A stretch of DNA of 64,000 nucleotides from an uncultured delta proteobacterium (GCA_963745035.1 CAVUVW010000017.1:323501-387500); one strand, 5' to 3'; positions 1-64,000 are shown, counted from the first letter of the stretch. Notes: a model not told the origin generated them from the letters alone. Made by a program: numbers and translations.

Positions 1-1
1 C

Positions 2-115
2 GCGCTCCGGCGCCGCGCCATGGCGATGGATTTTTCCTGGGAGCGCTCCGCCAAGGTCTACGCCAACTTGTATCGGCAACTTTCACTTCAAGGAGAGATC
101 AAAAGAGGCCCATGA
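2..115 (+). CDS. glgA: Glycogen synthase, C-terminal end (partial, runs off window)
   Basis: Frame 2 reads ALRRRAMAMDFSWERSAKVYANLY, the typical GlgA C-terminus. Its stop overlaps the glgC ATG (ATGA). Confidence 0.85.
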   Translation, partial: ALRRRAMAMDFSWERSAKVYANLYRQLSLQGEIKRGP

Positions 116-1363
116 TGTATGTCCTCGGCGTCGTACTTGCGGGCGGTCGAGGCGAGCGCCTCTATCCCCTGACCGAGCACCGGGCCAAACCCGCGGTGCC
201 GTTCGGCGGCAGGTATCGCATCATCGATTTCGTGCTGTCGAACTTTGTCAATTCCGGCATCCTGTCGATCTATGTTTTGACCCAATTCAGAGCCCAGTCG
301 CTGCTCGAGCACCTGGACCGGGGCTGGCGCACGACCGATTTCCTCGGCGAGCACTTCGTCACGCCCGTGCCGGCGCAGATGCGCTCCGGGACGGAATGGT
401 ATCAGGGCACCGCCGACTCGGTGTACCAGAACTCTTATCTGCTCCAGCGCCACAGTCCGAAGCTCGTCGCCGTGTTTGGCGCCGATCATATCTATCGCAT
501 GAACGTGCGCCAGATGATCGACGAGCACCAGAAAAAATCGGCCGCTGTGACGGTCGCGGCGCTGCCGGTCAAGATCGAAGAAGCCTCGCAGTTCGGTGTG
601 ATGTCGGTGGACGCCGATTGGCGCATCATCGGCTTCGACGAAAAGCCCAAGCACGCCAAATCGATTCCCGGCGAGCCCAATCTATGCGCTGGTGTCGATG
701 GGCAATTATCTGTTCAACAACGAGGTTCTGATCGACGCCCTCGACGCCGACGCGGTCAATGACGCGAGCACCCATGATTTCGGCCGCGATATCCTGCCGA
801 CGTTGATCGCCAGCCACGCCGTCTATGCGTACGATTTTCGCAAGAACCACGTGCCGATTCCGTCCAAAGGCGAAGAGCCGAGCTATTGGCGCGATCTCGG
901 AACCCTGGACGCCTACTACGCTGCGAGCATGGATCTCTGCTCCATCGATCCGTCGTTCAATCTGTACAATCGCAGCTGGCCAATCCGCACGGTGGGCTAC
1001 GCCGATCCGCCGGCTAAATTCGTTTTTGACTGGAACGATCGCCAGGGCATGGCCGTCAACTCGGTGGTCGCCGAAGGCACGATCATCAGCGGCAGCCACG
1101 TGAACAACTGCGTGGTCGGACGCAACGTGCGCGTGCACAGCTTCAGCCGGATTGAAAACTCCGTCGTCATGGATTGGGTGGAGATCGGCCGCAACTGCCG
1201 CATCCGCAACGCCATCATCGACAAAGCCAACGTCATTCCGTCGGGGACCGAGATCGGCTACAACGCCGCCAAGGATCGCGAGCGCTACACGGTCTCGCCC
1301 AACGGCGTGATCGTATTGCCGCGCGGCCCGCGCAAGACGACTTGGGTCATGACCAATCCGTGA
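112..1363 (+). CDS. glgC: Glucose-1-phosphate adenylyltransferase, split by one frameshift near 680-690
   Basis: LAGGRGERLYPLT, RAKPAVPFGG, WYQGTADSVYQN and FDEKP in ORF 112..762. SMGNYLF, DFGRDILP, YWRDLGTLDAYY and a beta-helix tail in ORF 692..1363. Confidence 0.93.
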
Positions 1364-1435
1364 GTAGTGAGCAGTGAAGAGTTAGGAGAAAATCGGGGAT
1401 GACGCACGCCTCACGCCTCATTTCTCAGTCCTCAC
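1360..1435. repeat. Inverted pair of 7-mer tandem arrays (hairpin-forming intergenic element)
   Basis: GTGAGTA GTGAGCA GTGAAGA GTTAGGA ... GCCTCAC GCCTCAT TTCTCAG TCCTCAC. The right arm is roughly the reverse complement of the left. Confidence 0.7.
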
Positions 1436-1447
1436 TCGATTCATAGC

Positions 1448-3865
1448 ATGAATCGCTACATTTGCATTCACGGCCATTTCTACCAGCCGCCGCGGGAGAA
1501 TCCCTGGCTCGAAGCCATCGAGCTGCAAGATTCCGCGGCGCCGTATCATGACTGGAACGAGCGCATCACCCGAGAGTCCTACGCGCCCAATGCGGTCGCG
1601 CGGATTCTCGACGAGCGGGGATCCATCGTCAAGCTCGTCAACAACTACGCCCGGATGAGCTTCAACTTCGGACCCACTCTGCTGAGCTGGCTCGAAACCA
1701 AGGCACCGGAAGTCTACGGCGCGATCCTTGAAGGCGACCGCCGGAGCCTGGAGAATTTTTCCGGCCACGGCTCCGCTTTGGCGCAGGTTTACAATCATGT
1801 GATCATGCCGCTCGCCAACCACCGTGACCGGGTTACTCAGATACGTTGGGGCCTGCGCGACTTCGAATATCGCTTCCAGCGCGTCGCCGAGGGAATGTGG
1901 CTGCCGGAGACCGCCGTGGATGTGGAATCGCTGGAGCTGCTCGCCCAGTTCGGCATGCGCTTCGTCATCCTGGCGCCGCACCAAGCCGGACGGCTGCGGC
2001 GCATCGGCGAAAGCGCCTGGCGCGACGCCGCAAGCGCCCTCGATGCGACGATGCCCTACCGCCAGCCTCTGCCGTCGGGCCGTTCGATCGCGATATTTTT
2101 CTATGACGGCGCGATTTCCCGCGCGGTCGCCTTCGAGGGCCTGCTGTCGAGCGGCGAGCGCTTGATCACGCGCTTGACCGGCGCGTTTTCGGCCGCGAGC
2201 GACCGGCCGCAGCTCGCGCATATCGCCACCGACGGCGAATCCTACGGCCATCATCATCGCTTCGGCGACATGGCGCTCGCCTACGCCCTCGAGCAAATCG
2301 AAGCGCGCGGCCTGGCGCGCCTGACCAATTACGGCGAGTACCTGGCGCAACATCCGCCGACCCATGAAGTCGAGATCATCGAGAAAAGCTCCTGGAGCTG
2401 CGCCCACGGCATCGAGCGGTGGTGGAGCAATTGCGGCTGCAACTCCGGCGCCCATCCCGCCTGGAGCCAGCAGTGGCGCACGCCGCTGCGCGATGCGCTC
2501 GACTGGCTGCGCGACCAGGTCGCGCCGGCGTGGGAGCGCAAGGCGCGCGAGCTTTTGCGCGACCCATGGGCGGCGCGCGACGATTACATCGACGTCGTGC
2601 TCGATCGTTCGGAAACAAATATCGAGGGCTTCTTCGCGCGCCACGCGGCGCACGCGCTGAGCGCCGAGGAAACCGCCACTGCGCTCGAGCTGCTCGAGCT
2701 CCAGCGCAACGCCATGCTCATGTACACGAGCTGCGGCTGGTTTTTCGACGACCTGGCCGGCATCGAGACCGTTCAAGTCCTGCAATACGCCGGGCGGGCG
2801 GCGCAGCTCGCGCAGGATCTCCTGGGCGACTCGCTGGAGACAAGCTTCGCCCGCCGTTTGGCGGCGGCGCGGAGCAACGTGCCGGAAGAAGGCGACGGCG
2901 CGCGCGTCTACGACCGGCGCGTGCGCACCGCCAAGGTCGATTGGCCCAAGCTCGCCGCCGACTACGCCTTACGCAATTTGCTCGACGATTTCCCCGAGCG
3001 CAAGGCCATCTACTGCTACGACGTCACCCTGGAAGACCATGAAGTATTCCAAGCCGGCCGCGCCAAGCTCGGTGTCGGCCGGATCGAGCTGCGTTCCCGC
3101 ATCACCCTGCGCTCGGAGCGCCTGACCTTCGCCGCGATTCATCTGGGCGATCACAACATGAGCGCCGGCGTGGCGCAGCGGATGAACGATCAGGCGTATA
3201 AGAAAGTCGTCGCCGCCATCGCCGAGCCCTTCGCCCGCGCTGATTTAACCGCGGCGCTGCGCGAGATCGAGCGGCGTCTGGGCGGCGCCCACTATTCCCT
3301 GCACTCGCTGTTTCGCGACGAGCAGAGAGAAGTGTTGAGAAAGATTTTGGCGACCAACCTCCAGGAAGCCGAGTCGCTGTATCGGCAAATCTACGAGCCG
3401 CGCGCGCCGCTGATGCGCCTGATCACCGATCTCGGCGTTCCGCTGCCGAAGGGCTTTTCCGCCGCCGCCGATTTCGTCTTGAACCACCAGCTACGCGCGG
3501 CACTGGAACAAACACCGATCGAGTTGCATCGCGTTGTGGAGCTTTTGCAGTCAGCCCGCCTCGAAGGCGTGACCTTGGATACAGCGAGCTTGGAATTTCC
3601 CTACCGCCGATCCCTCGAGCGCGCCGCCGAAGCCTTTGCAAGCGAACCGTCGCTCGCCTCACTGGAAAAGGTCGCCGAGGCTGCCGGCGCGCTTACCCAC
3701 CTGCCGTTCCACGTCGATCTCTGGAAGGTGCAGAATCTCTTTTATCGGCTTTTGCAAGACCGCTATCCACAGCAGAAGAGCTTGCGCGCAACCGACGAGA
3801 GCGCGCGCCGTTGGGTAGAGCGCTTTGAAGACCTCTGCCGCCTACTGCGCGTCAACGTGCCTTAA
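1448..3865 (+). CDS. GH57-family glycoside hydrolase with DUF3536 (alpha-glucan-active)
   Basis: HGHFYQPPRENPW, SFNFGPTLLSWL, GMWLPETAVD, ATDGESYGHH and MYTSCGWFFDD motifs; lies in the glg operon. Confidence 0.88.
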   Translation: MNRYICIHGHFYQPPRENPWLEAIELQDSAAPYHDWNERITRESYAPNAVARILDERGSIVKLVNNYARMSFNFGPTLLSWLETKAPEVYGAILEGDRRSLENFSGHGSALAQVYNHVIMPLANHRDRVTQIRWGLRDFEYRFQRVAEGMWLPETAVDVESLELLAQFGMRFVILAPHQAGRLRRIGESAWRDAASALDATMPYRQPLPSGRSIAIFFYDGAISRAVAFEGLLSSGERLITRLTGAFSAASDRPQLAHIATDGESYGHHHRFGDMALAYALEQIEARGLARLTNYGEYLAQHPPTHEVEIIEKSSWSCAHGIERWWSNCGCNSGAHPAWSQQWRTPLRDALDWLRDQVAPAWERKARELLRDPWAARDDYIDVVLDRSETNIEGFFARHAAHALSAEETATALELLELQRNAMLMYTSCGWFFDDLAGIETVQVLQYAGRAAQLAQDLLGDSLETSFARRLAAARSNVPEEGDGARVYDRRVRTAKVDWPKLAADYALRNLLDDFPERKAIYCYDVTLEDHEVFQAGRAKLGVGRIELRSRITLRSERLTFAAIHLGDHNMSAGVAQRMNDQAYKKVVAAIAEPFARADLTAALREIERRLGGAHYSLHSLFRDEQREVLRKILATNLQEAESLYRQIYEPRAPLMRLITDLGVPLPKGFSAAADFVLNHQLRAALEQTPIELHRVVELLQSARLEGVTLDTASLEFPYRRSLERAAEAFASEPSLASLEKVAEAAGALTHLPFHVDLWKVQNLFYRLLQDRYPQQKSLRATDESARRWVERFEDLCRLLRVNVP

Positions 3866-3890
3866 GAGCCGAGGATTTCCCGTATGCCGT

Positions 3891-6800
3891 TTAAGGCTTG
3901 GAAGTTAGAATCGGTTCGAGACAGCCGGTATCGAGCGGCTTTTCGAGAAAATGATCGAACGCGGCGCTGCGCGGATCATCGCTATCCAAATAACCGCTCA
4001 AGCCGATGAACCTCGCTCCATTGACGCTATCGAGCTCCTTGAGGCGCTGTAGCAGCTCGTAGCCGTTGATATCGGGCAGCCGGATGTCGAGAAAAAAGAC
4101 GTCAGGACGAAAATCCTGCGCCATCGCGAGCGCCGACGCGCCGTCGTGCGCCGCGCGCACTTCATAGCCGCGCTTCTCCAGAAAGGCGCTCAAAAATTTG
4201 CAGGCGTTGTAACTGTCGTCGACCAGAAGCACTTTGATTTTGCCGCCGTTTGCCTTCACGGCGGTCCGGCCATTGTCGGCGTGCAGGGCCACGCACTGAA
4301 CCAGGTTCCGCCGATCGATCGGCTTGGTCAAGTAATCGTCGCATCCGGCCTGAAGGCATTTCTCGCGGTCGCCCACCATCGCACCCGCGGTCAGGGCGAT
4401 GATCGGCAGTTGTAAACCCTTGGCGCGCAGGATTCGCGCGACCTCGTAGCCGTCCATTCCAGGCATGTGAATATCGAGAATCATCGCGTGGAACGGATCG
4501 GACGCACTGGCCGCCTCAATCGCCTCGATGGCGCTTTCGCCGTCGGCCGCGGTCTCCGGGCGCCCGCCGGCTTCGCATATATACCGGCTCACCAGATAGC
4601 AGATCTCCTCGCGATCATCGACGACCAGCACACGCCGATCGTCCAGGCTCCCCTCGCCCGGCTGCGCCGCGCGCGCCTCGGGCAGATTTCTCTTTTTCCG
4701 CGGCAATGCCTCCACCGTCCCGATCGGCACGGCCACTCGAAAGACGCTTCCCTTGCCGAGCTCGCTTTCAAAAGATATCTCGCCGCCCAGCATCTCCACG
4801 AGCCTCTTGGTAATGGTCAAGCCCAAGCCGGTGCCGCCATACTCGCGGGTGCTGGTCGTGTCCGCCTGGGTGAAGGGTTGAAACAGAATCTGCTGGTGCT
4901 CCGGCGCGATGCCGATGCCGGTGTCGACCACCTCGATGCGCAGGAGATCACCGCTTATTTTAACCACCATTTCGACCCGACCGCGCTCGGTGAATTTTAT
5001 CGCGTTGCTCACGAGATTGATGAGGATTTGCCGCAGCCGTGTGCGATCGGTCTGGATACGCTCCGGCAGCGCGCTCTCGTAGCGCAAACTCAAGGACAGT
5101 TTCTTCTGCGCCGCGCGCATGTCCATCAACGCTTGAATCTCAGCGAGCAGCGCATGGACGGACACGTCTTCGATGTTGAGGACCAGCTTGCCGGCTTCGA
5201 TCTTGGATAGATCGAGAATGTCGTTGACGATCTCGATCAAATAATCGCCGCTTTCCTTGATGGTCTTCAGGCACTCGATATCCTCGGGATCTTTTAGCTT
5301 GTCGAGCAAGATGTCGGCGTAGCCCATGATGCCGGTGAGCGGGCTGCGGATCTCATGGCTCATGTTGGCGAGGAATTCATCCTTGCGCTGGCCCAGTTCT
5401 TTCAACGCCTGCTGCGACTCGTAGATGTCGGTAATGTCCGGCGAGCTGCCGATGTACCCGGTCAGGTTGCCGCCGCGCTCGAAAATCGGCGCGCCGCGGG
5501 CTTCCAGCCATCGCCACTCCCCATCGCGGCGCCGCACCCGCACCCGTTCATGAAACGGCTGGCGTTCTCGCAAAGCGGCCATAAACGCTTCGTCGTACCG
5601 GTCCCGGTCCTCGAGATGAACAATTTGGCGCCAGTCGAAACTTGGAACGTCTTCGATGCCAATCCCCAAAAACTCGAGATAAGCGCGATTGATGAACTTC
5701 AGACTGCCTGCCGCGTCGGTCAGCCAGATTATGTTCGGCGAGCTGTCGGCCATACTACGAAAACGCTGCTCGCTCTGCCGCAAAGCGTCCTCGGCCTGTT
5801 TCCGGCTGGTGATGTCTGTGACCAGCACAACCAGACCGACGACATTACCGCGCGCATCGCGGTGAGGAGTATAAAGCGCATGGATCCAGCGCGTGCCGCC
5901 CGCCCTGTATTTGACTTCCGCCTCATACTCGACCGTCTCACCGGAAAGACCAGCCTCGATATGCGGCCCTACGGTTTTCCAGGCCTCCTCTCCCAAGACT
6001 TCCCGCACGGGCTTGCCGACAATTTCTTCCTGCGGAAGGCCAAACCAGACCGTATAGCCCCGGTTGCAGCTCCGGTAGCGTGATCGCTGCCGATGTATGA
6101 AATCAGCGCAGGAACAGTGCTGTTGAGCATCTCCAAATGTTCCTCGCTCTTTCGCAATTTTTCTTCGGCCAGTTTTCGGTCGGTGATGTCGCGGGCGATT
6201 TTGATACACCAATAATCCGGCGCTTGCGTGTCAACGATCGGAGAAACAGTCAATGAGATGTCCAGCAATGTCCCGTCTTTCCGGCGTCGCACGGTCTCGT
6301 AGTGCTCGATACGCTCGCCACGCCGGATACGTTCGAGGATGCCCGGCTCCTCGTCGAGCCGGTCGGCCGGGATGAGAATGCTCAGCGGCTGCCCGATCGC
6401 CTCTTCGGCGGTGTAGCCGAAGAGGCGCTCCGCGGCCCGGTTCCAACTTATGATCACGCCGTTAAGGTCCTTGCTGATGATCGCGTCGTCGGAGGAATCG
6501 ACGATCGCCGCCAGCCTGGCGCGCTCTTGCTCGGAACGCTTGCGCTCGGTGATATCGCGAGTGAAGCAGCGGGTGTGGATGAACTTGCCGTCCTCGAAAA
6601 ACGCGCTGGAATTGACGAGCACATGACGAATCGAGCCATCTTTGCAGCGCATGCGCGTCTCGCAATCGATCACCCTCTCCCCGACTCAGGCGGGTAAGCA
6701 TGTCCTCGATCAGCGCAGCATCAACGTGGAACTCAGCAATGGAATGGCCGATGTATTCTTCTGGCCTGTATCCGAGCAGATCCAATTCGGTCTGGTTCGC

Positions 6801-8706
6801 CCACAAAATAGTGCCAGCCGAACTGACGCGGTGAAGGCCGACGCTGGCGTTCTCGACGAAATCGCGCAGTTCGACCTCGCTCGAGCGGATCTTCTCTGTG
6901 GCTTCCTTGCGAACCCGGGCTATCGCGAGATGCGCGCCGACGTGGGCCACCAACTCGCGGGCGCTGAACGGTTTAACCAGGTAATCATCCGCACCGGCCT
7001 CCAGGCCCTCGATGCGGCTCTCCTCCCCGGCCCTGGCCGAGAGCAGGATGATCGGGATCTCGCGCAGTTGCGGATCGGCGCGCAGCTCGATCAGTAAGCC
7101 AAAGCCGTCCAGCCTGGGCATCATGATGTCGCTGAGCACCGAGATCCGGCGGCTTGGCGCGGGCTGCCTCCAGAGCGGCCTGCCCGTCGCCGACGGCCTG
7201 CACGTCGAAATGCCGGCCCAGCAAACGGCTGACGTACGCGCGCATGTCGCCGTTATCATCAGCCCAGAGAATGCGCGCACGGCGGCCGTGGGGCTGAACT
7301 GCGATGGACAGGCGATCGGAAGCTGCTAATCCGGAGGAGAACGTCTCCTCGCTTGCTTCCTCCCGGTGATCGTCCGGAAGCCACCGAAGGGCCTCCTCCA
7401 CAAATGCCGACGAATCGATCCCGGCCGCCGCCGGCTCCGAAGGGCTGCCGATGCGCTGTGGATCGAGATGCGCGGTCCCCAAGCGGGATCGTGACGGTAA
7501 ACCTGCTCCCCTCACCCAACGCACTGTCCACCTGCACCGTCCCACCGTGCAGTTTTACGAGCTCGTGCACGAGCGCCAAGCCGATGCCCGTCCCTTCGTG
7601 GGTTCGCGCCGCGGCTGTGCTCGACGCGATGAAAGCGCTCGAACATCTGCGGCAATTCCTCGACCGGAATGCCGACGCCGGTGTCGCGCACGGTCAGAGT
7701 GACGCATCCCGGAGTGGCGAGTGATGAGGGGTGTGTGGCGCGAGGCTCTTCCTTCCTTTCACTCGACACTCGACACTCATCACTTCTTCCCAGACTTACT
7801 TCGATTTCGCCGTCCAGTGTGAACTTGAACGCGTTGCTCGAAAGGTTGAGGACGATCTTCTCCCACATATCCCGATCGACGTATACCGGCTCGCCGAGCG
7901 GCGGGCAGTCCACCACCAAGCGCAAGCCGCGCCTTTTCGCAAGCAGAGCGAAAATTGCTCGCAAGTTCCGCCGTGAAGGTGCCCAGACTCGGTTGGCTGG
8001 TACGAAGCCTGAAGGCGCCCGGCCTCGATGCGGGAGAAATCGAGCATGGTGTTGACAAGCTTGAGGAGCCGCAGGGCGTTTCGGTGGGAGACGCGCAATT
8101 GATCGGCTGCAGCAGAGGGGGGGACGCCGCAGGCGTCGGCCAGCGCATCCTCCAGCGGCCCGAGCATCAGAGTTAACGGTGTGCGGAACTCGTGGCTGAC
8201 GTTGGCGAAGAACTTGGTCTTGAGGCGGTCCAATTCCTGTAAGGCGCTCATTGAGAACCCGCAATTCCTGGGCCTGCCGGGTTACCTGCTCTTCGGCCAA
8301 CTTCTGTTCGGTGACGTCGGTGTTCGTGCCGAACCACTGGACGAAGTTGCCTTGCTCGTCGCGGATCGGCATGGCGCGGGAGAGGAACTAGCGGTACTGG
8401 CCGTCCTTGCCGCGCAGCGGAAACGTGTCTTCCCACGGCTCGCCGGTTTGGCCCGCACGCTGGACGCGCGCGACCACGCGCTCGACGTGATCAGGATGCT
8501 GCACCTTCGTCCAGTCCCATCCCTTCATTTCCTCGAACGATAAGCCCGGTGTAGTCGAGCCAGCGCTGGTTGTACCACGTGACGTTGCCCAGTAAGTCGC
8601 ACGTCCAGGCGAGTTGGGACATGTTGTCGGCGAGCATGCGGAAGCGCTCTTCGCTCTCGCGCAGCGCCGCTTCGGCGGGTTCTTTGTCAGATGAAACCGT
8701 CGTCAT
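3891..8706 (-). CDS. Large multi-PAS hybrid histidine kinase (PAS-HisKA-HATPase-REC-PASx4-HisKA-HATPase-REC-REC), broken by multiple frameshifts
   Basis: Consecutive ORF pieces in changing frames give PAS ([14 protein letters not shown]), [27 protein letters not shown], a REC ([10 protein letters not shown]), several [23 protein letters not shown] and two C-terminal RECs. Confidence 0.8.
7714..7783. repeat. Inverted 7-mer array element inside the kinase coding sequence
   Basis: GTGGCGA GTGATGA GGGGTGT GTGGCGC ... TCGACAC TCGACAC TCATCAC; translated as an extra segment within the HATPase domain. Confidence 0.65.
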
Positions 8707-8899
8707 ATTCGAATTGAGTGCAGTTCAGGAAAGTCCCGCCGCGTCGATCATGATAAGCGAAATGCCTTTGGCAGTGACCTCCACCCTACGATTCTATTAT
8801 AGATCGGGCGCGCTTCAAGCTGGGTCGAAAATTTATTTCTTCAAGGCTGCCCCGTCGTCCTCTCCCTATCCGCTTGTTCTTCCCATTTCCTTGTCTGCT

Positions 8900-9327
8900 C
8901 TACCGCGCATACTCCAGCCACTGCCATTTAAAAGCTTTGGCCAGAGCCTCAAGCTGCTCGGCAGTCGGCGGTTTGACCAGATAAGAGTTCGCCCCAGCGA
9001 GTAACACCGGCTCAAGTCGCTCGCTTCGTTGGAAGACGTGAGCACGATAACGATCAGCGATTCGAATTGCTTTTGGCGGCGAATCCAGGCAAGCAGCTCG
9101 TGGCCGTAAATAAATGGCAGTTTGAGATCGAGAAAAACCACCGCCGGGATCGGATAGCTGTCGCGGTCCGCGAATTTGCCGGCGCCCGAGAGATAATCGA
9201 TCGCCTCCTGGCCCGTCTCCACGACGATCACGGGATTGGCGATGCGTGCGCCCTGGAGCGCGCGCTGCATCAAGAACACGTCGTCTTTGTTGTCCTCGAC
9301 TAACAGTACCGTTCGACTATTCGTCAT
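8900..9327 (-). CDS. Single-domain response regulator, one frameshift in a G run near 8992
   Basis: VLLVEDNKDD...FLDLKLP...VLTSS. The shifted frame continues NSYLVKPPTAEQLEALAKAFKWQWLEYAR*, matching the paralog at 11591. Confidence 0.88.
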
Positions 9328-11524
9328 GGCTCTCACCGTTAAGAATCAGCCAGAAGCGGCTCCCTTTGCCTAGCTGGGATTCCACTCCCGCTTCTCCGTT
9401 CATGCGCTGCACGGCTTTGCGCACTATCGCAAGACCTATTCCCGTGCCGCTATACTTCTCGTCGGGAAAAACCCGCCCGAAGATTTGGAAGATACGCTCA
9501 TGATGCGCCGCAGCGATGCCGATACCGTTGTCCTCGAACCAGACGCGAACTTTGCCGTCCAGCCGTTCGCTGCGAATGAGGATCACCGGCGCAACCCCTT
9601 CCTGGACAAATTTGACCGCGTTGCTCAGTAGGTTGGTTATGCATTGAATCAGATAGGCCTCATGACCCAGCACTCGCTCCAGCGGTTTCTGGACGACAAT
9701 GCGCGCTTGCGGCTCCTGAAACTCTGGATTGGTGGACAAAATATCTTCGATGAGCCTTTCCAAATCTGTGGGGCTCAATTGGATCTGCTCTTTCGCCACT
9801 CTGCTGTAAGTGAGCACGTCCTTGATCAGAGAATCCAGGCGATGCGCGGATCGCGCAATCCGATCGAGCCAATGCATCGCTTCGCCATCGAGGCGTCCGT
9901 GATAATCGGTCAAGAGAGCTTTCGCATAGCCTTCCATCGCTCGCAGCGGCGCCCGCATGTCGTGTGAAACGCTATACGAGAATGCTTCCAGCTCGCCTAT
10001 GGTTTCCTCCAGCTTGACGGTTCGCTCGTGCACCTGTCGCTCCAGCTCCGCCTGAAACGCCTTGCGCTCGCTGATGTCGATGGTCGTGCCGCTCAAACGA
10101 GTCGCTTCGCCGTTTTCGAATACGACTTGGCCGCGCGCCTCGATCCAGCGCTCGACGCCATCTTCGATGCCGATCACGCGAAAATCGGCCTGATACTGGC
10201 CGCCGCCGCTCGGGTCGAGGGCAGCCTTCAGCGCCGTTCTCAATTTCACGCGATCTTCGGGATGCAATCCCTGCCGGAAAATCTCGGCGGTAATTTGCCT
10301 TCCCGACGAAATGCCCCAGTGTGCCCGCTCCCTCCCGTCCCAGATAATCTCGTTGGTCCGCAGATACCACTCGTGGACCCCAATGTTGCCGGATCTCAGC
10401 GCCAGTTGCAGTCGGGCGGTAATCCGCTCCTTTTCATCCGATTGCTCTTTGAGCAAACGATTAGCCGCTACAAAAGCTTCGCGCACAGCCTCCACTTCCG
10501 AGATGCGGCTCGATGAAACATCCACCGCCGGGTTTTTGCCAGACCCCAGTTCTCGAGCCATCATCGCCAGAGAGCCGATCGATGCCGCGGTGCGGCTGCT
10601 CAACACCCACGCGATCAAAAGACTCAGAGCTAACAAACCGCCGCCAAAAAAGATCAAGTAAAGCATTGAGCGCCGTAAGGTCGTGTCGACAACGTCGGCC
10701 GGAATCCCCAACGCTACCGACCAGCCGCTGAACGAGGAGCGGCTATAGGGCGTGTACACCTCCCACCCTTCCACGGTGGTCCCTTGGAACCAGCCCTCGG
10801 ATGACCGATCCAGAGCGGCGCGCAGGCTTTCCGATGCGAGCCGGCCGACGTTGCGCTCCGGTTCTATCGTTCGCGAGACAAATTTTCGGTTGCCGTCGAG
10901 AACCACGGCGATCCAGTTCGGCGGCAGTCTCTGGGGCGATAGCAACTCATCGATGGTTCGTGGATCGATCACTGCGGTTAGCACATACTTAACGACCCCA
11001 TTTCTGATCACCGGCGCGCGTATGCGGAAATCGTACTTCTGTGTAAGTTCGCCGAAGATGAGATCACCGACCGTCGGGCGTTGTGTCTTTAACACCTGAT
11101 CAAAGCTCGGTTTTTCCGCGATGGCGCCAAGCGGAGTGCCGGGACGCCGGAGCAAATTGATGACTTGCTGGCCGGAGGGCAGAGCCAAGTTCATCGTCAG
11201 CCATCCCGGCTGGGTTTTGAGGACCCGTGCGGCTTCGTCGTGAAAACCGGGCAGATCTCCGCTGTCGAGATAGCGTGAACTGGCCAGGGCTTGGAGGGTG
11301 CTCATGGAGCTTCTTACCTCGGCATCGACTGCGGTCAACAGAGCGCGCGTGCGTTCGGTCGCGCCGCGCTGGAAAACGGCGCGTTCGTTGCGCGCGGAGA
11401 GAACCACCATGACGACGGCGAAGGCGAGTAGCGGCACGAACGCCACCACGACGAGGAGGACCAGATGCGAGCGAAGAGAATCCGGACGCAATCTGCGACG
11501 AAACTTATTCACTATCGCACGCAT
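9317..11524 (-). CDS. Membrane sensor histidine kinase (Cache-like periplasmic domain, PAS, HisKA, HATPase)
   Basis: Two TM segments, FSYSVSHDMRAPL H-box, NLLSNAVKF, DNGIGI, GTGIGL. Confidence 0.9.
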   Translation of the reverse strand: MRAIVNKFRRRLRPDSLRSHLVLLVVVAFVPLLAFAVVMVVLSARNERAVFQRGATERTRALLTAVDAEVRSSMSTLQALASSRYLDSGDLPGFHDEAARVLKTQPGWLTMNLALPSGQQVINLLRRPGTPLGAIAEKPSFDQVLKTQRPTVGDLIFGELTQKYDFRIRAPVIRNGVVKYVLTAVIDPRTIDELLSPQRLPPNWIAVVLDGNRKFVSRTIEPERNVGRLASESLRAALDRSSEGWFQGTTVEGWEVYTPYSRSSFSGWSVALGIPADVVDTTLRRSMLYLIFFGGGLLALSLLIAWVLSSRTAASIGSLAMMARELGSGKNPAVDVSSSRISEVEAVREAFVAANRLLKEQSDEKERITARLQLALRSGNIGVHEWYLRTNEIIWDGRERAHWGISSGRQITAEIFRQGLHPEDRVKLRTALKAALDPSGGGQYQADFRVIGIEDGVERWIEARGQVVFENGEATRLSGTTIDISERKAFQAELERQVHERTVKLEETIGELEAFSYSVSHDMRAPLRAMEGYAKALLTDYHGRLDGEAMHWLDRIARSAHRLDSLIKDVLTYSRVAKEQIQLSPTDLERLIEDILSTNPEFQEPQARIVVQKPLERVLGHEAYLIQCITNLLSNAVKFVQEGVAPVILIRSERLDGKVRVWFEDNGIGIAAAHHERIFQIFGRVFPDEKYSGTGIGLAIVRKAVQRMNGEAGVESQLGKGSRFWLILNGESHDE

Positions 11525-11590
11525 CTGGTAATCGCCTGAAATCCGATGAGTTACTAATCGCGGGCCACGATCGGGATCGCTGTCATGACA

Positions 11591-12034
11591 TCAGGTCTCG
11601 TCGAAGTGATTGTATTCGAGCCAGTACCATTTGAAGGACCTGGCGAGATCCTCAAGCTGCTCCGGGGTCGGCGGTTTGACCAAGTAGGAGTTGGCGCCCA
11701 GGGCGTAGCAGCGGCTGAGATCGCTGGGTTCGTTGGAAGACGTAAGCACGATTACGACCAGGGAATCCAGTTCTTTCCGGCGCCGAATCCATGCCAGGAC
11801 GTCGTGCCCCGATACGTACGGCAATTTTAGATCGAGAAACACCACCGCCGGCATCGGATAGCTGTTCCGGTCGGCAAATTTGCCCGTGCCACTCAAATAG
11901 TCCAGCACTTCTTGGCCGTCCTCCACGACATAGAGCTCGTTCACCACGTGAGCGGCCTTGAGCGCTCGCTTCATCAAGAACACATCGTCTTCGTTATCCT
12001 CGACCAGGAGTAACGCGCGATTCGTCGTTGTCAT
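11591..12034 (-). CDS. Single-domain response regulator
   Basis: LLLVEDNEDD, FLDLKLP, GANSYLVKP; close paralog of 8900..9327. Confidence 0.92.
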   Translation of the reverse strand: MTTTNRALLLVEDNEDDVFLMKRALKAAHVVNELYVVEDGQEVLDYLSGTGKFADRNSYPMPAVVFLDLKLPYVSGHDVLAWIRRRKELDSLVVIVLTSSNEPSDLSRCYALGANSYLVKPPTPEQLEDLARSFKWYWLEYNHFDET

Positions 12035-12482
12035 GTTTCTCCTCGTTCAGTAACGACCAGAAACGACTCCCTTGGTTTGCCTCCGACTCGACCTCCACCT
12101 CGCCGCTCATGCGCTGCGCGGCTTTCCGGACAACCGCCAAACCTATTCCTGTTCCGCCGTATTTTTTCTCCGGGTGGACTTGGCCAAATATCTGAAAAAC
12201 GCGCTCGTGATGCACCGGCTCGATGCCGATGCCGTTGTCCTCGACGAGGCGCTCGGGCCGCCCTGAGACTGTGGTGATCTCAAGATCGAAAAGCTCCTCG
12301 AAGGCGAGTTTTTTGAGCGCGCCGACGTCGCTCGTCGTTTGACTGCCGGTCTGCGCCGTGACGTTTTCCACGAAGAGTGAGAGGAGCGCCGCCGTAATGG
12401 CGACGCCCGTATGTCGCCACACATTCTGCCGCGTCGTCCCGAGTTTCTGTTTTGCTGATGATTTTGGTGTGGCAGGACTCAT
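11994..12482 (-). pseudogene. Chimeric ORF: TonB-dependent receptor N-terminus fused to a histidine-kinase HATPase tail
   Basis: Signal-like AITAALLSLF plus LKKLAFEELFDLEITTVSGRPERL (TBDR start) joined directly to VEDNGIGI...GGTGIGLAVVRK...GSRFW. Confidence 0.7.
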
Positions 12483-12903
12483 GGGATACCTCGAGCCGCC
12501 GATGCAAACAAATACATTCCAATACCCACGACAGAAGATTGTGTCAATTCAGAAACTTGTCCGGGTAAAAAAATCGCGTGCTTGGAATCAGGCGGGCATC
12601 AACATGTCGCGTATTCAGGACATAGCTAAAAGGGATCTGCCATTTCATGCATCAAAGTCATGAGCAGATCGCCCGGAACTAAAGCTGGCGCGAGCGGATG
12701 CGTGAGGATTGCGGTGGCTCCCGTTAAGGCCGAGCATGGGCAAATCAGAAGCGTTCTGTCACGGGATGAACAAGGACAAAAAATGCGCCCAGTCGTTTCC
12801 GTGTTCTCAGCGAAAGACCACGGAACCCGAAAAAACTGTGAGTTGACGTTGGAGGGAACGTTTAAAACCAGGAATCGTGCTTACTGGCAAGCAGCGCGCT
12901 GAT

Positions 12904-14319
12904 TCAGGCGGATTTTTTGAAATCCGCCACGCGGATCTCGTGCTTTTTCAGCAGGTCGTAGAAATCGGCCCGGTATTTTCCGGCGATCTCGGCGGCGCGG
13001 GTGGCTTTGCCATCGCACATTTGCAGCAGCCGGATAAGATAGGCTTTTTCGAACTCCGCCCGCGCCTCTTTGAGAGTCTTGAACGAGCCCGGGGTGGTGG
13101 GCAGGAGCTGGGTCTGAATCGCCTCATCCGTCGACGCCACGCCGTTGCTACTTCTCGTTTGCAGAACCAGATCGTCGGTGATGACGTCTTTCTGCGTCAT
13201 TGTAACGGCGTATTCGAGCGCGTTTTCCAGCTCGCGCACGTTTCCCGGCCAATCATGCTGCATGAGCTTGTGCATCGCTTTGGGCGAGAGTCCCTTGATC
13301 GGTTTTTTCATCTGCTGGGAGATTTTCTTGAGGAGATGGTCTACCAGATAAGGAATATCTTCGGGACGATCTTTGAGCGGCGGCAGAATAATCGGGATGA
13401 CATGAATGCGATAAAACAGATCCTCGCGAAAGTTGCTCTTTTTGACTTCTTCGATCAAATCTTTCTTGGTCGCCACGACTACTCTTACGTCCACTGATAC
13501 CGGCTTCTCGCTCCCCACCGGATAAAATTGCCGCTCTTCCAGCGCGCGCAGCAATTTTACCTGGATGGACAACGGCATATCGCCGATCTCGTCCAGGAAG
13601 AGGGTGCCCTCGTGTGCCTGCGTAAACAGACCCTTGGTGCTGCGCACCGCTCCGGTGAACGCACCCTTTTCATGGCCGAATAGCTCGCTTTCCAGCAAAG
13701 TCTCCGGAATCGCGGCGCAATTGATCGCGATGAAAGGCTTGTCCTTGCGGTCGCTTGCCAGATGGATCGCCTTGGCGATGAGTTCCTTGCCGGTGCCGCT
13801 TTCGCCGTGGATGTAAACCGTGGAATCGGACTTGGCAATGCGGCTGACGGCTTCGAGCAGGCCTTGCATCTTATCGCTCTTGGCGACGATGTTGGCAAAA
13901 TCGTATTTTTCCTTGAGCAGGCCGCGAAGCCGCTGGTTTTCCGTGGCGAGTTGGCGGTTTTGCAGAGCCCTACCGATCTGCAGCACGAGCTCGCGCGGAT
14001 CAAAAGGCTTGGTCAAATAGGTGTAGGCGCCGCGCTTCATCGCCTCGACCGCACCCTCGACGCTGGCATGGCCCGTCAGGATGATCACCGGCATTTCGGC
14101 GTTGATTTCATGCAGTTTTTCCATCAACGCCATGCCGTCCTGGTCGGCGAGCCGCAGGTCGACGATCGCCAGATCAAAAACCCCTTCGCGCGCGGCCGCC
14201 AGCGCCGGTTCGTCGCTGACGGCTGTGAACACGCCGTACCCCGCTCCTTCGAGTCTCGCCCTGGCTAGCTCGAGCAGGTTCTTGTCGTCGTCGACGACCA
14301 AAATTTTCGCGGCAGCCAT
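12904..14319 (-). CDS. Sigma54-dependent response regulator (REC-AAA+-Fis HTH; NtrC/GlrR-like)
   Basis: [43 protein letters not shown] and a C-terminal HTH. Confidence 0.93.
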   Translation of the reverse strand: MAAAKILVVDDDKNLLELARARLEGAGYGVFTAVSDEPALAAAREGVFDLAIVDLRLADQDGMALMEKLHEINAEMPVIILTGHASVEGAVEAMKRGAYTYLTKPFDPRELVLQIGRALQNRQLATENQRLRGLLKEKYDFANIVAKSDKMQGLLEAVSRIAKSDSTVYIHGESGTGKELIAKAIHLASDRKDKPFIAINCAAIPETLLESELFGHEKGAFTGAVRSTKGLFTQAHEGTLFLDEIGDMPLSIQVKLLRALEERQFYPVGSEKPVSVDVRVVVATKKDLIEEVKKSNFREDLFYRIHVIPIILPPLKDRPEDIPYLVDHLLKKISQQMKKPIKGLSPKAMHKLMQHDWPGNVRELENALEYAVTMTQKDVITDDLVLQTRSSNGVASTDEAIQTQLLPTTPGSFKTLKEARAEFEKAYLIRLLQMCDGKATRAAEIAGKYRADFYDLLKKHEIRVADFKKSA

Positions 14320-14690
14320 TGGTACCCCTTCTATTCCTTTCTATTGGTTCCTACGCAAGTTCACAACCCCGCGCTTGACGGGAAGTCGCATCGCCCCCGA
14401 GAGGTCCAATTTGCCTTTCGTTGTTCTGTGACAGCCGCCCTGAGACCGCCGATAGCGCCAAAACGTTCAGACATTTGTCCGATCCGCCCGCAGGCTCGCA
14501 ACGGACGCTACGCTATGCCAGGCAGTGCCTGACATGTCCCCCGATTGGAAATCTCTGATTCGCCTCTGGACGATTGCGCGCTCCACGAAAAATTGGGGTA
14601 TCCGTTTGCCAGCGACGACGCTGCCGATCCTTTGCCGAATCGACTTCCGTGAGGTCTCACGCCGAGTTTATTCTCGCCTCGCAAGTTATA

Positions 14691-14705
14691 ACAAGCTGCG
14701 TGCCA
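14691..14705 (-). promoter_or_regulatory. Putative sigma54 -24/-12 promoter
   Basis: TGGCACGCAGCTTGT: correct spacing, TTGT in place of TTGC; about 370 nt upstream of the sigma54 activator gene. Confidence 0.5.
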
Positions 14706-15069
14706 ATCTGCGGCACTGGTTAATCTATTGTTTTTTCGAGGACGCCGCGAGAATCGGACAGTTGAAAAATTTATTTTTGTAGGATTTTTTCCTACGTGAA
14801 GGGATTTCCCTAGCCTCGGCGCTTGCAATCGACAGTTTCTTCGCGGCAGTGACTCATTCGACTTCTGTTTTCCGGCTTTGCGGTTCTCATGCGCCTTTTT
14901 ACTTTTGTCTTTTCGCTTTGCCTTTCTTCACTTTCCCGCGGCTTGCTTCTCGCCGCTTACGGTGCGACAAAGAAACGAACGTTTGCGCACAACCAGTCGA
15001 TAGGTTTGACTAACGGCCGCCGCGCCGGTTGCGCTGGATGACTTCGCGGAGATTTGCCGAAAGGCGGTT

Positions 15070-16251
15070 ATGTTCGCGCCCTTTTTAAATATCAGTTTCC
15101 CGGATGTCATCGATATTCTCGTCGTCGCGGTCCTGCTGTATACGGCCACGGCGTTTCTCAAGCAGACCCGCGCCGCGTTTATCATTCGCGGCATATTTAT
15201 CCTCGCGGCGATCTACATCCTGGCGCGCTATCTCGACCTCCAGTTGACCGCTTGGCTGTTCCAAGGCTTCTTCGCGATCTTCTTGATCATCATCGTCGTG
15301 ATTTTTCAAGAAGAGCTGCGCCAGATCTTCGAGCGTATCGCGGTTTGGAGCTTGGCGCGGAAAAGCGGGCGGCCCCTGGGCTCGAGCACCAGCGATATCC
15401 TGGTCGGCGCGGTGTCGGACTTGGCCAAGGAGAAAATCGGCGCGCTGATCGTCGTTCAGGGCAAAGATCCGATCGCGCGCCACGTGATGGGCGGCATCGA
15501 GATCGAAGGCAAGATCAGCGAGCCGCTGCTGAAGAGCATCTTCGATCCTCATTCGCCGGGTCACGACGGCGCGGTGATCGTGGAGAACGACCGCATCTCG
15601 CTCTTTGCCGCGCATCTGCCGCTGTCCAAGGATTTTCAGCAGTTGGCCAACGTCGGCACGCGCCATAGCGCCGCGCTCGGCATGGCCGAGCTCAGCGACG
15701 CGATTTGCATCGCGGTTTCCGAGGAGCGCGGCACGATCTCGGTGGCCCGAGCGGGGCGGCTCCGGCCGGTCAACAACATCCAACAGTTGAGCCTGTTGCT
15801 CCAGGCGTTTTTGCAGGAGAAATATCCGTCGAGCCCGCGCGGTTTATTGTCGGTCTCGCTGGTGCGCGAGAACTGGCTGGCCAAACTGGTCACGTTCTCA
15901 CTGGCCGTAGGACTTTGGTATGTTTTGGTTCCCGGCTCGAGCACCACCGAGGTAACCTACAACCTGCCGGTGCAGGTGCAGAACCTGCCGCCCGACTTCC
16001 GGGTCGAGGATATCCAACCGCCCGCCGTGACCGCGACCTTCACCGGACCAAAGCGCGCTTTTTACTTTTTCGATCCGAACAGGCTCCGGGTCGAAGTCGA
16101 TCTATCCTCCGCCGAGATCGGCCGAAAAACGTTGCGCATCTCCGAGCAAAACATCCGCCATCCGCCCACCCTCACGCTCCAGCAGCTTAATCCGACCACC
16201 TTGCGCGTCTCGGTGCGCAAGGTGTCGCAGGAGCAGATCAACAAAGGCTAG
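15070..16251 (+). CDS. cdaA: Diadenylate cyclase (CdaA type) fused to a YbbR-like C-terminal domain
   Basis: Three N-terminal TMs, IFQEELRQ, KIGALIV, SPGHDGAV, GTRHSAA, AVSEERG; then ENWLAKLVTFSLAVGLW and a YbbR-like beta domain. Confidence 0.85.
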   Translation: MFAPFLNISFPDVIDILVVAVLLYTATAFLKQTRAAFIIRGIFILAAIYILARYLDLQLTAWLFQGFFAIFLIIIVVIFQEELRQIFERIAVWSLARKSGRPLGSSTSDILVGAVSDLAKEKIGALIVVQGKDPIARHVMGGIEIEGKISEPLLKSIFDPHSPGHDGAVIVENDRISLFAAHLPLSKDFQQLANVGTRHSAALGMAELSDAICIAVSEERGTISVARAGRLRPVNNIQQLSLLLQAFLQEKYPSSPRGLLSVSLVRENWLAKLVTFSLAVGLWYVLVPGSSTTEVTYNLPVQVQNLPPDFRVEDIQPPAVTATFTGPKRAFYFFDPNRLRVEVDLSSAEIGRKTLRISEQNIRHPPTLTLQQLNPTTLRVSVRKVSQEQINKG

Positions 16252-16297
16252 CCCGGATTATTCGCAGAAACTCGATCCAAAAAGAATACTGCAGCGC

Positions 16298-19652
<3,355 letters not shown>

Positions 19653-19656
19653 CGCA

Positions 19657-21663
19657 TCACATAAAATAATCGAAGTCCTGCTCGCGCCGGATACGCCGGC
19701 GCAGGCGTAAAATATGCGCCGGCGCGGTTTGCGGATCGAGCTGGACGAAATTTCTTTCGCCGTGCCACACAAAGCGCGCGCCGCTCAGCAGATCGTGCGC
19801 CTGATACGACTCCAGGGGATCGATACCGAAGCTCTCCGTGGGAATTTTCACCCAGCCGGATTGGACGTGGTGCGGATCGAGGTTCACCGCCACCGCGATC
19901 ACGTTGCCGCCGTCCTCCGAGTATTTGGTGTAGCAAAGAATCTGCTCGTTATCGACCTCATGAAAACGCAGGCGGCGATCGCTCTGCAGCGCCGGGTTTT
20001 CTTTGCGGATCTGATTCACCCGAGCAATGAGGTCCTTCAGGCTATCGGGGCTTTCGCGGTTCCATGACCGGATCTCGTACTTCTCCGAGTTCAAGTATTC
20101 TTCGCTGCCCGGCTCGCGCGGGCTATTCTCCATGAGCTCGAAGGCCGGACCGTAGATGCCGTAGCTCGCGCCCAAGGTCGCGGCGAGGATGAGCCGCACT
20201 ATGAAGGCCGGGCGACCGCCGAATTGGAGATACTCGCTCAAGATATCCGGAGTGTTGGGCCACAGGTTGGGACGAAAATACTCCCGTCCCTCGCCTTCGG
20301 TCAGCTCGCGGAAGTAGCGCGTGATCTCGTCCTTGGTGTTGCGCCAGGTGAAGTAGGTGTACGACTGAGTAAAGCCCAGCTTGGCGAGCTCGTGCATCAC
20401 CTTCGGGCGGGTAAACGCTTCGGCGAGAAAAATCGTCTCGGGATGATTTTTTTTGACGTCGCCAATCAGCCACTGCCAGAACGCCATCGGCTTGGTGTGC
20501 GGATTGTCCACGCGAAAAATTCGGATACCCTGGTCGATCCAAAACTCGACCACGCTCAGCAGCTCCCGCCACAGTTCGCGCCACTGCGCCGAGCCGAAGT
20601 CCAGCGGATAAATGTCTTCGTATTTCTTCGGCGGATTTTCGGCGTATTGAATCGAGCCGTCCGGGCGAACGCGAAACCACCCCGGATGCTCTTTTACGTA
20701 GGGATGATCGGGACTGCATTGGAAGGCCAGATCGAGAGCGACCTCGACGTCTAGGGCCTCCGCTTGCTGGACGAATTTTTTGAAATCCGCCAATGTTCCG
20801 AGTTCAGGATGGATCGCTTTATGACCACCTTCCTTGGCGCCGATCGCCCACGGACTGCCGGGATCATCCGCGGTGCTCATCACCGCATTGTTCTTGCCCT
20901 TGCGATGGCTGCGGCCGATCGGATGGATCGGCGGCAAATAAAGCACGTCGAAGCCCATCGCGGCGACATAGGGTAGGATTTTTTCGCAGTCTTTAAATGT
21001 GCCGTGCCGCTGCGGTTGGGCGGCCCACGAGCGCGGGAACATCTCGTACCACGAGCTGAAACGCGCTTTTTCACGATCGACGACAATCACTAAGTCTTGG
21101 GCGTACTTCGTCGCCGACGTCCGGTCGGGGTAACGCTCCACCGCGCGCGCCAAGTCGTCGGCAAGCGCCAATGCGAGCCGGTCTGCTAGGCTTCGGCTGG
21201 GGTCACGCAGGCTGGCAACGCGCTCAGCGAGTTCCTTGCCTTGCGTGCCGGCGCGCTTGGCGGCTGCCTCGATCAGCAGCGCACCGGACAGCAAGTCCAA
21301 TTCGCCGTGGACCTGGGCGGCGACTTTTTTCTCCAGGTCGCGGCGCCAAGACTTGAAAGGATCGAGCCAGGCGATGATCGAATAGACATAGCGCCCGAGC
21401 TCCGCGGCGACAAAGCTGCCGCGCCAGCGGTCGTTCACCAACGCCGTCATCGGCGCTTCGCTCCATTTCTCATCCTGCTCGCGCCGAAACAACAGCGCGC
21501 TGGAAATCGCTTCGTGGCCGTCCACGAAAATATCGGCTTCCACCGTCACGGTATCGCCCCGGGTGCGCTTCGCCGGAAATTGCCCGCCATCGATCTCCGG
21601 CGTAACGCCCTCGATCACGACGCGACGGTTGAGATCAGGCGATGGATTGGCCGCTCGCCGCAT
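19657..21663 (-). CDS. glgE: Alpha-1,4-glucan:maltose-1-phosphate maltosyltransferase
   Basis: SSWYEMFPRS, LYLPPIHPIG, YAENPPKKYEDIYP, FRVDNPHTKP, FLAEAFTRP. Confidence 0.95.
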   Translation of the reverse strand: MRRAANPSPDLNRRVVIEGVTPEIDGGQFPAKRTRGDTVTVEADIFVDGHEAISSALLFRREQDEKWSEAPMTALVNDRWRGSFVAAELGRYVYSIIAWLDPFKSWRRDLEKKVAAQVHGELDLLSGALLIEAAAKRAGTQGKELAERVASLRDPSRSLADRLALALADDLARAVERYPDRTSATKYAQDLVIVVDREKARFSSWYEMFPRSWAAQPQRHGTFKDCEKILPYVAAMGFDVLYLPPIHPIGRSHRKGKNNAVMSTADDPGSPWAIGAKEGGHKAIHPELGTLADFKKFVQQAEALDVEVALDLAFQCSPDHPYVKEHPGWFRVRPDGSIQYAENPPKKYEDIYPLDFGSAQWRELWRELLSVVEFWIDQGIRIFRVDNPHTKPMAFWQWLIGDVKKNHPETIFLAEAFTRPKVMHELAKLGFTQSYTYFTWRNTKDEITRYFRELTEGEGREYFRPNLWPNTPDILSEYLQFGGRPAFIVRLILAATLGASYGIYGPAFELMENSPREPGSEEYLNSEKYEIRSWNRESPDSLKDLIARVNQIRKENPALQSDRRLRFHEVDNEQILCYTKYSEDGGNVIAVAVNLDPHHVQSGWVKIPTESFGIDPLESYQAHDLLSGARFVWHGERNFVQLDPQTAPAHILRLRRRIRREQDFDYFM

Positions 21664-24491
21664 GAGCGCTCTCCTCGGCCGCCGGCCGAGCGCCGGCGCG
21701 CGCTTCTTGAATCAGCAAAGCCACGGGAAAATGTTGAAAAACCTTTGCGAGGGGCAAGAGATTCCCTGCCGCTTCGATGAGCTCACCGCTGACCACATCG
21801 CGCCAATACTCGGGCGCTTCCGGAGACAGACGGAGCGTGCTCGATTCCCAGAATTCCGCCAACGGCATACCGCCGCGAAACACCGTTGCGCCGATCAAGC
21901 GCGGCACGATCGTGATGGCCCAGGAGCCATTCGAACGCCGGGCAAAAGCGCAGACCCGGTCTTTCATCGCGCCTTCGGCCTGCAGCGGCAGATATTCCCC
22001 CTCGACGAAAAGCGCGGCGGACTCCCGGCGCGCGGTCAACAGTTTGTAGCTGAGGTAAAGTTTGATCCGGCCGTCCTGCCAGCGCGCGAGCAAATCTCTC
22101 AGCAAAGCAATGCGATCCCGCGCTTCGGCGGTCTTAAGGTCCGCGAGCTGACGGCGCCGCTCGGCAAAGTCCACCGGTCGGCGGTTGTCCGGATCGACGA
22201 AGCTCAAATCCCAAAACTCCGTGCCCTGATAGGTATCCGGCACTCCGGGAGCGGTCATTTTCAACAACGTCTGCGCCAGAGAAAGCAACATGCCGCTGTG
22301 AGCTACGCTTTCGGCGAACGGCACGAAATCGGCCAGGAACCGATTGTCATCGCCGGGCCGCAAGATCGCCTCGGCAAAATCGATAAAGCCCTTTTCGTAA
22401 TCCTCGTCGGGCTTGAGCCATTCGGTGTGGACCTTGGCCTCGCGCACCGCCTTTACGAGGTAGGCTTTCAGACGCTCGATAAATTCCCCGTCATGCGCGC
22501 CGGCGGCGGGATAGGCGCCGAGCAGAGTTTGATAGAGAAAGTACTCGTCGTTGCGGTCGGGAACCTCCCCGCCGCGGATCTTGGCCTTGTGCGAACGGTT
22601 AATTCTGACCCAGTTTTTCAGCCGCTCTTCCCACTCGCGCGGCAATTCCGACAAGACAGTGATCCGCGCGCGCGCGTCTTCGCCGCGCTTGGTGTCGTGG
22701 GTCGCCGTGGCGTTCATCGCGTGCGGCCAGCGCCGGCGGCGCCGGTTGAAATCGTGAAATTCATCGACCGTCACGCCGAACCGATCCGGGTCGCCGCCGA
22801 CGTCATTGAGCGACACCAGGCGGTTATAGACGTACAAGGTCGTGTCCTCGAAACCCTTCGCCATCAGCGGCCCGGTGAGCTGCTGGAAGCGCATGACGAA
22901 ATGAATCCAATGATTTTTTTCCTCCTCGCTCTGGTGCTCGCTGAAATCGAGCAGCAAAAATCGTCTGATGAAATTGAGCTCGAGCAGCAATCCGGCATTG
23001 CCCGCTTTGGCGCGCTCGACGGCGGTGCTCAGCCAATGCCGGTCTTGGGCGCTGCAATGGCCGGGGCTGACATAGCTTCGGTAAACCGGAAAATAGGCCA
23101 GTACTTCGACCAGCGCTCGCTTGAGACCGTAGAGGGTCACGTCGGCGGCGTGGCGGTCGCGGCTCGACACGCTTCTCAGCAGAAAGGCCAGGCCTTCGAT
23201 ATCGCCCGCCATGTACTTGCCGATGATCAGCCGTTTTTTTTCGACCATGAGCATGCGCGGCAGGACGTGTGAGGCCGGTGAACCGCTCGTAGATCTGGCT
23301 GAACAGCCGGCGCTGTTCGCGCGCGCGCAGAAAATCCCGTTTACGTAATTGAGAAACTCGTAGCCGGTGCTTCCCTGCACCGGCCATTCGGTCGGCAGAT
23401 CTTCGTCGAAGGCGAGAATTTTTTCCACGATCAGGTAAGATGTCGGGAAGATCCCGCCGCAGCCGCATGAGATAGCCGAGCGGATCGTACAGGCCGTCGA
23501 CGTGATCGATCCGCAGGCCGGTGAATTTGCCTTCGCCGCAAGCTTGAGCACCAGCGCGTGGGTATGGCGGTAAACCCGCTCCTCTTCCATGCGCAGCGAG
23601 ATCAGCTCGTTGATGTTGAAGAATCTCCGATAGTCGAGCTCTTCGGCGGCGACTTTCCAAAACGACAGCCGATACCATTGCTGCGACAGCAGACGATCGA
23701 GCTGGTTGAAGCTTTCCGGCTCGCCCTGGATGCCGTTGAACCGCGCCACATTGTCGTCGAGGTGGCGGCGGATCGCCTCGTTGCCGCTGTAGAGCTCCCA
23801 GAGAATGCGTTTGACGAAAACGATCTGGTCGGCGCGCTCGGCGCGCGTCCTGTCTGGGCGCGATGTTTTTCAGCGCGTAGAGCACGCCCAGGAGCTTGAT
23901 GTAGTCGAGATGATCGGCGCCGATCCGCCTTCTGAGCGCCGGCAGATTGTCGGTCAGGACCTCGCTGTAGGCTTCGATGTTGACCGGCAAGGTCAGCGAA
24001 AAATAGACGATGTGCAGGCCACGTTCATCGTAGCGCAGACTGATTTCGCCGTTCTCCAGGCACTCGCCGTAGAAGCGGCCCAGGAACGGCGCGAGCACCT
24101 TCCCTTTCATGCTCTCATAGGGATGATTCCATTGAATGTCGAAGAAGTCGGCGTAGGGCGAAGCCGGACCGTTCTCAAGCACGTCCATGAGCAGCCGGTT
24201 CTGCGAATCGTAGGCCATGTGATTGGGCACGATGTCTTGCAGCCAGCCGAGCCCGGCGCCGCTGCGCCGAAGCGACCAGCGCCTCGAACTCCTCGACGGT
24301 GCCGAGCTCAGGGTTGAGCCGGTTCGGATCGACGACGTCGTAACCGTGCTGGCTTCCCGGCCGCGCATGAAAGATCGGCGAGGCGTAGATGTCGGTGATG
24401 CCGAGGTCGCGCAGATAATCGATCACGGCCTGGGCCTGAGCGAAGCCGAAATCCGGCGTGAACTGCAGCCGGTAAGTTGCCCCGGGAATTC

Positions 24492-24495
<4 letters not shown>
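21635..24495 (-). CDS. treY: Malto-oligosyltrehalose synthase, split by several frameshifts
   Basis: [84 protein letters not shown]. Confidence 0.92.
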
Positions 24496-26734
<2,239 letters not shown>

Positions 26735-26738
<4 letters not shown>

Positions 26739-28582
26739 GCTCGATTCTCCTGCTGAAAAAGCACAGCGGCGTACGCGCCGAGCGCAATCGATATTTTTTT
26801 CCCGCCGTCAACGCCGCCGGGGCTTTCGCTCCCCGTGCCGCCCCAGCGAGACTCGGTCGAATCGAATACCTTACGCCAGCGTCCCGGCGCGAGAGGAATA
26901 TCCACCTTGTGCCGCCCACCGTCGAGGTTCGCCAGCATGAGCACCCGATCATTTTCCCAATGGCGCTCGACTGCGAGTACTTTTTCTTTGGAGTAATCCG
27001 TTACAGTGGTGGCGTTTTTCTCCGCGCGCGCCAGCGCCGGCAGGGATTTTCGCAGGCGCATCAGCTCGCGATAAAATTCCAGCAACGTTTTATGCTCGCC
27101 GCCGGCACGCAAATCGTGGCGCAGCTTGGCGCTCAAGAAAGTCGCCTCGTCCTGCGGGTCGGGAACCTCGCCCTGCCACTGAAACGAGGCGAACTCCTCG
27201 CGCCGGCCGCGGCGCACCGCAGCGATCAGCTCGGGATCGGAATGGCTGACGAAGTAGGGAAACGGCGCTTTCTCGCCGTATTCTTCGCCCATGAACAAAA
27301 GCGGCACGAAGGGCGAGAGGATGACCAGAGAGGCCGCAAGCTTGAGCTGCTCGAGCGAAAGCGTCTCGCTCAACCGATCGCCGCGCATGCGGTTGCCGAT
27401 CTGATCGTGGTTCTGTGAAAACACCACGAACTTGCGCGCGGCGATATCCGCCGACGGGCTGCCATGCCGGCGTTTGCGGAACGGCGAATACTCGCCGGTG
27501 TAGATGAAGCCTTCGCGATAGGCTTTGGCGAGCTGACTGAATTCGCCGTAGTCTTCGTAGTAGCCGGCGCGCTCGCCGGTAAGCAAGGTGCGCAGAGCAT
27601 GATGGAAATCGTCGTTCCACTGGCCGTCCAAGCCGTAGCCGCCGCGCTCGCGCGGGCGCAGCAAGCGCACGTCGTTGTCGGCGCTTTCGGCGATCAGCAG
27701 CATGCGCCGCCCCGAGCGTTCCGCGGCGCCCTCGACCGCGCCCGTGAGATCCTCGAGAAACGTGATCGGCGAGTGGTCGAGAATGGCGTGGACCGCGTCG
27801 AGGCGGAGCGCGTCGATCCGGCAATCGCCGAGCCAGTAGAGCGCGTTCTCGATGAAAAATTCCCGCACCTGGTCGCTGTAAGCGCCGTCGAAATTGAGCG
27901 CCGGCCCCCAGGGCGACTGATAGCGGTCGGTGAAGTACGGCCCAAAGTCGCCGAGATAGTTACCTTCGGGACCGAGATGGTTGTAGACGACGTCGAGCAC
28001 GACCGCGAGACCCCGCCGGTGGCAGGCGTCGACCAATTTTTTTAAGCCGGCGGGGCCACCGTAGGCGTGGTGCGCCGCGAACGGATAAACGCCGTCATAG
28101 CCCCAGTTGCGCGCGCCCGGAAACTCGGCCACCGGCATGAGCTCGACCGCGGTGATGCCCAGATCGGCGAGATGATCGAGATGAGGAATAACCGCCTCGA
28201 AAGTTCCCTCCGGCGTGAAGGCACCGATGTGAAGCTCGTAGATGACGTAGTCGTCGAGCGCCGGGCCGGACCACTGCGGATCGTCCCAGGAAAATTGCTC
28301 GTCGACTATCGCCGACGGGCCGTGAACGCCTTGCGGCTGCGAGCGTGAAGTCGGGTCGGCGCGCTCGCTTTCCGGTCCAAGGCGGTAGCGGTACAGATCA
28401 CCCGGCGCCACGCCCTCGACGATCGCCTCGTGATAGCCGTGCCCGCTCTTTTCGAGTGGAATGAGCCTATCGGTGCCGAGCAGGCGCACGCCGACCGGCG
28501 CGATCAGCGGCGCCCATACGCGAAAGCGACAGGTTTGATGCCCGAGATAGGTAGCGCCGAGCTTGGAAGCGGTTTCACCCAT
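26735..28582 (-). CDS. treZ: Malto-oligosyltrehalose trehalohydrolase
   Basis: [61 protein letters not shown]. Confidence 0.94.
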
Positions 28583-28592
28583 GGCCGTCGCG

Positions 28593-30548
28593 TCAGCGCT
28601 GCTCGTTGGCCAAAAACAGGATCGAAAGCGGCGGCAGCATGAGCGACAGGGAAAAACGCCGTCCGTGGCATGCCAGGGGAGAAGCTTCCACCGCGCCCAT
28701 GTTGCCGGCGCCGCTGCCGCCGTAGTCGTGCGCGTCGCTGTTCAGCCGTTCGATCCATAGGCCGCCGCTCGGCACGCCCACTCGGTAGTTCCGGCGCACC
28801 ACCGGCGTGAAGTTGCAAACGACCACGACGGTGGAATCTTGCGCCCGGTTTTTGCGTAGCAGGCTCACGATACTGGCGTCGGTGTCGTTGCAATCGATCC
28901 ACTCGAACCCCGCCGGATCGCAGTCCAATTCGTGCAGGCCGGGCGTTTGCCGATAAAAGTAGTTCAGGTCGCCGACCCATTTCTGCGCGCCCCCGTGCGG
29001 CGAGTAATTCAGCGCCCCCCAGTCGAGGCTGCCGTCATGGCGCCACTCGCTCCATTGGGCGATCTCGCCGCCCATGAAGAGCAGTTTCTTTCCCGGCTGG
29101 GCGTACATGTAGCCGAGCAATAATCTCAAGTTGGCGAAGCGCTGCCAGTCGTCGCCCGGCATCTTGTTCAGCAGCGAGCCTTTGCCGTACACCACTTCAT
29201 CGTGCGACAGCGGCAGCACGAAATTTTCGTGAAACGCGTAGAGCATGCGGAACGTGACGTTCTGGTGGTGGTACTTGCGGTGCACCGGATCGTTGGAGAA
29301 ATATTTCAAAGTATCGTGCATCCAGCCCATGTCCCATTTGAGACCGAAGCCGAGCCCGCCGGCATACACCGGCCGCGAGACCATCGGCCAGGAGGTGGAT
29401 TCCTCGGCGATGGTCTGCACGTCCGGATAATTTTCATAGACCGCTTGATTGAAGTGCTTGAGAAACTCGATGGCTTCGAGATTTTCCCGGCCGCCGTATT
29501 TGTTCGGAATCCACTCCCCGTCGCGCCGCGCATAGTCGAGATAAAGCATCGACGCCACCGCATCCACGCGCAGGCCGTCGACGTGATACTTGTCGAGCCA
29601 GAAGAGCGCGTTGCTGATCAGAAAGCTGCGCACCTCGTGCCGGCCGTAGTTGAAAATGTAGCTGTTCCATTCCGGATGGTAGCCCTGGCGCGGGTCGGCG
29701 TGCTCGAAAAGATGGGTGCCATCGAAATATGCCAGACCGTGCTCATCGGCGGGAAAATGCGACGGCACCCAATCGAGAATCACGCCGTAGCCGTTCTGGT
29801 GCAGGGTGTCGATCAAGAACATGAGATCCTGGGGCGTGCCGTAATTGCCCGAAGGCGCGAAGTAGCCGGTGATCTGATAGCCCCACGAGCCAAAGAAGGG
29901 ATGATCCATCAGCGGCAAAAATTCCACGTGGGTGAAACCGGTTTGGCGCAGGTAATCGACCAGCAGCGGCGCCAGCTCGCGGTAGGAGAGCGAGCGGTTG
30001 CCTTCTTCCGGCACGCGCCGCCACGACCCCAGGTGCATCTCGTAGATGGAAATCGGTTTGGTCAACGCGCTGCGTTCGCGCCGTCGGGCCATCCACTCGC
30101 CGTCGCCCCACGGGTACTCCAGGTCCCAAACGATCGAGGCGGTCTTGGGCGGAATCTCGTTGAAGATCGAAAACGGATCGGCCTTGTCGGCGCCGTAGCC
30201 GAGAAACCGCGAGCGCATGCGATATTTATAGAGCACTCCCTTGTCGATGCCGGGAAGGAAGCCGGTCCAGATGCCGGAGCTACCTTGGCGCGCCAGCGGA
30301 TGGCTTTCCTTGTTCCAGCCGTTGAAGCTGCCGGCTACGAACACGCCCTCGGCGTTGGGCGCCCAGACGGCGAAGTGCACCCCGGCGCGCCCGTCGATGT
30401 GGGCGAAGTGCGCGCCGAGCTTTTCGTAAAGGCGCGCATGGGTGCCTTCGTTAAAAAGAAAAAGATCGTCGTCGGTGATGAAGCCGGTCGGCGCGTGCAC
30501 GGCGCTATCGTGCTGCGGCGCGCCGGCTTGCGGTTTTGCAGTAGCCAT
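28593..30548 (-). CDS. glgB: 1,4-alpha-glucan branching enzyme
   Basis: LYEKLGAH, FAVWAPNA, IYEMHLGSW, DWVPSHFP, DGLRVDAVASMLY, LSHDEVV. Probable start MATAKP at 30548 with AAGGA upstream. Confidence 0.95.
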   Translation of the reverse strand: MATAKPQAGAPQHDSAVHAPTGFITDDDLFLFNEGTHARLYEKLGAHFAHIDGRAGVHFAVWAPNAEGVFVAGSFNGWNKESHPLARQGSSGIWTGFLPGIDKGVLYKYRMRSRFLGYGADKADPFSIFNEIPPKTASIVWDLEYPWGDGEWMARRRERSALTKPISIYEMHLGSWRRVPEEGNRSLSYRELAPLLVDYLRQTGFTHVEFLPLMDHPFFGSWGYQITGYFAPSGNYGTPQDLMFLIDTLHQNGYGVILDWVPSHFPADEHGLAYFDGTHLFEHADPRQGYHPEWNSYIFNYGRHEVRSFLISNALFWLDKYHVDGLRVDAVASMLYLDYARRDGEWIPNKYGGRENLEAIEFLKHFNQAVYENYPDVQTIAEESTSWPMVSRPVYAGGLGFGLKWDMGWMHDTLKYFSNDPVHRKYHHQNVTFRMLYAFHENFVLPLSHDEVVYGKGSLLNKMPGDDWQRFANLRLLLGYMYAQPGKKLLFMGGEIAQWSEWRHDGSLDWGALNYSPHGGAQKWVGDLNYFYRQTPGLHELDCDPAGFEWIDCNDTDASIVSLLRKNRAQDSTVVVVCNFTPVVRRNYRVGVPSGGLWIERLNSDAHDYGGSGAGNMGAVEASPLACHGRRFSLSLMLPPLSILFLANEQR

Positions 30549-30763
30549 GGTCGGTCGGTGATCCTTTATTTGCGGCGCGGCGAAAGCCTCCGGCCATTTT
30601 ATAATAGTCAATATTCTCGCCAAGAGAATAGGCCCGTGGAAAAATGTCTTCGCTTATCCGTTCGCGCGATGATGACAACGCCGGCGGCGCAACAAAGGAA
30701 GATTCGATGCGCTACCTAGTTGAGAGTTTTCCAGCGCGGGCAGACCTTTGTATCGAAAGAAGC

Positions 30764-30783
30764 GGTGCGCAAGCGCACCCTAC
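30764..30783 (-). repeat. GTAG-type REP-like palindrome
   Basis: Minus strand GTAG-GGTGCGC-TT-GCGCACC, a perfect 7-bp stem following GTAG. Confidence 0.55.
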
Positions 30784-30920
30784 CAACCTTCGCGCGCTTC
30801 GCGCCTCCTTCGAAAATAACAGAGAGAAGATTTTCTCACTTCGTTTCGAAATGACAGGCGTCTACTATTGCTTGTCATTCCGGGCGGATGTTCCTTCCAC
30901 TTGGTGCTGGTTATCCCGCC

Positions 30921-33719
30921 TTAAAGCGGCAAAGGCGAACCCGTGCTAGCCGGCGTGCCCGAAGCTTCCCCACGCGCCACCTCGCCGGCCGCCGGCGGCA
31001 TCAGCGGCAGATAAATCTCGAAAGTGGTCCCTTCGCCGGCCCGGCTTTTCACGCTGATTTTCCCGCCGTGGGCTTTCACGATCCGATCGCAGATCGGCAG
31101 CCCGAGGCCCAGGCCGCGCCTTTTTTTCGAAGTAAAAAACGGCTGAAAGATCCGTGGCAGCAGGTCGGCGTCGATGCCGATACCGGTGTCCGTCACCGTG
31201 ATCAACATGCCGTCGCTTGCATGGCGCGCCGCGCCGACGCTCAAGGTTCCACCTTTGGGCATGGCGTCCACCGCGTTCAAGGTCAAGTTCAGCAGGATCT
31301 GCTGGAGCTGCTGCGGATCGGCGCACATGAGCGGCAGCTCGTCCTGAATCCGCACGGCCGTTTCCACGCGATTTTTCGCCGCGTGGGGCTGCACCAGATT
31401 CATGGTTTTTTGGATGATCTGCTCGACGTCGGTGCGAATAAAGTCCGCGCTCTTGGGCCGGCCGAATTCCAACAGCTCCTGCACCAGCTTCTCGCATCGC
31501 TTCGCCTCTTCGGCGATGATGCGCACGTGCGCGTACTCCGGATCGGCGGGGTCCATGCTTTCAAGCAGACCGTCGGCAAATCCGAGAATAATACCCAGAG
31601 GATTATTGAACTCGTGGGCCATGGACGCAGTGAGCTCGCCGACGGCGACCAGACGGCCCGACGCCAGCAGTTGCTGTTCCAGCTCCTGCGCCTGGTTGCG
31701 CAGGTGTTCTTCGCTTTCCCGCAGCGCGGCTTCGGCGCGCATGCGCTCGGCGAACTGGCCAATCTCGCCGCCGACGGCCTGCACGGTCTTCAGCACGTCG
31801 TCGTCCAGTTGCCGCACCATCGGGCTCATGAACTCGATCACGCCGAGAACCTCGTTGCGCATCTTGATGGGAAACGCGAAGACCGCGCGCACCTGATCCA
31901 GATCGGGATAAGAAAGCTGCAGCGTGCTCGCTTCTTTCACGATATCCGGTATCCAGATCGGCGCCTCGCTTTGCCAGACCCGGCCGGGCAGCCCAATGCC
32001 GCGGGCGAGCGCGGGGCGATCGGCGCAGCTGGGGAAATTTTTCGCCGGGTCATGCCAGATTTTGAGGCACTCGATCATCTGACTTTGTTTGTTCACAAGC
32101 CAGAACGCGGCCGCTTCCCACTCGAGCCCGGCGCCGATGATTTCGAGAAGCTTCTCCCACGCGACCTCGGGTGTTTCCGATTCGGCGAGCGCGAGCGTGA
32201 CCTGATGCTCGACGGTCAAGCGTTGCGCGGATTTCTTGCGCTGGCTGATGTCGCGGTTGCATTCGAGCATCAGCCGGCCGCCGTCGCGATCGTAGATCAG
32301 TTTGAAGCGGCTCTCCACGTCGATGCGCCGTCCCTGTTTGGTCTTTTGCTTGAGTTCCCCGCTCCATTCGCCGGCGGCGACCAACGAAGTCTCGAAGTGA
32401 TTCCAACCCTTGGGAAATTCGGTCGCCAGAAGCTCATGGCTCAAAGCACCGATCGCCTCGTCCTGGGAGTAGCCGTAAAGCTGTTCGGCGCCGCGATTCC
32501 AGTAGATGATGCGGTTGTCGAGCCGGCTCGCAAAGATCGCCTCGTTGGCGAAATTCAACAGATCGGCCTGGCGTTGCAGGTCTTGTTCTTGCCGGCGCCG
32601 CGCGTCCTCCACCCGATCGCGCTCTTCCTCGCGCTCGCGCAGCAGGCGCGCCGCCCGCGCCATTTCCCCCGCTAACCCATCGAGCTCCGCGATCGGCGAG
32701 CTCGCCGGGAAGACCACCGACTGGCCGCGGCCGAGATCGTGGGCAGCAGTGGACAGCTTGATGATCGAGTTGGAAGCGCGCCGCGCAAACAGCAGCCCGA
32801 CGCCCAACCCGCTGAGCAGCAGCAACAAACCGCCGCCACCGAGAATAGCGAGCGAACTGTAGAGAATTGCGTTCACCTCCGAAGTCGGCACGGTGAACGC
32901 GAAAAACCAGTCGGTGACCTGAGACCGACTGACCGCCGCGTAAGCGGAGGTTCCTTCGGCGTTGACGCCGCGCAGAAACTGTTCGCCGGCGAGCACATTG
33001 GTCTGGCTCAGCAGAGATTCCACGGGCCTGCCCATGAATTGTTTCGCATCGCGCGAGCGCGCGATGATGATCCGATTGGAATCGTAGAGCGTGCCGACCC
33101 ACTCATTGGGAATTTTCTGCCGCGCGAGGATCTCCGTGAACACCCGGGGCTCGATGGCTGCCGTGAGAATGTAGATGATCGTCCGCTCGCGCACCACCGG
33201 CACGTGAACACTGACGCCGGCTGGCGTTTCTTCCACACCCAAAAAGTCGCTCACCACCGGCTGGTGGGTCTGCAGCACCTCGGCGAGACTCTCGGGCGTA
33301 ATCTGCGGGGCATTGGCGACCGACGATTTCCTCACGCTTGCCAGGCGCGCGCCCCGGGGACTGAACAACGCGACGCTGCGCCAGTTGTCCTGGGTCTTCA
33401 CGAAGCGCGCGGCCGCCGCTTGAAAGACGTTCACCGCGCCCACGTCCAGGGGCTCCAGGGTGGCGAGGGCCTCCAATTTGGTGATCGAAGATTTAATCTC
33501 CTGATCGACTGCGAGGGCGAGCGCGCGCGCCGCGCTCTCCAGGCCGCGGCGCCGGTTGGACTGCTCCTGGAGCGCGAACAGGATCATCATAAAAATAGAA
33601 AATACCAGCAGCGGGCCGAGCACGCCGATGATCAGGCGAATGAGATAGGAATTGAGTGCCATGGGCCGGGAGAAGGCAGTTTGAAAATATGGCAATCGAA
33701 ATTGCATGATGTTGGCCAC
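30921..33719 (-). CDS. Membrane sensor histidine kinase (Cache, PAS, GAF, HisKA, HATPase)
   Basis: Two TMs, IIYWNRGAEQLYGY, GIGLPGRVWQS, SMAHEFNNPL, NAVDAM, DTGIGI, GLGLGL. Exact start uncertain. Confidence 0.9.
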   Translation of the reverse strand: MANIMQFRLPYFQTAFSRPMALNSYLIRLIIGVLGPLLVFSIFMMILFALQEQSNRRRGLESAARALALAVDQEIKSSITKLEALATLEPLDVGAVNVFQAAAARFVKTQDNWRSVALFSPRGARLASVRKSSVANAPQITPESLAEVLQTHQPVVSDFLGVEETPAGVSVHVPVVRERTIIYILTAAIEPRVFTEILARQKIPNEWVGTLYDSNRIIIARSRDAKQFMGRPVESLLSQTNVLAGEQFLRGVNAEGTSAYAAVSRSQVTDWFFAFTVPTSEVNAILYSSLAILGGGGLLLLLSGLGVGLLFARRASNSIIKLSTAAHDLGRGQSVVFPASSPIAELDGLAGEMARAARLLREREEERDRVEDARRRQEQDLQRQADLLNFANEAIFASRLDNRIIYWNRGAEQLYGYSQDEAIGALSHELLATEFPKGWNHFETSLVAAGEWSGELKQKTKQGRRIDVESRFKLIYDRDGGRLMLECNRDISQRKKSAQRLTVEHQVTLALAESETPEVAWEKLLEIIGAGLEWEAAAFWLVNKQSQMIECLKIWHDPAKNFPSCADRPALARGIGLPGRVWQSEAPIWIPDIVKEASTLQLSYPDLDQVRAVFAFPIKMRNEVLGVIEFMSPMVRQLDDDVLKTVQAVGGEIGQFAERMRAEAALRESEEHLRNQAQELEQQLLASGRLVAVGELTASMAHEFNNPLGIILGFADGLLESMDPADPEYAHVRIIAEEAKRCEKLVQELLEFGRPKSADFIRTDVEQIIQKTMNLVQPHAAKNRVETAVRIQDELPLMCADPQQLQQILLNLTLNAVDAMPKGGTLSVGAARHASDGMLITVTDTGIGIDADLLPRIFQPFFTSKKRRGLGLGLPICDRIVKAHGGKISVKSRAGEGTTFEIYLPLMPPAAGEVARGEASGTPASTGSPLPL

Positions 33720-34384
33720 GCCGCGTCGTACGACCGGAGACCGGGCGCAAGCGGTGAGTGCAAAGACCGCCGCATGAGGCAGTTTTCAAAACTTTCCCCC
33801 GGAACCGGTGCGAGAGTACCAACTTAGGCGCAATCCAGAGCCACCCTCGGTTCACGCGCGCGAAACGCGCGATTCAAGGCAGCTTCGCGCATCTGGGCTG
33901 CGGCGAATTGCGCCGGCAAACCGGTGAAAAGGTCCGGTCAAATCGTAACGCAGGAACCATACCAGCGAGGCCAACTATCGAACGCAACGTGCGAACGCAA
34001 CGTGACGAGCCGGCCCTGTGGCACTTTGCGGTCCGGTTATTTTGGGTATGATATGAAAGTTAAATTAATCGCCCGCCGCAGATTTCATCGCGACTCGGGT
34101 TCCGGTGGCGGGCGCTCGCCGCGCTGTTGCTGGAGTTATAAAACCGTTATTCACAGCGGGGACCAGGCTTGCAGGCCGATGGCGGTATGATGAACAAATC
34201 GCACAACGAATCCGTTATCAGCGCGTATCAGCGCGCATGTTTTCTCTTTGTTACGGGCTGATCGCCGCGTCTCTTCGGTTAACGCGCGATCAGATCCCCC
34301 AGGGTTCTCTCAAGAATATTGTTCTTGTCCGTGATTCTCCCTACGTAATCGCGCGCAATTACAATTATACAATCGCCAAGCAGC

Positions 34385-34399
34385 GCAAGCTGCATGCCA
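34385..34399 (-). promoter_or_regulatory. Putative sigma54 promoter
   Basis: TGGCATGCAGCTTGC, matching TGGCAY-N5-TTGC. Confidence 0.65.
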
Positions 34400-34638
34400 G
34401 CCTATCGCAGATCTTGGCCAATGGATTGTGAAAGGATTTGCCGCGGCGTTCAGCGGCTGAACTCTGCTTGTCGGCGTTTTGCTGACAAAAGAGCAGTGTT
34501 TCGCCTCCGCTTTTGAAGGCACGATTGACTCGGCCCCGCAGCCTTGAGTCTGAAATACTAAACGTGCGCCCCAGAAGCGGCGCAATAGTTTTCACGGGTT
34601 TTGGCTTGAGACGAGTACCAAGATTTCCGGCACGCGGG

Positions 34639-35276
34639 CTAACCGGCGGCCACCGCGCCGCCGGCATCGATCTCCGCCAACTCGATTTCCAACAAACGTT
34701 GCGCGCGCAGAACTTTGCTCGCGTATTGCGACGGAATGGTTTGGTTGGCGGCGAGCTTCTCCCGGATCCTGGTGGGTCCCCAGTTGTATGCCGCCAGGGC
34801 GATATTGAGATCGCCGAACATCTCGACAAGATGGGCGAGATACGAAACGCCAATCTCGACGTTCGCCTGCGGATCTTTCAGATCGTGGCGGCGCGCGGGA
34901 ATCTTGCCTTCGCCGACGAGCTCATCGACGACCACCCGCCGCAGCTGCATCAAGCCCTGCGCTCCGCGCGTCGAGACCGCTTTTCGATCAAACCGGCTCT
35001 CGATTTGAATCACCGCCAGAACCAACACCGGGTCGAGGGAATGTTTTTCGCCTCCTGAAGAATGCTCCGCGCCAAAACGTCCGTGGCGCCCACGGCGCCC
35101 TCTTGCACCGCGAGCCAGGAATGAAGCTGCGATGCGCGGCGCTTCTTCGCGGCTTGGAGCTGATACTCTTCACCGATCAAATCCGCCGGACCGCTGACGA
35201 CAAGCAGCAGCGCTGCGGCCAGCGCCGTGCTCATCCAACGCCGCGGACGGTTTCCGATTAAGCGAGTTTTCCTCAT
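34639..35276 (-). CDS. SLT-family lytic transglycosylase, frameshift near 35035
   Basis: Signal/TM ALAAALLLVVSG; VLAVIQIESRF, GAQGLMQL, ALAAYNWG. Confidence 0.85.
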
Positions 35277-35322
35277 GGCAAGTCGCAGACGGCCGCTAAG
35301 AAAAATGATCGGGCGACGGCGC

Positions 35323-35967
35323 TCAGCTGCTGCGTTTTTTTCCGGCGGTGTCGAACTGCTTGTCTTTCATCTTGCGGAAAAGTTCTTCGTAAGAGGACTG
35401 CGCGATCACGCGATTGAACTGTGAGCGGTAGTTGTTCACCAGGCTGATGTTTTCGATCACCACGTCGTAGACCTTCCAGTCGTTGCCCGCCTGCCGCAGC
35501 TTGTAGTTGACAGAAATCTCTTCGCCCTTTTTGGTGATGACCTTGGTATCGACCTCGGCAAAATCCTTGTCCTGTTTCTCGGCGCCGATGACGACTTTCT
35601 CACCGTTATAGCCTTCGATGTTGCTCATATACGCGTTTTCGATCAGCTCGGTGAAAACTTTGACGAACTCGCGCTGCTCGTCGGCGCTGCGGCGCTGCCA
35701 ATGGCTTCCCAAAGAGCGGCGCGCCATTTCGGCAAAATCGAACTTCGGATATACCGCCTCTTTCAACTCTTTTCGTTTCGCTTCGCTTTGCAGCTTGGGA
35801 TCTTTGAGTATGGCGAGAGCTTTTTCGATGGCGCTCTGAATTTGCTCGGTGGGAGCTCCCGCGTGCGCCGGAGCGCTCGTCGTCAACAGCGCAAAACCCA
35901 AGGCCAGGGCCGCGCCGAGAGCCACGGAACCTGCGCGAGCCAATTGGCTATTTGTGGTCTTTCCCAT
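35323..35967 (-). CDS. mlaC: MlaC/Ttg2D-family phospholipid-binding periplasmic protein
   Basis: Signal peptide; FDFAEMARRSLG, WKVYDVVIENISLVNNYRSQF. Confidence 0.88.
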   Translation of the reverse strand: MGKTTNSQLARAGSVALGAALALGFALLTTSAPAHAGAPTEQIQSAIEKALAILKDPKLQSEAKRKELKEAVYPKFDFAEMARRSLGSHWQRRSADEQREFVKVFTELIENAYMSNIEGYNGEKVVIGAEKQDKDFAEVDTKVITKKGEEISVNYKLRQAGNDWKVYDVVIENISLVNNYRSQFNRVIAQSSYEELFRKMKDKQFDTAGKKRSS

Positions 35968-36011
35968 CTGCTTCCCCGCCTTTCCCCAACATTTAAGTAG
36001 CGCAACATTGA

Positions 36012-36026
36012 GCAACGTACATGCCA
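36012..36026 (-). promoter_or_regulatory. Putative sigma54 promoter for mlaC-slt
   Basis: TGGCATGTACGTTGC about 45 nt upstream of the mlaC ATG. Confidence 0.7.
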
Positions 36027-36224
36027 CAGGCGAATCTGTCGCTTTTTCGCGGTGGTGCGCCCGGCGGAGGAAATCCCAGTCGGTTGTTTTTTCCTACAGA
36101 TCGGAAGGGGTTTGTCCATATTCGGGTGGCACCGACGCGCTTGCAAGCTCGCGGGACATCGGCACCCCGGCAAAATCAGGAAGCGCCTTTTCGGCGCGCT
36201 TGTGCGCTGCCGCGTGCGGCCCAG

Positions 36225-36495
36225 CATGGCGCAGCGGCCGGTGCATTCCAGCCGGTGCCGGTGCCGGCCCGCTGTTGGGCGTTCCATTTGCTCGACCTTC
36301 TGATCAACGTCGAGAGCACGAACTTGGTATGAAACCACATGCGCGGCGGCGCCAGTAAAGTCGAGGCAACGACTTCGAGCAGGATGCTTGCGCCGAGCGC
36401 GGCAGTGCCCGCCAAAACGTCTGGCTTCGCCCCATTTGACGATCAGCAACAAGCTCAGCAGCTTGGGCAGAAAGAGAGCAGCAGCGCCCATGCCA
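36225..36495 (-). pseudogene. opgH: Remnant of glucan biosynthesis glucosyltransferase OpgH/MdoH (C-terminal TM part)
   Basis: LFLPKLLSLLLI...FGG / SILLEVVASTLLAPPRMWFHTKFV...WNAQQR resembles OpgH LFLPKLLS...LLAPVRMLFHT..FV...WNSPQR (recalled). Frameshifted, no start. Confidence 0.7.
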
Positions 36496-36815
36496 CAAAC
36501 TATGAAAGAAGTTTCGGTTACAAAGCTTTCAGCCGGTGAAAAAACAGCCGCGGGTCACTCGAATTTTCGCACGACGTATGTCAGATTTAGATGCACAGTG
36601 CAGGCAAATGTTCCTGCAGTAGAAAAGTTGCATCGCGCAATGCACGCCGATGCTTGTTTCCGCTCCGTCTCAAGGATGTGACACAATTGCGGCGCTGGGA
36701 CGGTCGAGTTGAAAAACCATCGAAAAGAGAAGGATATTCCTTCACAGCCGGGGCATAATTTCGGACTGACCCGAGGCGAAATAATCATTCAGCGTACTTG
36801 CCTGAGACATTGGTG

Positions 36816-36830
36816 TGGCATTGCGCTTGC
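36816..36830 (+). promoter_or_regulatory. Putative sigma54 promoter for the ExeA-like gene
   Basis: TGGCATTGCGCTTGC about 70 nt upstream of ATG 36902. Confidence 0.65.
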
Positions 36831-36901
36831 TCTTAATTAGGCTCGTGTGTAATGTAACTTCTTGTAGTTTGAATAATAAATCCTAGAAGGTTGATGCTGG
36901 T

Positions 36902-38581
36902 ATGAACACGGGAAACGATCTATCGCATGGGCAGCCCGCGACGTCTTCCGGCGGCTTTGCCGGGCGGGATTTTTTCTACAGCAACTTGCGCATCCAGGAA
37001 ACTCTCACCACCATCCGCTACGGCATCGAATCCCGCAAAGGGCTCATTATCATCACCGGTGATACCGGAGTCGGCAAGACGACTCTTCTCCGCAAGGTCA
37101 TCGCCGATCTGCCGGCCAACGTCACCGGCATCTTCGTAGCGGATGCCCGGATTAGCTTTTCCGACCTGCTCCGTCTGATTCTTCGCGGTCTGGACGACGA
37201 TCAAGCGCAGGAAGACGAGGGCGCCATGGTGCGGCGCTGCCAGTCGCTCCTGCGCGCGCGCCTGGAGCGTTGCGAGATCGTCGCCTTGGCGGTTGACGAT
37301 GCCCAGCTCATGCCCGACCGGACGCTGCGCAACATGATGCAAAATTTTCTCGGCGGCAGCGCCGAAGACCCCGAGGGCGCGTTGCTGCAGCTCGTCTTGG
37401 CCGGAGGCCGCGGGCTGAAGACAAAACTCGCGCAAGCGGCGCTCATTCCGTTGCGGCGCCGCCGGCCAATGATCTGCGAGCTGCAGCGGCTCAGCAGCCA
37501 GGAAATCGGCGCCTACATCGAACACGGATTGACGGCCGCCAATCGACCGGCGGAGCTGTTTGACGAGCGCGCCGTCAAGCGCGTCGCGCTCCTCAGCGAC
37601 GGCAATCCGCGCGCCATCGGCGCGCTTTGCCAGCGTGCTTTGCAGCTCGGCGGCGCCGCCGGCGCGGTCAGCGCCGAATTGATCGAGATCGCCGCCAAGG
37701 GCGTCGATATGCACCCGGGGGTGAACGGGGCGGCAGCCGCCCGAGAGCAGTCCTTTGCGCGCTTCGACGAGGAGCAAAATTTCGACGACGACCAAGATGA
37801 CGACGCGAAAGGTTTTGAATTTGTCCCGACGCATTCCACGGCGGCCGCCGATCCGGCATTTTTCGCGCGCGACAGCCGGAGCGAGTCGCGGCGCTCCTGG
37901 CTGCCCCGTGGAGAGAGCCTGTCTTCCTGGGTGCGTGTGTTCACGGTGCTAACCCTCGTTGTCGGTGCGGCCGCCGTGATTCCCGCGCGAAGCATCAATC
38001 TCGTGATCGCCCCTGCCCAGAACGCGATCGATCTCGTCGCCGGTTGGGGTGAAAAGTTAAAGCACAGCGCGCCGCCGCCGCAGGAATCGCGCCGCGCTCC
38101 GGAGCCGCCGGCCAAGGTTGCCGAAGTCGTGAAAGGGCCGAGCGAGGCTGAGTTGAGAAAGATGGCTGAGCCCGAGGCGCTGGTTCCGCTGGCCGGCCCC
38201 GACCGACCCACCGCGCCCGAAGAGAAGCTAGCAGCAAGCGGCTTAGATCAGTCAGCCGAGACGCTGGCTCCGCAAGCGACGAACTCGCCTCCTGCTGAGA
38301 AGGTCAAGCCAGGGCCTGGGACGCGGCAAAATACCGCGCGGCGAGATACGGTGCGGGCCGCGCCGGTGAAGGAAAGCCCGAGCCGCGATTTGCAGAGCGA
38401 GGTCGCCAAGGCGATCGCCAGTCGCGCGATCATGGGAGTCGAAGTTTCGGTGGTCCAGGGCACAGCTATCCTCGACGGCCATGTCGCCACCGAGCGCCAG
38501 CGGCGCGCCGCCGAGCGCGCCGCGCGCAGCGTCGTCGGCGTCGAGCGAGTGCGCAATCGCATCGCGATCACCTTCGGCTGA
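36902..38581 (+). CDS. ExeA/GspA-like AAA ATPase with TM segment and C-terminal BON domain
   Basis: GDTGVGKT Walker A, AVDDAQ Walker B, LQLVLAG, GNPRAI; TM VLTLVVGAAAVI; C-terminal VEVSVVQGTAILDGHV...VVGVERVRNRI. Confidence 0.82.
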   Translation: MNTGNDLSHGQPATSSGGFAGRDFFYSNLRIQETLTTIRYGIESRKGLIIITGDTGVGKTTLLRKVIADLPANVTGIFVADARISFSDLLRLILRGLDDDQAQEDEGAMVRRCQSLLRARLERCEIVALAVDDAQLMPDRTLRNMMQNFLGGSAEDPEGALLQLVLAGGRGLKTKLAQAALIPLRRRRPMICELQRLSSQEIGAYIEHGLTAANRPAELFDERAVKRVALLSDGNPRAIGALCQRALQLGGAAGAVSAELIEIAAKGVDMHPGVNGAAAAREQSFARFDEEQNFDDDQDDDAKGFEFVPTHSTAAADPAFFARDSRSESRRSWLPRGESLSSWVRVFTVLTLVVGAAAVIPARSINLVIAPAQNAIDLVAGWGEKLKHSAPPPQESRRAPEPPAKVAEVVKGPSEAELRKMAEPEALVPLAGPDRPTAPEEKLAASGLDQSAETLAPQATNSPPAEKVKPGPGTRQNTARRDTVRAAPVKESPSRDLQSEVAKAIASRAIMGVEVSVVQGTAILDGHVATERQRRAAERAARSVVGVERVRNRIAITFG

Positions 38582-38819
38582 GCCGCCGCGATTTTTTCAA
38601 ATAGCCGCTTCCAACGTCCGCCGTCGTCGGATTTTGCCGGTCGCGCTGGCGGAAAAACAACAGTCGGCGCGTGCTAGCCGGAGACGTTGGTCCGCTGCGG
38701 CGATTCCTCGTAGACTGCTGGTGATCGCTCAGCGGCGGAAAGCTTTTGCCTTTACGGCGGAAGGATTGCGCCCCCGCGGGCGCATGACGCAAGTATGGAT
38801 TTTCCCGCTCTGTTCCCGC

Positions 38820-38963
38820 TCAAGGTTGATTATCGAAATCGTCGGTCTGGCAGTCGACTTGATGCTGGCGCAATCGTTCCCAGGATTCAAATGCTTGACC
38901 GCACCCCTCGCATTCAAAAGACCGTATGCTTGCTGGCGCGGAGTCCGCAAGTTCTTTTTCCAT
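38820..38963 (-). CDS. 47-aa classical zinc-finger (C2HC variant) microprotein, absent from ORF track
   Basis: MEKELADSAPASIRSFECEGCGQAFESWERLRQHQVDCQTDDFDNQP*; GAGGT RBS; sigma54 motif upstream. Confidence 0.72.
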   Translation of the reverse strand: MEKELADSAPASIRSFECEGCGQAFESWERLRQHQVDCQTDDFDNQP

Positions 38964-39022
38964 CTCTGTACCTCTCGCAATTATTCTATTTCTCAGCGTC
39001 GTAGTGAAGCATCACTGAGAGA

Positions 39023-39037
39023 GCAACCGTCGTGCCA
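39023..39037 (-). promoter_or_regulatory. Sigma54 promoter upstream of the zinc-finger ORF
   Basis: TGGCACGACGGTTGC, full consensus, about 60 nt upstream of ATG 38963. Confidence 0.75.
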
Positions 39038-39242
39038 TCGGTGCGACGGTTGCCAAAACGTTCCATCGTGCAGGGATTGCGCGTGGCATGGCGCGCAACG
39101 ACGAAATGCTGTGAGCAATTTCCTTCCACACATGTTGCCTTTTCCTTCAGAGTAAAAATTTTTTCTCCGCCTTCGCGTCCAATCGCCGTCAACCGGCGCT
39201 GACGCTTGACCGAATACGCAACGATCGTTTACGCTAGGCGCC

Positions 39243-39858
39243 GTGAATGAAACCGGTGAAAAATCGGCGACCGAGATTCTCTACGTCGAAGACGATTCGG
39301 TGTCGGGCCGGCTCGTTCAGTCGATCCTCGAGCGTGAGGGCTATCGCATCCGTGTCGTTTCGAGCGGCCAGGAATTTTTGTAAATTCTCGCCGCGAGCAG
39401 GCCCGATCTGGTGCTCCTCGATCTCCACCTGCCCGACGCCTCGGGGCTCGATCTCCTGGCGAAGTCCCGCAATCGGTATCCCGATGTTCCGGCGATCATG
39501 GTGACGACGTCCAATTCGGTAACCGATGTGGTCGGCGCCCTTAAAGGCGGCGCGATCGACTACGTGACCAAACCGGTCGAGCACCAGCGACTGGTGGCAT
39601 CGGTGGGGAACGCGTTAAAGATGCTGCGCCAGCCGCAAGACCTCGCCAAGCTCCGCTCCGAGCTCAATGAAACCTATCGGCTCGAGCATATCATCGGCGA
39701 CACGTCGGCGATGGCGACTGTCCGCGAGCTGAATCCGCCGGGCGGCGCCGAGCGACGCCACGGTGCTGATCCTCGGCGAGAGTGGCACCGGCAAGGAGCT
39801 CGTCGCCCGGGCGCTGCATTACTCGAGTCCGCCCGCGGCTAAAACCACCACCGAATAA
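39243..39858 (+). pseudogene. Degraded sigma54-dependent response regulator
   Basis: REC start ILYVEDD with in-frame TAA at 39381; LLDLHLP...DYVTKP; frameshift; [18 protein letters not shown] and then truncation before GAFTGA. Confidence 0.8.
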
Positions 39859-40151
39859 TCTCTCTTTCGCCGGATGCGATCGGCTCCACCGCAACGATCC
39901 AAAGTCATGGCTCCGGATTCACCAAGTTCCCTTGCGATTGAACAAACACAAATCAGCGGCGCGGCTCTGACTCCTAGCCCACGAAAGTGAGAGAAGGTTG
40001 GGGGGCGTCAACCGCCGCAAGTAATGCTTCGGCGCAAACTGTCCAGGTTTGGCCTTTTTTGTTAAATAAACGCAATTTGTGGCCCGAATTTCTTCGCGCC
40101 TGTGACCGAGGTCTCGCAACGACTTCAATAAGTTAGGCAATTCTTACCAAA

Positions 40152-40166
40152 TGGCACATCGGTTGC
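40152..40166 (+). promoter_or_regulatory. Putative sigma54 promoter for the HK-NarL pair
   Basis: TGGCACATCGGTTGC about 75 nt upstream of ATG 40243. Confidence 0.7.
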
Positions 40167-40242
40167 CTTCCAATTCCTTAATTGTCCTTTGACCGGCTCG
40201 TGGCGGCTTTGACCTGCGACGGTGGGGGCTATTCTGAATGTT

Positions 40243-42910
40243 ATGAATCGCCTGATTCGACTGAGCCTGCGCGCTCGCTTGATGGCCCTGGTGCTGCTCG
40301 CGCTCCTGCCGGCTTTCGCGTTGATCATCTACAACGCCCTCACCGACTATCGCAAAGCCATCGAAGAGGCAAAAAACACCGCCCAACGACTGGCGCGGAT
40401 CGCCGCGCAACATCACGAGCAGATGATCGACGACGCCTATGAGCTTGTCACCTTGCTGACCCGTTTGCCGCTACTCATGCTCGGTCCCCAAGCCTGTCAA
40501 AATCTCATGACCAATCTGCCGGACCCTTATCCCGACTTTGCCAGCGTCGTGGTCCTCAATCAGCGCGGTACGGTGCTGTGCGCCACGCGCCCCAAGCAGT
40601 CGGGCATGAACTACAGCGACCGGCGCTGGTTTCAAGAAGTCGTCGGCAGCCGCAAGTTCATCGCCAGCGAGTCTCTGATCGGGCGCATGAACACCGAGCC
40701 GAACGTGGTCTTTGCCGCTCCGATGCTCGACGGCAACGGCGCTGTGCAGGCGGTCGTCGGCTTAGCGGTGAACCTCGATTGGGTCAATCGTCTCAGCGCG
40801 CGCACGCAGGTTCCCGCCGGCTCGACATTCACTCTGCTCGATGCCCGCGGCATCGTTTTGGCGCGCCAGCCGGAGGCGGAATGGATCGGCACATCGTATC
40901 CGCAGCCCGAGCTGGTGCGCGCGATCCTGCGCCAAAAGAGCGCAGGCACCATGGAAACCGTCCAGCCCGACGGCGCCGAGCATCTTTACGCCTTTCATCC
41001 CTTGGGCGGGGGCCAAGGGGAGCGCTCCTGGTATCTCGCGGTCGGCATTCCCAAAGCGGCGGCGTACCGGGAAATGCGCGCCATCATGGCGCAGAATTTA
41101 CTTTTTATGGGGCTGGTCGCCGTGCTGGTTTTGGCGACCGCTTGGTGGGGCAGCAAGGTGCTGGTCCTGCGGCCCATCCGCGCGCTCGCGGACACCAGCG
41201 CAAAGCTCGGCAAGGGCGATCTGACCGCGCGCACCGGCATGGGCCGGCGGCGCGATGAAATCGGCCGCCTCGCCGGCGCCTTCGATGATATGGCCGAGGC
41301 GATCCAAGCGCGCGAGAGCGATCGCAGAGGAGCCGAACAAATCCGCGCGCAGCTCGCCGCCATCGTCGAATCTTCGAGCGACGCCATTATCAGCCGCACT
41401 CTGGACGGCTTCGTGACCAGTTGGAACAAGGGCGCGGAGCGGCTCTTCGGCTACCGCGCGGACGAGATGATCGGCACCTCCATCCTGCGCCTGATTCCGG
41501 ACGGCGAGATGACCGCGGCCCTGGACAAATTTCGCGCGCATCAAAAAAGGCGAGCGCATCAATTCCTACGAGGCGGTGCGGCTGCACAAGAGCGGCGCGG
41601 CCATCGACGTCTCGGTGACAACTTCGCCGATCATCGACGAGCGCGGCGTGGTCATCGGCGCCTCGTCGATTACCCGCGACATCAGCGCGCGCAAGCGCGC
41701 GGAAAACGAGCTGCGCGCTCTGCACGATATCAACCTGGCGATCTCATCGACCCTCGACCGCCGGGCGGTTTTGCAAATGCTGCTGGAGAAGATCGAAGTG
41801 CTGCTGCCCTACGCCGCGAGCCACATTCGGTTATGGAGCGATGCCACCGGCAAGTTCGATCCGGTAGCGTGCAGCAATCTCGACGAAGAGCAGTGGAAAG
41901 CGGGCGATGCGAGCTCGCGCCACGCCGTGCTCCGAACCATCCTGCGTTCCAAACGCCCCCTGGTCATCGACGATTTGCAGACCGACGAGCGCATCGCACG
42001 CGGCTCCTTTTACCGGCGCCACGGCCTGGTCTCCTACCTGGGCATGCCGCTGATTGTGAAGAATCAGGCCATCGGCGTGCTTTCATTGCTGACCAAAGAA
42101 AAACATGACTTTACCGAGCGCGAAATCCGCTTTGTCGAAACCTTGGCAAAGCAAGCGAGCATCGCCATTTACAACTCCAAGCTCTACGAAGAGAGCCGCA
42201 AGCTGTTGGAGGATCTTGCCCTGAGCGAAAAGCAGATTCGCGCGCTGGCCAACGGCTTAATGCGGGCGCAAGACGAAGAGGCGCGGCGCATTGCCCACGT
42301 GCTGCACGACGAATCGGGCCAGTTCCTCGCGATGGTGTACATCTCGCTTGACGAGCTCGCCAAGTCGCTCTCAGCCGCCGACAAGGAGCGGGTGGAAAAA
42401 ATCAAAGGCCTGCTCGACGAGGTGGAAGAACGCCTGCGCGATCTCTCGCACGAGCTTTACCCCGCGATGCTCGACCATTTGGGCTTGGTGCCGAGCCTGG
42501 AATACCTGGCGAGTCAGATCGCCAAGCGCACCGGGATGCAGATCGCCGTCGAGGCCAACCTTCCGGAGCGCCTTTCGCCTCTGCTGGAATTGACCATTTA
42601 CCGCGTCGTGCAGGAAAGTTTCAACAACATCGTGCGACACGCCAACGCCGCCGCGGTTTCTCTGCGGCTTTTGCAAGACGATCATCTGATTCAGTGCGCC
42701 ATCCAGGATGACGGCGTCGGGTTTGATCCCGGCAAAAGTTTCGCCGCCGGCCGAAAACCCGCCCACGGATTGGGTCTCCCCGGCATGCGCGAGCGCGTCG
42801 AGGCGGCCGGCGGAAGCTTTGAGATCCTGTCTGCGCCCGGCGCGGGAACGAAACTGTTCCTGTCGATTCCCCGGGAGAAAATTCATGGCATACCGGATCC
42901 TGCTGGCTGA
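40243..42910 (+). CDS. Sensor histidine kinase (Cache-HAMP-PAS-GAF-HisKA_3-HATPase), frameshift near 41530
   Basis: TMs, [68 protein letters not shown]. Confidence 0.88.
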
Positions 42911-43517
42911 CGACCACGCTATCGTCCGCGACGGTTTAAAAAGCGTGCTGGTGCGCGAAGGCTTCGAGATCGCCGCCGAGGCGAGCGACGGCCGCGAGGC
43001 GGTGGAGTTGACCCGCAAGCTGCGCCCCGACGCGGTGGTAATGGACGTTTCGATGCCCTCGCTGAACGGCATCGACGCTGCGCGCGAAATTCACGGCGCC
43101 TGCCCGCAGACCAAGACGATTCTGTTGACGGTGCACAAACAAAGCCAGTTTATCTTGGAGGCGCTCCGCGCCGGCGTGAAAGGCTACGTGCTAAAAGCCC
43201 AGGCTTCCGGCGACTTGGTGCACGCCATCCGCGCCGCGTTGCAGGGCGGCACCTACCTCAGCCCCGGCATCTCCGACAGCGTAGTCCAGGCGGCGCTCAC
43301 CAAGGAAAAGGCCGAGCGCGACCCACTAACCCAGAGAGAGCGAGAAGTCTTGCAGCTCATCGCCGAGGGCAAGACCAATAAAGAAATCTCCGCCGCCCTG
43401 GCAATGAGCGTCAAAACCGTGGAATCACACCGGCGCAATCTGATGCTCAAGCTCGACATTCACGAGACCGCGAGCTTGGTCCGCCACGCGATTCGGATCG
43501 GCCTGATCCAGCCCTAA
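42885..43517 (+). CDS. NarL/LuxR-family response regulator
   Basis: [41 protein letters not shown]. Confidence 0.93.
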   Translation: MAYRILLADDHAIVRDGLKSVLVREGFEIAAEASDGREAVELTRKLRPDAVVMDVSMPSLNGIDAAREIHGACPQTKTILLTVHKQSQFILEALRAGVKGYVLKAQASGDLVHAIRAALQGGTYLSPGISDSVVQAALTKEKAERDPLTQREREVLQLIAEGKTNKEISAALAMSVKTVESHRRNLMLKLDIHETASLVRHAIRIGLIQP

Positions 43518-43520
43518 GCG

Positions 43521-44282
43521 GTGGGGGCAAGCGCGCCTCATCGCGCGCAGTTGGCGCATGGCCATGAGCTACGCACCCCGATCAACGTGATCATGGGCTA
43601 CACGTCTTTGCTCAAAGAAGGCGTTTTGGGCGAGGTGAGAGCGGCCCAGGAAGACGCCCTGGCGAAAATCGCCCGCGAGTCGAAAGATCTCTTGTCCATG
43701 ATCAATACGCTGCTGTACGCGAGCAGCATCGATACCGAGCCGGCGCTGCTGCACTGCCGGGAATTTCAGACGGAAAATCTCTTGACCGAGCTCAGGGCCA
43801 ATTACGCGGTCATGGTGCCGCCGCAAGTCACCATGGTTTGGCGCTATCCGGCAAGCCTGCCGCCGCTTTGCACCGATCGCAGAAAGCTCCGGCAGATTCT
43901 CGATAATTTGATCGGCAATGCGGTGAAGTTCACCGAGCGCGGCGCCGTGACCGTCAGCGCGCGCGCCGCAGGCGGCGAGGAGGCGAAATCACGGGTCGGC
44001 TTCGATCTTGACGGCGCCGACCCGTAGCAGCCGTGCATCGAGTTTGAAGTTTCCGAAACCGGGGTGGGTATGCCGGAGGATACGCTGACCAAAATTTTCA
44101 ACAAGTTTTACCATGTCGACAGCTCCGAGACGCGAAGCCACGGTGGCGTCGGCATAGGTCCGTACATCGCCAAGCGCTTTGCCCAATTGCTCGGCGGGCA
44201 AATCGTTGTCGAAAGCACCAAAGGCAAGGGATCGACTTTCCGCCTGACCATACCGCGCGCGCCGAAGACGGCTACGTCTTGA
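43521..44282 (+). pseudogene. Sensor-less histidine kinase remnant (HisKA-HATPase) with in-frame TAG at 44025
   Basis: HELRTPINVIMGY, NLIGNAVKFT; then DP*QPCIEFEVSETGVGM...GGVGIG continues in the same frame. Confidence 0.72.
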
Positions 44283-44422
44283 GCTCTCCGCCCAGTGAGC
44301 GGCCGCTTCGGATTAACAGTCGCAACTTGCCTTATCATTCGAGGCGTGCGATCCGGAAGGTTGCGCGCGCGGGGCAATCATTTTGAACTGGGGTTTGGGT
44401 CTCAGAGCAAACTGCGCTCGGT

Positions 44423-44821
44423 TCACACCACGGATGGCTGCAGGCAATCGGGGCCGGTGAGGATGCGCCGCACCGATGATAATAACTCCGCATGATCGAC
44501 CGGCTTTTGAAAAAATGCCTTGGCGCCCGCCTCGAGCGCGCGCTCGCGGTGCGACTCCTCGTCGCGGGCGGTGAAGACGATCACCGGAATTGAGGCGAGG
44601 TCGTCGATGTTGCCGAGCCTTTCCATCACCAGATAGCCGTCGCCGGCCGGCAAACCCAAGTCGAGCATGATCAGATCGGGCTTTTCGCTTTTCGCCTGGC
44701 TGATGGCAGTCACCGCGTCGCCCGCCGCCACTGTGAGATAGTCGTGCGCTCGAAAAAAAACCCGCAAGGCTCGCGATACATCCTCGTTGTCATCCACGAT
44801 TAGAATTTTTTTCTTGCTCAT
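44423..44821 (-). CDS. Single-domain response regulator
   Basis: ILIVDDN, MLDLGLP, FFQKP. Confidence 0.9.
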   Translation of the reverse strand: MSKKKILIVDDNEDVSRALRVFFRAHDYLTVAAGDAVTAISQAKSEKPDLIMLDLGLPAGDGYLVMERLGNIDDLASIPVIVFTARDEESHRERALEAGAKAFFQKPVDHAELLSSVRRILTGPDCLQPSVV

Positions 44822-44856
44822 GAGCGCCTCCGCCGGTCCATCGTGGACCCTTCCGC

Positions 44857-45261
44857 TCAGGAGTTTGGCGCCCCGATCAGGCGGTGTTCTTCTTCGCGCA
44901 GCTCGCGATAGATCGCCGCGATCAGGGCGTCGTTGTCGAAGGGTTTCTGAAAATAATCCTTGGCCCCCGCCATCAGCGCGGCGTCTCGATAGACGTCGGC
45001 CGGACGAGCGCTCACCACGATGATCGGCACCGTGGACACCGATTTGAGCTGGCTCACGATCTCCATTACGACAAAGCCGTTGCTGTCGGGCAAGCCCAGG
45101 TCCATCAGAATCAAATGGGGCTTGCGCGTGGCGGCCAACTGGATCGCCGACGCGGCATCGTGGGCGGAAATCGTCGTAAAGCCTTGCGCGATCAACCGCA
45201 CGCTCATCGCCAGCATCAAGTCCTTGTCGTCCTCCACGATCATGATAATTTTACTGTCCAT
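44857..45261 (-). CDS. Single-domain response regulator
   Basis: IMIVEDD, LMDLGLP, YFQKP. Confidence 0.9.
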   Translation of the reverse strand: MDSKIIMIVEDDKDLMLAMSVRLIAQGFTTISAHDAASAIQLAATRKPHLILMDLGLPDSNGFVVMEIVSQLKSVSTVPIIVVSARPADVYRDAALMAGAKDYFQKPFDNDALIAAIYRELREEEHRLIGAPNS

Positions 45262-45392
45262 AACTCTCCTTTCTCAATCCGCACACCGTTGTTTCGCTGC
45301 ACTCTCGAAGGCGGTCCTTCGACTCTCGAGATCGCTGCTTGCATCACCCCGCATGGTCGCGTCGCCGCGATGTAGGCGGCCGACGCTCGCGA

Positions 45393-47147
45393 TCAGGCAA
45401 CCGCCGCGTATGCGCGGCGTACCGAAGACTCGGTCCGGCCTCCGCCTTCATCCGGTCTGAGCTGCGATATCGCGCGGCAGATCTCCGCCTCGATCTGCGC
45501 GGCGAGCAAATCGACGTCGATTTTCCGCTCCGGCGACTGGAGCTCAATCGGCGACACCAAGGTCCGCACCTGGCACTTGGCATTGCGAAACTGCTTGGCG
45601 CGGGCGATTTCCTTCTTGATGCGTTCGGCGAGCTCGGCGCTCGACTCCAGGTCCTTCGCCTGCACAACATAGAACAGACCCCGTTCCCCTGTGAGCACGA
45701 TGTTGGGAAACAAAGCTGTGCGCTGCGGCAGCTCCATGCCGTTGAGCGTAAGCCAGGTCATCTCCTGAATCGCCTTCGCCACTTCCACGGGGGAGTGCGG
45801 ATCGTGCAGCAACTCGATGGAAATCAGCGACAGCGCGCTGATCGGTTGCCCCTCTTCGTCCAACAGCGATTGCAGCAGGCGCTGCAACGAGAAGATCGGC
45901 AGGATCACATGAAACGCGGCGCCCTCTCCCGGTTTGCCTTCGGCCCAGATTCGCCCGCCATGCCGGACCACCAGTTCTTTGGTGATATGGAGCCCCAGGC
46001 CGAGACCGTTGCGATTGCCGTCCAATGAGTTCTCCACCTGATAGAGGCGATTGAATATTCTTTCCGCGTCGCCGAGGCCGATGCCACAACCCGTGTCCAC
46101 CACCGAGACCCGGACGAAATCGCGGTCCTCGTCGAAGATGCCGGCACGCACGCTGACGCGGCCGTCCTTCGGCGTGAACTTGAGCGCATTGTCGATCAGA
46201 TTCGTAAAAACCTGTTTCAGCCGACGCGGGTCGACGTAGAGCAGCGGCAGGTCGCCGGGTAGATCCTGGTGGAGAACAACCCCCTTTTGCCGAGCGTCGG
46301 CCGAAAACGTGCCGAGGGTTTCTTCGACCGAGAGATTGAGCGATACGGCGCGCGGGTGAATCGCCAATTTTCCGCTTTCGGCGCGCGCCGCCTCCAGGAG
46401 ATCGCCGACCATGGCTTGCAGCTGCTTGACGTTGCGCAGCGCGATGCCGAGATATTCCTTCTGTTCCGGGGTAAGATTGCCGGCGAGCCCGTCGAGCACG
46501 ATCGTGACAAACTGATACACGGCGGTCAGAGGCGTGCGCAGCTCGTGCGACACGTTGGAGAAAAACTGGTCTTTGGTCAGGAGCTGTTGCCGGCGGCTCT
46601 GCTCCATTTCGGCAGTCTTTTTCTTTTCTCGTTTTACTTGATCCGCCAGATAGCCGTACACCAGAGACGCGCCGAGCAGCAGCGGAATTCGCAAGAGCGT
46701 GTCGGCGTCGAGCGCAAACTCTTTGCCGGTGGAGACCGGAATGAGGACGACCGAAAATATCGCGACGAGCAAGCACCCGACGATGATCTGGAGAAAATTT
46801 TCGCCGATTGCCGCGACCAGAACACCGAAGAAAAATATCAGAACGAGGTCCCACGGGCTCTGGCGGTTGACGACGATCGCCATGCAGATGAGAATCGTGT
46901 CGAGCGCCGCCATGATCGAGGGAAAGGAAGACCGCGTGAAAGCGGCTTCCGGCAGGCGCAGGAAAATCAGCATGGACGCCAGCGGCCCCGACAGCAGCAA
47001 AAGACTCACCGAGTCTTGCGCGAGATTGCCATCCTGCACCACCAGTAAATAGCAGCAAGCGATGACGACGAACCATTGGATCTGAATCAGATCGCGCTTG
47101 CGTTCGCTGCCCGCGGTCAGACCGATATGGATTTCGGAAACGTTCAT
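45393..47147 (-). CDS. Multi-TM membrane sensor histidine kinase with C-terminal extension
   Basis: About 6 hydrophobic segments, FSNVSHELRTPL, NLIDNALKFT, DTGCGI, GLGLGL. Probable start MNVSEI at 47147. Confidence 0.88.
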   Translation of the reverse strand: MNVSEIHIGLTAGSERKRDLIQIQWFVVIACCYLLVVQDGNLAQDSVSLLLLSGPLASMLIFLRLPEAAFTRSSFPSIMAALDTILICMAIVVNRQSPWDLVLIFFFGVLVAAIGENFLQIIVGCLLVAIFSVVLIPVSTGKEFALDADTLLRIPLLLGASLVYGYLADQVKREKKKTAEMEQSRRQQLLTKDQFFSNVSHELRTPLTAVYQFVTIVLDGLAGNLTPEQKEYLGIALRNVKQLQAMVGDLLEAARAESGKLAIHPRAVSLNLSVEETLGTFSADARQKGVVLHQDLPGDLPLLYVDPRRLKQVFTNLIDNALKFTPKDGRVSVRAGIFDEDRDFVRVSVVDTGCGIGLGDAERIFNRLYQVENSLDGNRNGLGLGLHITKELVVRHGGRIWAEGKPGEGAAFHVILPIFSLQRLLQSLLDEEGQPISALSLISIELLHDPHSPVEVAKAIQEMTWLTLNGMELPQRTALFPNIVLTGERGLFYVVQAKDLESSAELAERIKKEIARAKQFRNAKCQVRTLVSPIELQSPERKIDVDLLAAQIEAEICRAISQLRPDEGGGRTESSVRRAYAAVA

Positions 47148-47772
47148 GTCATGGATTTGTGCGGCGCCGAACAGGTAAAATCTGCGCCAAGCGCACGCTA
47201 CTGCATTGCAGCCGTCCGCACCGTCTCTTAAGGCAAGATTTAGACCACGTACCCGCACCCTTTGAGGTCTTCCCCAAGAGGCATTTTCATCCGAATTTTT
47301 AGGGACTTGCGCTCTATCGAAAGTAACATCACGAAGAAACTTTGCGAGATCCAAGAAAACGGATGCCGAAGATCGTCGTCCATAGGACAAATGCGAACAG
47401 CGACATAATGGATCGCGGAGTGGGCTTGCGAGGGCCAGCCTCCTGCCGACGCTTTCAGAGAATTGGTTCAGCTTAGGTTTCGCCGCCGGAGCTTTGCGGG
47501 ATCAGAAAGTAGAAAATGGCTTCATCGAACCACCGATCCATCAAGCTGAGAGACATTCACGTTCGGATAAGGGTTCCGAAAATTGCGCGCATGCCGTTGA
47601 GCAATTGCGGAAATTGTAAATCGCGCCGTCCATTTTGCGACTTCGCATTGTCTGAAACCGCCCGCGCGATTCACAAGACGCCGCAGTCCGAGGTGCTGAA
47701 TCAGCCGTTCCGATTCGCGCCCGCAGCTTTACCGCGCTGCGCCGACATGTTAGCTAATTGATTTTTGAGCGG

Positions 47773-47867
47773 GGAGAAGGAAGGTGCCCGGTGGTGCCGC
47801 TGGTCTTCAAAACCAGTCTGGGGGTCGTAAGGTCCCCGGAGGGTTCGACTCCCTCCCTTCTCCGCCA
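47773..47867 (+). tRNA. selC: tRNA-Sec (anticodon UCA)
   Basis: 8-bp acceptor GGAGAAGG/CCTTCTCC, 6-bp D stem, CTGGT-CTTCAAA-ACCAG anticodon arm (TCA at 47807-47809), long variable arm, GAGGG-TTCGACT-CCCTC T arm, GCCA end. Confidence 0.95.
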
Positions 47868-47908
47868 AAGTGATGTGAGATAAAAGCGGAGCAGTCCGCA
47901 ATTCACGA

Positions 47909-50210
47909 TCAAGGCACATTTCCAAGGACGTCAAAACCCAGGCCGCTTGATCCCTCACCGCGGCCGATCTGTTTGCGCCGCCCGATCCATAAATGCGTCG
48001 AGCCGTCGAACCAGCGGGTGTACTGGTAGTTGCGTGTGACACGAACGCCCTCGCGCGGAACTTCTTCCTCGAACAATTCCAGTTGCGCGACCGGGATCAG
48101 GGGTCAAAATACGTCCCATCGCGTGAACCGGCTCCGGCAAGCCGTCCGTTTTGAGGACCGCGCCGCGTTTTAGACGCAGCCCTTCTCCCACTCGCGCGGG
48201 CATCAGCGGAATCCAGTAATCGGGGATTTCCGTGGCAAGACGATAGTGCAGCGGTCCGGCGGCTGACGAGCTGTTTACCGCGGTTTCCGGCGCGCCACGC
48301 CGTTTCTTTTCCAGGTAAGCTTCGAATCGATTGAGCGATCCTTCCGCCGGGCTTTCAATCAAGCGTTCGACCGCCCAGGCCAGATTCGCCATCTCGTCGC
48401 GCAGGAACAGCACTTCTTCGATGGGCCGGCTTTCCAAACTCTTGAGCAGCGACGGCGGCAGGAAAAACAAATTCGCCGCCGGTTTAGTAAAGCCGCTCCC
48501 ACGCATATAGGAATGCTGGAACATGCGCCACGAGGAATGCGGCTCGCCCAACTCGCTTGAGGATTTGATTAGCGTACGCACACCGAACGTGTCGGTGATG
48601 ATTAACGAACGGGTTCGATAGACCGAGCCGATGTCCAATTCGATGGGCATCACAAACCAGTCGTTGCCGTAGTCCAGCGCAAATTCCACTAGCAGCATAC
48701 GCGCCAGATCAGTGGGTCCGGCGTCCACCGAACCGAGATCCACCTGAGCGTCTTCAAATTCCCAGAATCGCGCCGCGGGCATGCCGCGAAAGCTGACCGG
48801 AGCCGGAATCGCCGTGCGGGTAATTTCTGTCGCAGCATTGTCCGTCGCTGCGCCGAGCGTCACTTCAGGATTGGCATCGAAGGCGTACCAGTCCAGATGG
48901 CCATCAAAATATTCCTGCGCCGTCAATATACACTCGCCATCGCTGAGCCGGGTCGCCACGGAAAACGCATACTCCATACGTTCCGGCGACCACGACGGAT
49001 CAGTGGTTTCCGGCTCGCTGAAAGCCGTCTCGAACCATTGCAGCCAAAGCCGCGCGGCCTTCTCGACTTCCGCCAAATCGGCCGAGGCAATTTGCAAATC
49101 GGCGGCGATCACAATTGCGCCGGCGCCGGCCGAGCGGAAGGCGCCATAGAGCCGCCGACCGTCGGGGACACGCGCCGCCATTAAATCAAAAAAACTCAGA
49201 CTCTCACGGTCGAGTGCGGCGCGTTGCTCGATCGTCAATGCCGGAAACGGATATTGGCGAATGAAGGCGTCGCGGTAATCAAGCGACAGCGGCTGCAGTT
49301 CGAGCAAGCGCAAGAATTGCTGGCCGGCTTCCGCGGCCAGTCGAAGTTTTTCCGGCTTCGTCATGGGATCGGTTGCCGAACGAACGGTTTCCCGCTCGAC
49401 CAAGGTTTCCAGCGGCATGCTGTGGTTATAACTTGGCGCATCGACTCTGGTGTTTGGCGTCATCGCGCCCGAATGATAACGGGTCAGCGGCGCCGCTTCC
49501 GCGCGCCAGCGGGCGATCACGGGCGAGCCGTTGTCTCCGCCCTGAAACTCTCCCAGCTGCCATTGCCGCGCCAGCAGCCAGAGCGGATCGTAGATTCTCG
49601 CCTGCAGACTGGTATTCATTTCGGCATCGCGGCTGCGCGGCTCCAGCCGCATCCAGCTGGTGATCGATGGCACGGCTTCTTCACCAACGACAATAGACGA
49701 GGCCCGATCATTCCAATCCATCCTGATAGCCGGAGTGTCCCCCCTAATATCGATGAACGCTCCTTGAAAATTGGCATGCTCATACAGCCTGAGCATCATA
49801 CCCGTAGGGATTAACGCAGAGCTTAAGGTTTCATTGCCAATTGTGATCTGCGCGGTATCGTAGTTCCCTTTTTGCAAGATCTGAGATAGGCCGCCGTAAT
49901 TGGCATGCTCAAAGATCATAACTTCTCTTGTAATGGGCGGCGGTTCAGCTGCGTCATAAACGATAATTGAGCTGGTTCGGTCATTCCAGAACTGACTTAT
50001 GATCGGGGTATCCTCCGCGATATCGATGAAACGCCCCTGGAAGTGATAGTGCTCATACAATCTGGCCACTAGTCCTTGAGGCACCTGGAGGGAGCTAACT
50101 ATATCGTTACCGAAAGACAGCTGATGGGCTGCGTCGTCGTACCGCCCCTTAGGTAGAACCTGAGACTGCCCTTGAAAATTTGCATGCTCGTAGATTGTTA
50201 CGTCGGCCAT
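47909..50210 (-). CDS. Hypothetical protein with two N-terminal beta/gamma-crystallin domains (frameshift near 48090)
   Basis: AAGGAGG RBS before MADVTIYEHANFQG; four Greek-key repeats; body begins WMRLEPR...DPLWLLARQWQLGEF. Probable true C-terminus in the shifted frame: LFEEEVPREGVRV...GRGEGSSGLGFD...VP*. Confidence 0.8.
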
Positions 50211-50334
50211 GGTTAGCCTCCTTTGGTAGACCCGTGATTCGTTTGTTGTAACGCACCAAAGGTGTTGTTCATCGCACCATCGCGCCTGCGCGGCTCCAGC
50301 CCCATCCAACTGGTTATCGATGGCATAATTTCCT

Positions 50335-53300
50335 CTACTTGATTGTCGTAAAATCGGTTGAAACGGTTTCGCCGGCAGTGTTATGCGCAAAGTACAACGC
50401 CGGCAGATAATGCCCGACTTCATCCAGCGCGTCGGGGTCGACGGCACGAATTCGCGCCAGATCGAGCGTTTCCATCAGCACCTGTTGCAGCGACCAGACC
50501 GTCCAAGGCAAATCGACCTGCGGCGGTACGGCGATCAGGATCGTTTGCGGCGGCGCGGCGTTGGGTTGGTCGTACTGAAAAGAAATCCCGCTGGTCTCGG
50601 TGGCGTTGGGCACGACTTCGACCCATTCGTCGATCAGCAGCCCGGCCAGCGGCTGGCGCACATCAACCAGTGCGGCGGATTGCACGGCGAGGGAAAGTTT
50701 TCCGCCTGGCAGGATCTGTCCCGCTTGGAGCGGCAGGCCGACCCAGCGATCGTTGGCGTCGTAGGGAAGCTGCGCAACACTTAATTTAAGTTTTTCGCCG
50801 GTCTTGAGTGCTTCGGAATAATTAAGTGCCGCGTTAAGCCGAGCCGCGCCCTCGCGCACGCGAGCCATGCGGTGCAACCACGTGGTTGCGGCGAACGGAT
50901 CGCCGCCTTGTACTTTGGTGCTGTCGGCCAGCGCTTTTTGCAGCTCATCGGCGTTCGCCGCGGCAAAACGCGACAGCACGACAAACGCCTTGCCGAAGAC
51001 CATGCGCAGCCGCGCCAGTGCGTATTCACCCCGCGCTTCAACCGTCGCCGCGCTGGAATTAAAACCGCTGGCCCGCGCCGTGAGTTGTTCGACACGCTGC
51101 GCCAACTCTTTGAGCACTGAGCCGGCCTGCAGGAGCAGAATTTGGCGGTCGGCTGACGAATCGCCGGCAGCGGAAAGCGGCACCGCGCCAGGTGCGCTGA
51201 AACCAGCCGAACGCAATAGTAGGTCCCGCAAAATTTCCAGGTTAGCCGTCTCAGCCGCGCTTAACTGCTGTTGGAATTCGTTGGTCGCTTCGCGCAAGGA
51301 CTGTTCGGCGCTCTCTGCGCGCTTTTCCAACTCCACCACGTCCACGCCGGAACTCCCGCTTCGTTCCGGCGGGTTCAAATCCTCCGCGTCAATCCCGCGC
51401 GCGTTGGTGATCAACTTGCGCGCCGTGCGCAGCAACTCGTTGAACTCCCCGTATCCCAACTCACTGGCTGCCCATTCCGGTTTGCGCCCGGGATTGATCC
51501 GCAGCAGCGAACCCGGCGCAAAGCCCTCCGGCTCGCGCATGAGCGCATACAAAATGCGTTGCTCGATCTCCGCTTGCTGTCCGGCTTCTCCGCCTTCGAC
51601 CGCGTAGATGAAATCGAGGGGGGCTAGACGGAGTTTGTCGAGGCGGAGTTCCTTGGTCTCCAGAACCTGTCCGGTCGCCCCTTCCAATCGCTCAACCAGG
51701 CAGCGCACGTTGGCCGGATTGCCAAGCAGTTTTGCCGCCCAGGCGTTTAAGTGCGGCTCGGCGTTGGCGCGCACCGATTGTTGCGACAATCCCCACTCGG
51801 GCGGGAGCTGCGGTTCACCGCTGAACAAGGTCACCAGCCGGTGCGTCAGCGCGATGCCGGTGCGCGGCGTGCGCGCGACTTCGAGTTCGGGCGGCGGCGT
51901 TTCACCGCCGGCGATGGATTCCACTGTCATGGCGGCGCGCACCGGGTTGCCGCGCACGACCTGATGCACGGTTTCGGCCATCAGCGCGTCGCTGACGGCG
52001 TCCACCGAATCGGCCAGCGAGTCGAGTTCGGCCTCCAAAGCGGCTTTTGAGTTTATCAGGTCAGGCAGCGGCGGTTTGTTCGTTAGCGGGGCGAAGAGGA
52101 GTGAGAGCGCGCCGGCGCTCCCGGGCGGCGGCGTTACGCGCCGCAGTAGATCCAGCGCCGCCAGCCAGCGCCGTTGCAACTCGAGGCCGTCCACCACGTT
52201 ATTGGCCGCGATGGCTTCGACCGGTTGATCGGTTTGCTCCAGCTTGCGCGCCACCAGCGGCGCCAGCTCGCGGAAAAACGAAATGAACGGCGCTTTTCCG
52301 GCTTCCTGTAGGCGGCGCTCGAACCGGTAACCGAGCAGCGCGCCGAGCGGCTGCCCTTGCCGTACGCCGTCAAGCAGCCAGGCCGCCAAGCGCACCCGCT
52401 CGGACGACAGATCAATCGCCAGCAAATCGTTCGGCATTTGATTGCCGGCGTGGGCCAGATGGCCGCTGCGCAGCACGGCCGCCGTGGTGGCTTGGGTCAG
52501 CGACGGCGCGTGAACGAAACCGGGATTGCTCGCCGACTGAAAAAGCGGGGCTGATTCGCCCGGCGGCGGCGCGACTGTGATTTGAGCGGTCGCGGGTTGC
52601 AGATTCATCACCCAGCCGTAGCCGCCGAACAGGACACCGGCCGGATTTGCTTTGCGAATCTCGGCCAATCGCTTGGTCGCCAACGAAGTGATCCACGCAT
52701 CGAGCCGGTAGGAGCATAGGTCGAGGGTGCCGGTCATCAACTGTTCGAGTCTAGCGGGAGTGAGTGACTTCAGGTGCGCCAGGCTGGCGCGGAATTCGTC
52801 CAGCGCTTTCAGGTCCGGTTCCCGGTCGACGTCGGGTTCGCCGGAGGGCGTGAAGCCGAGCAGATACTTGCCGAGCTCGACGGGCTCCGGAACGCCTGGC
52901 ACCGTGATCTTCGTTGCCATTTGCCGCCAGACGGTTTGCATCAACTGTCCCAGGGGGAGATCCACCAGCTCTGGCTCGCGCCGCTGTCCGGCCTGCAGTA
53001 GCCCCCGGTTGATGAGCAGCCGCGACGCGCCGGCCGCGTATTCTAACAGCAATGAGTGGCGCAACAGCAAGTAAAGCAGTGTAGGCGGCGGCGGTTGCAG
53101 AATGGTTTCGTGACGAATCGCGTCGAGGTCGCGCGCGGCGAGTAGCGCTTCGATGTAGTTCGGGGTCAGCGGCGAAGTTTCCGCCACCTGCCCTGCTTGC
53201 ACCAACGCTCCTGTGAGGTTCGCGACGGGCGGTGCAAACACACCTTGCGCCAGCCGCGGTCGCCAAGTCACACCCAGCGTTTGCAACAACGCCGCAGCGC

Positions 53301-55083
53301 GCTGGTCTTGTATCGCCGACCACGCGGACGTGGAGGCGCGCTTGGCGGCGATCAAAGCGAGCCTTTGCCGGCGCGCCGCCATTACGGCGGCCCATCGCTC
53401 ATGCGCCCGGGCATAGGCAAGCCTTCTCTGCTGCGCAGCCCGGATCCAAGCGATCCTTTCCCTCGGCGTCAAGTCCTCGGGAGGCTCCTCTTCCTCGGGA
53501 GCCTCCGGCTCCGGCGGCGGCTCTTCGACAACGGCCCCCCAAACGTCCAAAAAGATTTCGGCGCTCAAAAACACCCACAAATGTTCCAGGTAGTGGCGAC
53601 CCATCAGGTTGCGCATCGAGTAGTTGGACGACTGTCCATCCATGCTCAAGACCTCGGCCAGATCTTTGTCGATGCCTTTTTCCTGGTCGAAGTCATCGCT
53701 CCGGCCGAGGCGCGGGACTTCCGGAAAATCACGCCGCCACAGGTCGCGTAAACGGATCAGAAAATCCCGCAACGCGACGTCGCGCGCCGATGGATTCGTT
53801 TGATCGGCCGGCGCCTGCCAAGCGTTGAGCGAAGTCACCGGCAGAATGCCATAGGGCTGTCTGCCGATGCGCAAGGCCGGCAGCGGCCCGCTCGCGCGCA
53901 CGTAGTCGATGAAATGGCTGCGCGCCCAAGCGATATCGTCGTCGCTGAGGGGGCTTTCACCGGCTGCGCCGACACCGAGCATCTGCAACAGGAAATAGCC
54001 CCACGTCGCCTGCCACAAGGCCGTGTTCATGTGGCGCCCATCGAGCTGTTCTTTTGCCGTAGCGTTGGGAAGATTGGCAAACACCTGACCGGCGTTCGCC
54101 AGGCCGAAGGCGGTTGCCAGCACATCGGCATTCGAGCCATCGCCAGGTTGAAATGCCGCGGCGCTGCGTTCGGCCAGATAGCTCGCTTCATGGCCGGCGT
54201 CTTTGGAGCTGAATCCGGAAGGCGCATCCGCCGTGTTATTGGAAGGGGTGCCGGGCGGGACAAAGCTTAGCCCGCCGGTGTAGTGGTGCGCGTTGAACAA
54301 TTCCGCCAGATTCGGCGCCCAGTCTGTGGTCCGGTCAAGCGAATCTTTGATGCCCATCACCAGAAGAAAATCCAATCCTGCAGCGGCATCTTCTTTCGTC
54401 AGTCTTGCGCGAATCCCCATGCCGACTGTTTCCGCCACGTCGAAATCCACCATCCACTTCATGCCGGCGTCGATGCCGAGTTGATCGATAGTGGCCGACG
54501 GCGAGGGGTCGGGGCCGGTCGCCAGCGTGTCTGAAATCAATCCTCCTTTGACGTTCACCACCAGCCGGCCGTTCTTGTAACCGAGCACGATCCACTGGTT
54601 CGGCAACACGCGCGCCACCGGTGCGCGCGTCCAGGTCTCGCTATTCGTCGCGGGAGATGGAAAACGCGCGGGTTTCGGGAGCGGCTGATCGGCAGCGATA
54701 GGACTTGCCGGGCGGTCTTCGGGATTGAGCGGTTTGAGCGCGCGGGCGATCCATGCGGCGCGCGGCGGATCGAAGCGATCAGCCAGCTGGCGCCAGGCGG
54801 TTTTTCCGCGTTCTTCGTCGTTCCCGGCGCGCCAAGTCTGTTCCCAGAAATGCTCGCCCCAAGTCACCTCGTCGGCGGTCAGCTCAGGCTCGTGCGTATC
54901 GATGTGTACCGTATCGGGGTAGACGCGCACGCGCAGCTCGGAGCTGCCGTCGGCTTGCGCAAAGAAACGGGTTTCCAACCGCACCGGGAACAGGACAACC
55001 GGCCGGGCGGGACCAAACGATAACTGCACCCCAAGTTCGGGTGCGTTTGGAATGTTGGGAATCTCAGGATTAGGAGTAAGCAT
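50335..55083 (-). CDS. Large hypothetical protein (1582 aa)
   Basis: Uninterrupted 4.7-kb ORF with motifs [54 protein letters not shown]. No function recognised. Confidence 0.85.
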
Positions 55084-55086
55084 GAA

Positions 55087-57964
55087 TCACGTCGGGCCTT
55101 GTTTAATCATTTCTTTCGCGTGAATCGCGATGCGCACCGGTCGCTGCAAGGTGATGTAAGCCTGGTGCGCGGAGTTCTTACCCCACTTCGCCTTGTCAGC
55201 AACGTCCGGCAGCGCTGTTTTGGTCGAGGCATGCGAGAGAGCCGTCAATTCTGCTTCGGTGTTGGCGAGATGCCGCCAGCTTAGATCGTTCCACGTGGCC
55301 AAGGCGGGCAGCGGTTTCGCGAAGTTCGCGACGTCCATCCCGAAGCGCGGCTCGGTCGGCTGCTCCTGGATCACGAAGAACCAGCCGGGCTCGGCGATGG
55401 CTTCTTTATCGGTCAGCGCAAAACCCAAAAACGTGACGTCCGGTTTCAGCGTGCCGCGAAAGAGCGGATGACTTTCCTTAGCCGGGTCGGATGACAGCTC
55501 AAGCTGATCTCCTTCTCGCACCGCCGCCACGGCGTAGATCACCGAGTTCGGGTAGCGTCGCAGCAGCTCACCGCGAATGAGCAGGACCAATTGTTCGCCC
55601 GCGCCGGCATTCTCGCCGAGCTTGCGGTCGCGCCATTGGTTGATCCTGTCGATATCCGGTTGATCACTGCCCGCCGAGGTATCCCAGAACTGGCGAAAAT
55701 ACGTGCCGCGCTGGTCGGTCGGATAGTTCCGCCAGAGCAGTTCACGGCTCATTTCGGCATTGAGTCCGACCAGGAACGCTTCGACGAATTTCGGATTGGT
55801 CTCGAGCAAGGTGACGGTGTTCGCCGGCACCTGCTCTAAACCGGGAAACAAAAATTCCTGCGAGAGGTCGCGTATGGCTTCATACATAGGTTGCGGGAAA
55901 TCGGGCGCATCGAGGATGGGCTCGAGGGGATCGGCACGCGACTCCGTATCGCCGGCGATGACCAGCGAAGCCTGTACACGCGCCTTGATGGTCTTGTCGG
56001 GATTGACGCTTTGCAGCAGCTGCGCTTTGGTGTCGGTCAGATTCATCTGAACCGGCGCCGAGAAGTTTATCGAAGATTTTATCGAAGGCGTAAACGCCTG
56101 CTGCAGGTAAGCTTGGTGCGCCTTCGCCGCATTGCGAAATGCCTGCGCGTCGGCGCTGTCGGCCGGCTGCGCGGACTGGAAGTCCAACAGGCTGCGCTTC
56201 GCTGCGCCCTCGGCCGCAACCGTAAAATCGCCCAGCAGGGGCGTGGCGTCGAGCGCGTTGATGGCATTTTCGAAGCGAACGGTTTGCTTGATTTGCCCCG
56301 CCAACCCCCCGCCCTGATTATCCGAAACCTGGTTGAGCGTCACCAGACCGGCTTCGTTCTTCTGCGGCTGGACAATCAACTTCGTGTTCAACGTGGCCAC
56401 GATGGCGATGGGCGGTGCACTGCCCGTCTTGAAGCGGGTGCTGACCACGCCGCGCGGGCTCGTCAACCGGCGCAACGGCGCGGAGACGGCTCTGGCCGGG
56501 ATCGCCGATTGAGAAATCCTTTGTGACAACAGCATCCGCGTGTTGTTGGCGCCCGTGGATTCGACGACGACACGGGCTTGCGCCGAACCGACGACTTTCA
56601 GCAGTGTCTCTTCGGAAAATCGGCTGAAGTGCCGGGCATAGTAAACGCCATTGACGGCGCGGCCGAACTGGGCCTGACGCTGTATTTGATTGATCCGTTC
56701 GATCTCGCCGAGTTGTTCCCACGCCGAGGCCATCAACGGCTCTTGCTGATCCTGCACCACCGCGGTGCCGAGCGCAGCAATCGCTCGATGGCGCGGATCG
56801 AGATTCAGTTCATCCAGCCAGGTCGCTGACGCAGGCGGGGCGGGAGCCAAGTCCACGGTGTGCCGCGCTGCCTGCCAGCAGCCGTAAATCGGCGGCGCGA
56901 GTAGCGGGTCTGCGCCCTCCTCTGCCGCGGCCCGCGACGGCGCATCGAGGATTTTTTTGAGCTCGCTCTGAAAAATCTTTCGAGCCTCTTCCGGCCATTC
57001 GGAAGCGGTCGCATCCAAGCGGCGCAACGCGCCTTCAAGATCGAGCACGGTGTCCGATGGCAGCGGCGTCGTCGTGTGGAATCCGGGTTGGCTGATGTCC
57101 ATCGGGCGTTTGCCGACTTCCGCCGGCAGTTGGCGCGAATCGCGCGCTTCGAGCAAGCCCACCAGCGCTTCGAAATCACCGCCGGTACCGGTGCGAAACT
57201 CCCATTGAAAATAGACGGGCAACGTTACTTGGGAAGGAGATTCCGCTCCCGTCGTCCAAGCCGGTTTCAACTGGTTTTCGTCCTCGGGCTGAATCGGTAA
57301 ACCGAGGCCGGCTTTAAGTCCAAGCTCAAATGCCGGCACCACACACGCCAAATACTCCGTCAGCGGATCGAGGCGGCGCGGACAGACCAACCGCGACACC
57401 GTCAGCGCGGGCGCGCCGGTCAACGCTTGCTTCAGCGAACCAGCATCGCGCCCGCTGCCCGCAATCTGCGCGTGCGCCCACGCCCACGACTCGGATAAAT
57501 CCGGCAGCTCGCGCTCGGGCCGGGCGGGCGCATTGATTTCGAGCACCGGCAGCGGCAGATTGCGGTCGGTGCGCAAACTGACGCCTTCCTGTTTGCGCAC
57601 AACCACCAAGCACAGCCATGGACGCAGCTTGCCGGCGCCATCCGCCTTCGCCGGCGTGAAGAGCCAAGGAAAGTCGGGGCGATCAAAGTCAATCGCCGGA
57701 AAGTAGTTCGGCTCGAAATCCGTGGCGAGATGGCGCGGTTCCGTGCGCACCACCTGCTGCGGATCGATGCCGGTGACATCGCCGGGGCCGTACAGGCGCA
57801 CTTGCCGATCGACGTCATCGGCGCTGTTGATCGCGCAGCTTGACGGGCACCGAAACGACGCCGGCTTGATTGGCAGTCAAGCCGTCGGGTGTCTGAATGC
57901 CGGACGCAGCTCCCTGCCGCACCCACGGCAGGAACACATAATTTGCGGACGTTGGTTCAGCCAT
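55087..57964 (-). CDS. Large hypothetical protein (~960 aa; frameshift near 57830)
   Basis: Probable start MAEPTSANYVFLPWVRQG at 57964 (GAGGTG RBS); LYGPGDVTGID, EPNYFP, DFPWLFTP, YPTDQRGTYFRQFWD, RGELLRRYP. Confidence 0.82.
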
Positions 57965-57990
57965 GGCCACCTCGCCTATGAGAATTTATT

Positions 57991-58085
57991 GTTCCAATGG
58001 TTCCAAAAGTTCCAACCCCTCCGTCTCCCCGCGACGCGAGATCGTCGCCGGGAAGGATTTAACGAGGGGCTTGAACGATTTGAAC
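57991..58085. repeat. Palindromic intergenic element with 9-nt periodic arms
   Basis: GTTCCA x3 at 9-nt spacing (57991, 58000, 58009); core TCCCC-GCGACG-CGAGAT-CGTCGC-CGGGA; TTGAAC x2 at 9-nt spacing (58071, 58080). Confidence 0.65.
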
Positions 58086-58091
58086 TCACTT

Positions 58092-61000
58092 TTAGTTACC
58101 GCCAACCTCCGACAGCCGCAGGATCTTAAAGCCGCCGGCTTTGCCGTGGTCGTTGCCGTTGCAGTTCTCTCAACCCCTGCGCCGCCTCCGAATAGGACGC
58201 CGGTCTGCCCGCTTCGATGCCCGGCACAGCCTGCACCGTCAGATCCTCCGTCGCCACGATGCTCCAACCTTCTTTGGCAATCCGGTGTTTTCCCACCACC
58301 GAACGGTATTTGGCCTTGCCGCTGCGCCGAATCGCCGCCGCCCCGGCAGCGCCGAAGCGCGCCTGCTTGCCAAATAGTTCTGCGCTCAATCGATACAAAT
58401 GCTCTGGATCGCTGCGGCGCGTTTCCTTGTTCTCTTTGTTCATGATAAGCGTCTCGAATTTTATCGCTTCGACTTCCAGCCAATCGTCGGCGTTCGACGG
58501 TAAAAGCAAACTCCTCCGAGCCGATACTCATCCCCGCAGCCATCGGTTCAAAAGAAGGCCGGGAAAGCTTTTCGTCGTCGCTCATCTCGAAGAACTGCGC
58601 CGGGGCGAAGAATTCTTTGACCGGCTCGGTCGTCTGACTGTGTTCGCCCAGGCTGACACTGCTGATCGTGAAGCGGCGCGCTCCGGCGGGCGCGGCTTGG
58701 CCGAACCGGGAAATATCGATGTCCAATGGCACGATGCTCTGTTTGACCGTCAAGGTGCCGAGCGGGTGGAGCAACACTTCGGTCGCCGCTCTCGGCTTTT
58801 CTCGCAGAGTGACCATGGGACGTTGGCCGGCGGGAAGCTGTCCCACCCAGTTGCCGGGATTGCCCAGCGCTTCTTTGAGTCGCGGCAACACGTCGATGGG
58901 TTCCGGCAGTGGCGGCTTCTCTCCTCCGACCAGCGTCTTGTCGACCCGGATCGAAACGTCCCACCAGAGAATCTCAAACGTCGCTTTGGCTTTGACATGC
59001 AGCGGCCGCGGCCCGGCGAGCGCGCCTTCGACTTTGACTTTGAATAAGTTGCTCGAGCCGCGCTTGAGCTGCACCTGGGCGTAGAACTCGGCGAGAAATT
59101 GAAACGGGTCGAGCTGGATCAACACGTCGAAGCCGATTTCGCCGTGAATGCTGAAGCCGGCCGCGGAAGCGTAGAGCTCGGCGCGGGCGCCGAATTGCAC
59201 GGTGTTGGCCGTGAGCGCGAAGTACGCTTCGCAGCGAATGCGCGGGTTGTCGCCCGAGGAGAGATTGATCGCGATGCGCTCGAGCTTGGGAAAATTGGCC
59301 GGCGGGTTGAACGCCGGATGCAGGCCGCCGATGGCGAGCGCGAAGTTGGGCGAGCCTTCCCATTTCATGCGCATCGCCATGTCGCCCGTCAAAACGAACT
59401 TCTTGAGCAACCGCGAATCGTAGAGCGTGGCGTCGAGCGCGGCCGTGCCTTGATCGAAGTCGATCACGCCGATGGCGTCCATCTGCAAGCGCACCAGATC
59501 GTTTTCCCGTTTGGGCAAAATCGCCACGACCTGGGCGAGAATCAGCAGCCGCAGCCGGGCGCCGAACTCGAGCACGACGGCGAGATCGGCGGTGATCAGC
59601 GCCGGTGTGCCCCAGGCGATCTGCACCATCGGCCCGAACAGATGGTGGCCGTTGGCGGGCGGGAAGACTTTATTCAAGTTGCTGAGGATCTGCGGGGCGT
59701 TGCGGATCGGATCGTGGGGAAACATCACGCTGTCGAGCGTGTGGTTCTTGAGCCCGGCGCGCAGCGCTTCTTCGTCGAAGGTGCGGTTGATCGCCAACAG
59801 CCCGCCGATGCCGGTCAAGCACAAAACCATAGCCCAGTTGGATCGGCGCAAAGCCTTCGGCGGTAATAATGACCATCAACGAGTAGCCCTTGGCGCCTCC
59901 GGGCATCCGCGTGGTCAACAATCCGATCGCTTTGACCGCGATCTTCTCGGCAATCTCGAGTTGCAATATCCCGCTGTATTCTTCTTTCTCGGGATCGAAG
60001 CGCAGGAAGCCGCCGCCCACCACCACCGAGGCGTCGATCGCCAGGCCCAAGCCGATCCGGCGGCTTGAAAGAAATGTCGAGATCCGCCGGACCGAGGTTG
60101 CCGCCGCTGTTCGGGAAAGGTCACTGCCGTCGTGATGCCAATGCGCTCGATTGCCACGCGAACTGGGCCAAGCGACAACCCAACATTTGCTGACACCTCT
60201 GCCAGCAGAGCTGCGTCGCTCGCATGCAGACCCAGGTGGATCGTGGGTACGGTGAGCACGTCGCGGATCGACAGACCGACCGGCAATAGTCGCATCGAGG
60301 CTGCCGGCGCCGCGAAAAGTCAGGCCCCGTTCGTTCGACCATTCCAAACCCAAGTCGAATTTCGCCTGCAGTGCCGTCAGCAGGCAGGATCGCTGCTGCA
60401 GAAAGCCATCGCCGTCACCCGGCGCGATGATGATCGCCGATGACGACACGTTGGCCGAAAGCGCCAGTGATTGCCGCGCCTCGGAAAGCGCGGTGTCGAT
60501 GCTCAGCCTGGCGCCGCCGATTTCGATGCGTGTGCCGTCCGTCGAACCGAAGACGAATCCGGGCTCGTCCTCAAGACTCGCGAGCGTGGCCGATGCGCTG
60601 CCCTTGGCCTCGACGGTGCCCGGGTTGGCGAGCAGCGTCACGCCATGCCGGCCCCAGGCGACCACATCGACGCCGGCCGTGAGATCGGCTGCCAGCTTCC
60701 ACGGGCCGGCGCTGCCTTGCACGGCGATCGTGCCGAAGGGGCTGATGACAAGGCCAAGGTCGCCCTGCTGCGCGGCCGACAGTGAGAGCACCACCCCTGA
60801 TTCCGCCGCCGCGCCGTACAGCGGATCGTCGACGTACACGATCAGCGCGTGGCCCATCAGCGGGACAGCGTCGCCGAGGAAGGTGGCATCGTCCGGGTCG
60901 AAGCCGTAGCGGCAGGAAACGCCAAGCGCACGCAGCAGGCGCTCCAGCCGCGGGAAGAGCTTGTCGGCCATGGCATTCGCATCGGCCACCGTCTGCATCG

Positions 61001-61557
61001 CGTTGCCGTACTCGGCGCGCAGCACGGCCAGCGGGTCTTTCACCAGCGCGGGGAGGCGGTCGAGGTGCCAGCGGTCGAGACGGTAGGTGTCGCGCACCAG
61101 GCGACCGTCCTTCACGACGGGCGCGTTGCCCTGCCCGTTCGTTGGCCGGTTCGAGCAGGGTCAGCAGTGCCGCTGCGGGCCGTGCGGCCGGGACGCGGCT
61201 TTCGAGAAAGGCCATCAGCAGCAGATCGACGAGTTCGCGGCCCAGGCCTTCGAGTGCGGCGAGCGGGCCCTGCTGCTCGAGCTTGCGCAAGGCTTCGAAG
61301 GCATCGGCGGCCGCATCGAGCACGGCGGCGATGCTCTCGAACGACGGCGTCTGCTGCGCGCCCAGTGCCTCGATGCGGTCTTTCAGTTCCGCGATGGCGG
61401 AGAGGGATTGCAGCAGCGCGTTGCTGTTCGCTTCCGGCGGCACGCCGAGTTCGGCCAACAGGCGCGGTAGCAGGCCCGGCTCTTCGACCACGCGGACGAT
61501 CGGTGCAAGTAACACCGAGAGGCCACGCGAGAGCGAATCAAACAGCGATGAGCTCAT
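58092..61557 (-). CDS. DUF6603-like large beta-rich protein, split by several frameshifts
   Basis: Pieces: helical N-terminus, beta-strand-rich middle (GLGLAIDASVVVGGGFL...APIQLGYGF, TGIGGLLAINR), GGLHPAF, YFALTANTVQFG, EFFAPAQFFEMSDDEKLSRPSFE. Family call is from recollection and needs an HMM check. Confidence 0.65.
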
Positions 61558-64000
61558 GACATCGCCCGGGGCACCATTTCCGGGAAGTTGGCGTCATCGG
61601 GGTCGAGGCTCACCACGTAGTCGCTGAGCTCCACCTCACTGTCCTTGTCCTTGCGCCAGCGCACCGTGTGGTGCAGCCGGCGCAGGCTGACGTTGGTGGG
61701 GTGCCAGTCGAAGGTGATCTCGCAGAAGTTGTTGGTGCCGATGACCTTGTTGATCTTGCCGCCGGCGTTGTACATGCGGTACTTGGTGGCCGCGAGGCGC
61801 AGCGCCTCGGCGGCCATCTTGCGCTGGTCGGGCGTGCTGCCCGCGGGCAGCGGCGGAATCGGCGTGGTGTCCACGGGCACGCTCACCTCGGGCGGCGTGA
61901 GGTAGTCGAGCCGGTAGCTGTAGTCCGGCGGGGTCTGCGGATCGATCGCCGTCCCGAAGGACAGGCCCTCGAATGTCGCGAATAGCTCAACGTCCGAAGT
62001 CTGCAGCGTCGGCTGGTCGAGCCTCGCGGTGTAGAGCGGCACAAAGGTGTCGCCTACCACGAGGCCGTGCTGGCCCACGGCCTTCTCCGAGCCCAGCGAC
62101 TTGCTCCAGCCCACGTAGCCCTGCGGCACAATGAGCCCGTCGCGCGTCGTCCTGCGGACCACGAGCCATAAGAACCCGCGCGGCACGAAGTCGTACCCGT
62201 TGCGATGGAATCCGAGTGTGTTGTCGGTCTCCTTGCGGAACGAGCTCGCGACCAACTGCGCGATCACCGCCTTGACCGGCTGGGGCTGCGTGTCCTCGAC
62301 GCGCGTGCTGGCATTGTAGAGCAGCCGCGTCGCGAAGCTGAAATGCACGTCGCCGGAGAGCAGCGCCAGCGCCCCGGTTCGCTTGCCGTCGACCAGCGGC
62401 AGCTTGTCGCTCAGGCTCACCATCAGGCGATCGGAATGGATCGACGGCAGCTCCCACGCCTCGTAGACATCCGGGTGGTGCTGGACGTGGTTGGTGATGA
62501 AGTCGTGCCGGGCGGCGGAGCGGAGCGGCTCCACGGCCGGCGCGTTGGTGGTCATCACCACGATCACGAAGCGGTCGCCGGCCGGCGGCGTGGCGACGAT
62601 CTGCTTTGCGAGTTGGTCGCTGGGCAGCAGCACGCCACCACCCACCCGCCCGGTCGGGAACGAGCGCCACGAGCGCGAGTCGGTGAAGATGACCTGATGC
62701 CCCGGCCCTTCGACCGTGAAGTTGAAGATCAGCGAATCCGGGTCATGGAATACGGCGTTGTCCGGCTGGGTGGCCAGCACGGACTCTTCGTGCACGGCGA
62801 CCAGCTTGCGCAGCGCGGGCGAATTCGTCTCGTAGCGGGCCGCATCGGTGCCGTCGAGCAGGTCGAGCATGGCCTTGCCCGGGCCGGTGCCCTCGAACAC
62901 TTCCGGCACGTTGCCCCAGTGCTGGCACAACGAATAGGCCACCAGCGCGTTCTGCGCCACGCGCAGGCCCAGCGGGCGGCCGTACAGCGACTTGCAGGTG
63001 TCGCGCGTCATGTTCCAGTCGTCGGTGACTTCGTGGTCGTCGAAGATCATGTAGCTCGGGATGTTGGCCAGCATCCGACGCACGTCCTGGAGGTCTTGAC
63101 GGAACAGCCTCAGCTTACCCAGGTGATTCAGCTTGCGCTTGCCCGACTCATCAAGTTCTTCTGGTTGAACCATGTCGCGAAGTTGACCCTTCTTCGCCCG
63201 CTGCAACTGCCAGTGACGCAGCGCGTCCGGGTCGCCGCCCAAGACTACGTTGGTGGCCTTCATAAGATCGCTGAACGTCGGCATGTCGGCGGGCCACAGC
63301 ACGTCGGACCAGACCATGATGTACATGCACAGGTACTCGCCGAGCGAGAGCAACTGCCCGTCGAGATCCTCCGAGGTGAAGCCCGCCGCCTCCAGTGGAT
63401 CGCGGCGCAGGAAGGGCAAGAGCTTGTCCACGTCCGCCTTGCCGCCTGCGTCGTCGTAGGGAATCTGTTCCTTCCAACCGAGCAGCACGTGCGCGGCGTC
63501 GGAGAGCACCATCAGCAGCGAAGCCGCGACATCGTCCGCGTAGATCTGGTCGCCGGTCAGCAGCAACTGGTGCGGGCGCGCGAGCGGATTGGACGCGGCT
63601 TGCGCGATCAGCTTGTCGCCAATCGAAAAACAGTCCCTGCCGTTGCCATGCGGGATGCGGCACGAGCCGCACAGGATGCGCAGGTCATCCAGCGACGCCG
63701 GCGGCAGGCAGAAGCTCGGCAGGCCGAAGGGGACGTAGCAGAAGGCGCCCGGCAGCGTCTGCGTGCCGGTGGCCGTGGGCAGGTCCATGCCCTGCCCGTC
63801 GTCGAAGGCGAATGCGAGGTTGTAGCGGTAGACCACGCCTTCCATGAGGTCGGGCGCGCCGGTGGCGGGCACCGCCGTCACGCACACGATGTGCAGTTGC
63901 GTGCCGACGGCCACCGTGTGCCGATGGCCAGTGGCAAAGGGCACATTGAGCGCATCCAGAACCGTGAGCGTGACGTCGCCGCCGACGCGCATCATCAGCC
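61554..64000 (-). CDS. PhoD-like metallophosphoesterase (5' end probably outside window)
   Basis: CGSCRIPH, RPHQLLLTGDQIYADDV, YMIFDDHEVTDDWN, TDSRSWR, LSGDVH. Its stop overlaps the next ATG. Confidence 0.8.
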   Translation of the reverse strand, partial: LMMRVGGDVTLTVLDALNVPFATGHRHTVAVGTQLHIVCVTAVPATGAPDLMEGVVYRYNLAFAFDDGQGMDLPTATGTQTLPGAFCYVPFGLPSFCLPPASLDDLRILCGSCRIPHGNGRDCFSIGDKLIAQAASNPLARPHQLLLTGDQIYADDVAASLLMVLSDAAHVLLGWKEQIPYDDAGGKADVDKLLPFLRRDPLEAAGFTSEDLDGQLLSLGEYLCMYIMVWSDVLWPADMPTFSDLMKATNVVLGGDPDALRHWQLQRAKKGQLRDMVQPEELDESGKRKLNHLGKLRLFRQDLQDVRRMLANIPSYMIFDDHEVTDDWNMTRDTCKSLYGRPLGLRVAQNALVAYSLCQHWGNVPEVFEGTGPGKAMLDLLDGTDAARYETNSPALRKLVAVHEESVLATQPDNAVFHDPDSLIFNFTVEGPGHQVIFTDSRSWRSFPTGRVGGGVLLPSDQLAKQIVATPPAGDRFVIVVMTTNAPAVEPLRSAARHDFITNHVQHHPDVYEAWELPSIHSDRLMVSLSDKLPLVDGKRTGALALLSGDVHFSFATRLLYNASTRVEDTQPQPVKAVIAQLVASSFRKETDNTLGFHRNGYDFVPRGFLWLVVRRTTRDGLIVPQGYVGWSKSLGSEKAVGQHGLVVGDTFVPLYTARLDQPTLQTSDVELFATFEGLSFGTAIDPQTPPDYSYRLDYLTPPEVSVPVDTTPIPPLPAGSTPDQRKMAAEALRLAATKYRMYNAGGKINKVIGTNNFCEITFDWHPTNVSLRRLHHTVRWRKDKDSEVELSDYVVSLDPDDANFPEMVPRAMS

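Follow-up and report, generated by a model that had tools for sequence, protein, structure and literature searches.

What kind of system is encoded by the five large, co-oriented genes (A-B-C-D-E) that lie tightly packed on the minus strand between positions 47909 and 64000 of the window, that is, of the whole 64,000-nucleotide stretch of DNA analyzed here? The initial annotation had claimed five co-oriented genes, and our re-derived coordinates agree with it, with both tight junctions in place: the stop of A overlaps the start of B (61554/61557), and C is separated from D by three bases (55087/55083). All five motifs that it quoted were located in the genes to which it had assigned them (Table 1). 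The 3′ edge of the window is the end of contig C17, where gene A is cut, and about 35–130 N-terminal residues of A are missing, as the alignment to its intact homologues from loci L004 and L044 begins at their residues 36 and 132. The sequence AAAGGAGG lies immediately upstream of the ATG of E. The hairpin and T-run beyond E likely marks the end of the operon; the consensus scan found five such terminator-like patterns in the region vs 3.7 expected. The tRNA-Sec gene that abuts the cassette end is a possible island integration site. Locus L004 likewise adjoins a tRNA (tRNA-Val, about 140 bases past E), and most of the 60 loci scanned have no adjacent tRNA.

Table 1. Positions of the cassette genes, motifs and adjoining elements in the window.
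Feature	Position	Strand	Description
Gene A (slot 1)	61554-64000	-	PhoD-like metallophosphoesterase, >813 aa, open at contig end
Gene B	58126-61557	-	DUF6603 protein, ~1143 codons, at least 4 frames in this assembly
Gene C	55087-57964	-	~958 codons, family-less, one frame change near 57832 (ORF and start codon)
Gene D	50335-55083	-	Intact, 1582 aa, family-less (ORF)
Gene E	47909-50210	-	766 codons, beta/gamma-crystallin head and family-less body, one frame change near 48086-48094
Motif YVFLPWVRQG	57940	-	Gene C N-terminus
Motif EPNYFP	57714	-	In the gene to which it had been assigned
Motif YPTDQRGTYFRQFWD	55725	-	In the gene to which it had been assigned
Motif PVRLETRF	54987	-	Gene D
Motif DPLWLLARQWQ	49589	-	Gene E body
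Terminator-like hairpin and T-run	47886-47899	-	10 bases past the E stop; consensus scan, pattern match only
tRNA-Sec gene	47773-47867	+	ARAGORN; Rfam RF01852, 76.7 bits

Examination of 68 related loci, with each ratio counted over the loci that have enough flank, revealed a strongly conserved arrangement. E follows D in 54/54 loci, C precedes D in 56/57, B precedes C in 44/47, and the full B-C-D-E order is kept in 40/42, a recurrence far beyond chance; the initial annotation's statement that this gene order recurs in unrelated bacteria as hypothetical proteins is thus correct. The composition proposed for the unit stood only in part: the unit is translationally coupled and conserved, but its core is B-C-D-E, while the PhoD-like enzyme is one option, albeit the commonest, for the slot ahead of B (slot 1; 20/45 loci with enough flank). 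The cassette is present in at least seven bacterial phyla, on haloarchaeal plasmids, and in one Nitrosotalea archaeon, with Acidobacteriota, Chloroflexota, Verrucomicrobiota, Nitrospirota, Pseudomonadota, Bacteroidota, and Ca. Nitrosotalea among the groups, and plasmids carry it in Streptomyces, Gemmatirosa, Rhizobium, and four haloarchaea. DUF6603 is found in one of the 401 genomes of the window's phylum, namely the window's own, and D in two of the 31 genomes of its genus; the window's D nests within an Acidobacteriota/Chloroflexota clade. The cassette, comprising an exchangeable enzyme followed by B (DUF6603), C, D, and E, is self-contained and horizontally mobile. Most of the organisms that carry it live freely in soil, marine, or hypersaline habitats.

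The gene preceding B is co-oriented with it in 35/36 loci and overlaps it by 4 bases (gap −3) in 13/36. The 35 proteins encoded upstream of B fall into 16 sequence groups, with PhoD-like, PLD, trypsin-like, subtilase S8, Het-C, and Kelch/galactose-oxidase-like Pfam classes and a weak M64 match; one Streptomyces protein combines a PhoD-like domain with PG_binding_1. Most of these families are better known as secreted enzymes or toxins, and PhoD enzymes are classically phosphate-scavenging exo-enzymes. Gene A itself matches the Pfam PhoD family (PF09423) weakly, with 29.5 bits vs a cut-off of 27 and only residues 297–335 aligned to profile positions 72–109 of 343, and its Salinigranum homologue reaches 40.5 bits; searches of PDB sequences with the single sequence and with a 13-member profile retrieved no solved PhoD structure. 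The active-site motifs of metallophosphoesterases are SC, GDxxY, DDHE, and GDxH, and A-type proteins carry all of them: GSCR, GDQIYADD, DDHE, and GDVH are kept in 15/15 members, whose identity to the window's A is only 26–58%. Some slot-1 enzymes bear membrane anchors.

B is a clear member of DUF6603 (PF20248), a family without an assigned function, with two pieces scoring 361.5 bits (57986-59851) and 61.4 bits (59670-61115) against a Pfam gathering cut-off of 27 bits; RefSeq gives its plasmid homologues the same label, and our literature search found no paper naming DUF6603. The Pfam model spans only the conserved C-terminal core of B. The N-terminal 450–500 residues are variable and change with the enzyme, the remainder is 75–95% identical, and the switch in similarity falls at residue 450–500. 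Of 22 locus pairs with near-identical B C-parts (>1.3 bits per residue), 12 differ in enzyme class, and every one of these has unrelated B N-parts (0.09–0.23 bits per residue); in 8 of the 10 same-class pairs, the N-parts score 0.29–1.24 bits per residue. Thus, L004 and L044 share 61% identity in the enzyme, 59% in the B N-part, 54% in the B C-part, and 41% in C, whereas L004 and L003 share 28%, 33%, 79%, and 70%, respectively. These alignments show a recombination breakpoint inside B. The N-part is not strictly tied to the enzyme class, as N-parts related to one another occur across the trypsin-like, S8, and Kelch classes (0.31–0.53 bits per residue), and over all pairs its association with class is weak (Mann-Whitney p 0.047, with kin not independent). 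Tandem enzyme-B pairs precede a single C-D-E on contig C16 of the window's genome and in its genus-mate G432, and a B fragment ahead of a PLD gene at two further loci (L009, L057) is consistent with the same tandem arrangement.

The remaining core proteins combine family-less bodies with occasional recognizable domains. C is 66% identical to its L004 counterpart across residues 43–967 and matched nothing in Pfam, NCBIfam, PADLOC, PHROGs, or PDB. For D, at least 1830 of 8000 scored entries are relatives at E≤0.001, and identity in the top 120 is 64–93%; D gave no Pfam match, none that was consistent across 23 members, and no PDB match. The head of E (~50210-49686) scores 65.3 bits against Pfam Crystall (PF00030) in two stretches and comprises two beta/gamma-crystallin domains with four Greek-key motifs, set on a conserved family-less body. 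Its motifs NDIVSS, NDRTSS, NETLSS, and NDRASS (residues 35, 76, 126, and 167) are of the N/D-N/D-x-x-S/T-S type, which we take to be calcium-binding. Crystallin domains occur in 4 of the best 120 E-family matches, and among 29 long E forms scanned we found TIG (3), collagen repeats (3), PA14 (1), lamin-tail (1), and P_proprotein (1) domains. Ig-like domains are present in 1 of 23 C proteins, the Streptomyces C is annotated as 'VCBS repeat-containing' in RefSeq, and the Salinigranum D and E are annotated as 'BGTF surface domain' and 'lamin tail domain', respectively. The add-on domains of C, D, and E are sporadic and of extracellular or binding type; together with the slot-1 enzymes, they bear out the earlier idea of an enzymatic component and variable binding modules. 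In a long-form clade, 8 of the 23 C proteins contain a hairpin of two strongly hydrophobic helices, bordered by K/R on each side.

Reading of the five proteins and a hydropathy scan of 17–21 homologues per gene, Streptomyces and haloarchaeal versions included, showed no signal peptide, in line with the initial annotation. The neighborhoods of the loci have no secretion, lysis, or immunity gene in common, with no Pfam family seen more than three times among 124 neighboring ORFs of 30 loci. No small ORF intervenes between the enzyme and B, and since B usually starts directly behind the enzyme gene or within its end, there is no room for an immunity gene. The proximity to defense genes that had been raised holds at a few loci, some of which adjoin integrases, AbiE, NB-ARC, MADS, or type I R-M genes, but such neighbors are few, with at most 3 of the 124 ORFs for any model. 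PADLOC-DB 2.0 returned 0 families for all seven ORF pieces, so that no defense model matches. Family searches turned up neither an NTPase nor a nuclease nor any other of the usual sensor modules, and no Walker-type GxxxxGK[ST] was noticed by eye in the family consensus lines. Except for DUF6603 in B and Crystall in the head of E, the four-protein core is unmatched in Pfam, NCBIfam, PADLOC, PHROGs, and PDB sequences, and the description of the locus as an undescribed system survives, with no characterized system matched by sequence.

The initial annotation had proposed a stoichiometric multi-subunit machine, with effector delivery, membrane remodeling, and defense as candidate roles. We tentatively favor an exchangeable-enzyme delivery complex, in which a large multi-protein particle with a swappable hydrolytic enzyme would act outside the producer as a toxin or exo-enzyme delivery device. 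By sequence, its four core proteins show no detectable kinship with Tc toxins, contractile injection systems, or known polymorphic toxins. The variable N-terminal 450–500 residues of B would dock the cognate enzyme, here the PhoD-like phosphoesterase, and its conserved C-part would unite with C, D, and E in one shared scaffold. The target surface may be bound by the add-on domains that E, C, or D carry, here the crystallin pair on E, and because signal peptides are absent, release would proceed by lysis or another route. The physical assembly, site of action, and target of these proteins are what we infer from the genes. The conserved unit, the enzyme slot, the breakpoint in B, the tandem modules, the extracellular-type add-ons, and the lack of a PADLOC match count for this proposal. 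The lack of signal peptides and of a conserved secretion, lysis, or immunity gene, the C hairpin and enzyme anchors, the N-part shared across classes, and the few loci beside MADS or type I restriction genes count against it. More doubtfully, B-C-D-E could represent a new class of delivery particle, an unrecognized machine of bacteria and archaea that would load interchangeable hydrolases via a cognate DUF6603-protein adaptor and be targeted by grafted lectin-, collagen-, and crystallin-type modules.

The main rival, which we consider somewhat unlikely, is a conflict system that acts inside the cell, as an anti-phage or abortive-infection system. Here, B-C-D-E would provide sensor and scaffold, with a membrane tether in the long form, and a trigger would free or activate the hydrolase, which would then damage membrane, nucleic acids, or proteins of the producer itself. 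Tethering of the complex to the membrane of the producer would account for the C hairpin and the membrane-anchored enzymes no less well than a toxin insertion device would, and the missing signal peptides and immunity gene also count for such a system. Swappable PLD, protease, and phosphoesterase effectors, as found in slot 1, are typical of defense systems, and the patchy, transfer-like spread, the plasmid copies, and the integrase and defense neighbors at some loci point the same way, yet these neighbors are few, and neither a PADLOC model nor an NTPase, nuclease, or usual sensor module was found. Furthermore, the add-ons (collagen repeats, PA14, TIG, lamin-tail, crystallin, VCBS, BGTF surface, and PG_binding_1) are of the extracellular binding kind, and Kelch/galactose-oxidase-like and PG-binding slot-1 proteins would be odd suicide effectors.

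Comparison with known systems bears on both proposals. CBASS, Lamassu, and Avs are anti-phage systems with swappable effectors, and the cassette resembles them in its conserved core with alternative PLD, protease, or phosphoesterase effectors and in its patchy, island-borne distribution, but differs in lacking a PADLOC match and an NTPase or cyclase and in its extracellular-type add-ons. Multi-gene particles that lack signal peptides and combine variable effectors with fiber-like binding modules are known from extracellular contractile injection systems and type VI secretion. The cassette would be alike in these respects, but has only four core genes, and the searches revealed neither sheath, tube, spike, or baseplate proteins nor an AAA ATPase (Pfam and PHROGs, with NCBIfam also searched for the first four), and no contractile injection or type VI genes appear among the 25 commonest families of the 124 neighboring ORFs. 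Tc (ABC) complexes of Photorhabdus, Yersinia, and relatives combine very large signal-peptide-free proteins, an exchangeable payload, grafted receptor-binding domains, horizontal spread, and sometimes several payload modules per scaffold, and the cassette shares the large signal-peptide-free proteins, swappable enzyme, grafted binding domains, horizontal spread, and several modules per scaffold. However, the Tc Pfam families (VRP1, TcdB mid domains, and RHS repeats) are matched neither by the five proteins nor consistently by 23 D and 23 C homologues, and this comparison, made at the sequence level only, gave no relationship, TcA-type pore subunit, or TcB/TcC RHS cocoon. Moreover, the Tc payload is a C-terminal region inside the RHS cocoon, whereas the cassette encodes its enzyme as a separate gene ahead of the carrier. 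With polymorphic toxin systems, as Zhang et al. 2012 (PMC3482391) describe them, the cassette shares cassette-style enzyme replacement, a breakpoint in the carrier gene, tandem spare modules, and Het-C, which that paper counts among the toxin domains of polymorphic-toxin and PVC systems. In those systems, the variable toxin is the C-terminus of a trafficking protein and is followed by an immunity gene, whereas the cassette has a separate upstream enzyme and no immunity gene. It also carries no known trafficking domain in Pfam or NCBIfam.

A non-toxic surface or extracellular scaffold, cellulosome-like in spirit and showing phosphatase, lipase, and proteases for nutrient scavenging or envelope upkeep, is improbable: the prevalence of the PhoD-like enzyme, the mostly free-living carriers, the binding-type add-ons with PG_binding_1, and the lack of immunity genes agree with it, but export signals are missing, Het-C is a toxin-type domain (PMC3482391), and sporadic, transfer-driven spread with rapid module swapping characterizes conflict systems more than housekeeping nutrition.

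Mapped against the intact B of L004, gene B runs through at least four frames, and C and E change frame once each. Independent short-read metagenome contigs are one base shorter at frame-change sites 48086 (X5), 58498 (X1, X6), 59817 (X1), and 60287 (X6), and an intact 766-aa E relative (P0121) is 98% identical to the window's E; consensus errors of the assembly, and not decay, are therefore the most likely cause of the frame changes in all three genes. Gene B also contains a cluster of differences from the independent contigs at 60373-60397. That the window instead holds a decaying pseudogene cluster, with real frame changes and nothing functional encoded in this genome, is very unlikely: such decay would fit the number of frames, the contigs of two runs (X5, X6) that span 59817 without the one-base difference, and the second cassette on contig C16 of the same genome, broken far more often, but it is opposed by the bases missing exactly at the four sites, the intact E, D and A intact across 7 kb, the likewise intact rpoB (1375-aa open frame) and GlgE, and the unbroken cassette of G432.

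In a library of 1.84 billion proteins, the E family alone accounts for 5671 representative clusters (50% identity), and the cassette is therefore among the larger wholly uncharacterized gene cassettes. It abounds in Acidobacteriota, Verrucomicrobiota, and nitrifiers of soil and rhizosphere, and in marine Bacteroidota, Streptomyces, and haloarchaea, and for three of its four core proteins we found no family, solved relative, or literature. The cassette bears hallmarks of biological-conflict machinery, in that its enzyme is swappable and co-varies with an adaptor, binding domains are grafted onto its proteins, and its spread crosses domains of life. Either a delivery particle or a defense system would add a new kind of system, and the cassette would offer a modular scaffold for enzyme loading, with cultured carriers available in which its function is directly testable, among them Flavobacterium sp. 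xlx-214, Streptomyces longwoodensis NBC_00651, Salinigranum marinum ZS-10, and Rhizobium lusitanum 629. Near-identical cassette pieces are present in rhizosphere and soil DNA runs, and three RNA contigs from one rhizosphere metatranscriptome map to C and D with 2 mismatches, a weak hint, because DNA carry-over is possible, that both genes are transcribed in the rhizosphere.

The final 16 kb of the window, which are also the end of contig C17 (CAVUVW010000017.1), carry five co-oriented genes, A to E, on the minus strand (47909-64000), as the initial annotation had described, and each of the five motifs that it quoted was located in the sequence. Gene A aligns to intact homologues from their residue 36 or 132 on, and approximately 35-130 of its residues are therefore missing.

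Features of the five-gene cassette and its 3' edge in the window
Feature	Position	Strand	Remarks
Gene A	61554-64000	-	Open at contig end
Gene B	58126-61557	-	4-base overlap with the stop of A
Gene C	55087-57964	-	
Gene D	50335-55083	-	Begins 3 bases after C
Gene E	47909-50210	-	Preceded by a 124-base gap; AAAGGAGG immediately 5' of ATG
Terminator-like hairpin	10 bases 3' of E		Pattern match
tRNA-Sec gene	47773-47867	+	Directly adjoins the cassette at its 3' end; Rfam, 76.7 bits

Pfam searches assigned DUF6603 to B (361.5 bits), a beta/gamma-crystallin domain to the first ~175 residues of E (65.3 bits) and a weak, local PhoD match to A (29.5 bits), and returned no match for C, D or the body of E. 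Every ORF piece of the five genes gave zero matches in NCBIfam, PADLOC and PHROGs, and PDB sequence and profile searches with A to E and with two unmatched proteins encoded ahead of B at other loci revealed nothing significant; the first ~250 residues of B weakly matched designed helical bundles (E 0.005). In the ESM Atlas, D matched only clusters of 'hypothetical protein', and a homologue of E (P0122) gave no usable match. A common domain in C, D and E, considered from their look-alike N-terminal motifs, was dropped because pairwise hhalign comparisons of the three found none. Outside supplementary files, our literature searches found no paper naming DUF6603 or PF20248, and broader searches returned nothing describing the cassette. 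No sequence-detectable link joins the B-C-D-E core to Tc toxins, contractile systems or the systems modeled in PADLOC; in structure it may be distantly kin to a known machine.

At least 1830 relatives of D were identified, the best 120 being 64-93% identical, and E retrieved 5671 representative clusters at 50% identity (E≤0.001), 2409 of them at ≤1e-30. Scanning one genome per species yielded 68 loci. Among those with enough flank for gene order to be counted, E follows D in 54/54, C precedes D in 56/57 and B precedes C in 44/47; the complete B-C-D-E order is present in 40 of 42, bearing out the statement in the initial annotation that this order recurs in unrelated bacteria. The exceptions are L045, where B was not found, the expanded locus L062, and L047 (a Chthoniobacterales MAG), where B is relocated behind E (C-D-E, a short S8 subtilase, B) and the enzyme-B pair is nevertheless kept together. 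The loci are distributed over Acidobacteriota, Chloroflexota, Verrucomicrobiota, Nitrospirota, Alpha-, Beta- and Gammaproteobacteria, Bacteroidota and Ca. Nitrosotalea. D-like genes also reside on 13 plasmids, from Streptomyces (5), four haloarchaea, Gemmatirosa, Rhizobium, Paraburkholderia and Nocardia, with B-C-D-E in order in all five plasmids inspected. In the ammonia-oxidising archaeon Candidatus Nitrosotalea sp. FS (L050), the locus comprises a gene ahead of B, B, a C that contains the hydrophobic hairpin described below, and the first part of D; neither Pfam nor the PDB sequences gave a match for the 923-aa product of its first gene.

At 35 of 36 loci the gene preceding B, hereafter slot 1 (gene A in the window), points the same way as B, and at 13 the two genes share a 4-base overlap. 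Slot-1 products are not conserved, with 35 proteins falling into 16 groups. By Pfam, 14 of the 35 are PhoD-like, a class that also includes the window's A, a Salinigranum plasmid protein and a 1514-aa Streptomyces form adding PG_binding_1. The other classes are PLD (L009, L018, L037, L057, L054), trypsin-like with NAL1_N (L007, L041, L052), subtilase S8 (L055, L047), Kelch/galactose-oxidase-like (L067, L068), Het-C (L039) and, by a weak match, M64 (L061); several slot-1 proteins have no Pfam match. With tblastn, a PhoD-like A was detected at 20 of the 45 loci whose flank was long enough, and the active-site motifs of PhoD-like A are kept in 15/15 members. Because solved PhoD structures were not retrieved by sequence searches with A, the label 'PhoD-like' is best taken to mean a distant metallophosphoesterase of the PhoD type. 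A helical C-terminal domain of ~140-145 aa is common to the trypsin-like and S8 classes; a docking domain shared across the enzymes was considered, and an HMM of this domain found none in the PhoD, PLD and Kelch classes.

Comparison of the cassettes revealed a breakpoint within B, whose first 450-500 residues are 18-35% identical between cassettes that share 75-95% identity over the remaining 650 residues. This N-terminal part moves together with the enzyme gene. Between L004 and L044, identity is 61% in the enzyme, 59% in the N-terminal part of B, 54% in its C-terminal part and 41% in C, whereas the corresponding values between L004 and L003 are 28%, 33%, 79% and 70%. Across 22 locus pairs with near-identical C-terminal parts of B, the N-terminal parts were unrelated in each of the 12 pairs whose enzymes differ in class (0.09-0.23 bits per residue) and related in 8 of the 10 pairs of the same class (0.29-1.24 bits per residue). 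The correspondence is not one-to-one, as the trypsin-like, S8 and Kelch classes have a related N-terminal part, and an all-pairs test of N-terminal part against enzyme class was weak (p 0.047, and related loci are not independent). Tandem enzyme-B modules ahead of a single C-D-E were found in a second cassette of the same genome (contig C16, ~198900-219900; L082, L079 and L080), with the order M64-like (a doubtful assignment), B', PLD, B, C, D, E, an E lacking the crystallin head and dozens of frame changes in the assembly. An intact cassette of the same tandem layout is present in a genus-mate (G432), and a B fragment ahead of the PLD gene in L009 and L057 is consistent with it too. We propose that the N-terminal part of B would act as a cognate adaptor, or lock, of the slot-1 enzyme, with C-D-E forming a shared body.

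Additional domains are attached to this putative body. E is usually 560-640 aa long and can be extended in several ways, the crystallin head seen in the window being one of them; crystallin occurs in 4 of the best 120 E matches. Among 29 long E forms (28 chosen by length from the best 150 representatives, plus the homologue P0121), TIG and collagen repeats were each found in 3; PA14, lamin-tail, WD40, P_proprotein and crystallin each occurred in a single form. Four motifs, which we take to be of the calcium type, are kept in the window's crystallin domains. One C protein out of 23 has Ig-like domains. In RefSeq, the Streptomyces C is called 'VCBS repeat-containing', and the Salinigranum D and E are called 'BGTF surface domain-containing' and 'lamin tail domain-containing', respectively. 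The insertions in C and D are located in their poorly conserved middle parts. In a FastTree phylogeny of 40 D proteins, two clades were resolved: a long form (10 rows, mostly Bacteroidota, D of 1850-2100 aa) and a short form (30 rows, including the window). Eight of the 23 C proteins, all long, possess two adjacent, strongly hydrophobic helices in the central variable region with K/R on both flanks (19-residue Kyte-Doolittle mean 2.6-3.2), a hairpin found in 0/15 short C proteins. Some of the enzymes likewise have putative membrane anchors, namely a C-terminal helix in the Kelch class and hairpins in one PLD and one PhoD-like protein.

Based on the add-on domains, the kinds of enzymes in slot 1 and the finding of no NTPase or known defence module, we tentatively read the cassette as an extracellular enzyme- or toxin-delivery particle. 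The main rival, an intracellular conflict system, is less likely in our view; it is favoured by the membrane hairpins, the island-like contexts and the fact that no export signals, lysis genes or immunity genes were found. The hydrophobic hairpins could tether the proteins to the producer's membrane; pore-forming colicins insert a buried hairpin into the target membrane, and by analogy the C hairpin could equally do so, and it does not decide between the delivery and intracellular readings. A non-toxic enzyme-display scaffold appears improbable.

DUF6603 was detected in 1 of 401 sampled genomes of the window's phylum, the window's own, and in 0/14 control genomes; among 31 genomes of the genus, 2 contained D. 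The phylogeny placed the window's D, with full support, in a clade of 14 alongside 11 Acidobacteriota and 2 Chloroflexota, and G+C is 0.66-0.67 across A and B vs 0.55-0.64 elsewhere in the window. The tRNA-Sec gene at the cassette edge fits island insertion, selC being a classic island integration site, and the second border would lie beyond the contig end; a tRNA is absent near the cassette in most of 60 other loci scanned. A phage origin was considered from a single phage-collection match, a 40-kb unannotated putative phage record from human faeces (L076; MT835531.1, 'UNVERIFIED: Bacteriophage sp.') holding the end of B with C, D and E. No partner gene is conserved beside the cassette, as each Pfam family occurred at most 3 times among 124 neighbouring ORFs of 30 loci, and in a few loci PADLOC models matched neighbouring ORFs, three for each of the MADS genes and two for type I R-M.

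The bin (7.4 Mb, 28 contigs) is 92.6% complete and 5.8% contaminated. Contamination as the source of the cassette was rejected, since relatives of the window's GlgE at 61-76% were found in 10 of 12 genomes of the same genus (9 of 11 without the unpublished G405) and the closest named relatives are Candidatus Binatia, so that contig C17 fits the bin. Together with the remaining window genes, which are ordinary chromosomal ones (GlgE pathway, GH57, sensor kinases, sigma-54 activator), these findings indicate that the host is probably a soil or rhizosphere Binatia bacterium. The alpha-glucan cluster at 1448-26738 encodes a GH57 protein with DUF3536, a TreS-like alpha-amylase, a GlgE maltosyltransferase and an isoamylase/branching-type enzyme; genes for PAS/Cache sensor kinases and a sigma-54 activator lie in between.

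Compared with intact homologues, B contains at least 4 frame changes, and C and E 1 each. Contigs of three independent metagenome DNA runs from three studies, aligned on the region, lack one base at 48086 (X5), 58498 (X1, X6), 59817 (X1) and 60287 (X6), and a cluster of differences spans 60373-60397 in X1 and X6; these coincide with frame-change sites. At 59817 the runs disagree, as X5 and X6 contigs cover it without the one-base difference, and the C site near 57832 is not among the contig differences listed. Since contigs lack the extra bases at the break sites, an intact 766-aa relative of E exists (P0121, 98% identity) and A, D, rpoB and GlgE have unbroken reading frames, the breaks in B, C and E are probably consensus errors of the assembly, which the similar second cassette in the bin may have aggravated. 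True decay, which would concern the window's copy only and is no alternative to the three functional readings, is very unlikely on this evidence. All runs displayed a sharp depth spike at 62936-63472, of 122.7 in X1, and numerous loose ends at 63010-63051; as the DDHE active site of A lies in this stretch, the spike most likely reflects cross-mapping from other PhoD-like genes of the metagenomes. Also in gene A, contigs of two runs lose one base and gain another 3 bases away, at 62382-62385, a compensating pair that alters one or two codons compared with the window.
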